NCBI RefSeq assembly: GCF_018350175.1
Contig: NC_058384.1
Coordinates: 69,006,001-69,070,000, forward strand
Direction of reading: 5' to 3'
Origin: Felis catus
Taxonomy: Eukaryota
DNA: 64,000 nt
Below are positions 1 through 64,000 of this stretch, one piece after another. The stretch's first letter is position 1. The number at the start of each line of letters is the position of its first letter. A program made the position numbers and the translations under genes. Under the pieces are notes generated by a model that had not been told where the DNA came from, did not search any database, and saw nothing but the letters and a program-made list of their open reading frames with translations.

Positions 1-362
1 GTAAAGAAATTCGATAAATCAAACCTCAATAGAGAATCTAGTGAATCCTTTAAAGAGGCTTCGTGAGGCCTGCCCTGCACCAGACCTGCTGGCCTGACCT
101 GCCCTGCACAGGAAGAGGACCATGACTGAGTATTGCTAGCAACACAGGTCCCAGGGTCATCCTGGCCTGTCTCCACCCTCAGGGATCCCCCTATCTTGCC
201 CTCCTTTGCCCCTGAGCATGTAGTCAAAGGCCCTCACGAGCCAGGGAACGCTGCAGGCTGGAGAGCACACCCAAGCAGGAGTATAGGGTAGCCAGATGGC
301 TCCTGGAACATCTCCCACAACCAGGTAAAAATGGGGAGATGGTGTCTGGGGAAGGTCAGAAA

Positions 363-1696
363 TCAGACCATATATCCCCATTGTGGCCACTGTGTCTGTG
401 TATAGGGAGGGAGTGGACCCTTAAGAGGTCCCTGGAGCCCAGGGAAATGGAGGCTTGGGCTCCCTTGCTCTTCTCTCGTTGCCTGGAGAACCAGTGGGAT
501 AGGTATTGGGGCTTCACAAGGGGATGGATGGGATAGTCCATGGGAAGAGGAACAGGGATGCAGAGGCCAGGCCCTCATCCCAGGTCCCAGCCTCTCAGGG
601 CCCCACTTACCATGCTGGTCTGGGCTGTGTATTGGCTGGAGCTACCTGATGAGGCTCCAGGAAGCCTGTAAGAGGGGAGGTAGGTGCTGCTGTTTGGGCC
701 TATGGAGGCCGGGGTCCTATGCTCAGCCAGAGCCTCTTGCCTGGAGGCCTGGCTCCTTCTAGGGCATGGGGCCACGGGGAGGGGGCGGCAATGTTGCCAC
801 TGGTTCCAGACCAGGTGTCGTGGGATTGCTGCAGGGGAGGGGAACAGGGAGCCGCCGACGCCCTGCTTTCCCTCAGGTCCTTGCTCAGGCCAACAGACAC
901 CCAGACGTTAGAGGAAAGTGTCGAGGGTGTGAGCTTCTCCCCAGGTTCAGGCCCAGACCGCTCCAGGTACTGCACAAACCCAACAGCCCTGATGGCCTCC
1001 CAGCCCCCACCCTTGCTCCCTCTAACCCATCTGCATCTCCCACCAGCGTTGTGTAAACCACCCCACAATTTACACGGCTCCCCACCACCCCAAGCTCTTT
1101 GGCGACAGACTGTGGGCTACCTGATCGTATCAGCGGTGTCTCCCAACCCACCTCGGAGGTCCGCTGTACACTCATTCCCCAGCATGCACAACACTTTGAG
1201 GCCTCTGTTTGTATTTGTTGTTCCCTACACTTGGCATGTTCTTCCCCCTCCTGTCCCAAGGCCCTTCTAACAAATCACGTTTTGGTGTCCGCTTGGTGAG
1301 CCCTTGGTAGACAGGTGGCTGAAGGAGGAGCTGGGCGGTATCTCCTTGTCCTTCTCTACCCTGGACACTCACCTGGGACTGAGGGTTGCAGAAGTGGGAA
1401 CAGGGCTGAGGAGATGCTGGGAACCAGGGTGAGCAGCAAGGGGGCCTAGAGGGCCCAAGCCCAGTAGAGGAGTTCCTTTTGCCCACTGCTGGGAATGAAC
1501 TCCTTCATGAGGTGGGAGGACAGCTACAGAGGGTCCGCGAAGACCCTCAAAGTGGCCTCCGGCACCAGGACGCCTCAGGGTTCCCTGACCACCAGGTCGG
1601 GCTGTGACATTTTCACAGTAAAGGTTCGCACAGATGCTGGTCTTAGCTCACTGCACTGCAGGCTGGGCAAGTGCAAGAGATGGGTGTAGAGGACAT
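363..1696 (-). CDS. Putative uncharacterised spliced ORF, 97 aa (coding exons 1696-1652, 1445-1373, 828-741, 665-611, 395-363; non-coding exon 1 ending at 1959)
   Basis: Five pyrimidine-tract AG acceptors and GT donors (one GC donor) on the minus strand. One reading frame stays open across all junctions and stops in the last exon. No recognised homology. Confidence 0.4.
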
Positions 1697-2032
1697 GGGG
1701 CAGGTCCTGACAGCCACCTGTGGGCAAGAGGAGCAGAGTCAGCAGAGTGGTGGGGTTGAAAGGACCCTGGGAAGGGGGCAGAAGAGGCTGACCTAGACCA
1801 TCTCAGTGGGTTATGGGAGGGTGGGGGGTACACGGGAAGTGGTCCAAAAACACCAGAATGCTTTCCTCAGGGCAAGTTGTAGGTCAACAAAAAAGGCTGG
1901 GGAAAAACCCGAGAAGGGTCAACCAAGGTCGTGTGAAGAGGGTAAGGAACCTACTCACCCTGTAGTTCCCTTTCCTTCTTCACAAAGCTGTCCCGGAGGC
2001 CTTGAGAGGTGCCTGTTGTAACCAGTGGAGAT

Positions 2033-2062
2033 GTTTGCATAAAGTTGCCGCCCACTGCCAAT
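2033..2062 (-). promoter_or_regulatory. Candidate promoter of the putative minus-strand gene: CCAAT box 2058-2062, GC box 2048-2053, TTTATGCAAAC (TATA-, octamer- or C/EBP-like) 2033-2043
   Basis: Motifs clustered 75-100 nt upstream of a strong donor AGG|GTGAGT at 1959/1958. Confidence 0.4.
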
Positions 2063-2212
2063 CAGCACCTCCCTCACAGAGGTCTTGGGAGTCTGGGCTC
2101 CACCTAAGGGGTTACAACTGGCCTTGTGCACATAAAAGTGGTTTCCACCTCTTCCAAGGACAGGTTAGGAATGCCTGTCCAAGCTAAAGACTTCCAGTCT
2201 CACAGTTCATTC

Positions 2213-2218
2213 TTTAAT
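2213..2218 (-). terminator. CHTOP: Candidate distal polyA signal ATTAAA for CHTOP (a proximal non-canonical AACAAA lies at 2787-2792)
   Basis: tttaat on the + strand. I saw no canonical AATAAA on the minus strand in the 3' UTR. Confidence 0.35.
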
Positions 2219-3795
2219 ATAAATATAAAGGGATCATAGTACACTCAGGTACCGTACCAGTTGGATTTTGCAAGCGCGGTTGTATCCTCCAACGCCACTT
2301 GGCTTTCTCATGTCCACACTTCTACAGGACTAAAACCCCTTGCTTTACAACCCAGAAGCTAAGAAGCCCAGGACTCAAGTCCAGGCTGTCTTAACCAAAA
2401 TTTCCTTCCCAGCTTGCCACATGCACAACCTCCCATTTTGGGAGCTAGGCACCTCAATGGCAGCTGGTTTGATAGAACGTTGTTAGGTTCTTCTTTCCCA
2501 AGAGGACAGTCCAGAATATTGCCAAAGAACGTTGTGCTGGAGCTTCCTCTGGGACAAACAGGCTAGTACCCTGGTTAATCATTCTACCATAGGTTTACTC
2601 AGGGGGCAAATTCTTCACTTTCTGCCCCAAAGCCTTATCAGTACCTGCCGCCCCACCCTGATTTTAAGACAACTATGAAGAAAAGGACTCAACTCCACAA
2701 AGGGGCAGGTCAGAATATTGTTATACTGGCCACAGCATTTCAAAGAGTCCAATAATAGTAGTAGGCCTGGCTAGATTTGAGAACAATTTGTTATGACGAA
2801 CCAGAAATACAAGATTCCACGGAGAACTGGAACAGTTGACAGAATATAGTTGAACTTAATTAAACCTTCAAGGGAAATAAAAAAGAGGGTCAAACAAAGC
2901 CACTGAACGGAGAAGCCCAAGATTGGTTTGGGATAAACATAAGGATAACAGCCTTTCAGCGTGGGTACCTTCTGAGGCCTCCCAGAAGGGATCTGCCAGC
3001 ATCCCATCCCCTTTTCTGAAGCATGTGCCAAATCAAATGGCTATTTCCTCTCCATTGCAGGTTTAAGCGAACCCAAAAGTATCTCTTTGGACAGGATACA
3101 AAGAGGAAAGTTTATACATCTAATTCCAGGGTAGAAAGTGCACACACCCGACCCAGCACACTCCTTATATGGTGTCAATGCCCACAGAAGTAACTTCAAT
3201 CAAATCAGAGGCACTACCATGTGTAACCTATGTGGTCCTGCGGCTATGTCGGTGTTCCTAATTAACTACGCTAAAAATATCAATGTAGCAGAATGCATTT
3301 TTGAGCTCCAAATTTTCTCAACACTTTTAAGAGGCTATTAAATGTAGAACAGAATTGTTTCACAGAAACCTAGGCATTAAGAAGGAACACTGATGGGCTC
3401 TTACTAGGCCTTTTTCACGGGAACACAGAGATGAAATGTTAGAACGTCAGAGCATAGAGACAGGTGAAGGGAGGCAGAGGAGGAAGAGAGTGTTCTAGCC
3501 ACAAGGCCACCACATTCATGTTCAAAGAGAAGTCAGAGCGATGGGGGTGGAGGAACAACCCAAACACAACCAAACAAAATCCAAGTCAGAGGAAAAAAGG
3601 GTTTCATACAACACAGTATCAAAAAAGTAAAAGGAACACACTAAAATGCACAAACTGGTGGCAAGTTAAGTCCATAGCCTATTGTGATAGGTCCTTCCAG
3701 CATCAATCAGGTGTCTTCTCCATCTGTTATTTCAAGGTTATTTACAGATGTGGTGACTTTTGAACAAGAGTCTCTCACAGGAGGGCGGGCAGGTT

Positions 3796-4001
3796 TCAAT
3801 CATTGGTTTCTGGATCTGTTTGTGCCATATAAGCATCCAACTCGGCATCCAGGTGTCCTTTTGTTTTTGACANNNNNNNNNNNNNNNNNNNNNNNNNNNN
3901 NNNNNNNNNNNNNNNNNNNNNNNNNNNNNNNNNNNNNNNNNNNNNNNNNNNNNNNNNNNNNNNNNNNNNNNNNNNNNNNNNNNNNNNNNNNNNNNNNNNN
4001 N
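3796..4001 (-). CDS. CHTOP: CHTOP last coding exon (exon 6); 5' part lies in N gap 3873-4020
   Basis: Visible 3872-3796 translates to (M)SKTKGHLDAELDAYMAQTDPETND*, the CHTOP C-terminus. The upstream boundary is inferred from the human exon length. Confidence 0.93.
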
Positions 4002-5627
4002 NNNNNNNNNNNNNNNNNNNAGAGAACAGTTACAAGTAGGTTTAATGGGTGCTACAGCAAATGCCCCTTAGAGCAGTGGGGCCTAGCTGAGAAAGGCTGA
4101 AAGGGCAGGGCAAAGAGGAGAAATCTGGAAAAACAGGAAACACATTGGGTAGAAAGCAACACATGGAAAGCACACATAATGAATCCCTGTTTACATGCTC
4201 ATCTCTAAATGCTATTTAAAGACTTTTTATTCTATTGACAAAAGTAAAATAACTGACAAAAGAATCTTAATCTCTCCTAAAACAAAGAAATTATCTAAAG
4301 TTGTGAGGCCCACTAGAAGTTTATTAATTAAAATACATTATAGATAATCCCATTTAGTAAGACAGGGAAGAAGGAACAAGGGCACAGAGAAACGGAGGTG
4401 TAAGGCTAGACAATTTTTAAGGTAAGCCTTATTTGAGAGCTTTCTGGAAAATCAGCTCATCTCTCCTCAAACTTACTAAAACTAATGAGCTGACCCCACA
4501 TCAGGAGACTGAGGAGTTACTATGACATAGGAACAACGTGAGAAGATGGGGAAAAATATTTATGGTAGTCCCAGCCACTTCTATCTCAGATTCTAATTGC
4601 CTTCTAACAATTATGGTTATCTGAGAGGTGGTTTCAATCCACTTAACAAAACATACACAGCTTTCTGAAAAGCTACTTTAGACCCCCCACCCACCCCTGT
4701 GATGTCAGAAACCAGGTCAAGATAATTTGGAAACATGCTATTTCATCCTGAAACCCAAACGAGCTTGTACTTCACTCAGTGAGCCAAACATATAATGGGA
4801 GAGAAGAAACTAAGCCCTTGGCTATCAAATTTCCTTTTCTAACAGTTATTGTCCTTTGGCAACTTCAAGGTCATAAATTATGGAAGACCCACCACACACT
4901 ATAAAAGGACCAAAGCCGATATACACAGGGGCTACAGGAATAGATTTGCTCCCACCCTAGACAGGTGTTGTTGAGAGTTTTCCACTAAGCTCTGTATCAG
5001 AAAACTCCCATGAGGTCTGGATTAACAACAGCAACACCATTAAATGCCTTTCCAATCTGGGTCATGATGAGGTCACAAGACAAGTAGCACTAAGTCTCAA
5101 AGGTAAGATTATCAACAAGAGTCAGTTAACTGACATGGTACCTTCTTGCTTTCTACCTTGATCAAAAAAGTCATCTGATTTCCCACAGACACAAACTTTA
5201 CCTTGAATTTACTTGGCTTCAACATCAATACCCAGCTCCAATCTCACCATCCTTTTCCACTCTTTCATTTGTGTACATCTCCCTCTTCTTTATTCTTATC
5301 TTGGACTCAAAGTGGGGTTTTGAGCTATGGGATGGGGTGTGTGGTGGTGGGGCAAGGACAGAGAAAGGTAAAACCTCAAACTGACCATCTTGTCATTTTA
5401 ACGATACAATTTAAATTTGCAAGAACCTGGAAAAAGACTGCATATGATCTGGCTCTGACATGTACCTGACTGGTTCTTAGACAACCCATGACAGACTTTT
5501 GCACTACCGCATGTGAATTTAGAAAGTAAGCCAGTTTCAAAAAACAAAACAAGACAAACAAATAAGCCTGCCTATGACTTGAAGCTGTGCAGAAAGGTGG
5601 CTCTGAGTTTTGAAGGGAGAGAAGTAA

Positions 5628-5855
5628 NNNNNNNNNNNNNNNNNNNNNNNNNNNNNNNNNNNNNNNNNNNNNNNNNNNNNNNNNNNNNNNNNNNNNNNNN
5701 NNNNNNNNNNNNNNNNNNNNNNNNNNNNNNNNNNNNNNNNNNNNNNNNNNNNNNNNNNNNNNNNNNNNNNNNNNNNNNNNNNNNNNNNNNNNNNNNNNNN
5801 NNNNNNNNNNNNNNNNNNNNNNNNNNNNNNNNNNNNNNNNNNNNNNNNNNNNNNN
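5628..5855 (-). CDS. CHTOP: CHTOP exon 5 (RG-rich), inferred inside N gap
   Basis: Not visible. The gap lies between exons 4 and 6, has a pyrimidine-rich flank on its upstream side, and is large enough for the ~138-nt exon. Confidence 0.6.
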
Positions 5856-6616
5856 GACTCTAACCAAAGGAAGGCGGTGAAGGTTAAATGAGAGTTAATT
5901 CAGTTAATTTTTAGGTTGGGGGGGGGGCAAGCTGCACACCACGTGTGAATAGATCAAGCTGCTCTTTATTCAATCAATTCAAAGTCTGACCACAAACCCA
6001 TTTTGGGAAGAAGCTGGGAGTTAAGTTAATTAGTAAGTATATACAATAAATATCTACTGAATAATCAGACATGTGCCTAGCATTAAGGTAGATTTAAAAA
6101 TCAATAATATGGTTCCTGATCTCAATACGTTCTCACAAGGGACAAGAACAACATGGGGAACAGCGTTAACAGTGCCCAAAATGTAACATGTAGCTAAGTG
6201 CTATGGACCAACTTATCCTCTCTTTTTTCCAAATAGAACAGCGTGTTTCACTAGTACTGGGAACAAAGATAGTTAAGATACAGGCCAACAGACCAAAAAT
6301 TTCTTAGATTTGACTTATTTCTAGAACTTGAATGTGCTTTTGATTTAAGCAGCAGCAGGGTGTTTCAAAATGGAATGGAGATGACATGAATTACCTGTTG
6401 TTACGCAGGTCATAGCCTCTCACCATTGCACATTATCAGAAAAGGAATGGTATCGATAAAAAACATGCAGCACTATTAAAAATACGTGATTTCAAAGGTT
6501 ATTAATTATATTAATACAAATTCAGGCTTAAAGATGTTAAACAAATGTGTCCATAAGCAGCCCAAGAGAAAAGGGAAGGGGTAGGGCCCGACAATGTTCA
6601 AGTACACAGCACTGAC

Positions 6617-6800
6617 CTCGGAGCGACATCCCGCCCCTAAGCAGGGTTCTGGTNNNNNNNNNNNNNNNNNNNNNNNNNNNNNNNNNNNNNNNNNNNNNNN
6701 NNNNNNNNNNNNNNNNNNNNNNNNNNNNNNNNNNNNNNNNNNNNNNNNNNNNNNNNNNNNNNNNNNNNNNNNNNNNNNNNNNNNNNNNNNNNNNNNNNNN
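6617..6800 (-). CDS. CHTOP: CHTOP exon 4; only the 3' 37 nt are visible
   Basis: 6653-6617 reads TRTLLRGGMSLR(G), followed by donor GAG|GTCAGT. The rest is in gap 6654-6833. Confidence 0.88.
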
Positions 6801-8165
6801 NNNNNNNNNNNNNNNNNNNNNNNNNNNNNNNNNCAAAAAAGCATTCCAGTGGCATCTAGCAACTCAAAGTGCAGAGAAAAAGAAGCAGTGAGATGGCTGT
6901 GTGCAGGGAGATAAACTTGCCGTAGGTGTCATATAAAGAACCTAATCCAGAAACTAGCCTTTGCCTCAGAACATGGTAGAAAAGAAGAATTCTGATCCAG
7001 AGCTTTTATGAAAGCTTGAGTATGGTCCCATGAAATTGGCATCAACACAAATCACCTCACTAGTTTGGCTACAGAAGCCATACGCCACTACATGAAACGT
7101 AAGTTTTAGTAAGAACTCTGTATTCCAAATCCTGGATTCTGTTTTTGAACCACAGGTCGACAAAGATATGACTGGATTCATACTTGCCCAAGGACTACCA
7201 CTGTCTTCAAAGGCTTACTCAAACACCAAATGAAGTTCATCACACTCTGGGAAAAATTTAAATTACAAGTTCATCTGAATTCTTGTCACTTAAAAACAAG
7301 ATTTGATTTTTCAGTCAAAGAGGCCAGTGTGTTCCATTTTTCCTCTGAGTATCTATCTCCAGACGATCCACTTTTTACCTTAAGATGTAAATAAACACAA
7401 AAAAGTCAAACCTTTCCTTACATTTCTTAAATAGCCATTAATTCCATGTCTACCCTTGCAAACAGCTCCATTAAGCCAATACAATAACTTTTAATTCAAA
7501 ATAAACATGTAACTCAACTGTATCTCCAGAGAGATAGCCAAACTTGTGTTGGAATTAAGACAGGTGAGCTATAATCACAAAACTAAAGGACATATTTGAG
7601 GACAAGGACATACTGCACATGGAGATATTCAATAATCTGTCCCTCAAAGAAAAACTATTAAGACCACATCTTAATAAGTTAAAAATCCTCCAAAAGAAAA
7701 GGATCCTTCAAATCCTTCAAAACTGTGTAGCCTCGAACACAACCAAGGCCCCAGCAAACCTGTTTTCCCACAAAACCATTAGCCAATAGGAATGAAAATA
7801 AATTCTGTATGTCCTCCTGCTTCACCCATAAATGACTACCAATGATTTTTTTATTAGCTTTCTAGCACAAGATAATAAGCTAAACAAAGGGGCAGTTTCT
7901 GAACATTATGCACTTAGGCATAACTGACCTTAAGAGCCTGTCATGTCACCCTGACAGCACACAATTAGGAAGTCAGGACTTCATTCATTTTCCAAATCTC
8001 TTATGTTCAGTGATTCTGAGCATATTCCCCCCAAAATCTGTGCTTTAGTGGGGAATGCACAGTGCTTACAAGTCCTCCCTTCTTAATCCTTAGCTGCCAG
8101 CCAATACTGGACTCTAACAGACAGGAAGCTTAAGGATGTCAACTATACCACCCCGTTTTCACTAC

Positions 8166-8362
8166 AGCTGTGCTCTACGCTAAGGTGGCCACTAGCCACA
8201 CGTGGCTATTTCAGTTACAAGTAAATAAAATTTTAAAAGCTTCTCAGTTACACCAGCCACATTTTGAGTACTCAATAGTCACACATGGCTAGGGGCTATC
8301 ATACTGGACAGCAGATAAAGAATATTTCTATCACTGTGTAAGGTTCTATTGGTCAGCTCTAC
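8166..8362. mobile_element. MER3/MER33-like hAT-Charlie DNA transposon relic (CHTOP intron 3)
   Basis: Internally palindromic gtggccactagccacacgtggcta...catggctaggggctatcatactggacagc, typical of MER3/33. Confidence 0.7.
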
Positions 8363-8406
8363 TCCAGAGGCTGCTTTCTGCACAGCTACATTTAAAGCTT
8401 CTTCTT

Positions 8407-8616
8407 GGGGCACTCAGTCAGTTGAGCACCCAGCTCTTGATTTCATTTCAGCTCAGGTCATGACCTCAGAATCTGGGAGTTTGAGCCCAGCATCTGGCTC
8501 CGCACTGAACGTGAAGTCTGCTTAAGATTCTCTCTCCCTCTGCAACCTTTCTCCCCTGCTCACATACACTCTCTTAACCAAAAAAAAAAAAAAGAAAAAG
8601 AAAAAAAGAAAAAAGT
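8407..8616 (+). mobile_element. CanSINE (tRNA-derived SINEC)
   Basis: ggggcactcagtcagttgagc head, ctcaggtcatga core, (ct)n and A-rich tail. Confidence 0.85.
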
Positions 8617-9596
8617 TTCTTGAAAGGTCTTCTGGAATGATCTGTCAGGGGCTTATCTTCAGCAATTTATAATACCTACTCTTGGAAAATGGTGGTGCCT
8701 TTTTTTATGGCTTTCCTAAGTCAGGGACAAAATAGAAGAACTCCCAAGGCTTAAGGTAGCTGAAGCAGAAGGCCTTGTTTATTTTTGGTCAGTGAGCCCA
8801 ACAGTTCAGGGTGGGGGTGGGAGGGTGTTATATTTAACTGCTGAATTTATGCACAGCCATGCAGTGCTACCAGTTAAAGTCCTTACAGTTGCATGGCATC
8901 GCCCTCCAGACGCCCAGCCACAGCTTGGACATATCCTTCCACAGCCACTCTCCGGACTCGCATATAAAGTCTATGAATAATAAAGAGCAGGTTTTATTTC
9001 AGGTCTGAACAGAATTCTCTCTTACTGGTAATTTGAAAGAGAACCCACTTATTCTTTAAGTACTCAGTGCTCTCACTCTATTTTACTGACAAAACTTTAG
9101 GTGCTGTGGAGATGAAGGCCACCCTATTCTTTCTGTATTTTAGCACTGAAAACGTTTGATTAAGGCTGTTCAGACTTCCTGTGCTAGGAGAAAAAAATAA
9201 AGTTATTTCCATAATTTGTAACTCATTTAACAGGGAATAAAGGATTTTCTGAGATCATCTAAAACAAATCAAAAATTTTTTTCTATTTTTTGGCTTCAAA
9301 CAAAAGACGTTTATTCTCTCACAGTTCTGGAGGCTACAAAACCCAAAATTTCTTTGTGGTAAAATCCAGCAAATCTACTTTAAGGCCAAAGGATCAGGAA
9401 AAAAGAGATCAATACTCATTGATAACATAGACACAGGTCATACTGATGGCAAACTACCTAAAAGAGAAAGACAAGAAGTTACTTATTGGTACCTGCTAAA
9501 ATGGGAATTCTCTGAACTTCTCTTTCCTCCAGAGAAGTTTCTGCTTTTGCCCTGAGCCACCTTGCAATCATCCATCATGTCCTGACAGCCTCAGTG

Positions 9597-10033
9597 NNNN
9601 NNNNNNNNNNNNNNNNNNNNNNNNNNNNNNNNNNNNNNNNNNNNNNNNNNNNNNNNNNNNNNNNNNNNNNNNNNNNNNNNNNNNNNNNNNNNNNNNNNNN
9701 NNNNNNNNNNNNNNNNNNNNNNNNNNNNNNNNNNNNNNNNNNNNNNNNNNNNNNNNNNNNNNNNNNNNNNNNNNNNNNNNNNNNNNNNNNNNNNNNNNNN
9801 NNNNNNNNNNNNNNNNNNNNNNNNNNNNNNNNNNNNNNNNNNNNNNNNNNNNNNNNNNNNNNNNNNNNNNNNNNNNNNNNNNNNNNNNNNNNNNNNNNNN
9901 NNNNNNNNNNNNNNNNNNNNNNNNNNNNNNNNNNNNNNNNNNNNNNNNNNNNNNNNNNNNNNNNNNNNNNNNNNNNNNNNNNNNNNNNNNNNNNNNNNNN
10001 NNNNNNNNNNNNNNNNNNNNNNNNNNNNNNNNN
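9597..10033 (-). CDS. CHTOP: CHTOP exon 3 (Q-rich N-terminal part), inferred inside N gap
   Basis: Not visible anywhere between exons 2 and 4. This is the only gap able to hold the ~154-nt exon. Confidence 0.6.
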
Positions 10034-10429
10034 ATAACAAGGGCTCAGGCTTTTAGAGAGGTGGAAGATATGAAAAACACGCAATAAGCAGATATGATGA
10101 CAACAAAAGACAGAAAATGTGGTTTCAAAGACAAACAAAGAAAGCCAAAATGTTGGGGGAACCTCAGGGTGCACTGTAAGAACAAATGTAAGGAAGGACT
10201 AGAGCACCTCACAGACCACAGAATTAGCACCCCCATATAAATCACAGGAGTGTAACATATTTTCTTAATAACATGTAATATGTAAATATGGAGAATAACA
10301 TGTAAATATGGAGAATCAGTGTGTATCACACCCTAAGATATAAGCAGCACATATGCTTCGGAAAAGGCAAAAATAAACGTCAATTAAATCTTTTAGTGAT
10401 CTAACATCAACTTAATAAAATCATTGGTC

Positions 10430-10610
10430 CGACTTTAGCTCAGGTCACGATCTCACAGTCCGTGGGCTTGAGCCCCATGTTGGGCTCTGTGCTGACAACT
10501 CAGAGCCTGGAACCTGCTTCAGACTCTAGGTCTCCCTTTCTCTCTGGCCCTCCCCCCACTTGCTCTGTCTCTCTCCATTTCGAAAATAACAAACATTAAA
10601 AAATAAAAAA
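10430..10610 (+). mobile_element. 5'-truncated SINEC_Fc in CHTOP intron 2
   Basis: SINE body flanked by a target-site duplication aataaa(a/g)tcattggtc at 10414-10429 and 10609-10624. Confidence 0.9.
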
Positions 10611-11341
10611 TAAAGTCATTGGTCAAAGGCAGTCAATAAAGAGCTCTCAGAGACAGAAACTGCTTTAAGTACCTTAACTTCTCTTAGGCTTAAATGATTT
10701 TTTCCTGATTCCCAGTGATTGCTTCTGAGAAAATCAAGATTAATTTAGTCACCGAACAGCTTGTGAAGACACTCTTCTATTATTCCTGTCGAAGTAAGTT
10801 TAATGGAACGAAAAAGAACAACACTTAACTGTAAAGGAATCTAACACAAAAACAAACTAAAAGCAGTATCGAAAGAAAGAGAAATGGAGCAAAGCAAGTG
10901 CCTCTTACAAGGCCCAAGAATGGCATTCGAGGGCCTTTGGACATTCCACAGCTTGCTGCCTGCCTCTTACAGACCAGACACGACACTGCCGGCCTCGGAC
11001 GGGGCAGCAAGCCCAGTGCAGCCACGGTACCATGCTACCGAGCTGCACCACCCCTGTATCAATGTAAAAAATGTGAAGAGAGAGAGGATGTGAGGAGTCT
11101 TCTTAAAATACATCCCACCAGAGAAATATTTCAGACAGCTTAACATAAAAATCTACTGACAAGGGGTTTTGAAACAACCGCCCAATTTGTTTTGTGTACC
11201 ACGTAAGATGCAACTAAACACAGAGGTCTGTAGCCTTCTGTTGGTATTTAGTTTAAAATTGGTTTTTGTGCCTTGGACCCCAGGGCCAATTTAAGTAATG
11301 TTTTCTTATGAACGAGCTGAAGTTGCTGTTGGCTGCCTCAC

Positions 11342-11406
11342 CGCTCATTTAGAGACATCTTGGTGGTGCTTTTTAGCACAACTTTCGGCGCTGACTGTGC
11401 AGCCAT
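11342..11406 (-). CDS. CHTOP: CHTOP first coding exon (exon 2 = 11423-11342)
   Basis: MAAQSAPKVVLKSTTKMSLNE(R); acceptor ctttgtag|, donor CG|GTGAGG. Confidence 0.96.
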
Positions 11407-11699
11407 CTTCAAATCCCGAGAATCTACAAAGGACAATAGGCAGAATGAGCAAGTCAGGAAAAGGACCTCCTCATTTCTACAGGCGTCAAGGGCTTCACCC
11501 AACAGCGAATGAAAAGAAAAGGCCTGTATCAACGGCGATGGAAGAGCCCACCAAAACGCATATCGGGCGCTTAAGTCTACACCATAGTTACCGCAAACCG
11601 CTACATCTCGAGGCCACAGGAAAGTGTCTTCCCAAACCCCCAAGATGGCAGACGCACGCCAAGCTGGGCAAGCTGAGGGGGGCTAAGTGCATCCAGGAC

Positions 11700-12900
11700 A
11701 GTCCTCCTCAACCTCGGCTGCAGTGAGCTGCTCACCCTCCCCAAGCAGACCCCGATCGCCGGCGGCCAGGTCCGTGGCCAGCGGCGGGGAGGGAGGGAGG
11801 GCTGGCCAGGCGCTCCTCACGGGCAGCCAACGCGGAGAACCATGACGCAGGCAAAGCCGTCTGGAAACTGGCTTCCGACTCCACACCCAGGCGGGAGCCC
11901 TCGCGAGAGCCGGGCGGGGGGAGCAGGGAAGGCCTCCCGAACCCGCGGCCGCCCGCGGCCGCCTCGACGCTCCGACGCCCCCTCACCGCCCAGTCAGGGC
12001 CGCCGGCCCAGGCCCCGCCCCCCGGGGCCTCCCGGGCCGCCCCGCCGCGGAAACGCACCGAAGGAAACGGACGCCAGTGCGCCTCCCGGGGCTGCCACCA
12101 CGCCTGCGGCGCGCGGGCCGGGGTCCGGCCGAACCTGAGCTGACTGGGTGGGCGGTTGGTTAGAGGTGTAAGCGGTAGGTCGCTAGGTTAGCTCGTTGTA
12201 GCCGGGCGGCTGTCTGGTCGGCCGGTCCGCCTGCTCGCCCGGCCAGCCCTTTCCTGCCTTGAGTCTGGGCCACCACAGCCGCCGTCGCCGTCGCCGCCGC
12301 CGCCTCCCGCTCGCTGCCCAAAACAAAATGGCCGCCACGCCCAGAGCCGAGTGGGACCGGCTAAAATGGCGTCGACGCAATTACGTATGACGCCGGATCC
12401 GCGCACAGCTAGGGGGCGAGAAGATTTGCGCTACGCCTGCGCGGGGATTGGGGCGGAGCCCTAGGGAGAAGACAGGTCTTTAGCCAAGCGGTGGCCGAGG
12501 TGCTCTCTGCTCCGCCCACGGGGGGGGCGTGGCCAGTGGTTGCTGTCGGGGATCGTCAGGGCATTACGACCGCGGCCGCGCGGTTGTGTTCTGGTCCGCT
12601 GGCGGAGGTTCGGCCTCGCGGGCGAAGGTGGTTGTGTTTCCTTGCGGCGCCCCAACCCTGGCCGAGGCAGACCCTGTAAAACTGTTTAGTGGGATTTGCC
12701 ATCTCCCTCCCTGTTGGGGGGGCTGCCGCGAGCCGGGAGAGCGGGCTGGGGGTGGGGGGGAGGCACCAGTACCCTGCGCTCTTGTCTCTTCCAGAACGTC
12801 GTTAGTTCTCACGGCGGTGTCTGCGTCCAGCTCCCCCTCCCACGCCCTCTCCGCCTGTCAGTCATCCGCATTTTGATGCAGACCTACCTGCGTTGGATTT
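11700..12900 (-). promoter_or_regulatory. CHTOP: CHTOP CpG island/promoter with non-coding exon 1 (~12340-12240); tandem YY1 motifs 12324-12336 and 12363-12373; CTCF-like site 12407-12420; CCAAT and GC boxes ~12445-12458
   Basis: Very high GC and CpG content; AAAATGGC(G/C) motifs; (GCC)n-type 5' UTR. Confidence 0.85.
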
Positions 12901-12944
12901 TTCTTATGCCCAGGGATGCAATAGAAATAAATAATCGCACGTTT

Positions 12945-13130
12945 GGGACGCCTGGGTAACTCAGCCAGTTGAGTTGGCACTCTTGATATCAGCTCAGGTC
13001 ATGATCCCAGTGCTGTGGGATCCAGCCGGCTTCCGGCTCTGGGCTGAGCGTGGAGCCTGCTTGGGATTCTCTCCTTCTCTCTGCCCCTCTCCCCAGCTCG
13101 CCCCCCCCCCCAAATAAAAATAAATGTTTT
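12945..13130 (+). mobile_element. CanSINE
   Basis: gggacgcctgggtaactcag head, ctcaggtcatga core, A-rich tail. Confidence 0.85.
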
Positions 13131-13598
13131 AAGAATGAGCGAATGAACACATCTTCAACCCTTCTCCATATACGTGCCTCAGGATGCTTTCGTTTTCATT
13201 CCTAGCATTTACGTGCATGTGTTTAATGGCCTGGCATCCCGGACTTTACCTATGAGAGGGTAAGGGTCGTGTTTGTTTTGTTCACTACTACGTCCCCAGT
13301 TCCTACACGATGCCTAGCATATGGTAGGTCCGCAGTAGATATTCTTTGGAGATTGAAGGGAAATTCTTCTGGCTTTCTGGCTGAGAAGCTGAAGTCTCCT
13401 ACATCTGCAGCTGGAACCTTGAATGCCCGCCTTCCTACGCCTTGAGCAATCCTCAGCTAGGAAGATGTAATGTTTCCTTGACCTCTCTCCGAATAAGATT
13501 CCTTCCCAAATAAGGTGAATTGGGAGTGAGGTACCTTGACTTTCTCACTCACTTCCAGACTGCAAAGGAGACACACGGCAGCTGGTGAGAGAAGAGCC

Positions 13599-13604
13599 TT
13601 TAAT
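13599..13604 (-). terminator. S100A1: S100A1 polyA signal ATTAAA
   Basis: 140 nt after the stop codon, followed by a GU-rich downstream element. Confidence 0.75.
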
Positions 13605-13744
13605 TAAAGATGAGTTGCAGGCCGGGCCCACTACTCTTGCGCCCTCGGTGGAGGGTGGACAAGGGTAGGAGAGTAGGAAGGGAAAAATGGGGTGAGGGGG
13701 AAGCAGGGAGAAGGGAAAGGGCGCTGCCCCTTGGGGCTGTCTGC

Positions 13745-13888
13745 TCAACTGTTCTCCCAGAAAAAGTTGTTACAGGCCACTGTGAGGGCAGCCACCAGCA
13801 CCACATACTCTTGGAAGTCCACCTCCCCATCTCCATTCTCGTCTAGCTCTTTCATCACCTTGTCCACAGCGTCGGCATCCTTCTGGGC
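13745..13888 (-). CDS. S100A1: S100A1 exon 3 (canonical EF-hand)
   Basis: AQKDADAVDKVMKELDENGDGEVDFQEYVVLVAALTVACNNFFWENS*; acceptor ccccctccacag|. Confidence 0.97.
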   Translation of the reverse strand, partial: AQKDADAVDKVMKELDENGDGEVDFQEYVVLVAALTVACNNFFWENS

Positions 13889-14119
13889 CTGTGGAGGGGG
13901 GAGATGGAGAGGTAGGTATATAGAGAGGGGAATAGTACTGAATCAGGGGCAAGAGGGGTGGTTGATTGGGAAGAAGGAGGCAGAGATGAACAAGAGGGAG
14001 AACTACATCTCATTAAGGGACTCTTCTGAGTCACCCTACAAAACACACTTGTGGCCTCCTGTTGGCTACAGAATAAGCTTCTTAATGAGGCAGAGTAATA
14101 ACAACATCAGTTACCATAG

Positions 14120-14305
14120 GTTTGGTGCCTAGGATGCAACAAGCTTTACAAGCATTGTCTAATTGTAACGCAAATAGTATGAGGCAGGTTTCATTATTCC
14201 CCTACCAGAGAAGAAACAACTTAACACTTGGTGGTTAAAGAATGTTCCCAAGTCACACAGCTAGAAGCTGCCAGAGTCAGAATTGGAACCCAGGCCTGAT
14301 AAAAT
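14120..14305 (-). mobile_element. MIR fragment (S100A1 intron 2)
   Basis: cccaagtcacacagctagaag...gtcagaattggaacccagg MIR core. Confidence 0.7.
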
Positions 14306-14978
14306 CTCAAAGCTGGTTGACTTTCTACTGGCTTCTTTACCATATAAGCCCCTGTTAGCATTTGCAGCCTACTCTTCTGCACCCTTCACTCAGGTCAAAA
14401 CCACTGAGCATGCTCCATATTCTTTTTTCTTCCATGCTTCTGTTCATGCAGATACCTCCTAAAATGTCTACATTCGCCCTGATAATATTCCAGTGGAAAT
14501 CTGTGGCTCAAGTACCACCTCTTTGGAGGAGCCCACTTCAGTCAGGTTGCTATTCCCCAGAATCCTTTCTGGCAATTCTGTTAAAGCTCTGAGTACTTCC
14601 TGAATGGTTGGCCCAAGACTTCACGGGGACGGGGATCTCGTTGCCTCCTGTCAGCGGACGGGGGCCTCTTTTGGTCCTCTAACTCTGCTGTCTCCTGAAC
14701 ATTTCACTTCCTGGTGTTCATGGTTTACTTTCATGTGTCAGTGTTTCCCTTCTAGACTGTGAGCCTTGTTATTGATGCATCTGCATAGGTCCTAGCACTT
14801 AACAGGTGATTAATAAGTTAGGGTATTTTTGTCTTGAGCCTGGTGGGGTAGGGAAGCCTGGAAAAACCCAGGAGAGAAGTCTGGGAGAGGAAGGAGACAA
14901 TTGGGCTGTGTTGGGAAGATGGAAGGGAGGTGTCCCTCCACCCCTCACCCACTCCACCCTGTACCCCACTCTGCTTAC

Positions 14979-15119
14979 GTCCAGGAAGCCAGAGAGCTCG
15001 GTCTGCAGCAGCTCTTTTAGCTCCTTCTTGCTCAGCTTGTACTTGTCTCCCTCCTTGCCCGAGTGGGCGTGGAACACGTTGATGAGAGTCTCCATCGCCG
15101 TCTCCAGCTCTGAGCCCAT
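14979..15119 (-). CDS. S100A1: S100A1 exon 2 coding part (exon 15131-14979)
   Basis: [47 protein letters not shown]; donor GAC|GTAAGC; 94-aa protein in total. Confidence 0.97.
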
Positions 15120-17139
15120 TGTGCAGCTCACCTACCCACCCCCACCACGGAAGGAAGTTAGGGACCATGCTTCAGGCTATCTGGAGTCAGGGTGAGGGGA
15201 GCCCTCAGCCTAGCCCTGGTCCCACACCTGAAATAGCCACGAGATCAGAGCCACATCACAGTTTTATCTTTCACTGAGATTTTATGACATGGCAACCTAA
15301 CAGACCTGAACCTAGACTTGCTCTCTGTGTCCCTCAGTCCATATCCCAGCCAGAGGAAGTCAGTGTTTGGGGCACGAAGACAGAGCAGCCGTGGCTGGCT
15401 CTAGAGGCCTGCGGTGGACTCTGGTGGTTCCTGGCTGCCTGGGCAGACACCGAGAAGGGTGGGGCAGGCAGGCAGCGATGGTCACAGGACCCTGCCAAGC
15501 TGCCTCTGGCTCTATTTTTACCCTGCTATGCCTGAAGCTCTGCTGTTGAGGGTGGTGGGCTGCACCCCCCTCTATGGCCTTGACTGCTGCCTACCCCTAA
15601 CAAGGAGTCCGTCTGGTGCCCTCAGTCAGCCTGACGGGAGAGAGTGGTGGCCCGCGTGGCTGGCCCAAGGCTTCATGGGGAGGGGGGATCTCACTGCCTC
15701 TGAGTTTCCTATCAGCAGACTGGGACCTCTTTCGGTCCTTCGACTCTGCTCTCTCCTGAACATGTCACTTCAGCTTCCCTGGGGTGCATCTCCATGACCT
15801 CTAGTTTGGTTTCTCTTCCTTCTCTACAGAATCAGGCCTCCCATCGGGTGATGGTGGGAAGGGAGAAGGAATGTGGACACGGTTCCCCAGAGCCAGGGCT
15901 CCCAGGGAGGGGGGAGGAGACCTCCGGGGCTTCATCCCTGCTCCTGCCTACTTACTCCCACCCCTAGGCCCAGCCTGGATGAGGTGAGGACAGTGACAGC
16001 TGGCAGAATAGGGCTGGTAAATGTTGGGGGCTGGGAGTAAACAGCTGAGTGCATCCTCTGAATTCAAGGGGCTGGAGAGAAGGAAGAAAAAAATGGAGGG
16101 GTTTGTCGAGGAGAGGGGGCCAACTCAGGAGGCCTCTTTCTTTTGGCCTTAGGATGGTCAGCCCCTCCACAGCCTCAGGGGGCAGCTCAGGTGTCTCAGA
16201 TCAGGTGTCCTTGTCCTTCCTCAGGCCTAAGGGGCTGAACAATGGGCCCTGATCGAATGACATTCCAGCTTTACAATGGGAACCTTGTGAGTGTCACCTG
16301 AACTCTGGGCATGAGAAGCAGTTGTCACAGAGACATGGGGGAGATGGAACCCAAGCTGGGGCTGATGGAGGGGATAAGGGGCGCGTGTGTGGGAGGGCTC
16401 TTGGTGGCTCAGTTATTGGCCCATCCAGGAGGGGCACTTAGAGGTTGCCTGGAGCCCTTGAGGAGCCAGGGATGTTACGCAGGGGCCATTTGGAGAGGAC
16501 TTTGGCAGGGAGTGGGCAGATGGGAAGACAAAGGGAAAGACTTGAAGGAAAGAGAAGTCTGGAAGTCTGGGCCAAGGAAGGAGGAGGAGACAGAGGGGGT
16601 CATGTGAAAGGAGAGCTGGGAATGGGTAGAGTACCCTAATGCCCTCTCCTCCTGATACGTCACGGCCCATGCTCTCCCACCCCGCGGCTTCTCTGGGACC
16701 CGGGCTCTTGGTAAGGCTGCGTGCCGGTGGGGGTGGGGGCAGAAACAGCAGTCCCATTTGCTTTCTGAGCCTCCTGGAAGCAAAGTGGGAGCTGGGTCCC
16801 CTCCGCAGGTCCTGGGAGATCCAGGGAACCTTGGGAAAGCACTCTGAGGGCGCTAGTAGGAGAACTTGATCTCCTGGAAGCTTCCTCCTTCCCTGAGGAC
16901 CACCACAGACCTCCCTCTGAACTTGACTGGCTTCCCTGTGCTACTGTCCAAACCCTGTCTCCCCCAAATCCCAAACTGCTGTCGCGGGAGCCACTCCCAC
17001 ACGCTCAGTGCACCCCAATGCTGTTGCCCCTACAATGCTGTTGCCCCAATACTGTTGCTGTTCAGGAGCTCTGCTGAAGTCCCCTTTCCCCCCAAGCTGG
17101 CCACAGCAGGGACCCAGTGCAGAGGGAGCAGATACTCAC

Positions 17140-17230
17140 TGTCAGCCTTGACCTGAGGTGGGAGCAGGTTCTGGACAGACAGACCAGTCTGCAAATGTGG
17201 CTACCAGAGCTGTGTGGGGAGACCTGTGTT
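17140..17230 (-). other. S100A1: S100A1 non-coding exon 1
   Basis: agccacatttgca...ccagaacctgctcccacctcagg resembles the S100A1 5' UTR as recalled; donor ACA|GTGAGT at 17140/17139. Confidence 0.8.
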
Positions 17231-18300
17231 CGGTCCCTCCCCCGCGGCCCCCCTCCCCGCCAGCTCCACCCCTTCACAGACAGACACCCCGCTGGGGCGA
17301 GGGGCCAGGAGTGGACAGAGGCGCCCTCTGTCTCCAGGGCTGGAACAGGCCGCCCTGTGTCCTCTTTTCCAGCCTCGGGCACCTCCCCCGGCTCCTGGGC
17401 CCCAGGGAGGTGGGAAAGGTCCTGGGAGGGTCACGGAGAGAGGCCTCTCACCACCACTGCGTGCAGCACGGGCAGCACAGGGGAGGATCCCGCCGAGGGG
17501 GTCTCAGCGAGGGGCCCTAACCCTCCGTGAATCATTTAATCCTGGGACTTTTAGTCTGACTCCCCGCTGACAGATGTCAGTCCGGGGCCTCCTGCACGGA
17601 GGTCTCGGCCGGACCCCCGCCCCACTCCGCCCCGCCTCCGTGGGAGCCTCTTGGGGGTCTGGGGCTGCAGGGTCCTGTTCAGGATCCTCCCCTCCGGAGG
17701 GGCTCTCTGTGGGGTCTCTCAGCTCCAGAGTGGACGTGGTGGGGGGTGGAGGTGGGACGGCAGGGGTCCCGGGGCGCGCGCGTAGGCCGGGTGGGCTGGG
17801 GGACCCCGGGACCCCGCCCGAGTGCAGGGGGTGGGGGTGGGGGCGGCGGCGGGAGGCGGGAGGCGGGCCTGGGCGGTCTCCTCCCTCCGGGATCCGGGCA
17901 GAAACGGACACCTCCGGGCTGGGCTGGGGCGCTGCCGCCTCTCCCCCGCCGCGGTGAGTCCCGCATCCCCACCCTGGGGGGTCGGGCGCCTCTCTGTCGT
18001 GGGGCTCGCGGGCCCGTCCCCGAGCCAGCTCGGACCGGGGTGCGGGAGGGTTTGGGGGCGCCCGGCCGCCGTCCTCGCTAGGGGGAGCGGCGGGCTCGGC
18101 CCTGCGCCGCCTGCCCCTGCCCGGCGGGGTCCCCGCGGCCCGACCGCAGGCCTGACCCCGGCCACCCCGCCCGCGACACAGCCCGGGGCGTGTGGGCGGG
18201 CCGGGTCCCTGTACAAACAAGCTTTGGAGACAGCCGGCCTCATGACCCCTGGGGGCCGGCTGAACCTCCGAGACAGGGCCCTAGGGACCAAAGTGCCTCC
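17230..18300. promoter_or_regulatory. Shared CpG island / divergent promoter of S100A1 (-) and S100A13 (+); S100A13 5' exon donor GCG|GTGAGT at 17953
   Basis: CpG-dense stretch with many GC boxes between head-to-head genes. Confidence 0.75.
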
Positions 18301-18570
18301 TCTCAGAGGAGTCTGGAGACTTTGAGAGCAGCACGGAGGGGGCTCTAGGACACAGACACTTGGAAAGGACCACCCAGCTCAGACCTGGAGAGGATGGGGT
18401 TTCTGGAAGCACACACCTCTTCCTCTGCCTGCACGGAGCTGTTTCCTGGGCCCCTGCCCCAGGCCCCATCCTTGTCCCCTCCCACCTGCCCGGGAAGGTT
18501 CCCTGTGGGCTGGGACAGGCTGGCCTAATCTGACTCTCCCTTTCTCTCTTCCCTGTCCTCCAGGGTCCCG

Positions 18571-18723
18571 ATGGCAGCCGAGCCGCTGACTGAGCTGGAG
18601 GCGGCCATCGAGACAGTGGTCACCACCTTCTTCACCTTTGCAGGGCAGGAGGGCCGCAAGGGCAGCCTCAGCATCAATGAGTTTAAGGAACTGGTCACTC
18701 AGCAGCTGCCTCACTTGCTCAAG
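18571..18723 (+). CDS. S100A13: S100A13 first coding exon (exon starts 18564)
   Basis: MAAEPLTELEAAIETVVTTFFTFAGQEGRKGSLSINEFKELVTQQLPHLLK; acceptor gtcctccag|, donor AAG|GTAGGT. Confidence 0.97.
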
Positions 18724-18872
18724 GTAGGTGGGGGTCTCTGGGCCTGAGACTTTGGGGGACAGTGGCTGCCAGACGCCGGGTATATGAGGCAGGGTGATAT
18801 TCTGGGCCTGATCGTGTGACCCCAGGTATTTGGTGGACAAGGGTGTGGGTGACTACATGTGTAAAGGATTCT

Positions 18873-18873
<1 letters not shown>

Positions 18874-18921
<48 letters not shown>
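18874..18921. repeat. (GT)24 microsatellite
   Basis: Direct read. Confidence 0.97.
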
Positions 18922-18923
<2 letters not shown>

Positions 18924-20436
18924 CTAGGTAACACTGTGTCAGTGTGAGTGCAAGTGTGTCATTGGGCTTTGTGTTCCCATCAGACAATGCTGTTGGGTTC
19001 TCGAGTATGCTCTCTGCCTTTCTGGTCTCATTTCCCCAACACAGGGGTGGACCCAGAGGTGGCTTCCAGGAGAGTTACAGACCATCAGAGCTGGAAGGAG
19101 GCCAAGACAAAACAGTCCAAACTCCTCACTTCACGTATTTGGAAATTGAGGCTCAGCTGTATGTAGAAAGGGGTGTGTGAACAATAAAAACACAGTCAAA
19201 TTCATGCAGAGGTAGATCTCAGAGTAGGAGAGACCTGTAAGTAATCCATGATTGCTTCTCCCCCCCTCTGGGAATCCCCTCAATAATGTGCCTGGTAAGG
19301 TCATTCCTTCTCTCCTACTCACTGGACAGAGTAGGGATTTAAATTTCATCCACTCTGAGTTGCCTCATCATCCCAGTCTGTTAACAGTTTCTGTTTCATC
19401 CCTGCTGAGAATTCACAGGCACGTAGGAGGGTGTGACTATGGATAAAAAAGCAAAATCACAAGCAAGTTTTGGAGACTCAGTCCATCATCTGCAAAATCC
19501 CCTACATTCTTAGACTTCTCGGCTCCTTCCCTTTCTCTTCTCTCAGGAAATGAGACATCACTCAAGGTGCAGTGTTCCCCAGAGCCCTGTCTAATACTGA
19601 CTGGTTTTTCCTCCAAACCCAACTCCCCTTGGGCCTGGAAATGCAGGAAGTGACCCCTTTGCTTTTGGTGACTGCTTCCAGATCTCAGTTTCTTCCTCTT
19701 CCTAAGACGTGCAGCTTCTGGGAAGCTCCTGGGCCACCTGCCCCGCTCCTTCCTGAATCCCTTATAACTCTGCATCTCCTGCCTTGATGTTTTTCTTCCC
19801 ATCGCTGCTTTTGCAGTGTGCACACAGACCATTCAGGCAACACCTGGGCCTTTCAGGGACTTCAACCCCTCGCTTCCAAAGACTCCGTCCTGCTTCTGAG
19901 CAGCCCTCTCTGTTGTTGCTTCGGATCTTGTCATTACCAGAATAATGCCCCACCTCCCAAATCTCGGTCTCCTTTCTCAGAGCATCACCTCCTGCTGTTC
20001 CAGTTCTGTTCCTCCACTCCAGTCCTTCCTGGACTCTACCAGGACCTTCAGTCTTCGGACCTTGTCACCTGTCCTTCCACATGTCCCTCATGTCCGCAGT
20101 CCTTCCTCACTCAGCTGGGCTGTAAGGCTTAGCATGGAAATCAGTCCCCCGGTCACGGCCCACCCTTGATTCTGTTCCTCTCTGTCCTGGTTTTTTGGCA
20201 GAATCCCAACCCAGGTTAAGTCCAGCATTTCATGTTCATTAGCTTGATGGTCAAATCTACCATTCTTTCTCAGATCCAAAATAAAGCAAAATTTCCACTC
20301 TCAGAGGAAAAGAAAAAAATCAATCAGTCCACCAGTCTACCTGCCATTCTGTGTCTGCACTTTTGTGTAGCTGCATCTGGCTGGATGAAAAGATGTTGCC
20401 ATGTTACTTGTCAGACTCTGTCATTTTTACTAACAT

Positions 20437-20661
20437 TATTTAAAAAATTAAAAAAATTTAATGTTTATTTTTGAGAGAGACAGAGACAGAGACAGAGCAC
20501 GAGCGGGTCAGGGGCAGAGAGAGAGCGAGACACAGAATCAGAATCAGGCTCCAGGCTCCAAGCCAGCACAGAGCCTGGCGTGGGGCTCGAACTCTCCAAC
20601 AGCGAGATTGTGACCTGAGCCAAAATCAGATGCTCAACCGATTGAGCCACCCAGGTGCCCC
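20437..20661 (-). mobile_element. SINEC_Fc
   Basis: Complete reverse-strand CanSINE with TSD taa(c/t)attattt. Confidence 0.92.
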
Positions 20662-20859
20662 TATTAATATTATTTTTTAAATTGAAGGATAGTTGACACA
20701 CAATGTTGACTTGTCTGTCTTTAAATCTGTGACCGCAAACTCCAAGGGAACTCTTGGCACAGCCTGCCAATTCTGCTACATTTCCCCAGTTGGTTCATTG
20801 ACCAGCTCTTTCAGATGGTAATTTCACAACTTTTCCTCCCTCCTCAAACTCCAGTCCCT

Positions 20860-21590
20860 CTTTCCACAGTCTCCCTCTCACTGAGAAATGTTCTCAGACA
20901 AATAACAGCCATCAGGAAACTTCTTTGTACTGCCTCCCAAGTCTACCAAAGGTCAGCATGTACCCTGCCTTCCTTCCTGCTCCCTGAAGCATCTGTCTCT
21001 GCCCCTGGGGCCAAGCCCTCCTATGCTGCCGGACTCCATTCCTCCTCACCAGCTAAAATCTCTACTTTTTCGGTTCCTCCTCTCTCTCGCATCATCAATT
21101 CTCCCTCTCTACCAGATTGTTCTGATCAGTTTTCCAATATATTGTAATATCTCCCATCTTAAAAAAAGAAAAAACACCCTTTCTTGACTCTGTAACCCTC
21201 TCCAGCTATGCCTTTCATCTCTGCAAAAATCAAAAGCAGCAAGGGTTATTTATACTCTGGGCTCTCCTGGCCCCAAATGCTCATTCCTCAGGCATTTGCC
21301 AGGCTTATTCTTCGCCGAACCCAGATTTCTGCTCAAATGGCAAATCCCCATCATGGCCTCCCCTCACTTCTGAGGGCAAAGACCACCTCCCTTGTGCTTT
21401 ATTCCTTTACCCTCTTTTATTTTCTTCCAGAATACACCTATCACAACCTGACTTCCATCACATACTTACATTTACCAAGGGTGTGCGTCCCATGAAGGAA
21501 AGGAATCTGCTCACTGTTTTATCTCCAGCACTTAGAGCAGTGTCTGACTTCTGGTAGGTGCTCGGCAAAATATCGAGTGAGTGAAATTGT
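20860..21590 (+). mobile_element. L2 fragments ending in an L2 3' end
   Basis: ccagcacttagagcagtgtctgac...gtaggtgctc terminus. Confidence 0.6.
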
Positions 21591-21680
21591 AAAAAAGTAA
21601 GAATTTTTGTTGAGTGAGTAAATGAATAAATAACATCTTACCTACCGTTCTACAAATGCCTTTTTAAAATGTAACAGTGC

Positions 21681-21910
21681 GGGGCGCCTGGGTGGCTCCG
21701 TCGGTTGAGCTTCGGACTTCAGCTCAGGTCATGATCTCGCCGTCTGTGAGTTCGAGCCCTGCTTTGGCTCTGTGCTGACAGCTCAGAGCCTGGAGCCTGC
21801 CTTGGATTCTGTGTCTCCCTCTCTCTCTGACCCTCCCCCATTCGTGCTCTGTCTCTCTCTGTCTCAAAAATAAGTAAACATTAAAAAAATTAAAAATAAA
21901 TAAATAAAAC
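21681..21910 (+). mobile_element. SINEC_Fc
   Basis: Complete element with TSD taaaa(tg/ca)taacagtgc. Confidence 0.93.
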
Positions 21911-22429
21911 ATAACAGTGCATAAAGGATATTTCCCATTTGAAGAAAATGATGCACTGTATGTAATGGTATGTAGACTAACACAAATTTATGTGGCGAAT
22001 TTTCTGTTGATGGACATTTCTTGTGTCCATTTTTTCCCTTTTGCAAACATCCTTGTTTATATATCTTTACGTACTTGAGGGAAAATATCTATAGGGTAAA
22101 TGTCTGCCAGTAGAAATATTAGGTCAAAAGGCATGTTTGTTTTTCTTTTTTATAGATAGTTCCAGTTTGCCTCCCAGCAAGGTTGTCATCAGGCTTCAAG
22201 GCCACCAGTGCATGCGAATGCCTGTTTACTCACGTCCTTGCCTAAATTGGGTCTTATCAGACTTTTAATTTTTGCTAATCTGTGAAAATGATATCTTGTT
22301 CTGATTTATACTTTTAAAATTCTGAGTGAGATGGAATATTAAAAAATATTTTTGACAGATATGCATAATCCTTATTCTGTGAACTGCTTGTTTATTTCTT
22401 TCATTAAAGAGATTTTCTTTTTTCTAAAT

Positions 22430-23004
22430 TGTATATGTTTATTTAGTTTTTAGAGAGAGATAGAGTACAAACAGGGGAGGTGCAGAGGGGGAGGGAGACA
22501 GAGGATCCAAAGCGGGGTTTGTGCTGACAGCAGAGAGCCCGACGCGGGGCTCGAACTCATAAACCGCAAGATCATGACCTGAGCTGAAGTCAGACATTCA
22601 ACCGACTGATCCACCCAGGCACCCCTCTAATAGTTTTTTAAAAAGGGGAAAGAAATAGAGAGTAGTGAATGAGATCATAAGCTTTAAGTCAGACAATCTA
22701 GGTTCAAATGCAGATTCTATCTTGTCATCTTTGGTTATTTAATCTTTCTGAGCCTTAATTTATTTTTCTTAATTAAAAATTTTATTTTAATGTTTATTTA
22801 TTTTTGAGAGAGAGAGAGAGACAGACAGACAGAGCATCAGCAGGGGAGGGGCAGAGAGAGAGAGAGGGAAACACAGAATCAAGAGCAGGCTCCTGGCTCT
22901 GCACTGTTAGCACAGAGCCAGACATAGGGCTCGAACCCACAAACTGTGAGATCATGACCCGAGCCGAAGTCGACACTTAACTGACTGAGCCAGTCAGATG
23001 CCCC
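22430..23004 (-). mobile_element. Two SINEC elements (22430-22625; 22760-23004, the second inserted in a MIR with TSD tgagccttaa)
   Basis: Reverse-strand CanSINE bodies; MIR halves on either side of the second element. Confidence 0.88.
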
Positions 23005-24501
23005 ATGAGCCTTAACTTCTTATCTGTGAAATGGACTCATCATAATACCTTCCTCACTGCATTGGTCTTGCATTTATTCGGTCAATATTTATTGAGCACC
23101 TATTATGTCCTGTCCTGATGCTGTCGTAGGCTTTGGGTTACAATGGTGAACAAGATGGACAAGGTCCCTTTCATTTTAGCAGATCATGAAGATTAAATGG
23201 AGTAAGGCATTGTGNNNNNNNNNNNNNNNNNNNNNNNNNNNNNNNNNNNNNNNNNNNNNNNNNNNNNNNNNNNNNNNNNNNNNNNNNNNNNNNNNNNNNN
23301 NNNNNNNNNNNNNNNNNNNNNNNNNNNNNNNNNNNNNNNNNNNNNNNNNNNNNNNNAAAGCGTTTAGCATAAGGCTTGGAACAGTCGGCACTATTAAGTG
23401 CTTACAACTGTTGAAATGTCAGCTGTCATCACTCTTTTGGTTTTTCCTTTTATAATTAGCAATTATATAATTGCTAATATAGTAAGAGGTGAATTTTCCT
23501 TTTCTTTCCTAGTACTTATACCTTTCATTTCTTTCTCTTGATTAATTGTATGTTTGTTCCCCTCCCAATATAATGTTACACTGGGCATCTTGCCTTCCAC
23601 TGGTAATGCTTGTAAGTATTTTACGATAAAGCATGAATGTGGCTTTTTAAAAGGTCTTTCTTAGCTTTTCTACGAATGAGCTTTAGCTTCGTGCCTTCTG
23701 TAGATTTGGTAAGACTTCTCTGCCTTCATTCACACATTGATTAAAATATTGAGTGTTGGGCTCTGCCCGTGGCGCCCTTCTCTAGTTTGACATTGATCCA
23801 TTGTTCAACAGCTTATGTTTTGGTTGTGATCGTTCATCTAGCAACAGACCCTTTGATCATGGGTTCAGTTTACAGTATCCTTTGATGTCACAGGCCTGTC
23901 ATGAGAGGCTTTGTCAAAGACCCTGCAGAAAACCAGATACCCCATGTCTTTGCCATTCGCCTGATCCACCAGGCTAATAACCGACCTGGAAAGAATGAGA
24001 CTACGTTAGGGTTATACAAATGAGTGGCTTAGGACTGTGAGTTTCCCTAGCTTTCTGTGAAGGAAGAAGGTGGCCTGAGAAGGCTCTGAGGATGGCCTGC
24101 ATGGGTTCCCTGAGCATCCTTGAGCAAATCCCAAGTGCCGTGGTGTGCCGGAGCCCATCTTACCTGTAGGCAACAGTTCATTGTGTGCACCTCTTCCCAG
24201 CTCTGCGTTCGGTGACTTCATGGTTGTGGTCCATAATCGGCCACGGTGGGAGTATTTGCATGCTGGCAAACACTACAAGTCAGGCCCTCTACTCCCTCTG
24301 CTGCTGCCCTTGGAGCCTAACCAGTTTGGAGAGGTTAGTAACTGCCAGACCCCTGGCGGCACTGTTCCGGGGCTGCAGCCTGGTCCTGAACGCCTGGGGC
24401 AGGTCCTAGATGAAGAGAATGGACATTAGCAGTTCTTTCCTCTCTCCCTATCTCAGGAACTCTCTTTTCTAACCCCACGTTTCCTGTTGATGTCTCCTCA
24501 G

Positions 24502-24645
24502 GATGTGGACTCCTTAGATGAGAAGATGGAGAGCTTGGATGTGAATCAGGACTCCGAGCTCAAGTTCCATGAGTACTGGAGACTGATAGGGGAGCTGGCC
24601 AAGGAGATCCGGAAGGAGAAGGCCCTGGAGATCCGGAAGAAGTAA
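24502..24645 (+). CDS. S100A13: S100A13 last coding exon
   Basis: DVDSLDEKMESLDVNQDSELKFHEYWRLIGELAKEIRKEKALEIRKK*; 98-aa protein in total. Confidence 0.97.
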   Translation, partial: DVDSLDEKMESLDVNQDSELKFHEYWRLIGELAKEIRKEKALEIRKK

Positions 24646-24697
24646 AGCCCCTGACCAGGATAGGGCCAGGCTGGCCAGGCAAAACCCCACTCCCCCC

Positions 24698-24703
24698 AAT
24701 ATA
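24698..24703 (+). terminator. S100A13: S100A13 polyA signal, weak variant AATATA (backup AATAAA at 24884-24889 in an L2 end)
   Basis: Position ~53 nt after the stop codon, in the context ...gcttcctccttgaaacac. Confidence 0.55.
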
Positions 24704-24903
24704 GCTTCCTCCTTGAAACACAAATGTTTCTTGTTCCCACCCTACCCTGCTTTCTTCTCTTGAGAGGAGGTGGTCTGAGAGTGGGTCCAAAAATTTTGAG
24801 CTCTTTGTAGACCAGGGATGTCACTCATCTTTGAATATCATTCTGCAGCATCGAGCACCAGGTCTTGTACCGGGGAGGTGCTCAATAAATTAATGGTTGA
24901 GGA

Positions 24904-25041
24904 GGGGCTCCTGGGTGGCTCTGTCAGTCGAGCGAGCGTCTGACTCTTGACTTCGGCTCAGGTCATGATCCCATGGTTTGCGTATTTGAGCCCTGCATCA
25001 GGGTCTGTGCTGACAGTGTGGAGTCTGCTTGGGGTTTTCTC

Positions 25042-25075
<34 letters not shown>

Positions 25076-25079
25076 AAAA

Positions 25080-25110
<31 letters not shown>

Positions 25111-25118
25111 AATAAACA
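24904..25118 (+). mobile_element. CanSINE with (AAAT)n tail
   Basis: SINE head, (ct)n linker and tail repeat. Confidence 0.9.
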
Positions 25119-25289
25119 AATGGTTGATGAATAAGTATATGAAAGGAAGAGAACAGACATCTGGGGCAGGCGAAGTGACTCTTACTCCACCAGGTGCCTC
25201 CTGGGGCCCAGGGGCATGGTCTCAGTTCACACTTTTCTTTTACCCGGGGTTTGTGTCATTGGACGATAATGGTAGCAGTGAACTTGTGT

Positions 25290-25485
25290 TGAGGACTTGC
25301 TGTGTGTCAGGCACAGTACTAAACACTTTTCCTGCGGTGTCTTTGTGAGTTGATTCTCACAGCCCTTTGAGGAAAGGTACTGTTTTTAAGTTCTGTATTG
25401 AAGATGAGGAAACAGATTTTAGAGAAGTTCGCAGACAAGAAGAGGTGGAACTGGGTTGAAATTCCAGAGCCTCTGTGATGAACTG
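25290..25485 (-). mobile_element. MIR
   Basis: caggcacagtactaaacac...agatgaggaaacag...gggttgaaattccag MIR core. Confidence 0.75.
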
Positions 25486-25754
25486 GGATCCTCTCCGGAT
25501 GGGTGGTGTGGGACCACTGGGCCCTCTTCTCCTCCCTCCCTCCATAGCAGGGGTGAAGCAGAAGAATGGACACAAGGTTCTGGTACGAAGACTGTGGGAT
25601 GGGCGCCCCTCTCCCCACCCTTCTTGGCTTGAGGGGCTTGCGGTTTGAACTGCCCGCCACCAGAGGGGGCAGGGGTGGGGCAGCCCAGCAGGCACCGCCT
25701 CCCGGCAGCTGTCACTGCCGCTGCCTGGTGTCCCTCTGGGACAGCCATCACTCC

Positions 25755-26180
25755 TGAGGAACCTTCAGGCTGAGACAACCTCCCCACCGCACACCAAGGA
25801 AGGTTCCCAGGTTGAGACCTTCCACCTAAGTGCCCTCAGACTGAGAGACCTCAGAAGGACCCCTAGGCTGGCACTGAGGGGCCATTTGGCTGAGACATTC
25901 CAGAGTGGGTCTCACAGGGGGCTTCCCCCAAACCAGAGACCCTAGGAGAGACTTGACGAGAAACTCTTCAGAGGGACCCCTGGTTGAGGCACTCCTGGAG
26001 AAGCCCTCAGATTGAGAGACCCTTAGAGAGGTTCCCAGACTGAGAGCTCTCAGAGGAACACAGAGTGGGGTACTCTAGGGAGGGCTTTTTCATGGAGAGA
26101 CGCTTTTAGATGCACTCGATTGAGGCCAGAAGTACAGAGGAGGCCTAGGAGGAGACACAGGGAGGGGCATTGGGAGACAC
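25755..26180 (+). repeat. Degenerate tandem array of ~11 units centred on (C/T)TGAGA(GA)C
   Basis: Recurrent ccctcagactgagagacc-like units spaced ~30-50 bp apart. Confidence 0.55.
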
Positions 26181-26625
26181 ACTTCAGCTTTGGGTCCCGC
26201 CTCATCCTTGCCTTGGCCCACACTAACTCCCCTGCTGCCGCTCTCCCTTCCCTCTCCCCGTCATCTCCCCGTCAGGTGAGGAGGTCCCTTGGGGTGTGCC
26301 GAGGCTTCCTGGGATGTCATCCCCCGCACTGGATTGGGGGAGTTGGGTTCAGGAAGGCATGGGGTTCTGGGGGAGGGAGGAGTAGGCAGCCCAACCAGTT
26401 TGGAGAGGTCGTTAACAGCCAGATCATTCACCTGGGCCTCACACATGCTGGCTCACACATGCTGTGCATGCTGGCTGAGGGGAGCCCCAAGGGGGTCAGG
26501 ACAACACTCAGTGTGGCCCCTCTGCCAGGCTGCCCTTCTCTGGCTCCTTCCTCACCTGTTGGCCATGGGGACTGCAGGCTTGGTGTCACTACCCAAATTG
26601 GCCCTGGTGGGAGGAATGTGAGTGA

Positions 26626-26630
<5 letters not shown>

Positions 26631-26690
<60 letters not shown>
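26631..26690. repeat. Compound (TG)n(GA)n microsatellite
   Basis: Direct read. Confidence 0.95.
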
Positions 26691-26692
<2 letters not shown>

Positions 26693-27111
26693 AAAGGACA
26701 GAGAGGGCTCTGGGGACCTCTCTCAACTCGCATGTCTCCGGACCACAAGCCCTGCCTTGATCAGTCTCTGCTTTTCCTTCTTTCCTGATGTTGACTCAAA
26801 GCCCCTCCACTTCAATTCCTCCAGGCCTTTCTTCCCAGGCTCGACCCCACAGTCTTGCCAAGGCCCCCTTCTGCCTCCCCCAACCTCCCCTTCCCTTTCT
26901 CTTGCCTTGACTCTGCTTGCTGGTCTGGGGCCAGAGGCCACCCAGCCCCAGCCTCCAAGGGTTCCCTCCAATGGCAGAGTGGGCAGGCTCTCGGGGCTCT
27001 GGCCAATGGGGGGTGGGGCCGACAGGGCTGGCTCACAGCCCAGGCTGCTTCAATAGCAGGGGTGGCTTAGGGATGAGGCCCAGCCCTCTGCCTTCCCTCC
27101 CTGCCCCCAAG

Positions 27112-27171
27112 TATAAGAGCTGAGCTCAGGTGAGCTGACTCCTAGCGTCCGGTCCCAGCAGCTGCCAGCAG
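27112..27171 (+). promoter_or_regulatory. S100A14: S100A14 TATA box (TATAAG 27112-27117) and non-coding exon 1 ending 27171
   Basis: TATA-like box ~55 nt before donor CAG|GTAAGG. Confidence 0.75.
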
Positions 27172-27281
27172 GTAAGGAGACATAGGCCTTTTCCCCCAAA
27201 GGGCTGCCCCTGTCCAGAGGACACAAGTAGCCTATTCTACCCTGGCCTGCCAGGAGAAGGGCAAGGGGCCAGGTCCTGGAC

Positions 27282-27300
27282 AATGATGATGATGATGATG

Positions 27301-27330
<30 letters not shown>
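27282..27330. repeat. Compound (ATG)n(TG)n microsatellite, S100A14 intron 1
   Basis: Direct read. Confidence 0.95.
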
Positions 27331-27332
<2 letters not shown>

Positions 27333-27653
27333 CAGAGGAGAATGGTGGGAAGAACTGGGAAGATTGATCTAAGGTGAGGCCCAAGGGATTCCCTCTGAAT
27401 AGGGGGGTCTGGGGGCTGTGATCTCAGCTCCTGGATCCTTCACAGGAACCAGGCCTTGTGTGGAGTTGGCTCCGACCCCCTGAGCAAGGAACAGAATATT
27501 GAGGGTACAGCCAGAGGGGACAGTTGAGAAAGATATGCTGAGCCATCCCCTGCCCTCAGTCTTCCTCCTTCCAGGCAGATCATGAGCCATCGGCTCCTCT
27601 GAGGCCTGCTGTGGGACAACAGCGCTGTCACCGGGACGAGTACACCGGTCACC

Positions 27654-27683
27654 ATGGGGCAGTGTCGGTCAGCCAATGCTGAG
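27654..27683 (+). CDS. S100A14: S100A14 exon 2 coding part (exon starts 27575)
   Basis: accATGg Kozak context; MGQCRSANAE; donor GAG|GTGGGC. Confidence 0.93.
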
Positions 27684-28107
27684 GTGGGCCCATTCGTGCC
27701 TGGACTTTCTGTTCCCATGCTCCACTCCCCGACCCTGAGGGTCTGTGTCCCCTCTTCTTGGCCTTGCCCCGCACTCTAGACCTTGCTCGGGAGACCCAGA
27801 CTCTTCTCTCATACCCACAGGGGTGATACACAAGGAACCCTCCTGGGAAGAGAGAGTCTGCCGCACGCTGGGACCTGCCCTGGGTGGGGGCTGGGGGGTG
27901 ACGGGGTGGAAGCCTTGCCCAACTTGTGGCTCAGGCAGGGCAGGGGCCAGTGGGGGGAAGGGGGTTGGATGCCGGGCTCTGGAGTGGGTGGGAGCCTCTG
28001 TGCCTCCCAGCTTTCTTCTGCCCTATTGGCCTTGAGGGCCTTAGGGCGGTAGGGTGTCCTAGGGTGGACTTAGCCTCCCTGACATGAGTGATGTCCCCTG
28101 CCCTCAG

Positions 28108-28254
28108 GATGCCCAGGAATTCAGTGACGTGGAGAGGGCCATTGAGACCCTCATCAAGAACTTCCACCAGTACTCTGTGGAGGGTGGCAAGGAGACGCTG
28201 ACCCCCTCCGAGCTACGGGACCTGGTCAGCCAGCAGCTGCCCCACCTCATGCCG
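28108..28254 (+). CDS. S100A14: S100A14 exon 3
   Basis: [49 protein letters not shown]. Confidence 0.97.
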
Positions 28255-28468
28255 GTACTGAGGGAGCGGCCCGCCCAGGCAGCGCCCTGACTTCCCCTCT
28301 GGGTCTCCAAGGCCCCACCCACACGGCCCCTGGCACTAGCAACCCCAGCCCTTCCCAACTGCCAGTGCCAGGTAGGCACAGGTCCCGCCTCCTGCCCCTG
28401 GGCAGGGGTGCGGCAGGAGGATCAAAGGGTGCTGCCTCCCTGAGCTATGGTGTCTTCCCTCCCCTCAG

Positions 28469-28606
28469 AGCAATTGCGGCCTCGAAGAGAAAATCGCCAA
28501 CTTGGGCAGCTGTAACGACTCTAAACTGGAGTTTGGGAGTTTCTGGGAGCTGATTGGAGAAGCAGCCAGGAGCGTGAAGCTGGAGAGCCCTGTCCGGGGG
28601 AGTTGA
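28469..28606 (+). CDS. S100A14: S100A14 exon 4 coding part
   Basis: [45 protein letters not shown]; 104-aa protein in total. Confidence 0.96.
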
Positions 28607-28681
28607 AAACCTTCTTCTGGAATTCTTGGGGGGATGCTGGGGAAAGGGGACCTTAGAGACCGTGGGCCTAGAAACGCCTCT

Positions 28682-28720
28682 CCACCACCACCACCACCAC
28701 CACCACCACCACCACCACCA
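28682..28720 (+). repeat. (CCA)13 trinucleotide repeat in S100A14 3' UTR
   Basis: Direct read. Confidence 0.97.
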
Positions 28721-29262
28721 CACTATTCCCCAGTCTGCACCTGCCTCGCCTCTGCAAGGTTCAAGTCCTTAGTGAGCCTTCCCAGGGGTCTCTGTGTACT
28801 TCATCCTTGGGAGCTCCGTGGAACTCCATGAGTCCCCACCAGAGGGAGGCTCAGGGGATGGGTTGGGCCCAGGGATGGATGTGGCAAGATGCTGGAGGGA
28901 TAAGGATGGGCTAAGGGCCAAGTAATTTGGTTGCGGGGAAGGTCAAAGAGGAACTGGGCTACTGGATATGATTTGAAGAAGAGGGCGGGGAATGGGGCTG
29001 GATATTTGGTACTAAAAAGAGTCTCTGAGAACCTAGCCTTCCTTATCTCTTCCCCAACCCAAATGATAACTTCTGTCCAGTGCTACGCCTTCCTTCTTCC
29101 AGCTCTGCCCCAGCCTCTTTCCAGGACTCTGTCCCTGGGCTAGGGCAGGGGAAGAGAGAGAGCAGGCTGGAGAGGGGAGGCTGAGGAGGGGGTGACTTTG
29201 GGAGAGGACCAGCTGGGTGCTTGGGCATTTAAAGAATGATGGTTGTTTTGTAACATGTGATT

Positions 29263-29268
29263 AATAAA
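29263..29268 (+). terminator. S100A14: S100A14 polyA signal AATAAA
   Basis: First canonical signal after the stop codon. Confidence 0.8.
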
Positions 29269-29599
29269 AAAAACGGAAAAAGTGAAAGATGCTGTCTTGA
29301 CTGGATACCTGCCCTACCTCAGTCCACGGGCAAGGGGTGGTTGGGTGAGTGGCAGAGCCCTTGGTGGCACAGGGCATGTGGGGCTGCAGTGGCTGTGGCA
29401 GAAGTGAATGGATTTGGGTCGAGGATGGGTACCAGGCCCCAGAGCTTGGAGAGCTGGTCCTCTCTGAAGGACAGGCTCTTCTTTGCCAAGGGGCTGGTCC
29501 TCTGCCAGGAGGAGAGGGTATGTGTGCTCACCTGGGGAGACAGTTAAGACCCCAGACAGTTATGACCCCAGATGTTCCGTGGGCGACCGGCAGCAAGGG

Positions 29600-29800
29600 A
29601 AACGTGGGGCTGAGAAACAGGCTGACCCGCCTGGGTTTGAAGCCAGCCCTGCCACTTACCATCTCTGGAGTGTTGGGCATGCTCTCAGAGTATCAGTTTG
29701 CTCATCTGTCAAATGGGGTATTAATATCTCTGAAATAAATCAGATTTGTTAGGAGGATAATGGACACAGCACGTGAAGTGCTTAGCAGAGAGCTTGACAC
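29600..29800 (+). mobile_element. MIR
   Basis: ctgggtttgaagcc...gccacttacc...cagtttgctcatctgtcaaatgggg. Confidence 0.75.
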
Positions 29801-30399
29801 AGAGTGAGTGCCCCGAGCTGGAGTCTCCCTTGTCGGAGTGGACGGGTGGGTCCCCTCTACTTTCAGCTGCCGCCTCCACATGTTGACTAGCCAGTTTCCT
29901 TGGGTGTACTGGGGAAGGGCTGGAGGGGTGCAGAAGAATCCTCTGCTGCACATGACAGGTCCTAGGAATGGGCATCAGCTCCTGGTGGTCTGAACGGGGA
30001 GACGGAGACCAGGGGCCAGGTTTTGCTGCTGCCTTCTGACTGGGGCCCACAGAAATCAGGCATTACTCCTGAAACCCTAGCAGCAAGGAGGAGTCTGTGG
30101 TCAGCCAGGCTGGCCTGGAATGCTAACTGAAATCGTCTGTTGGGGGCCCTGAAACTGGGCTCCCAGTGACCCAGGTGAGCAGGGCAGGTGACACCCCTTT
30201 CTTTCTCCATTGACTGGGTTCTGCTCGGGCCCTGCAGGGCCAGCAGGGTGGGGTTGTGGGGTTGCCAGCTTCCACCACTCCCTCTGGGGTGGGGGTGGAG
30301 GGGTGTTAAAAAAGGTGTGTATCCCTTTAACAAGGGCCCAACCCCAGGGCCAAGTCAGAGGGAGCTCAGTCACTACCTCCCCACCAGAGCCAGCTCCGC

Positions 30400-30536
30400 C
30401 AGGCACGGCCAGAGTGGGACAGATTCTGGGAGCGAAGCGGGGAGGAGTCCTGGGCCGGCTGAGTGGGGAGCCGCTTGGCGGTGCCTGAGTCCAGGCCCCA
30501 GAGCCCTGCTGGAGAGGAGGCAGTCCTGGGAGGCAG
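30400..30536 (+). other. S100A16: S100A16 non-coding exon 1 (start approximate)
   Basis: gagccctgctggagaggaggcag resembles the S100A16 5' UTR as recalled; donor CAG|GTGAGC at 30536. Confidence 0.7.
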
Positions 30537-33500
30537 GTGAGCACCCCAGGCCTGTCCTGGGAGGTCTGGGGCTGCCAGAGAGGTCCTGCAGGCGTGGGGG
30601 GCCCCGGGGAAGGGGGCGGTGAGGAGGGCCTGGGGAGGGGGCCCTGCTAGAGACTGGGCTGGAAGGGTCTGTTAATTTTTAACTTTCCCGCAGGCTGGTT
30701 TGGGAATGGAGACTTCGGTGGGGTTGGGAGGTGGGGAGGCCTTCAGAGGGGCGGACGGGGTGGCGAGACCCCCCTCTCCCCAACCCAGCCGCTGACTGGG
30801 CTCTTCTCCAGGGCCTGGGCCATGGGGCAGAGAGCTCAGGAGCTCTGTCGCAGCTGCTCCGACCCTCCCTTAACAGAAAAAGGGCAAATGCGTGTTTGGG
30901 GGCGGTTGGGGGTGGTCAGACCTGGATGTGGGCCTCACGGGCCGGCTCTGGGATCTGTGTCTTGGGAGGTGATGGGGTCCAGGAGGAACCGGGAAGGGCC
31001 CTGTGAGAGGAGGCAGGCGCCGGAGGCTTGTTTCCACTTCAGGACCCAGGCAGGCCGTGGCTTGATTGGCTTTGCCTGGCAGGGCCACCTGCACCGTCTG
31101 CCTGTGCCCAGCCCCACAGGGCAGGGGTGCTTCGGGAGGGAGCTCCGGAGGTGCAGACCAGTGGGGCTCAGCCTTCCTCGCAGCTGGTAAAGAGAGGGGT
31201 GGCTGTCGGTGAGGCCAGGGCCCGCAGTGTGTGTGAGTGTCCACACCTCAGTCCGACCCCACTTTTCTGGAAAATGTTCCAGAGGAGCACACCCTGTCCT
31301 GTCCAGCAGGAGAGGGTGGGCGGATGTGTGAATTCCAGGCAGTGAGTCCTGTGAGGCAGGGGCACTTGGGTGAGACTTCAGTTTGAAACAGCCTTGCAAA
31401 TAGAGTGACAAGTTACCGGCCCAGTTCGGATGCCACCTTCCCTGCATGTTGAAGGCAGTTGGGGCCAATGAGTGAATCAAGGGAGTGGGTGAGCAAGAAA
31501 ACCAGTTCAGTGAATGAATGAATCAGTGAATGAATCAGGAAATGAATGATGAGGAGTGAGGGAACGAGTTTGAGGTCGATGGAAGGGACACAGAGAAGGC
31601 CGAATGTAGGCTTGGGGGCAGGCCAGACTCCAGAGAGGACGGTGACCAGGAGGCACAGAAGTTCAGGGAGGTCTCACAACACCTGGAAACAGTTCGGGAT
31701 TCCAGCGGAGAGAGTGTGGTGGGAAGAGAAGGTGGACTGGGGTGACTGTACTGGGTGTTCAGGGCTCCAGACTGAAGGGGCTTGGGGTGGGGCGGTGGGG
31801 TTACAGGGGCTAAGATCCAGGGGCAAGGCTCAGGGCCCTGGAGGTTTTGGGAGAAGTCGGCAAACTGGGCTGAGGTGGGCGGGGGATGGGGGCGGGGCCT
31901 CTCGGTTGCTCCAGGATGAGTCAGCCAAGGAAGAGACCAGGAAAACACTAGGGGAGGGCTGGGGGCTCCTGGTGGGAGGGCCCTTTGGAGGACAAGTGGT
32001 CCCCCAACCCCCACTTTTGGGGAAGGCTCTAATATACATGTCCACCCCGCCAGCTCTCAGGCCAGGACCTACCTCCTGCCAACCCTTCCTAGGAGAGGCT
32101 CACGGGACAGCTTGACCCTCCGGCCTGGTTGGGCCTGGTGCCTGGTTGGGCCTGGTCGGAGGGAGGAGCAGGTGCCTGTGGGTGGGTGTGGTGGCAGAGC
32201 CTGTCTCCTGGCCCCCAGGGGAAGGAGGGAGGAGGAGGCTAATGACACCTGACTAGCCCCCTCTGACATCCTTCCTTCAGAAAAAGCTTTGGAAAAGCGC
32301 TTATCCAGATGGTTATCTCCAAGAAGGTGGGGGGTGGATTACTGGGGACTGAGAACCTGGGCTGTTGAGGCAGGCAGCCAGAGGCCAGGTGGGGGCTGGG
32401 ACCTGGATCGAGGAGGGCCGGAGGAGGCTCCCCTGGTCAGAGAGACAAGATTCTAAGAAGACACGTGGTGAGGAGGGTGGGTGGGCCAGGGGGAGGGGCA
32501 GAGGCACAGCACCCCAGCCCCATTTCTTTCTCTTTCCTCTCGGGGACTATTTCCCCGCAGGGTTCCTCACTTAGGGAACAGGTCTGGGATGGTTAAGGGT
32601 TGGGGGGGGGCGTGGTTCTCTGAACCCTTTTCCCACTCCCAAAGTTGGTTGGGAGTAGGCTTGGCTGAGTCCTTGCTGAAGTGGGTGCAGCTTTCGGAAT
32701 CCAGGGTTCTGGCCCTGGGTCTGGAGCACTCTCCAGTCAAGGGCAGCAGAGAACAGTTTCATGGATTGGAACTTTTTTCCTTTCTCACTTCTCACTTGTG
32801 AGTATTAGGGTGTTTGCAGGAACATTGAGCCTCACAGTCACACACTTAATAAACGAAGAGCACAGGGGAAAGGACGTGGTTTCCTGTAGCCCTGGTTCCA
32901 TATTTTATCCTTCTGTGTGAAGAGCAGAGTGGCCAGGCAGGTGAGGCAGGGAGGGAAGGGCAGGTTTCCCGTCGGCGACGCCCCAGCCTGCTCCTCTCTC
33001 TCTCTATCCTCCTTCCTTCCTACATTAGGGCCTAGTCCCTCCGGGTCACACCCTTCCTTCAGAAAGAGCCTCGTAAAAGAAATAACTTGGAAGGGTGGTC
33101 AGGGTCACTGGATACCTGGTAGCAGGGCTGGAAGGAGGTAGAATGTTATAGAACATCTGTCTTAAGGAAGCCGTTGGACCAGACAGTGCAGGTGAGGGAG
33201 GTGCAGAAATTAAAAGCTGGGAGCTTGCGTTTACCTAGGATTTTAAAAAATGGCCCTGAAGTCAATGAGTCGTGTCCTTTCGTTCAGTGAACGCAATGGT
33301 TGCATGTAAGAAACACTGTCCTTGCCTCAAGGAAGGAGAGGGTTAGGGGAGAGCAGACCCACAGCAGTTATGAGCCCTGTTACTGTCGGCTGGCACCTGT
33401 GGGACCCGGGGAGCAGAGTGCTGGGGGCAGGGGCCGGGGCTGTGGCAAGGCCCGGCCAAGCCGACCTGTCTTCCGAGTTTCGCCACAGGATGTTCAGGCC

Positions 33501-34483
33501 CGGATGGAGGCTGTGTCCACCTTCCCTTGCCAGGACCGAACGGGCAGGGTGGCTGTAGCTCATTCCTGGGCTTGGGGGCGGGAGGGGAGGCTCATTTGCC
33601 CGGGGTTCACTTGGGGGGGCTCTGGGCATGGGCGGCGACTGACAGAATAGACCCGCCTGCTCCCCTCATATCCTGTTATTCAGAAGGCTGTATCCGCTTG
33701 GACTGTGAGTGCCTTTTGTCCTGGGTGAGGGGGTGACGCGTGTGGCCTTTGGCTGGCTGCAGCTGTGTCTCCAGCTGGGGCAAAAGCAGGCTTGGCTCCT
33801 CTTTAGGTAATGGGGTGGGGGGGGTCCTCGAGTCCTGCTGTGTGTTTCCAGGTGGGTATGAGGGAGGGCAGGCTAGCAGGGTGTGGCGGGGGCCTGCCGA
33901 AAGTCTGGCTCCATGGGGGAGTGCATTGTCCTTCCCCAGAGAGGGACAACCATGGCCTGGGCTCCTGCAGAACCTGCCCTGGTGCCTGGCCGGAGGGACT
34001 CGGGAGGGCCTAGGTTCCTGCTTTGTGGCCTGGGGCGGGGGTCTCAGGCAATGCTGGGGCTGGGGGATATAGCTGTCGGCCTCCCAGCCCCTTTGGCTCA
34101 CCCGAGCAGTTTCTAGCTGTGCGCGCTCCCTGGGCAGGGGCCCTGGGTGGGTCAGCTGTGGAGACAGCAGAGGGGTGGGCCCCTCTTCTGCCCCCTTCCC
34201 ATGGGAGCCTCCTGCTCTCACTGGGGCTCTGACAGGCCCAGTGCCTGGGGCTGGGGCAGGGCCTGGAGAACTTGCCTGGGCGGTTGGGCTGGCGAGCACC
34301 TGTATCAGAGCAGCCACACTGTTCTGACTCCAGGCTTACCCTGGTGCCGCCTTTTCCCCGAGGACCCGCCAGCCCAGGGGCCCAGGAGGAGGATGAGGGC
34401 AGGGGGCCCCGAATTTGGCCTGTGGGGTCTCCTCACCTGCCCTCTTCTCGTCGCCCAGGCCCCGCGAGGAGTGAGGCAGTGAG

Positions 34484-34636
34484 ATGGCAGACTGCTACAC
34501 AGAGCTGGAGAAGGCCGTCGTGGTCCTGGTGGAAAACTTCTACAAATACGTGTCTAAACACAGTCTGGTCAAGAACAAGATCAGCAAAAGCAGCTTCCGG
34601 AAGATGCTTCAGAAAGAGCTTAACCATATGCTGACG
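34484..34636 (+). CDS. S100A16: S100A16 exon 2 coding part (exon starts 34459)
   Basis: MADCYTELEKAVVVLVENFYKYVSKHSLVKNKISKSSFRKMLQKELNHMLT; donor ACG|GTGAGG. Confidence 0.97.
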
Positions 34637-34869
34637 GTGAGGTCCCCTCGCCTAAGGGCCCTGCCTACCCACCAGCCCCCCCCAGTCTTGATCCTCGTGT
34701 GGTGTCCTTCCCCACTGCGGCCTCTGTCTTTTCAGAGTGACCCCCTGAACCAGCGTCTCACCACCGCCCAGGCCCCGGTCCTCTTGGGGTGCCGAGGCCT
34801 GACCAGGGAGGTCCTGGGACTGTGTGTGGCTCCGCACCGCTGACCACCCCCCCCCCACTTCCTCTCCAG

Positions 34870-35028
34870 GATACAGGTAACCGGAAGGCTGCTGACAAGC
34901 TCATCCAGAACCTGGACGCCAACCACGATGGGCGCATCAGCTTTGACGAGTACTGGACCTTGATAGGCGGCATCACGGGCCCCATCGCCAATCTTATCCG
35001 CCAGCAGGAGCAGCAGAGCGGCAGCTAG
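34870..35028 (+). CDS. S100A16: S100A16 exon 3 coding part
   Basis: DTGNRKAADKLIQNLDANHDGRISFDEYWTLIGGITGPIANLIRQQEQQSGS*; 103-aa protein in total. Confidence 0.97.
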   Translation, partial: DTGNRKAADKLIQNLDANHDGRISFDEYWTLIGGITGPIANLIRQQEQQSGS

Positions 35029-35501
35029 AGGACCCCTCCCACCGCCCCTCCACGCCCAGCCCCTGGTGCTCTTCCCGGGCTCCCCGCAGCCTCCTCCACC
35101 CACCCAGGCCCCCCTCCTCGCTCCTCCCTGCACGCCTCCTGCTGAACAGGGGAATGGGCCCCTCCAGAGTGTCGTGGTCTGGGGGTGCCTCCCAAAGGGT
35201 CTTAGTCCCTGGAGCCAGCAGGCCCCGGGGGCCCCTCTGTGAGGCTTCAGGGCTGCTTGGGGTCCCCGCGAGTTTTCTGCTCAGTCCACCAACCCCTCCA
35301 GCGTCTGATGCTCTGCCTGATGCTGGGTGTCTCCTGACCTCTGCTTGGGGTCTCCCTGCCCCCCGGAAGCAGGAGCAGAGGCCTCTCCTCTTTCTCTCAG
35401 CCTGTGTGCTGGGGACAGAAGATTTCCAGGGACTGTGGGTCAGGGAACAGTCGAGCAGGGCTGCCCCCACCCCCGCTCCTGCTCACCACTGATGCGGTGG
35501 C

Positions 35502-35507
35502 AATAAA
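35502..35507 (+). terminator. S100A16: S100A16 polyA signal AATAAA
   Basis: Canonical signal followed by a GU/U-rich stretch. Confidence 0.85.
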
Positions 35508-36825
35508 GGCTGGATTTGGAGTTTGTACCCCCTCACCCAGTCCCTTTGTGACACTCATTGAAACCTTTCCATTCCGTGGAACCTCCTCATTCCTTGGTGG
35601 TCTTTGCCCTGGGACCCTGAGGTAAGGGGGAATCTCACCTCAAGAGACCCCAAGGGCAGAGAGAAAGAAAGAAACCCCAGTGCCTGGATTTCCAACCCCC
35701 CCTTCCCCCCCCCTCCCCCCCCCCCCCCCCCCAAGCCGCAGCCGGCAGCCCTGGGCCAGCAGCAGCCTCCCTCTCCCTCCGTGAGGGGCCAGAGGCCTTG
35801 CGTGCGTCACCATCTCTGGGCCCTCATCCCCATGACCCAGACTCAGACTCCACTTCCAGGTGCACAGTGGGTCCCGTTAGGCCTCTTTGCATTTCCACGA
35901 GAGAGAGGCCGTGAGTCTTCGGCCTGGCGTCGTGAGCAGTGCCGGGGTCCTGAGCCGCCGTCAGCAGCTTACCTAACACCCGGAGAAGTCTGTGGGATGG
36001 GGAAGCAGGTGTGGAGGAAACAGGGCGGGTGAGGCCGGAGCTGGAGGGCGAAGGGAAGTGGCAGCCTGTTGCTGCTGGAGGGGACAGTGCTGGCTTCTCC
36101 CTGTTCTTGCCCTGAGGGAGCCCCTGCTGTGGAGACACAGCACCTGTCCCCTTGGGAAGGCCGGAGGCAAGCAGGAGCCCCGTCTGTGGGCTCGATTCCA
36201 GCCTCGGACGGGGCACTCCACAGTTTCAGATTTGTTTTCAAAAGATGCACCGGCAGTTTCATTGAACTGCATTTATAGATCCTCAGGTTTGTAAGGTAAT
36301 CTGCTTCAGGACAGGCCTGTGGTCAAGGTGGTGAGCAGTCTGTGTCCTCACCTCCCTTCGCAGTGACCCCCCCCCAGTTAAAAGCGGAAGGCGTCCCCTG
36401 TCCTGAGGGTCGCTGTGCCGCCCAGAGTCCCCTCCTGAGGGTCGCTGTGCCGCCCAGACTAAACAGGGGACAACTTGCTCACACTTCTTTGGGGTGCCTT
36501 CTAATATACACTTTATTGTGGTGAAATCACGTGGTATAATTTTACCCTCAACAACCGGGTGTACCTCACGGTGTTGCCACCTGCACGTTGTTGCACAGCG
36601 TGTCTCGAGACCTCGTTCATCTCGCAGGACTGGAACTCGCTAACCCCCAGCAACAAACCCCTCAGCCCCTGGCAACCACCCTTCCGCTTTCTGCTTCTAT
36701 GCGTTTGGGTACTTCAGGTGCCTCAGATACGTGGAATCATGCCATATTTGTCCTTGTATGATCAGCTTGTGTCACTTATTGTAATGTCCTCATGGTTTAT
36801 CTCTGTTGTTGCGCGAGACAGCGTC

Positions 36826-37523
36826 TCCTTTTTTTTTTTTTTTTTTTTCCACGCAGAGCGTGAGTGGGCAAGGGGCAGAATGAGAGGGAGACACAGAATC
36901 GGAAGCGGGTTCCAGGCTCCGAGCTGTCAGCACAGAGCCAGACGCAGGGCTCGAACTCACGAACCGTGAGATCACGACCTGAGCTGAAGTCACATGCTTA
37001 ACTGACTGAGCCACCCAGGCGCCCCCCCCCCACCTCTTTTTTCATGCTAACCACTTTGTAAGTGTTGTCTTATTTAATCCTTAACAACTCTGTGAAGTTT
37101 ATTTTATTTTTTATATTTAAAAATATTTTATTTTATTTTATTTTTTAAAAAATTTTTAAACGTTTATTTATTTTTGAGACAGAGAGAGAGAGACAGAGCA
37201 TGAACGGGGGAGGGGCAGAGAGAGAGGGAGACACAGAATTGGAAGCAGGCTCCAGGCTCTGAGCCATTAGCCCAGAGCCCGATGCGGGGCTCGAACTCAT
37301 GGACCGCGAGATCGTGACCTGAGCTGAAGTCGGACGCTTAACCGACTGAGCCACCCAGGCGCCCCTATGCATTCTTTTTAAAAAAAGATTTTATTTTCTT
37401 ATTTTATTGTCTAAATTAAAAAAAAAAATCAAGTAATTTCTGCATCCAGCGTGGGGCTTGAACTCACAACCCCAAGATCAAGTGTCGTGGCACACTCTAC
37501 CGACTGAGCCAGCCGGGCGCCCC
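36826..37523 (-). mobile_element. Three CanSINEs (36826-37025, 37100-37365, 37385-37523) nested in L1
   Basis: Reverse-strand SINE bodies. Confidence 0.88.
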
Positions 37524-39179
37524 CTTGTGTATTCTTGCTACTAACCCTTGTCCAACGTATGGTTTACAAATATTTCTCACCTCTCGTAGGCTACCTTTTC
37601 ACCCTGTGGTTTCCTCTGCCCTGCAGAAGTTTTAACGTTTGATGTAATCCCATTTGTCTATTTTTGCTTTTATTACCTGCTTTTGGTGTCATATCCAAGA
37701 AGTCATTGCCCCTTACAATATCATGAGAATTTCCCCTTGTGTTCTAGGAGTTTTATGGTTTCAGGTCTTATGTTTAGGTTTTGAATCCATTTTGAATTAA
37801 TTTTTGTGTGTGGTGTGAGGTCTGGGTCCCACTTCATTCTTTTTGTGTGCGGGTGTCCAGTTTTCCCAGCACCGTTTGATAAAGACACTGCCCTTCCCCC
37901 TTGTGTACTCTCGGCGCCCTTGTTGAAAATCATTCAGCCAAATAAGCGAGGCTTTATTTCTGGGCCCTTCATTCTGCTCCATTGGTCTGTATGTCTGTCT
38001 TTATGCCAGTTCCACACTGTTTTGATTACTGTAGCTTTGCAACGTATTTTGAAATCAGGGTGTGTGAGGCCTCCAGCCTTGTTCCTCTTTCTCAAGGTTT
38101 TTTATGCTACCTGGGTCCTTTGAGATTCCATATGAACTTTAGGATAGTTTTTTTCTATTTGTGCAAAAAAACCCACACCTTTAGGATTTTGATAGGGATT
38201 GTATTGAATCTGTAGATCACTTTGGGTGAGGTAGATATTTTAATGATATTAAGTCTTCCAATCCATGAGCACAGGGCTTCTTTTCACTTATTTGTCTCTT
38301 CTGTGTTTCAGTACTGTTTTGTAGTTTTCAGTGTACAAGTCTTTTGCCTGCTTGGTTAATTTCTAAGTTTATTATTCTTTTTGATGATGCTGTAAATGAG
38401 ATTATTTTCTTAATTTCCTTTTCTGGACTTTTCACTGCTGGTGTGTAGAAACGCAACTGATCTTTGAGTGTTGATTCTGTCCCTGCAACTTTGTTGAATG
38501 TGTTAGTTCTAACAGTGTCTCTAGGGTTTTGCACATATAAGATCACGTCTGGAAACAGAGGTGACTCTACTTCTTCCTTTCCCATTTGGATGTCTTTTAT
38601 TTCCTTTCATTGCCTAATTGCTGTAGCCAGGACTTCCAGTGCTTTGTTGAAACAAAGTGGTGAGGGATGTGTCCTTGAACTGTTCCTGAGCTTAGAGGAA
38701 AAGCTCTCAGTTTTTTCACTGTTGAGTGTGATGTTAGCTGTGTTTTCATGTATGGCCCTTACTATGTTGAGGTACGTTCCTTCTTTTTCTCGTTTATTGA
38801 GTATTTATCATGAAAAAGTGTTGAATTTTGTCCAATTTTTTTTCTGTGATTNNNNNNNNNNNNNNNNNNNNNNNNNNNNNNNNNNNNNNNNNNNNNNNNN
38901 NNNNNNNNNNNNNNNNNNNNNNNNNNNNNNNNNNNNNNNNNNNNNNNNNNNNNNNNNNNNNNNNNNNNNNNNNNNNNNNNNNNNNNNNNNNNNNNNNNNN
39001 NNNNNNNNNNNNNNNNNNNNNNNNNNNNNNNNNNNNNNNNNNNNNNNNNNNNNNNNNNNNNNNNNNNNNNNNNNNNNNNNNNNNNNNNNNNNNNNNNNNN
39101 NNNNNNNNNNNNNNNNNNNNNNNNNNNNNNNNNNNNNNNNNNNNNNNNNNNNNNNNNNNNNNNNNNNNNNNNNNTAATT

Positions 39180-40224
39180 TTCTTTATTTTTTTTTTAATG
39201 TTTTATTTATTTTTGAGACAGTGAGAGACAGAGCATGAACAGGGGAGGGTCAGAGAGAGGGAGACACAGAATCTGAAACAAGCTCCAGGCTCTGAGCTGT
39301 CAGCACAGAGCCCGACGCGGGGCTTGAACTCACGGACCGCGAGATCATGACCTGAGCCGAAGTTGGCCGCTTAACCGACTGAGCCACCCAGGCGCCCTGG
39401 CATTAATTTTCTTTAAATGTTTGGTAGAGGGGCACCTGGTTGTCTCAGTCGGTTAAGCGGCCAACTTCGGCTCAGGTCACGATCTCACGGTCCGTGAGTT
39501 CAAGCCCCGCGTCGGGCTCTGTGCTGACAGCTCAGAGCCTGGAGCTTGTTTCGATTCTGTGTCTCCCTCTCTCTGGTCCTTCCATGCTCATGCTCTGTCT
39601 TTCTATGTCTCTCAAAAATGAGTAAACGTTAAAAAATAAATAAAAAAAATAAAAATAAATGTTTGGTAGAATTCTCCAGTGAAGCTATCTGGTCCCGGGT
39701 CTTTCTCTGTTGGGAGGTTTTTGATTACCGATTCCTTACAAGTTATAGGTCTGTTTAGATTTTCTATTTCTTCATGATTCAGTCTTGGTAGGTTTCTAGG
39801 TAGGTGTTTCTAGGAATTTATCCATTTCTTCTGGGTTGTCCAATTCGTTGGTGTGTAACTGTTCATGGTAGTATCTTACGATCCCTTATGTCCTGTTTGG
39901 CATCAGTGGTCATGTCTCCTGTCTCATTTCTGATTTTAGCAATTTGAGCCTTTTTTTTCTCTTAGTTAATATAGATAAGGATTTGCCAATTTTGTCGACC
40001 TTTAAAAAAATTTCTTTTTTTACATTTATTTATTTTTGAGAGACAGAGAGAGACAGAGCGTGAGCGGGGGAGGGGCAGAGAGAGAGGGAGACACAGAATC
40101 GGAAACAGGCTCCAGGCTCTGAGCTGTCAGCACGGAGCCTGACCCGGGGCTTGAACTCACAAACTGTGAGACCATGACCTGAGCCAAAGTTGGACTCTCA
40201 ACTGACTGAGCCACCCAGGCGCCC
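39180..40224. mobile_element. CanSINEs 39180-39397 (-), 39428-39655 (+), 40012-40224 (-) nested in L1
   Basis: SINE bodies with TSDs taattttcttt and aaatgtttggtaga. Confidence 0.88.
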
Positions 40225-41799
40225 CTCTCTGTGTTTTCATTTTTATTCGTCTTGAGGTATTTTCTAAGTCCTTTTGTGATTTCTTCTTTGGATCGTTGGT
40301 CGTTCAATTTCTACACATTTGTGAATTGTTTGGTTTTCCTACTGCTATGGATTTCTCGTTTTACTCCTTTGTCGTTGGAAAAGACATTTGGTATGATTCT
40401 GATCTCCTTAATTGTTTTGTGGCCTGACGTGTGATCTGCCCTGAAGAACGTTCTACGTGTGCTTGAGGACGATGTTTGTCCTGCTGCTGTGTGGGGGGTG
40501 TTCTGTGCAAGTCTGGTGGGCCCAGTGGTAGATGGCGCTGTCCAAGTGTGTGTGTCTCCTTACTGATCTTCTGTCTAGTTCTACTATGTGCGTATAGAGA
40601 GCCAATGGAGGGTATCAAACCAGTATGCTGTTTAGATTTCATTGAACACACATTTAACAGTCTTAGCGGTTTTATTTTAAAATGTCACAACATCTAAAAC
40701 TTTTCAGGAAGTATACCCTCTGTAATGATTGAAACTGATGACAAAACATCTCAGCTGTCCGCTTAAAATACACACAAGACAGCACACAGCTGTTTTCCAA
40801 GTTCCCTCAGGGAGCACAGAAGAGAAGCCTGTGACCACAGACCGCTGCTTCAGGGAGCGGCCACGGCACTTGAGGTCGGGTGTGGGGTGCTCGGGAGGAG
40901 ACCTGAGCGAGCCGGGATGGAGGCAAGAGAGGGGCAGACCCTGTGGGGGGAAAGGGGGCAAAGAGACTCTGGGTAGAGCAGGAATGAGGTTGGTGGAAGT
41001 CCCAGGTGTGGGGTGTCATGAAAATCCCAAGGCAGCTTAGAATACAATGGCCCTTCCTGCCTCGCTTTCTACCTGTGCCCATCCCCTCCCACTACCTGTG
41101 CCCATCCCCTCCCACCCACTCGACATTTCCATCCTTCCTTCCAGAGGGAGGAATGCAAGTGTCACCTCCAGGTCAGACGTCAGAGAGAGCTGGGGGCTGG
41201 GGGCCAATCCCAGCCCTGTTCCTCAGGACCCACTCTCGCTTCTTTGAGAGAAGGGGCTGTGCTCCCTTCACTGCCCCTGACCAGTGTCTGGAAACCACTC
41301 CCTGAGACTTTAGGACACATGAAAACAAGCATCACGTGTGTGACCCCAGGTCTAGGGGTCTGAGCCTGAGTCCTGACTCTGAGGTGGGTGCTGAGGTTCG
41401 GTGGGGGCCAGAGAGGCCCCAGAGGGCAGGAGCAGCCTCTGCAGGACCAGACAGCCCAGCTGGAGGCCCCCTCAGCCCCAGGGAGTGTGGGGACAGAAGC
41501 AGGTTTCTTTGGGAGTCCCAGAGTTGGGCTGAGATGGGTCCCTCTGTCTGGGGTCTCACAGTGGCCGGGTCTTGCGTCTAAACCACTTGACACTGAGGTG
41601 GTGGGTGCCCAATAAATTGTGCCCCTCAAATCCACCTGTAGGTGAGATCCTGGATTATCTTGTCACATTAGGGCAAGGAGCTGACCGATGTCAACTTTTG
41701 TACCTCCTTGTGCATTTGGTTTTTCTTTTCATTCATATTCCTGGTAAAGTTCCTTTGAAAAATGAAACAATTTTTCACCTTGTTTAATGTTAAAAGTTT

Positions 41800-41947
41800 T
41801 ATTTTATTTTTTAAGTTTACTTGTTTTGAGAGTTGAGGGGGCAGAGAGACAGGAAGAATCAGGGCTCAATCCCACAAACCATGAGATCGCGACCTGAGCT
41901 GAAATCAAGAGTCAGATGTTTAACCGGCTGAGGCACCCAGGCGCCCC
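41800..41947 (-). mobile_element. CanSINE
   Basis: Ends ...ggcacccaggcgcccc. Confidence 0.8.
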
Positions 41948-41969
41948 AATGTTAAGAGTTTTAAAAAAC

Positions 41970-44900
41970 ACTTTCTTATCTGAGGCTCATTGGGTCCTCC
42001 TGACAACCCTGTGATATGGGAATCTGGATCCACGTTTTACAGGTGAAGACATGAAGGCTCAACTAAGGAACACGACTTAGGCAGGACACGCTTCTGGTTA
42101 CTGGCAGACTTGTGACTGCATCCACCCTGCCCTTCTCTCTTAACCTCTTCCATACTGCAGACTGAGATCGTCCAAAATGCAACTCTGATCACGTGCACAG
42201 GTGCACACACACGCATACTCACACTGCTGGTCACCAGAGACCCCATCTTTTACTAACTTCTGTGGGGACCACCCAAAGGGCAGACACTCTTGTCAGCGTC
42301 TTGGCCCCAGTAATTATGAAGGGCCAAGAGTGCCCCTGTATGTTGGCTGTGGTCGCTTCTGCTGCAGACCCATTCATTCATTCATTCATTCATTCGGAAT
42401 ACAGTATCTTGTATGCGGCGGACATTGTAGACATGCAACAGAGACAGTAGGAACAGAGGTGTTTCCTGGTTTTACAGGCTTTCAGTTTAGAGGGGAGGAC
42501 AGCAAGTAACCACATGATCACACAAACAAATGGATAATTACAAGTGTGGGTAACTTCGGGAGGATCACACTTGTGGTAATTTTTAGCAAAGAAACATGAC
42601 AGCCTGGGAGTGGGGAGCACCCTGTGGAAGCCATGCTTGAGCTGAGATGTGCAAGATGAGCAGGACAGACAAAGGGCAGAACTGAGGGGAGACGGGCTTC
42701 CCAGAGGGATTGTCACATGCAAAGGCCCTGTGGCAGGAAGGAGCGTGATGAGCCTGAGTTTCTGAGGGAAAGTGTGCAAAATGGACAGAGATGCAAGGCA
42801 AGGCTGGAGATGTGCACAGGACTTAGGGAGCATGTTAACGATCGGCAGCCACTGAATGGTTTTTTCAGTGATGTGAGTATGCGTGTCTGTGCGCTTGAGC
42901 ATGTGATGTGATCAGAGCTGCATTTTGAATAATCTCAGTCTGCAATATGGAAGAGATTAAGAGAGAAGGGCAGGGTGGATGCAGGGACACCAGTGAGGCG
43001 GTAATTTTTGAGAAATAATAGCTAATTTTTACCAACTACTTATTCTATACCAGGTGCTGTTCCGAGTATTTTGCATGTATTAACTCCCTAATCCCCACAG
43101 CCCAACGCAGCGAGTGCTTCTGCTTTCTCTATTTTGTAGATGAGGAAACCAAGGCTCAGAGGAACTGCACGGCTTGCCAGAGACCCTAGAGCAGTAAGTG
43201 GTGGCACCCAGGCATTCTGATTCCACGCTGTTGCTCTCAACTACACTCGTCCCCGGGACGAGGGTGGTGACAGTGGAGACTCATTCGTGAGGTCAACGCG
43301 GGCTTACTGGGTGCTCCCTGCACGCCAGGCACTCCTCTGTCTCTGCCCATGCGGAGCCTGTAGTCTCCCTGGAGAGACAGCATCAGCAAGCAAGCAGGAA
43401 ACCCTCCGGTGTGTAAAGAAGCCTAAACACAGAGGGCTAGTGAGTCCTGTAAGGTGCTGGGTGCCCATGAGCTTGTCAAGGGTCAGAGCCGGAGCGAGAA
43501 GAGAACAGGTCCTGTCTGAAGGGCGGCTCGAGCTTCAGATGTCCGAGCGCGCACTCCTGCGGGCCTCCCTGTGCCCTGCCCTGCCCCTCCCACTTCTCGG
43601 GACAGAAGTGCGGAGTGTCCTGGGTTCCCTTCTACACGTCACATCCCGCATCTAGTCTGTCTTGGTGTCCTGCTAGTTCTACCTTCAAAATGCATCCGGC
43701 ACCATTCACGTCTCTCCCCCTCCACTGCAGCCACATCCATTGTAGATCCTCCGTCCCTCACTCGGATTTCTGAAATAGTTTTCTAATTATTTCCCAGCCT
43801 CTCCCCTGCCCCTTTATTTCATTTTTCAAAAAAGTATTTATTTATTTTTCAGAGAGAGAGAAAGACAGAGAGAGAGAGAACGAGCGCGCACGAGCGGGGG
43901 AGGTGCAGAGAGAGAGGCAGAGGATCTGAAGCAGCGAGCCCCACGCGGGGCTGGAGCCCGCGACCTGTGAGGTCTTGACTTGAGCCAAAGTTGGACACTT
44001 AACCTACTGAGCCCCCAGGGTCCCCACCGCCTGCGCCTGTAGAGGGACGTATACAGCAGTTCTTATCTGTGGCTTTGCTCTCCCCGCTGTCAGTTACCTG
44101 CCAGCAACCAGTGCTCAGAAGGTGTGAGGTCAGAGGTCAGGGCAGCCTCACGGCGGGTCCCGAGTCCACACGCCATCCACCTCCTCAGCTCACCCCGTTC
44201 ATCTCTCACGAACCTGATGTGCGACCTAGACTTTATCATGGGTTATGCACATATACGAACACACAGCGTGTAGTGTTGGGTGCTACCAGCAGTTTCGGGT
44301 TCCGGCCTTGCCACGGGCATCTTGAAACACTCCCCACAGACGGGGGTGACGCCTGTGCTACATACTCATACTCATACAGCAGCCAGAATGATGCTTTCCT
44401 CTTTTTTTTTTTATGCTTATTTTTGAGAGAGAGAGAGAGAGAGACAGAATGCGAACAGGCTCCAGGCTCTGAGCTGTCAGCACAGAGCCCCATGCGGGGC
44501 TCGAGCCTATGCGAGATCCTGACCTGAGCTGAAGTCTGAGCCACCCAGGTGTCCAGCGCGATTCTTTCCAAACGTAAATCAGATCGCGTCCTTCCTCTGC
44601 CGGTGGCTCCCCGTTCCCCTCACTCTTCCCCCCATTCTCCCCTGGGACCCGTCTCTTCTACTTGAGGCCTTTGCTTAATGTGGCTGTTCCCGTGGAGCCT
44701 TCCGTGGCCACTGTCCTTAAAACCGAACCTCTGTGCAGGCGCTTCCTCCTTCCGGCTTTATTTGTCCACATTGCACTTTCACTTCTGGAGTACTGTGCGC
44801 TTCACTCATTGTTCGTGGCTTCTCACCCCCACAAGGTGAGCTCCAGGAGGGAGGGCACCTTGCCGGTCACGTCTCCTGGGGTGTCCTCCGTGCCTCGCAC

Positions 44901-45220
44901 GGAAAGGGTGCAGTCCCTGCTGAGGCGCTGAGTGTCCACACGGATGTCCACACGCCAGTCCCAAACCAGCCTCCTGGTTTTCCCTCCAACTCCTCCCCCC
45001 ACCAGCCACTCGGTCTCAGAGTCCAGTCCATGTCTTCCCGCGCTCCTCCTTCCCCTCCCTCCCCACATCCAATTCATCCGTGAGTTCTAGTGTTCTGCCT
45101 CAAAACTCAGTCTCATATGTCCCACTTCTTTCCCTCTCTAATGCTCTTCCCATCATTTGAGGCCCTGTGTCCCCCACCCTGCATGGGCAGTCTCCTTCCT
45201 GCTTGTCCTGCTTCCACTTC
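41970..45220. mobile_element. Mosaic of L2 and MIR relics with CanSINEs at 43828-44024 and 44400-44555
   Basis: (CATT)n L2 tail at 42371-42393; MIR core tagatgaggaaaccaaggctcagag at ~43138. Confidence 0.65.
44052..44365. mobile_element. MER44/Tigger-like DNA transposon relic
   Basis: Termini cagcagttcttatctgtggctttgc... and ...ccccacagacgggggtgacgcctg resemble the MER44 inverted ends as recalled. Confidence 0.55.
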
Positions 45221-45224
45221 TTCT

Positions 45225-47605
45225 TTTTTTTAATTAAAAAAATTTTTAAATGTTGATTTATTTTTGAGAGACAGAGACAGAGACAGAGCGTGAGCAGGGG
45301 AGGGGCAGAGGGAGAGGGAGACACAGAATCCGAAGCAGGTGCCGGGCTCCCAGCTGCCAGCACAGAACCCTCGACCTCTCCTTAGAAACAACTGCTCAGC
45401 TCATCTTTTCTGCTTCTTTTTTTTAAGTTTATGCATTTATTTTGAGGGAGGGAGGGAGGGAGGGAGACAGAGAGAGAGGAAGGATCCCAAGCAGGCCTCA
45501 CTTCGGGCTCCATCTCCGGGTGGTGAGATCGTGACCTGAGCCGAAATCGGAGTCAGATGCTTGGCTGCACCCCCCCGGGTGCCCCTCTGCTTCTTTTTTA
45601 GAATGTCCCCGACCCACTTCCCTTGCAGGAGGTGGGAGAGACGCTGGTCCTTGTTTCCCGGAGTTGAAGAACAGATCTCCCCGACAGCAGAGAGTGAGCA
45701 AAATGAGTTTATTGAGGGAAAGTATGAAGCTCTCAAGAGTGACAGGGGCCCCGACTGGGGAGCCGCTGAGGATTTCTGTCCCTAACTTTCTATTGGGACC
45801 TTATCGGAAAGTTTGTGAGACTCGAGGCACGCACCTGGCTCAGGCGGGTCTGGAATAACGTTTATCCTTTTTTTCCCCAACCCCCACCACTTCTTCAGCT
45901 TCCCTCTTGCCCCTGCAGCCTGCCGCACCCCCCCCCCCCTTTCTGCCGGCCTAGCCTTAACCCTTTCGCCACTCAGCAGTAGCAGCAATAACACAAAATT
46001 AAGCAAAGTGTTGAAATACTTGATGCAAGAAAGTAATCGCTATCCCAACCACCCAGAAATAAGCACTAACGTTGGATGAACACCACGTGTATCTCTTGCA
46101 GTATAGACAGCTAGAAAGACTGAGAGATAGACTGCAAGAAAAAGTCACAAAAATGGACCATAATACATGTTATTTATAATAAAAAGTATAATTTAAGTTT
46201 TACTTGCAGATAACAAAAGAGGAAAATGTCAGACCGAGAAGGAACAAAATACTGAACTTCAGGTAAATGTTTTTCATCACGAGAAACATTAATTTGTAAA
46301 AGATTCTAGAGATTACAACACAACTCCTGGGGCGCCTGGGTGGCTCAGTCGTCTAAGCATCTGACTTTGGCTCAGGTCATGATCTTGCGGTTTGTGGGTT
46401 CAAGCCCCATGTTGGGCTCTGTGCTGAGAGCTCAGAGCCTGGAGCCTCTTTCGGATTCTGTGTCTCCCTCTCTCTCTCTGCCCCTCCCCTGCTCACGCTC
46501 TGTCTGTCTCTCTCTCTCTCTCAAAAATAAACATTAAAAATTTTTTTTAAATTAAAAACATAACAACTCCTAATCACATTTTCATTTTAGACGACATCTT
46601 TGGACTCTGCTGCAAAGATGAGGAAAATAGTACATTTACGCTTCCCTTCTCCCTGCCCCAATCTACCAATTTCTGATAGTTCTATCAGTTAATTTTCAAA
46701 TGTCGACGTTTCTGGTATTTATATTCTGTTTTGTAACCATGATCTCCAAGGCAACGTTAGTCTTGGTTCTAAGAATCCAGTGCTCACAGACGGATCTTTC
46801 AGCCCGGCTTATTCATTCCTGCGGCCTTTATCTGATTCATTCGTTTGTGGGATTTCAAAGGGCTCTTGGCTTCTGGATTCCCTGAGTCCTTTCAGCCTTC
46901 AAGGACGCCTGGGGCCACACATTCTCTCTGAGCCCCACCTTCTGCTGCCCTTAGGGTGGTCTAACACGGTTTTCATACCTTATCTGCAGCTTGCTTTTTC
47001 TTAACGGATGCTCTCTCTTCTTTTCTTTTCTTTTCCTTTTCCTACTATTTTAATGATGAAATATTTCAAGTGTATGGAAAAGTAGAAAATAGCACAATAT
47101 CTAACTATAAGCTTTACTGAATTTGACCATTTAAAAAATATTTGCTTTACTGCTTTGGATTCCGTGTCTCCCTCTCTCTGTCCCTCCCCTGCTCACTCTC
47201 TCTCTCAAAAATAAATAAACATTAAAAAAATTAAAAATATTTGCTTTAGATCACTTAAAATAAAACAAAACTTACAGATCTAATTAAAGCTTCCATGTGA
47301 GGCCTTATATTGCCTGGCCCCTCGATGGCCATAGCCACCATCTTGAATTGTGGGTTTATGATTCCCTCAATTTGCAAAAAAATAATTTTGATCATATAAC
47401 GTACATATTTCTAAGCAATATATTATTTAGTATTGTATGTTTTTGCACTTTACATGATATTATAATGTACAACTTCTGTAAATTCTTTTTTCTTTTCTTT
47501 TTTGTTTTTTCTTATGTAGGCTCCACACCCAATGAGGGGTTCAAACTGACAACCCCAAGCTCAAGAGTTGCATGCTCTGCTGACTGAGCCAGCCAGACGC
47601 CCCTG
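45225..47605. mobile_element. CanSINEs 45225-45370 (-), 45415-45586 (-), 46328-46560 (+), 47150-47240 (+), 47495-47605 (-); possible LTR relic 45596-45990
   Basis: SINE bodies are clear; the LTR call is tentative. Confidence 0.7.
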
Positions 47606-48209
47606 AAAATTATTTTTTGCTGAAATTAAGAGATTTATCCATATTGATGGAATTCACTCATTTTCACTATCGCATTATATTTCAATGTTTGAATGTGCTG
47701 TAATTTATTTATATATACACCTGTTGATAGACATTAGGACTGTTTCAGTTTTTTCCCTTTCTTTTAAAATTATTTATTACCTATTGATTAGAAATTTTTA
47801 TAAGAGCAAGAAAGCATAATTATAATTATAATCCATATAATAACGATTCTTTGGAATTTATTGAGGTTTCTTTTGTGTTCTAGAACATATTCAATATTAC
47901 ATGAGCTACATGTGTCAGAAAAGAATGTGTATTTTCTCTTTGTCAGGTGAAGAAGTCTATATTTTCCAATAACTTGAATTTATCAATAAGATTATTCAGC
48001 TATTTTATATCGCTGTTTATTTTTATCTCCTTGATCAGTTTCTGAGAAGAGTAAGTTAAAATCTCTAACCATAATTTATCTATTTATTTCTTCCAAAAGG
48101 TTTGTTCATTGTTGCTTTTTATTTTTTGAGGCTATATTATTGGTGCTTTTATATTTATGACATTTGTATTTTACTATATTATGTTTCTCTTTGTCTCATT
48201 TTTTTCAAC

Positions 48210-50011
<1,802 letters not shown>

Positions 50012-50139
50012 TCATTTTTTCCATCTTGGAACCCCCACTGTCAAATATCAAGGTGGCTTCCTGGTATTTCTTATGCTTCATATTTGCCTGGTATATTTTC
50101 TCCTATTCTTTTATTTTAAATATTTTGTAAGTTTTAGTT

Positions 50140-52357
50140 TAATTTTACTTTTATGTTTGTTTATTTTTGAGAGAGAGACAGAGACAGAGCATGAGCAGGG
50201 AGGGGCAGACACACAGAATCTGAAACAGGCTCCAGGCCCTGAGCTGTCTGCACAGACCCGACGTGGGGCTCGAACCCACGAACTATGGGATCATGACCTG
50301 AACTGAAGTCGGATGCTTAACCGACTGAGCCACCCAGGCGCCTACCTTATTTTATGATTTTTAGGTAGGCTCCATGCTGAGCATGGGGCCTAAGGTGGGG
50401 CTTGAACTCACAATCCTGAGATCTAGACCTGAGCCGACATCGAGAGCCGGACATTTAACTGACTGAGCCACCCACGTGCCCCTTATTTTAAACATTAAAC
50501 AAATATATATTTATTTATTTTGGGGAAAGCTCAAGTGGGGGAGGGGCAGAAAGAGGGGGACAGAGGATCCCAAGTGGGCTTTATGTTGACAGGCTGGCTG
50601 CAGCGAGCCCAGTGCGGGACTCGAACTGAGGATCCGCTACATCATGACCTGAGCCAAAGTCGGGCACTCAACGGACTGAGTCACCCCTGTGCCCCACATT
50701 CTGTATTTTAAAAATGTTGCAGTTGTTTTAATTTAACTCTGTGTTACTTTGAATAATTTCCAAGTGTGTCTTTCCTTTGATGATACTTCCCTTAGCAGGA
50801 AAATTACTTCCATACCCTTAGTCTCACTCTTTCTTCCCTCCTGTCTCGTTGTCTTGACAGCTCCTAATATTCAGTTAATTCTGCTTTTGTGTAAGTCCCC
50901 AAGCCAAAGGCCAGCTCTCTTATCCTTCAAGTGCTGTTCCTCAGGCTGATGATGACATCCTGTGCCAAGGCCCCTTGGCTCTAGCTCATCTATTGCCAGA
51001 GTCCAGATGCAAATGCCATCCGCCCCCAGGAGACTCTGTTCTCCAACCAATCACTCTTCTCGCTCCCTTTCCCTCCCCGTTTGGCCTTTCAGATAATCAG
51101 TTTAGCCAATTTGACTCCACATATCTCAGGCATCATCCTGATTTGTTTCTCTTGGGTTTATTTCTCTTCTCATTTGAGTGCCTTCTCTCAGACTGTTTTT
51201 TTTTTTTTTTTTTAATGTGTATTTTTGAGACAGAGAGAGACAGAGTGCGAGTAGGGGAGGGGCAGAGAGAAGGAAGACACAGAATCTGAAGCAGGCTCCA
51301 GGCTCTCAGCCATCAGCACAGAGTCTGACTTGGGGCTCAAACTCATGAACCGCGAGATCATGCCCTGAGCCGAAGTCGGACGCTCAACCAGCTGAGCCAC
51401 CCAGGCGCTCCAATATGTTTTCTAATGTTAAAACCATTCCCGCATTCATGACATAAACTTAGTCATCATGTATTTTTTTTTTAAGTTTATTTATTTATTT
51501 TGAGAGACAGAGAGCAGGGGAGGGGCAGAGAGAGAGAGGGAGGCAGAGAATCCCAAGCAGGCTCCGTGCTGTCAGCACAGAGCCCGATGTGGGGTTCAAA
51601 CCCACAAACCACGAGATCATGACCTGAGCTGAAATCAAGAGCTGGATGCTCAACCGACCGAGCCACCCAGGAACCCCATGATGTTTAACGCCAGATTCCA
51701 TTTGCTGACATTCGATTTTTCATCTTTAAGCATAATTGAGATGGCCTTCCAATCTTCCTTTCTTATACAGGACATTTCTGGTGTCTGGTATCTAGTACGC
51801 AGATTTGGCTGTATAACAGACACCAAGAGTGTCAGTGGCTTGAAGGAGGGGGAAGTTTACTTCTTTGCCATGTGCTCTCTGGGGCTTGGTGGTCTAGGGC
51901 TGGTTTCGTGGTTCTGCTCAGCTCTTCCTAGTTTGTATGGTCAAAGTTGCTCATCTCTTTTCTAAGCAGCAGCATGAGTCGGAAGTTGCATATACCTCCT
52001 GTCTTCTCTTGGCCAGAGCTCAGTCAGGGGCTACGGGAGAGCACGGCCTTATTTGAACTTCCAAGTAAGGGGTCTCTTGCTGTGGGAAGCAAGGGGAGAA
52101 CAGGTAGTAGGACAACTAGCAGTTGTCTTCATACCTGCCACATAAAGTTGGGCAGTATTTCCTCTTTTTTGTTTTGGAAATGTAAGTTTGTGTAAGTTTT
52201 TTTTCCTCTTGATTATTTGATAAACTTGCCCCTAAAAATCATCTCTGTTTTATTTTTAATTTTTATCTTTGTTCTGTAGATTTATACTACTGACCGATTT
52301 CTTTATGGTTATAGGTCTTCAGAGTTTTTTCTCTCTTAGTGTTGATAAACTTATGTG

Positions 52358-52406
<49 letters not shown>

Positions 52407-55400
52407 TTTCCTGCAGAACTGCGCATTTTATGTAATTTTTGAAATTTCTATCTCAGCTTTATCTGGGGGAATCTGGTTAATCTGGTTCAAAGATGTGGGC
52501 CTTCAAGTCCAGTTTGCTTCCTTTTCCTAAGTGCCCCAAGGCCATTACTAGTTTAACACCACCTTTTTTTTTTTTTTATGTTTATTTTTGAGAGAGAGAC
52601 AGAGTGTGAACAGGGGAGCGCCAGAGAGAGAGGGAGACACAGAATCCAAAGCAGGCTCCAGGCTCTGAGCTGTCACCACAGAGCCCAACGTGGGGCTCCA
52701 ACTCACCAACCAACTCACCAACCGAGAGATCATGACCTGAGCCCAAGTCTGACACTTAACCGACTGAGCCACCCAGGTGCCCCATTAACACCACTTTTTA
52801 CGTTAATTTCTTGCTTTGGGATTTTCTGGACCACTCCAGCCCTGTAAACTAAAATCCCAAATTTGCATGAAAGCAGGCCCATGGTTAACATTTCTCTAGG
52901 AAAACCATTTTTTCCCATGTAAACCCAGATCAAGAAATACAAGCTTGTAATCTCATTTGACTGGTGGGAGATTTTTCTTTCAGGCCATTTTTTTCACTAA
53001 AGGGGAGTAGTCTTCTGAGGGTCTTTGCTTCACGTAGGGGACTTTCCAATTCCCAGTTACTTGCAGATAAAAAGACTTATCTCTTCTCAGTTGATCCTTA
53101 AGAACTGGAGTTCTTTGTTTCCTGAGACCAGAAACCATGCCTTCCCAAGGACAGCTGTGGTATGTGTTCTTCGTGCGTACTTGGTTTTTCATTCTTCCTT
53201 TGCGTTGGGCCTGAGGGTTGCCTTTACTTTCTTGTGAGCTTAGCTATGAACTTAACAAGTATGACTGTCATATCTTAACCAGATAGAAATGGAAGTCTGA
53301 GTCTTTTTTCTTAACACAATAACTTTAGTATATGTCTTGGTTTTGATAATTCAGGGTCATTTTTCTCTTGGAATATGTTGTACTCATTAGATCTAGAGTC
53401 AGATGTTTATTTTAGATTATCTTTTTCGATTTGCTTTGTTCTCTTCTTTAGGAATACCAGTTCCATGTTGGTTGGACTTTGAGTTTGCCACATCTCACCT
53501 TCTATCCAAAAATGACGTTTTCATTCTTGTGTTTTTCCAGTCCCCTTTCCTGATTTTCTCAAACCTATTCATTATGCTGATTTTGTTTTCCATTGTGTTT
53601 ACTTTAAAATATGGTCTTTATCTATGTAATGTTCTGATCTTTCCCTTTTATTTCACTCTGGAATTCTTCTAATTCTCCCTTCTCCACCTACTTTTGCTAT
53701 ATAATCTTTTCTTTGAAGCTTTGTATCTCTTTTTAAAACTTATTTTTAGAAAGGATGTTGCGTTACATGAACTTTTTAAGAAGATGATCCTTTCGGGGGC
53801 GCCTGGCTGGCTCAGTAGGTGGAGCACGTGACTCTCGATCTCAGTTTAAGCCCCGTGTTAGGTGTAGAGATTACTTAAAAATAAAATGTTAAAAAAAAAA
53901 AAAAAAAGATCCTCGGGGAGCCTGGGTGGCTCAGTCTATTGAGTGTTCGACTTTGGCTCAGGTCATAATCTCATGGTTCGTGGGTTCGAGCCCCATATGG
54001 GCCTCTGTGGAGCCTGGAACCTGTTTCGGATTCTGTGTCTCCCTCTGCCCCTCCCTGACTTGCGCTCTCTCTCTCTCTCAAAAATAAATAAATATTAAAA
54101 GATAGAAAGATCCTTTTGGGTAATTATTTACTTTGAGTGGAGCCACTTACCGCCTGAAGGGTGGTGTGCTGTAGAGTGGGTGGGAGTGCAGTGGCTCTGC
54201 TGTACCTGAGGGTGTGTGGAGGGAGATGTGTCCTCTCAGTGTTTGGAGAGAGGGAGATTTGGGAGATAGGGTCGCGTCCCAGTAGCACTTGGTGGCACGC
54301 AATCTGACATTCTCTGCCTCTTGTTCTGCTCTGCCCACCCCGGTTCATCCTTGACCAGGAGGCCATGTGACAAAGCAGTAGGACTGTCATGCCAGCATGG
54401 TTTCTTCTTAAGCTACCCCTTCCCTGCTATCCTGTCAAACAACGTCTCCAGGGAAGCCTCTCCTCAGCCTGTTCTCAGTGTTACTGCTTCCGTCAAAGGG
54501 ACATTGGCTATGTTCTATCCAAGGGCTCGGGGAGCATGTTTATGCTGTCACGGAATGCCCTTGCTTAGACTCACACATAACAACGCTTGGCAGGTGCCTT
54601 CAGGATGTGTGGCTTACAGCTATACAAGTTTCATTAAACATGGTCTTTTCTTCCCTTTACGTGTTGTTTCGTTTGGTGATTCTTAGTGAGGTTCTGAAGT
54701 GGACAAATAAAAAATACCTCCACTTTGCCACCCTTCTCTGAGGGTTTCCAGAATCATCTTTTTTATTTTAATTAAATAATTAAATAATTAATTTTTAAAT
54801 GTTTATTTATTTTTTAGAGAGAGAGAGAGAGTGTATGGGGACAGAGGATCTAAAGTAGGCTCTGCGCTGACAGCCCGACACAGGGCTCGAACCCACAAGC
54901 TGTGAGATCATGACCCGAGTCAAAGTCGGAAGCTCAACCAACTGAACCACCCAGATGCCTGGGAATCATCTTTTTTTTTTTTTTAATCTTTATTTATTTT
55001 TGAGAGAGGAAGAGAGACAAAGCATGAGTGGGGAGGGGGCAGAGAGAGAGAGGGAGAAACAGAATCCGAAGCAGGCTCCAGACTCTGCACTGACAGCAGA
55101 GAGCCTGATGCAGGGCTCGAACTCATGAGCTATGAGATCATGACCTGAGCTGCAGTTGGACGCTTAACTGACTGAGCCATTCAGGTGCCTCTCATCTTTC
55201 TTTCTTTCTTTTTTTTAAAATTGTTGTTATTATGATTTTTTAAGTAGGCTCTGTGCCCAATGTAGGGCTTGAACTCACAAACCTGAGATCAAGAGTCACA
55301 TGCTCTACCGACAGCCAGCCAGGTGCCCTGCTCCCCCAGAATCATCTTTCAGACCTAAATTAGATTATGCCATTCTTTTTAAAAAATGTTTTTAATGTTT

Positions 55401-55532
55401 ATTATTTTTCAGAGAGAGAGAGAGACACGGAGTGTGAACAGGGGAGGGACAAAGAGAGGGAGACACAGAATCCGAGATCATGGCCTGAGCTGAAGTCAGA
55501 TGCTCAACTGACCGGGCCATCCAGATGCCCCT
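50140..55532. mobile_element. Dense CanSINE field (about 13 copies: 50140-50343, 50350-50483, 50505-50694, 51197-51410, 51472-51678, 52563-52783, 53795-53908, 53915-54100, 54765-54961, 54968-55190, 55225-55329, 55372-55532) in L1M/MLT relics
   Basis: Repeated SINEC bodies in an AT-rich L1M-like matrix; MLT-like segment at 51780-52130. Confidence 0.82.
52357..52403. repeat. (AC)n microsatellite
   Basis: Direct read. Confidence 0.95.
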
Positions 55533-55539
55533 ATGCCAT

Positions 55540-58170
55540 TCTTTTACTTAAAGCGCTCCAATGGCTTCCTGTTGTACCCAGAGTAAAACCCAAAGTCCTT
55601 ATGCTGGCCTACAAGGCTCTGCATGATTTGGCCCCTCCTGACCTCCTCAGTTCCATCTCATGCCCTTCTCCCTTTCACTATCCATGGCCCACCCACACCG
55701 CTCTTTTCTCCTTTCACACCCCAAACTCCTTCCCATCCCTGGGCCGTGCCTGGAGTGCACACCCTCCCCTCCCCGTGTGGGTGACTCCTCATCTGTCAGG
55801 CCTCTTCCTTCACAAGTCCTTTCCTGGCTTCCCCGCCCAGGCGACGATTCTGTCTTGTGCCCCTTGTTTGCGTTCATAGCCCTTGCTACAACTTGCACTT
55901 TATATTTGTGTCCCGTCTTCCCTGTTTGATTACATGCTCCACTGGGGCCAGGGATATGTCTGTTTTATTCACTGATGTGTCCCTCGGGCCTACTGCAATG
56001 TCACCACCAAATAAATATTTGCTGAGTGCATGCATAAGGAACGAGCTGAAGAGTTGGATCCTTGAGAGCCACACTGAAGAGTTTAAGTGATGTGTTGGTC
56101 AGTAGAGAGACGTAGAAGGTTTTTGAACAAGTGAGTGACAGAATGGATACGTGGATACGTGGTGACTCCCTGAAGAAGGGAGTCCAGGCAGAGACTGGCC
56201 AGGAGGCAGCAGCTGCAGGCACAGAGAGGAAGGATCAGCGAGGTGGGTTCCCAGGAAAGTCCAGCCGCACTGTGGCTGGCAAGGCTGCCCGGCCTGGTCT
56301 GAGGCTTTATAGTGCAACGCAGAGATGATGCCCATGTTGGGGCCGGGATGTCTGGGGAAGTAGCAGGACCTGGGGCTGGGCTGGTGGATGTCTGAGTGCA
56401 GATTCAAACCCTTTCATTTTAGGAGTTGTCTACACTGAAGGATGATGATGCTCTGAGAAACAGGGAGAGAGAGAGAGGAAGGAGACAACTAGAAACAAGC
56501 AAGAGAGAGAAGTGTAGAGACTAATGACAGCCCCACCAGCAGGCATAGGAACAGGAAGAGGAGCCAGGAAGTAGCCAGGGAAGGGGCTTGAGGTGGAGAG
56601 GTGGCCGTGAAGGTGACTGAGGAGCGGGGCTCCTGAGTTCAGATCCTGGCTCTTTACTTAATCCCCCGAGCTTCTGTTTTCTGATCTATTAATCACAGAC
56701 ATTGCCCACAGTATAGGGAGGTTGGGAGGATTAAGTTAGGTAATGTATGCATTGTACTTAAAACAATGGCTACACAGAGCAAGCACTCAGTAAACTTTGG
56801 TTTCTTCCCTCCTACCTGCCTGCTGCCCTCTTTCTTTCTTAAGAGCAGATGTTTAGCCCAAAGCTGTGCAGGTTCAGAAAGTCATTTTTTTTTTTTTTAA
56901 TCACTTCACTTAGTGATGATCTTGTTCTGAGAGATTAATTCTTCTTCATTCTTACAACTGCGTGGGAAACCCGAACATTCGAGAAATCAGCTCAATTTCT
57001 TCCCAGGAGGAAAGTCCCTTTGAGAATCCAAATGCAAGCCAGAGGCTAGTTGGTGAACAGAGAGCCAGGGTGACTGGAGGTGGGTGGTCTTAATGGGTTA
57101 CCTGAGGAAGCCGGCAGGGTGGGGTGAGTGTCTACCCCTCTGCACGGAGTCGGTTTGTTTGTCTATGAGATGGAGTATAGGGAGGCATTGAACTAGGTCA
57201 GCAAAACTCCACTGTTTTTGCAGCTGGACCTGGGTGTTTTGCCAATTTTAGTGGGAAAAGTATGATGATTTCAAAGCTAGGAGAAACAATCAAGCGTATG
57301 AACAGGTTTTTCTCAATTTTAAGATTGACTTTACTATTATTATTATTTTAAAGTTTATTTACTTATTTTGAGAGAGAGTGGGAGAGTGAGTGGGGAGCAG
57401 CAGAGAGAGAGGGTGAGAGAGAATCCCAAGCAGAGGTTGGGTCAGTGTGGATCCTGACATGGGGCTGGATCCCATGACCCTGGGATCATGACCGGAGCCA
57501 AAATCAAGAGCCGGGTGCTTAACTGAGTCACCCAGGTACCCCTGATTTACTTTATTATTTTTTTCTAAACTTTTAATATCTGATATTAGCAGATGACCAA
57601 ATGAAGTTTCAAAGGACAAATAAATATTAACAAGGAAAACGGGGATAAATTATTGTTCTTTTTATTTTAGTTTTTAAATGTTTATTCATTTTTGAGAGCC
57701 AGAGAGACAGCATAGAACAGGGGAGGGGCAGAGAGAGGGAGACACAGAATCCAAAGCAGGATCCAGGCTCCGAGCTATCAGCACAGAGCCCAGTGTGGGG
57801 CTCGAATGCACGAACCCTGAGATCAGGACCTGAGGCAAAGTTGGATGCTTAGCCAACTGAGCCACCCAGGCGCCCCTAAAGTATTGTCCTTATGTTTTAG
57901 GGGCTGTATGGGGTTTGATTGTACTTTCATGTTGCTGAGATGTCAGACAACCCCATCTTGGCAATGATGTTGGTTCTAACTGTATGTCATGATTTCTTCT
58001 ACTGCTGTATCTAAAACACTCATTGGGTGCTCACTCTGTGCTTTATATGTGTCATCTTATTTGATCTGTGAGGGGTGTGATAGCATCCTCACAATACAGG
58101 AGAGGAAACTGATGTTTTGAGGGAGATTAAGGACCGTCTGTAATGTCAATGGCTAGTGTAGTGACTGTGG
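55540..58170. mobile_element. L2 (55540-56400), MIR (56620-56800, 57990-58170), CanSINEs 57335-57543 and 57660-57877 (-)
   Basis: L2 3' end aataaatatttgctgag at ~56010; MIR cores; SINE bodies. Confidence 0.7.
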
Positions 58171-60639
58171 TAACTTTCATCCTTCTTCTGGTGAGAGTCC
58201 CTTGACCACAGAGCTGGGAACCTGACCCACCCTGGCCAGTCATATCACCCTGACTCCCTAGACACTGGGATTGGTTCCTGGCTAAGTGTGTGAACCAAGC
58301 AGGGCCCATGAGGGCTCTTCCTGGGAAGAGCACTGGGTTTATAAAGCTGGGACAGACTGTGGCTACATTCCTTGTTCTGCTGTGGTAAGAGTAAAGCCAA
58401 CGTGCAAAGAGATGAACAGGGATGAGAGAAGGATGGGTGGATGGATGCATGGTGCTGAGTCCCCTGTTCTAGCCCCAAGGCGATGGTTCATGGATCCTTT
58501 GAATTATCTCGGTGACATTACCAGCTATGTAACACAGTACATTCCCTTTTTTGCCTCATTGAGCTTCTGTCTCTTACAGCTGGAAGACCCTGACTGATAG
58601 AATGAGAACATGGTGAGGTCAAGGTGAAAACCCAGAATTCAGCGTCTTCTCTGCTGCCACCGTTTCCTGGCATTGCACATCGATCTCTTAAAACGTCTCT
58701 CTTTAAACCACCTCCTCATGAGCAACACTGTAATTTTTAAAATCACTGTTCACCTTCCTCAGTCAACTTTCTTCTTTTTGAAACGGCCCTGTTCCCTTTC
58801 TGAGATTCGAGAAGCTCCTGGGTTCATCAGAATGCGTCTCTCATGTTGGGTGTTTCCGGGAATAGCGTTAGTCTTTCTGCTTTATGTTGATTCCTGTTGG
58901 CACCAGTCTTACCAAGTAACGTCTTCCACCCTTGGAACCTCCATTCTGGCAAACGGTAGAGCTTTGCCGACCCAGGCCTGCTGCTTGCTGGGAGAGCAGC
59001 TGGCCCCCAGGCTGCGAGGCTGTGAGGGAGCTGCAGGCAGGGGTGGGGGCAGGGTGAAGAGTCCCAGGCTTCTGAGTCAGACAGACACCAGACCTCAGGA
59101 GCTACAGGCCTCTGTACACTGACTCTGTAAAGAGTTGTGGGGAGGGGAGGCCAGTCCCCAAACCCGAGGTCCAGCAGTACAGGGGACTGTCTGCTTTCTT
59201 CACGAGGACACGGATGCTGGTGGGCGTGGCTGGAGGTTGGGGGCACAAGAAGTGGTTTGTTCCTGACCAGATCCCCTGAGGAATGAGCCTCGTTAAGGGT
59301 GTGCTCCTCTCCTGCTGCTTCCTGAACTGACCTTCCCCACCTCGGCACAGAGGGCAGCTGCCCAGCGGGGCTGGGCTCACCAGGGAGGTGAGGAAGGTGC
59401 TGACTGAGAAAGCAGGAGCCACAGCTAGACTCTCACCTCTTCCTTGTTGACAGGGGGAAGAGCAGAAGGGCTCCTCCCCGCTAGAAGCCCTTCTGGGCGG
59501 TGGGGAGCTAAACTGCCTCTTTCCCCAAGCACTGGCATGGGCAAGGAGGCATCTGGTGACACTGGAGAGAGTTGGGTGGGTACAATGGTCGCAAGTTGGC
59601 ATCTAGAAGGTTTAGGGGGGGCAGATACAGCCTGGTCTGGAACTGTGGTGTTGAAGGAAGGGGGGAGGACGGTGGCAATGAGGGACAGCACTGGCCATTC
59701 GCTAGACATCTGCTCTTCATCAGACACTGGGGACACTGGGAATGAACGATACTCATTCTATTTGTCAGCAGCCCAGGCTAGTGGGGGGAGACACATAAAG
59801 AAACAGTCTCATAAAAGTTGCTGTTGTGGGGAAGGGGGCCAGAAGAACCCCTAAAAACTACGTGCGTGTGCGCTCTAGCATTTGGGGAGGCTGGAGAGCA
59901 GATTCGGGTGGTGCACAGAGGAGGTGATCTTTGAGCGACAGGGGACAAACCGAGATAATGAATGGCTTAGGAAGGGCCCTCAGGCATGGGAGCCTGTGGC
60001 CTGTGCGTCAGCGAGCTTGGTCCGCGGGGAAGGCGTGTCGTGCTTGGTGGCCTTCTCCTCAAAGTTATAAGACATCATTATGTTTTCACCTGAGGGGTTA
60101 CATGCTCAGATTTGGATTTAGGAAGATCAGCCTGGCAGAGCTGAGAAGGGGTTGGAGCAGGGGCAGGGGCAGGGGCAGGGTGGGAGGGGAGTCCAGCTGT
60201 GCGTACAGCGGCTCAGGAACGGTGACGTGACAGCATCTCAGGCAGTGACAGAGATGAGTGGTATTGAGTAGGCAGGTGGCCTGACCACCGTCTGGAGGGC
60301 AGTGAGGGGGAAGCAGGAGGCTAGGAGGACAGCCAGCTTTCATCAGGTGGTTGGTGGTGTCATTTGTGGCCAAGAGGGGTCCTAAGGGAGGTGGGAGGTC
60401 CAGTGAAGGCTTCTTTTAAGCTTGCTTAAAATAGAGGCCGAGTGCAATTGGAGGCAAGAGAAAAGGGGTGGTTGGAGATGCCAGACCAGAGCAGGTGCAG
60501 GATATGGGCCCCTGGGCACTGGTGAAGTTGAGAAGTGAGTCCAAGAGGCTAGGGGTGGGTGTGGGGAGAGAATGGCAGAGAGACCGAGGGTGGTCAGTGT
60601 GGAAGTTGGAAGGTTAGCGCTCTCGGGGTTCTTAATGAT

Positions 60640-60830
60640 TGGGGCTTATAGAGGGAGTTTACCATTTGACCACCTATGTGCAAGCCGTATCTTGTTAATT
60701 GTGTGAACTTGGGCAAACTTCCCTGAGCCTCAGTTTCCTCCGTTGTCAAGTGGGTGAGATTGTACCAGCTTCCGGGATGGTGGTGTAAGTTAAATGGAAT
60801 AATACGCCGAGATTGCCTTGGCACCTGTGC
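60640..60830 (+). mobile_element. MIR
   Basis: gtgtgaacttgggcaaacttccctgagcctcagtttcctc. Confidence 0.8.
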
Positions 60831-61276
60831 CCGGTAACCTCAGCCCCGCACCCCTCCAGCACCAGCTCATTGCGTGGTGGGATCATCAGGCTTTCTGGTG
60901 CCGACTATGCGAACAGGGGTAGTTAGACAAATTATTCAATGCAGTTTGTTATGAGAAAATATTTCAAAGCATATTTTGGGGGGTAGAAGGATAATAGATG
61001 TTTGTGGTGAAAGGGTGGAGGCTCGGAGGTGTGGTGGCCCTGGCGGGGGTCTCACGGTGGGCCCACAGCCCCAACCCTGCAGCCGTTTCTCTTTCGGCCA
61101 AAGGGCCCTGGGGAAAGGGGTGTGTGGGCACAGCTGGTCAGTGCCCAGCCCCTCACCCCAGGCTCTTCATCCAGCTTCCGTCAGAAGTCCGCCTGTGCTG
61201 CTCAGCAGGCTGTCCAGGGAACACCTTGCAAGTCAGGCAGGTGTGAGGGTGTGGGTGTGGGAAGGCCCCTTGGAGG

Positions 61277-61414
61277 TGAGTCAGCACTGCCTCCTCCTGG
61301 GTGAGTCAGGAGCAGGGCAGGCAAGGGCTGGGGAACAGGTCAGGTGGGAGGGAGGACGTGGAGCAGGGAGGGACCAGCCCGCAATGACAGGTCTCAACCA
61401 CCAGGGGGCAGGAG
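61277..61414. promoter_or_regulatory. Candidate enhancer/insulator: AP-1 pair (61277-61283, 61302-61308) plus CTCF core CCACCAGGGGGCAG (61398-61411)
   Basis: Consensus-matching motifs in unique, non-repeat DNA. Confidence 0.55.
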
Positions 61415-62859
61415 CCAGGCGGGGAAAGCCAGCCACCCCGGGGGCCGGTCGCCTGCGGCTGCAGAGCTGGGAGGAGGGGAAGCCTGGACCCAGCATCTCA
61501 GGCTGGGACGGGCAGAGTCACTGCCAGGGACGTGACCAAGGCCCGGCGGTGCCCGCTGCCCGGTTGTGACCGGCTTCTCTGCCTTCAGGGCTACGGGGAG
61601 GATGTGGACCGGGGTTGGACCCTGGGGCCGTTCTATTCAACCCTCCTGTTCTGCTGACTGGGAGGGAGTTGCTCAGGTCACACTGTGCGTTAGTGCAAAT
61701 TAATGTCCCGGCTCAGGAATACAGCCACTTGCTGGGCCCCATCCCGGCCTGGCCTCCTGCTTAGGGACAGGTGTCTGGGTGCTGACCCTGGCTGTGAGCT
61801 GCTCTCCGCTCTCACATCCCCTCACAGTCCCTCTGTTTCTGTGGCTCTCTGACCTTCTCTCCCAACTTCCGAGTCCCTGTCCCTGCCGCTGGGGGAGCGT
61901 GCTCAGCTGCCTCCCCAGGGGTTTGTGGCTGTTTTCTAGCCCAGTGTCTCTGTGCCACTCCTGGGATCTGGAGAAGTTTTGATTTGGTAGCAGAACCAAT
62001 GGTGTGATGTTGGGAGGTGAGATCGCCCCTTGGCTCCTAAATACTATCCCAGTGGGGGGCTCCCCAGTGCCCCCCATGGCTTTGAGTAACCACAAGCACT
62101 GGTTGGGTGTGGGTGAGACCCTTTGTTCCTGCAGGAACGGGTAAGACCCAGTCCCTGCCCAGTGAGCTCACCATGTGGGGGTGAGGGCAAGAGAAGACAA
62201 GCCCTCAAGTGATTCAACTGGGGCAGATTGTCTAGTGCGCAAGGACAAAAGGAGCCCGTGTGTGGGACAGCAGGTAGATGTGGAGTCTGGCTGGGCCTGG
62301 GAACCCTCCATGGAGTAGGTGGCATCTAACCAGACTTTGAGAGAGCGTTGGGGTTTTGGCAGGAGGACAGGTGGGGAGCAGGGGTGAGCAGAAGCGATGG
62401 GTCTCAGCGCACCGGGGGGACGATGGGCAGGCAGTTAGGGTGTGTGCAGAGGAGGCTGGAAAGCAGGGTGGGGGGCGGAGTCCACTCACGTCACTGCCAG
62501 GCTTGGCGGAGAAGGCGTGGGCACACTGCCACGTCTGAGCCCCATGTGAGCGGGTCCGGAGTGAAAATGGACAAAGTGCTTTGAAAGACAGTGGGCCTTA
62601 CCCTTGGGGTGAGAGACTTTATTTCAGGCTTTATGTGACATAGGGTTTGACAGGGAGGAGCAGTAGCATGAGGGGTCCAAGTGCCTTGGACAGGAGGGGA
62701 CACTGGGTGGCTGTGCAAATATGTGGGTTCCAAGGCCTGGCTTCACCTGCACGGTTCAGGCTTCCCCAAGTCCCATGGTGACCCCTGGAAGAAAGCAGCC
62801 TGGTTTCCCTCTGATCCCGTCAGCCCTTGGCCCCAGCTCCTCTGCGCTGTCTACCTCAA

Positions 62860-63320
62860 AGCTCCCAGGGTGGGCCCCGCGCAGGGTTTCCTCCCAGGCT
62901 GGGTAGGGGTTTCCGCTGCCCTGGCCTCCAGGGAGTAGGCTGGTGTCGCTGAGTCACTGCCTGGGCATCTGGGCCTGGAAGGGTGGGTGAGTCACCTAGG
63001 ACGCGGGGGGGGGGGGGGGGGGGGAGGGGGGAGGGGCGCTGGGGGAGGGGAAGAGGCTTCGGGACGTCTGGAGGACGGAGGGGAGATGGGCAGGCAGGAA
63101 GGGCGGTGCCCACACGGGTGGGGGGAGAGGGGGAGCTTGGGAGGGGGCAGCAAGAAGCCAGCTCTTCCCGGAGAGCCCCTCCCCTGGGCTGGGTCCCGAA
63201 CGCCCCCGCGGCGTGTTTGCCTCTCTCTGGGCAAGGGGAGGAGTCTGCAGGGATGGGGTGTGGGAGGGCGGAGGCCCGCCCGCGGCCCCTTCTCACTCAC
63301 CCACCCTCGGAGCTGGAGAA
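62860..63320. promoter_or_regulatory. GC/CpG-rich element with AP-1 pair (62950-62956, 62988-62994) and long G-run
   Basis: Motifs and base composition. Confidence 0.45.
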
Positions 63321-63581
63321 GGGCGCCAAGATTTCCCTTCTCCCTTCCAAACCTGCAGGGGCTTCCTTACTGTGCACACGGGCTACTGGTGTCCCTCCCT
63401 GCCTTCCTGCCTCCTTCCAGGCGCCTCCCTACCCAAAGGGGGCCTGTCAAGGTGTTTTCAGGCACATGCTTCCCCTCATTACCTTACCAAGGAGAATTGT
63501 GCTGCCAGCTCTGAAGCTTCCCTGACCCGCCCCAGTCAGCTCGAACACACGCGCGTGTGCACACATGCGTGCTCACACACT

Positions 63582-63582
63582 C

Positions 63583-63619
<37 letters not shown>
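63582..63619. repeat. (AC)n microsatellite in S100A2 promoter
   Basis: Direct read. Confidence 0.95.
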
Positions 63620-63623
<4 letters not shown>

Positions 63624-63649
63624 TCTGGGAAGTCCCTGGGTGCCTGTAG

Positions 63650-64000
63650 CCTGACTCACACATGAGCTGTGACTCAAAGGCTTGTGTCCTAAGAGCAAGG
63701 CTGGCATGAGTCTCTAGGCCCACAAACAGGGGCTATCTCCCCTCACCCTGGGTCCTGGCTGCCCCTTCCCCATGGTGCCTCCCAGCCCCTCTGTGGCCTA
63801 GAAGGGGCCTTCTCTTCTGGCTGGCAGGCTGGGTTGGAGCTAGCAGTCTCTGGGAGGGAGGGGGCCAGTAGGGAGTGGGTGGGGGTGGCAGGAGGCCAGG
63901 CTTTGGCGGGATCAGGTTAGGGCAGGCTGGGGGCCAGTGGGGCAGGATATAAACCCCACTGTACGCACCTGGCCCTTGGCTTTCCTTCCAGAACCTCTCT
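63650..64000 (+). promoter_or_regulatory. S100A2: S100A2 proximal promoter, TATAAA at 63948-63953; exon 1 begins near the window end
   Basis: Sequence ...gggaggg...ggcaggaggccaggctttggcgggatcaggttagggcagg...gggggccagtgggg...tataaa resembles the human S100A2 upstream region as recalled. Synteny also places S100A2 next after S100A16. No coding sequence in the window. Confidence 0.75.

What the first reader, a model, noticed from the sequence alone, without database searches (positions are those of the whole stretch)
363..2062. Unrecognised compact six-exon gene immediately downstream of CHTOP
Seen: in 1.7 kb the minus strand carries a chain of strong splice sites. E1 ends at 1959 (AGG|GTGAGT). 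E2 is 1717-1652 (branch ctgac, ctcctcttgcccacag| ... GCA|GTGAGC). E3 is 1445-1373 (gggccctctag| ... CAG|GTGAGT). E4 is 828-741 (cccctcccctgcag| ... CAG|GCAAGA, a GC donor). E5 is 665-611 (ctcccctcttacag| ... ATG|GTAAGT). E6 starts at 395 (ctccctccctatacacag|). The ATG at 1696 gives MSSTPISCTCPACSAAPLLLTLVPSISSALFPLLQPSVPAIPRHLVWNQWQHCRPLPVAPCPRRSQASRLPGASSGSSSQYTAQTSMTQWPQWGYMV* (97 aa), with the stop in the last exon and an in-frame stop upstream in E1. The 75-nt E4-E5 intron is itself in frame and stop-free, so retaining it gives a 122-aa isoform. A CCAAT box, GC box and TATA-like motif sit just upstream of E1. Established: I recall no protein-coding gene between CHTOP and SNAPIN in human. 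Inference: a lineage-restricted or unannotated small gene (CxCxxC motif then a hydrophobic stretch, possibly secreted or testis-expressed), or a spliced lncRNA. An open frame of this length in GC-rich DNA can arise by chance, and the Kozak context is weak.
Basis: partly seen in the sequence, partly recalled or inferred. Interest (0 to 1): 0.8.

Follow-up and report, generated by a model that had tools for sequence, protein, structure and literature searches.

The report
Non-coding transcribed tail downstream of CHTOP
The splice-like motifs and the 97-codon frame are really there, but the frame looks like a chance product, and the stretch is best read as a non-coding, partly spliced RNA tail running on from the CHTOP gene, not a new protein gene.

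Summary

The minus-strand splice-site chain is more than composition gives. No dinucleotide shuffle out of 300 reaches its score, and only segments lying within the window's S100 gene cluster score as high.

The open frame is not unusual:
- 5.7% of shuffled spliced mRNAs carry a frame of 97 aa or more.
- The opposite strand holds an unspliced 183-aa ORF.
- Two related species, about 96.5% identical, break the model. In one the ATG is GTG in three runs; in the other the E3 acceptor AG is AA.
- pN/pS cannot be told from neutral.
- No relatives or domains turned up.

One public contig proves a canonical minus-strand splice. It runs from the predicted E5 donor (611) to an acceptor 110 nt beyond the window edge, not to E6. 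That acceptor opens a short exon carrying the only AATAAA after the CHTOP stop. The same contig keeps introns 2-4.

Best reading: CHTOP read-through or long-3'-end RNA, or an unannotated lncRNA. Read-level RNA evidence could not be obtained because read laying was lost to a filter.

The parts
1959..2062 (-).
   Evidence: Sequence read. The donor scores 6.05, the 99.6th percentile of GT in the window. GGGCGG and TTTATG read GGGCAG and TTTTTG in both related species. CpG observed/expected is 0.19, so this is not a CpG island. The motifs lie about 140 nt downstream of the CHTOP proximal poly(A) hexamer. No RNA evidence for a start here.
1652..1717 (-).
   Evidence: The acceptor scores 6.25 and the donor only 0.4, the 88th percentile. 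The ATG is GTG in species C, in three independent runs (L017, L018, L020). All public contigs that cross it keep the flanking introns.
1373..1445 (-).
   Evidence: The donor CAG|GTGAGT scores 8.54 and is the best in the window. The acceptor is weak at 1.75, and its AG is AA in species B (L014).
741..828 (-).
   Evidence: The acceptor scores 5.4. The donor is CAG|GCAAGA. No junction was seen. However, the contigs I could fetch were selected through an ORF that needs intron 3, E4 and part of intron 4, so they cannot show this splice.
611..665 (-).
   Evidence: Contig L009 (Logan SRR19348665_191984) joins window 611 directly to window -110. The intron is a canonical GT..AG of 720 nt. The acceptor scores 8.48 and the donor 6.5.
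1..610 (-). Window part of the intron actually removed in L009 (610 to -109).
   Evidence: The E6 acceptor is weak at 3.29. Cat lacks 4 nt in its pyrimidine tract that the two related species have.
2213..2218 (-). CHTOP proximal poly(A) hexamer ATTAAA
   Evidence: This is the only ATTAAA or AATAAA on the minus strand between the CHTOP stop codon and window 0. It reads GTTAAA in both related species.
3796..3798 (-). CHTOP stop codon (C-terminus ...AQTDPETND*)
   Evidence: Six-frame word match and translation.
719..1270 (+). 183-aa ATG ORF on the opposite strand. It is a chance ORF, used here as a control and as a handle to fetch public contigs
   Evidence: It has no credible Pfam match.

Best explanation
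The stretch is not a protein gene. It is the transcribed, mostly unspliced minus-strand tail that follows CHTOP's weak proximal poly(A) site near window 2195.

RNA polymerase II runs on for about 2.35 kb to the first canonical AAUAAA, at window -147..-152, just outside the window. There a short terminal exon, from -110 to about -170, is defined by a 3' splice site together with the poly(A) signal.

The other strong splice sites in the tail may be used at times. The 97-aa frame is an accident of GC-rich sequence.

Shown: the motifs, one canonical junction (611 to -110), retention of introns 2-4 in the same contig, and the position and conservation of the AATAAA. Inferred: that the RNA starts at the CHTOP promoter rather than at a promoter of its own, and that it has no coding function.
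For: 1; contig L009 carries window 1747..611 unbroken, then jumps to -110. The intron has GT..AG ends. The two sides share only 1 nt, so this cannot be a graph chimera. The reference genome holds a single copy of the region, so it is not a retrocopy.

2. L009 stops exactly 30 shared bases past the junction. For a k=31 assembly graph (k is from my own knowledge of Logan), that is what is expected if spliced and unspliced forms coexist in the run.

3; between the CHTOP stop (3796) and window -3000 the minus strand has one ATTAAA (2218) and one AATAAA (-147). The AATAAA is followed by a GT-rich element.

4; the ATTAAA is cat-only, reading GTTAAA in two related species. The AATAAA, the acceptor AG and the terminal exon are kept in all three.

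5; 20 runs from 10 studies hold 100% of the sampled 31-mers of 363-2062, introns included. Their contig totals are 92-509 million letters, far below the 2.4-Gb genome. The tool only guesses that they are RNA.

6. Coding is unsupported:
- ATG becomes GTG in species C and the E3 acceptor is lost in species B.
- Exons are 96.2-97.0% identical against 96.6-96.8% for introns.
- pN/pS is 0.51-0.77 on 4 synonymous and 6-9 nonsynonymous changes, and control frames give 0.55-3.4.
- The word search found nothing and Pfam found nothing.
- The exhaustive search gave only a 14-fold tandem-repeat protein at 29% identity, about 26 bits per repeat, and one weak hit at E=1.5e-5.

7. Gene lists for cattle (PMC13624523) and human (PMC5477265) name nothing between SNAPIN and CHTOP.
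Against: - No read-level RNA data could be laid. The junction therefore rests on one contig from one run, and that the run is RNA is inferred from the junction itself.
- Continuity of RNA from the CHTOP last exon across the proximal site is not shown. Contigs L013 and L015 cross it but may be DNA.
- The splice-site chain is stronger than shuffles allow (0 of 300). It matches only segments inside the window's S100 gene cluster, on the sense strand. That fits a dedicated spliced transcript better than plain read-through.
- Cat has CCAAT, GC-box and octamer-like motifs at a sensible distance upstream of the first donor.
Confidence: 0.5

Rival explanations
1. An independent, unannotated spliced long non-coding RNA with its own CpG-poor promoter near 2060. 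It uses several of the reader's exons and ends at the AATAAA exon at -110..-170.
For: - The splice chain scores 50.7. No shuffle out of 300 reaches it, the plus strand of the same DNA gives 26.9, and only segments in the S100 gene cluster score alike.
- Strong donors cluster here, whereas the 1.6-kb CHTOP 3'UTR upstream has none above 3.2.
- CCAAT, GC and octamer-like motifs sit 70-100 nt upstream of the first donor.
- One junction uses a predicted donor.
Against: - The GC box and TATA-like motif are absent from two related species.
- There is no CpG island.
- The putative start lies only about 140 nt past a poly(A) site of a highly expressed gene.
- Every contig crossing E2-E3 keeps that intron, and none ends at the positions a branch at those junctions would give.
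- Splice-site windows differ at 1 of 240 positions from the relatives, but decoy splice-like motifs outside the chain are just as conserved (3 of 332). There is therefore no specific constraint.
Confidence: 0.22
2. A real, lineage-restricted protein-coding micro-gene that encodes the 97-aa (or 122-aa) product.
For: - The frame is open across five predicted junctions and stays free of stops and frameshifts in the two relatives.
- pN/pS is nominally below 1, at 0.51-0.77.
- Only 5.65% of shuffles give a frame this long.
Against: - The start codon is GTG in species C, in three runs, and the E3 acceptor is destroyed in species B.
- The only junction seen replaces E6, ending the frame two codons after the junction.
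- The Kozak context is weak: C at -3 and T at +4.
- No relatives among 5.8 billion clustered proteins by word search, nor among 1.84 billion representatives by exhaustive search, and no Pfam family.
- Four of the seven amino-acid changes in species B fall in E5.
- pN/pS rests on about 10 changes, and one control frame gives the same value.
- A longer ORF of 183 aa lies on the other strand by chance.
Confidence: 0.03
3. Nothing biological beyond noise. The motif chain is a chance cluster picked out of a very large scan, and the single junction is a rare cryptic splice of intergenic run-on RNA or an assembly oddity.
For: - The finding was selected from about 75 such segments per window and many windows, so a local P below 1/300 is not decisive.
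- Nine of the ten cat contigs that cross 611 are colinear there.
- There is no specific conservation of the sites.
Against: - The junction has exact GT..AG ends at a top-0.4% donor and lands on an exon with AATAAA 37 nt inside it.
- A chimera would need a shared 30-mer, and none exists.
- Logan contigs need a k-mer to be seen at least twice (my own knowledge).
Confidence: 0.15

Closest known systems
Distal alternative-polyadenylation isoforms and downstream-of-gene (read-through) transcripts of mammalian genes, including 3'UTR introns
   Same: - It is on the same strand as a highly expressed gene and directly downstream of it.
- The proximal hexamer is weak or non-canonical, and the first canonical AATAAA lies 2.35 kb on.
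- The RNA is mostly unspliced.
- A terminal intron is removed next to the poly(A) signal.
   Different: Physical continuity with CHTOP exons is not shown here. The density of near-consensus donors and acceptors is higher than shuffles of the same sequence give.
Spliced intergenic long non-coding RNAs
   Same: - Canonical splicing and a poly(A) signal.
- No coding constraint.
- A CpG-poor upstream region.
- No named gene at this place in the cattle or human gene lists.
   Different: No transcription start was shown, and the promoter-like motifs are not shared by two close relatives.
Young or de novo small-ORF (microprotein) genes
   Same: A short Pro/Ser/Leu-rich frame with no relatives, next to conserved genes.
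   Different: The start codon and one splice site are not kept among species that are 96.5% identical. The only observed junction removes the predicted C-terminus. There is no translation evidence.

Membership tests
Protein-coding gene (small ORF) | An mRNA exists that joins the exons so that the frame is intact | tested here: inconclusive
   Only E5's donor is seen in use, and it joins to -110, not to E6. The contigs I could reach were selected through an ORF that requires intron 3, E4 and part of intron 4, so they cannot show E3-E4 or E4-E5 splicing.
Protein-coding gene (small ORF) | Start codon and splice sites kept in close relatives | tested here: not met
   ATG is GTG in species C (L017, L018, L020). 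The E3 acceptor AG is AA in species B (L014).
Protein-coding gene (small ORF) | Purifying selection on the frame (dN/dS below 1; exons better conserved than introns) | tested here: inconclusive
   pN/pS is 0.51-0.77 on 10-13 changes, and control frames give 0.55-3.4. Exons are 96.2-97.0% identical against 96.6-96.8% for introns.
Protein-coding gene (small ORF) | Relatives or a known domain | tested here: not met
   No homologue and no Pfam family. The two hits of the exhaustive search are a repeat-driven artefact and one weak hit.
Spliced polyadenylated non-coding RNA | At least one canonical splice junction in transcript-derived sequence | tested here: met
   L009 shows 611|-110 with GT..AG ends. 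This is one contig from one run.
Spliced polyadenylated non-coding RNA | Poly(A) signal at the 3' end | tested here: met
   AATAAA at -147..-152 with a GT-rich downstream element, kept in three species. The cleavage site itself was not observed.
Spliced polyadenylated non-coding RNA | Own transcription start | not testable with these tools
   Only sequence motifs are available, and two of the three are cat-only. No 5'-end data.
CHTOP read-through / long 3'-end isoform | RNA continuous from the CHTOP last exon across the proximal poly(A) site | not testable with these tools
   Contigs L013 (2315..-229) and L015 (527..2509) cross the site, but their molecule type is unknown.
CHTOP read-through / long 3'-end isoform | Weak proximal and strong distal poly(A) signal on the same strand | tested here: met
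   ATTAAA in cat and GTTAAA in two relatives at 2218. The only AATAAA is at -147.

The most novel reading that the evidence does not exclude
A very young, cat-lineage de novo gene. Substitutions seen only in the cat among the three species (GGGCAG to GGGCGG, TTTTTG to TTTATG) would have created a promoter downstream of CHTOP that drives a spliced mRNA. Its 97-aa Cys/Pro-rich product would be translated in some tissue such as testis.
Probability: 0.03. Interest if true: 0.55.

Novelty: new member of a known kind. Interest (0 to 1): 0.15.

Why it matters
If the reading holds, the practical gain is small. The cat annotation would gain a non-coding 3' extension or lncRNA downstream of CHTOP, and a false protein-gene call would be avoided.

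One point has modest wider interest. If the RNA is continuous with CHTOP, the 611/-110 intron lies far downstream of the CHTOP stop codon, and such an isoform would be expected to undergo nonsense-mediated decay. This is an inference from established knowledge of exon-junction complexes.

Tried and rejected
1. **Read laying.** No read-level evidence could therefore be had.

2. **Rfam on 1-4000.** Only a sub-threshold mir-1275 match: 24.9 bits against a gathering score of 71, E=0.05.

3. **Exact-protein look-ups** of five other ATG ORFs. These were window 1813-1962 (+), 366-578 (-), 3023-3190 (+), 2774-3007 (-) and -911..-561 (+). None is on record.

4. **Word search with the E2-region open stretch.** It found only P0001, from a low-coverage colinear contig (L013, coverage 1.9, probably DNA) that carries a SNP removing a stop.

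5. **Splice-site conservation.** The claimed sites differ at 1 of 240 positions against 3.5% overall (P about 0.01 against random windows). Decoy splice-like motifs are equally conserved (3 of 332), so I reject this as evidence of constraint.

6. **Unaligned tails of contigs L005 and L008.** They looked like junctions but are Illumina adapter.

7. **Exhaustive protein search.** P0008 (E=4.8e-9) is a 14-fold tandem repeat matched at 29% identity and about 26 bits per unit, so I reject it as a relative. P0009 matched only weakly (E=1.5e-5, 38% identity over about 36 residues).

8. **Human lncRNA AL162258.** It lies at hg38 chr1:153,631,437-153,632,095. From my recollection of the human map, that is the S100A1/CHTOP-promoter side, not between CHTOP and SNAPIN.

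9. **The spliced 97-aa string.** I did not send it to any tool because it has no reference. The contiguous E4-intron-E5 piece was used instead.

10. **Masked stretch.** Contigs L017 and L018 extend 131 nt into the part that reads N in the window (3873-4020). I did not read or use those letters.

Full report
**Where the stretch lies**

The window is G000:C42:69006001-69070000 of a 2.43-Gb, 71-contig assembly. CHTOP lies on the minus strand. Its N-terminal words are at about 11385, its C-terminus ...AQTDPETND* ends at 3796, and a 1.6-kb 3'UTR runs to an ATTAAA at 2218-2213. S100A1 and three further S100 genes follow at 15-35 kb.

I fetched the DNA below the window. It shows SNAPIN on the same strand, with exon 1 coding at about window -5300, and ILF2 beyond it. 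The finding therefore sits on the CHTOP strand, starts about 140 nt past the CHTOP proximal poly(A) hexamer, and lies about 5 kb upstream of SNAPIN. Gene lists for cattle (PMC13624523) and human (PMC5477265) name nothing between SNAPIN and CHTOP.

**The observation**

This covers the five donors, the five acceptors, the ATG at 1696, the 97-aa spliced frame, the in-frame upstream stop, the 122-aa intron-retaining variant, and the ATTGG / GGGCGG / TTTATGCAAAC motifs at 2062-2033.

**Is it more than chance?**

I ranked sites with a simple splice-site weight matrix written from memory, so it is good only for relative ranking inside this window.
- The donors after 1959, 1373 and 611 are in the top 0.5% of all GT.
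- The acceptors at 665 and 1717 are in the top 1%.
- The donor after 1652 and the acceptors at 1445 and 395 are mediocre.

The chain sums to 50.7. The best possible five-intron chain in 121 control segments of 1.7 kb has a median of 25 and a 95th percentile of 45. The only segments that match it lie in the S100 gene cluster, on the strand of its S100 domain hits. The same DNA read on the plus strand gives 26.9. None of 300 dinucleotide-preserving shuffles reaches 50.7; the maximum is 49.0. So the splice-site chain is not a by-product of composition, although the finding was picked from a very large scan.

The open frame is different. 5.65% of shuffles of the spliced mRNA hold an ATG frame of 97 aa or more. 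The 2.3 kb holds 16 unspliced ORFs of 60-183 aa in all frames, including a 183-aa ATG ORF on the opposite strand.

**Transcript evidence**

The look-up of sequencing runs listed 20 runs from 10 studies that hold all sampled 31-mers of 363-2062, introns included. Their type is only guessed as RNA. I worked beside that place and sent none of its letters to a search tool.

As a substitute I used the 183-aa plus-strand ORF as a handle. Exact look-ups returned public contigs that carry it or a close variant. Eleven cat contigs came back (L005-L013, L015, L016).

Ten of the eleven are colinear with the genome. The eleventh is L009 (Logan SRR19348665_191984). It runs unbroken from window 1747 down to 611 and then continues at window -110. 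On the minus strand this is ...CCAGCATG|AGCTGCTAAAACC..., with gt at 610-609 and ag at -108/-109.

Three points argue that the junction is real:
- The two sides share one base only, so a graph chimera is excluded.
- The reference holds the region once, so a retrocopy is excluded.
- The contig stops exactly 30 shared bases beyond the junction. A k=31 graph gives that when spliced and unspliced forms coexist (k is from my own knowledge of Logan).

With this junction the frame ends two codons later. The new exon carries AATAAA 37 nt inside it (-147..-152), followed by a GT-rich element. This is the only AATAAA on the minus strand between the CHTOP stop and window -3000.

There is a selection caveat. 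Any contig that carries the handle ORF must contain intron 3, E4 and part of intron 4, so these contigs cannot show the E3-E4 or E4-E5 splices. They could show E2-E3 or E1-E2, and none does.

**Comparison with relatives**

The same route gave contigs from two other species.
- Species B: L014 (SRR25058269), 96.8% identical, covering window -282..2945.
- Species C: L017-L020 (four SRR22936xxx runs), 96.4% identical, covering -475..3872.
- The two are 96.0% identical to each other.

What changes and what is kept:
- In species C the ATG is GTG, in three independent runs.
- In species B the E3 acceptor AG is AA.
- The GC box and the TATA-like motif are cat-only, reading GGGCAG and TTTTTG in both relatives.
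- The CHTOP ATTAAA is also cat-only, reading GTTAAA in both.
- The 611 donor, the -110 acceptor, the terminal exon and its AATAAA are kept in all three.

Measures of constraint:
- Exons are 96.2-97.0% identical, introns 96.6-96.8%, and the CHTOP 3'UTR 95.3-97.5%.
- pN/pS of the 97 codons is 0.51-0.77 on 4 synonymous and 6-9 nonsynonymous changes. Control frames give 0.55-3.4, so this says nothing either way.
- The ten splice-site windows differ at only 1 of 240 positions, against 3.5% overall. Decoy splice-like motifs outside the chain are equally conserved (3 of 332), so this is a property of such CpG-free motifs and not specific constraint.

**Relatives of the peptide**

- The contiguous E4-intron-E5 piece (72 aa) found nothing in the 5.8-billion word search.
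- The 110-aa open stretch in the same frame found nothing credible in the exhaustive 1.84-billion search. One hit is a 14-fold tandem-repeat protein at 29% identity and about 26 bits per unit. The other is a weak hit at E=1.5e-5.
- Pfam is blank.
- Rfam gives only a sub-threshold mir-1275 match.

**Reading**

The stretch is transcribed on the minus strand and holds at least one real intron. It ends in a short AATAAA-bearing exon just outside the window. The 97-aa frame has none of the marks of a gene.

I think it most likely (0.5) that this is the run-on or long-3'-end form of CHTOP RNA. A weak proximal site lets polymerase through, and the first strong poly(A) signal, together with the -110 acceptor, defines a terminal exon that is spliced to the nearest strong donor. 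An independent lncRNA with its own start near 2060 is the main rival (0.22). The unusual strength of the whole splice chain speaks for it. The cat-only promoter motifs and the retained introns speak against it. A coding micro-gene gets 0.03 and pure noise 0.15.

What is shown: the motifs, the single junction, the signals and their conservation. What is inferred: where the RNA starts, how abundant it is, and whether it does anything.

**Novelty and score**

An unannotated non-coding 3' extension or lncRNA is an ordinary kind of thing, and the proposed new protein gene is not supported. Interest is 0.15.

Noticed in passing
window 1717-1747 (contig L009 upper end): L009 begins at 1747, exactly 30 nt upstream of 1717. 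In a k=31 graph this is where a branch would start if sequences agree down to 1718 and differ from 1717 onwards. A splice donor at 1718, a variant at that base, or a coverage end would all fit.
   Followed up: partly
window 2213-2218 and L014/L017 counterparts: The CHTOP proximal poly(A) hexamer ATTAAA is specific to the cat among the three species, reading GTTAAA in both relatives. A variant AATGAA a few bases downstream is shared by all three. The CHTOP 3' end in these animals may rest on a non-canonical signal.
   Followed up: partly
L005 end (window 1959) and L008 end (window 1852): Two public metagenome-assembly contigs end in Illumina adapter sequence (AGATCGGAAGAGC...), so adapter was not trimmed before assembly. 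The L005 fragment ends at 1959, one base from the E1 donor cut. This may be coincidence.
   Followed up: partly
window 315-386 (+): Weak match to the mir-1275 precursor family: 24.9 bits against a gathering score of 71, E=0.05. It lies on the strand opposite to the finding and is most likely chance.
   Followed up: no
window 719-1270 (+): A 183-aa ATG ORF with no credible Pfam match is called as a gene on at least 12 public contigs and forms its own protein cluster. This is an example of chance ORFs in GC-rich mammalian DNA entering protein collections.
   Followed up: yes
window 62301-64000 (-): This segment has the fourth-best splice-chain score in the window (49.6). I did not work out what gene, if any, lies there.
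   Followed up: no
window -911..-558 (L001:589-942, +): A 117-aa ATG ORF only 0.4 kb beyond the AATAAA exon is on no public contig, while the 183-aa ORF 1.5 kb away is on at least 12. This would fit contigs that come from RNA and stop at the poly(A) site. A common SNP or different gene calling could also explain it.
   Followed up: partly
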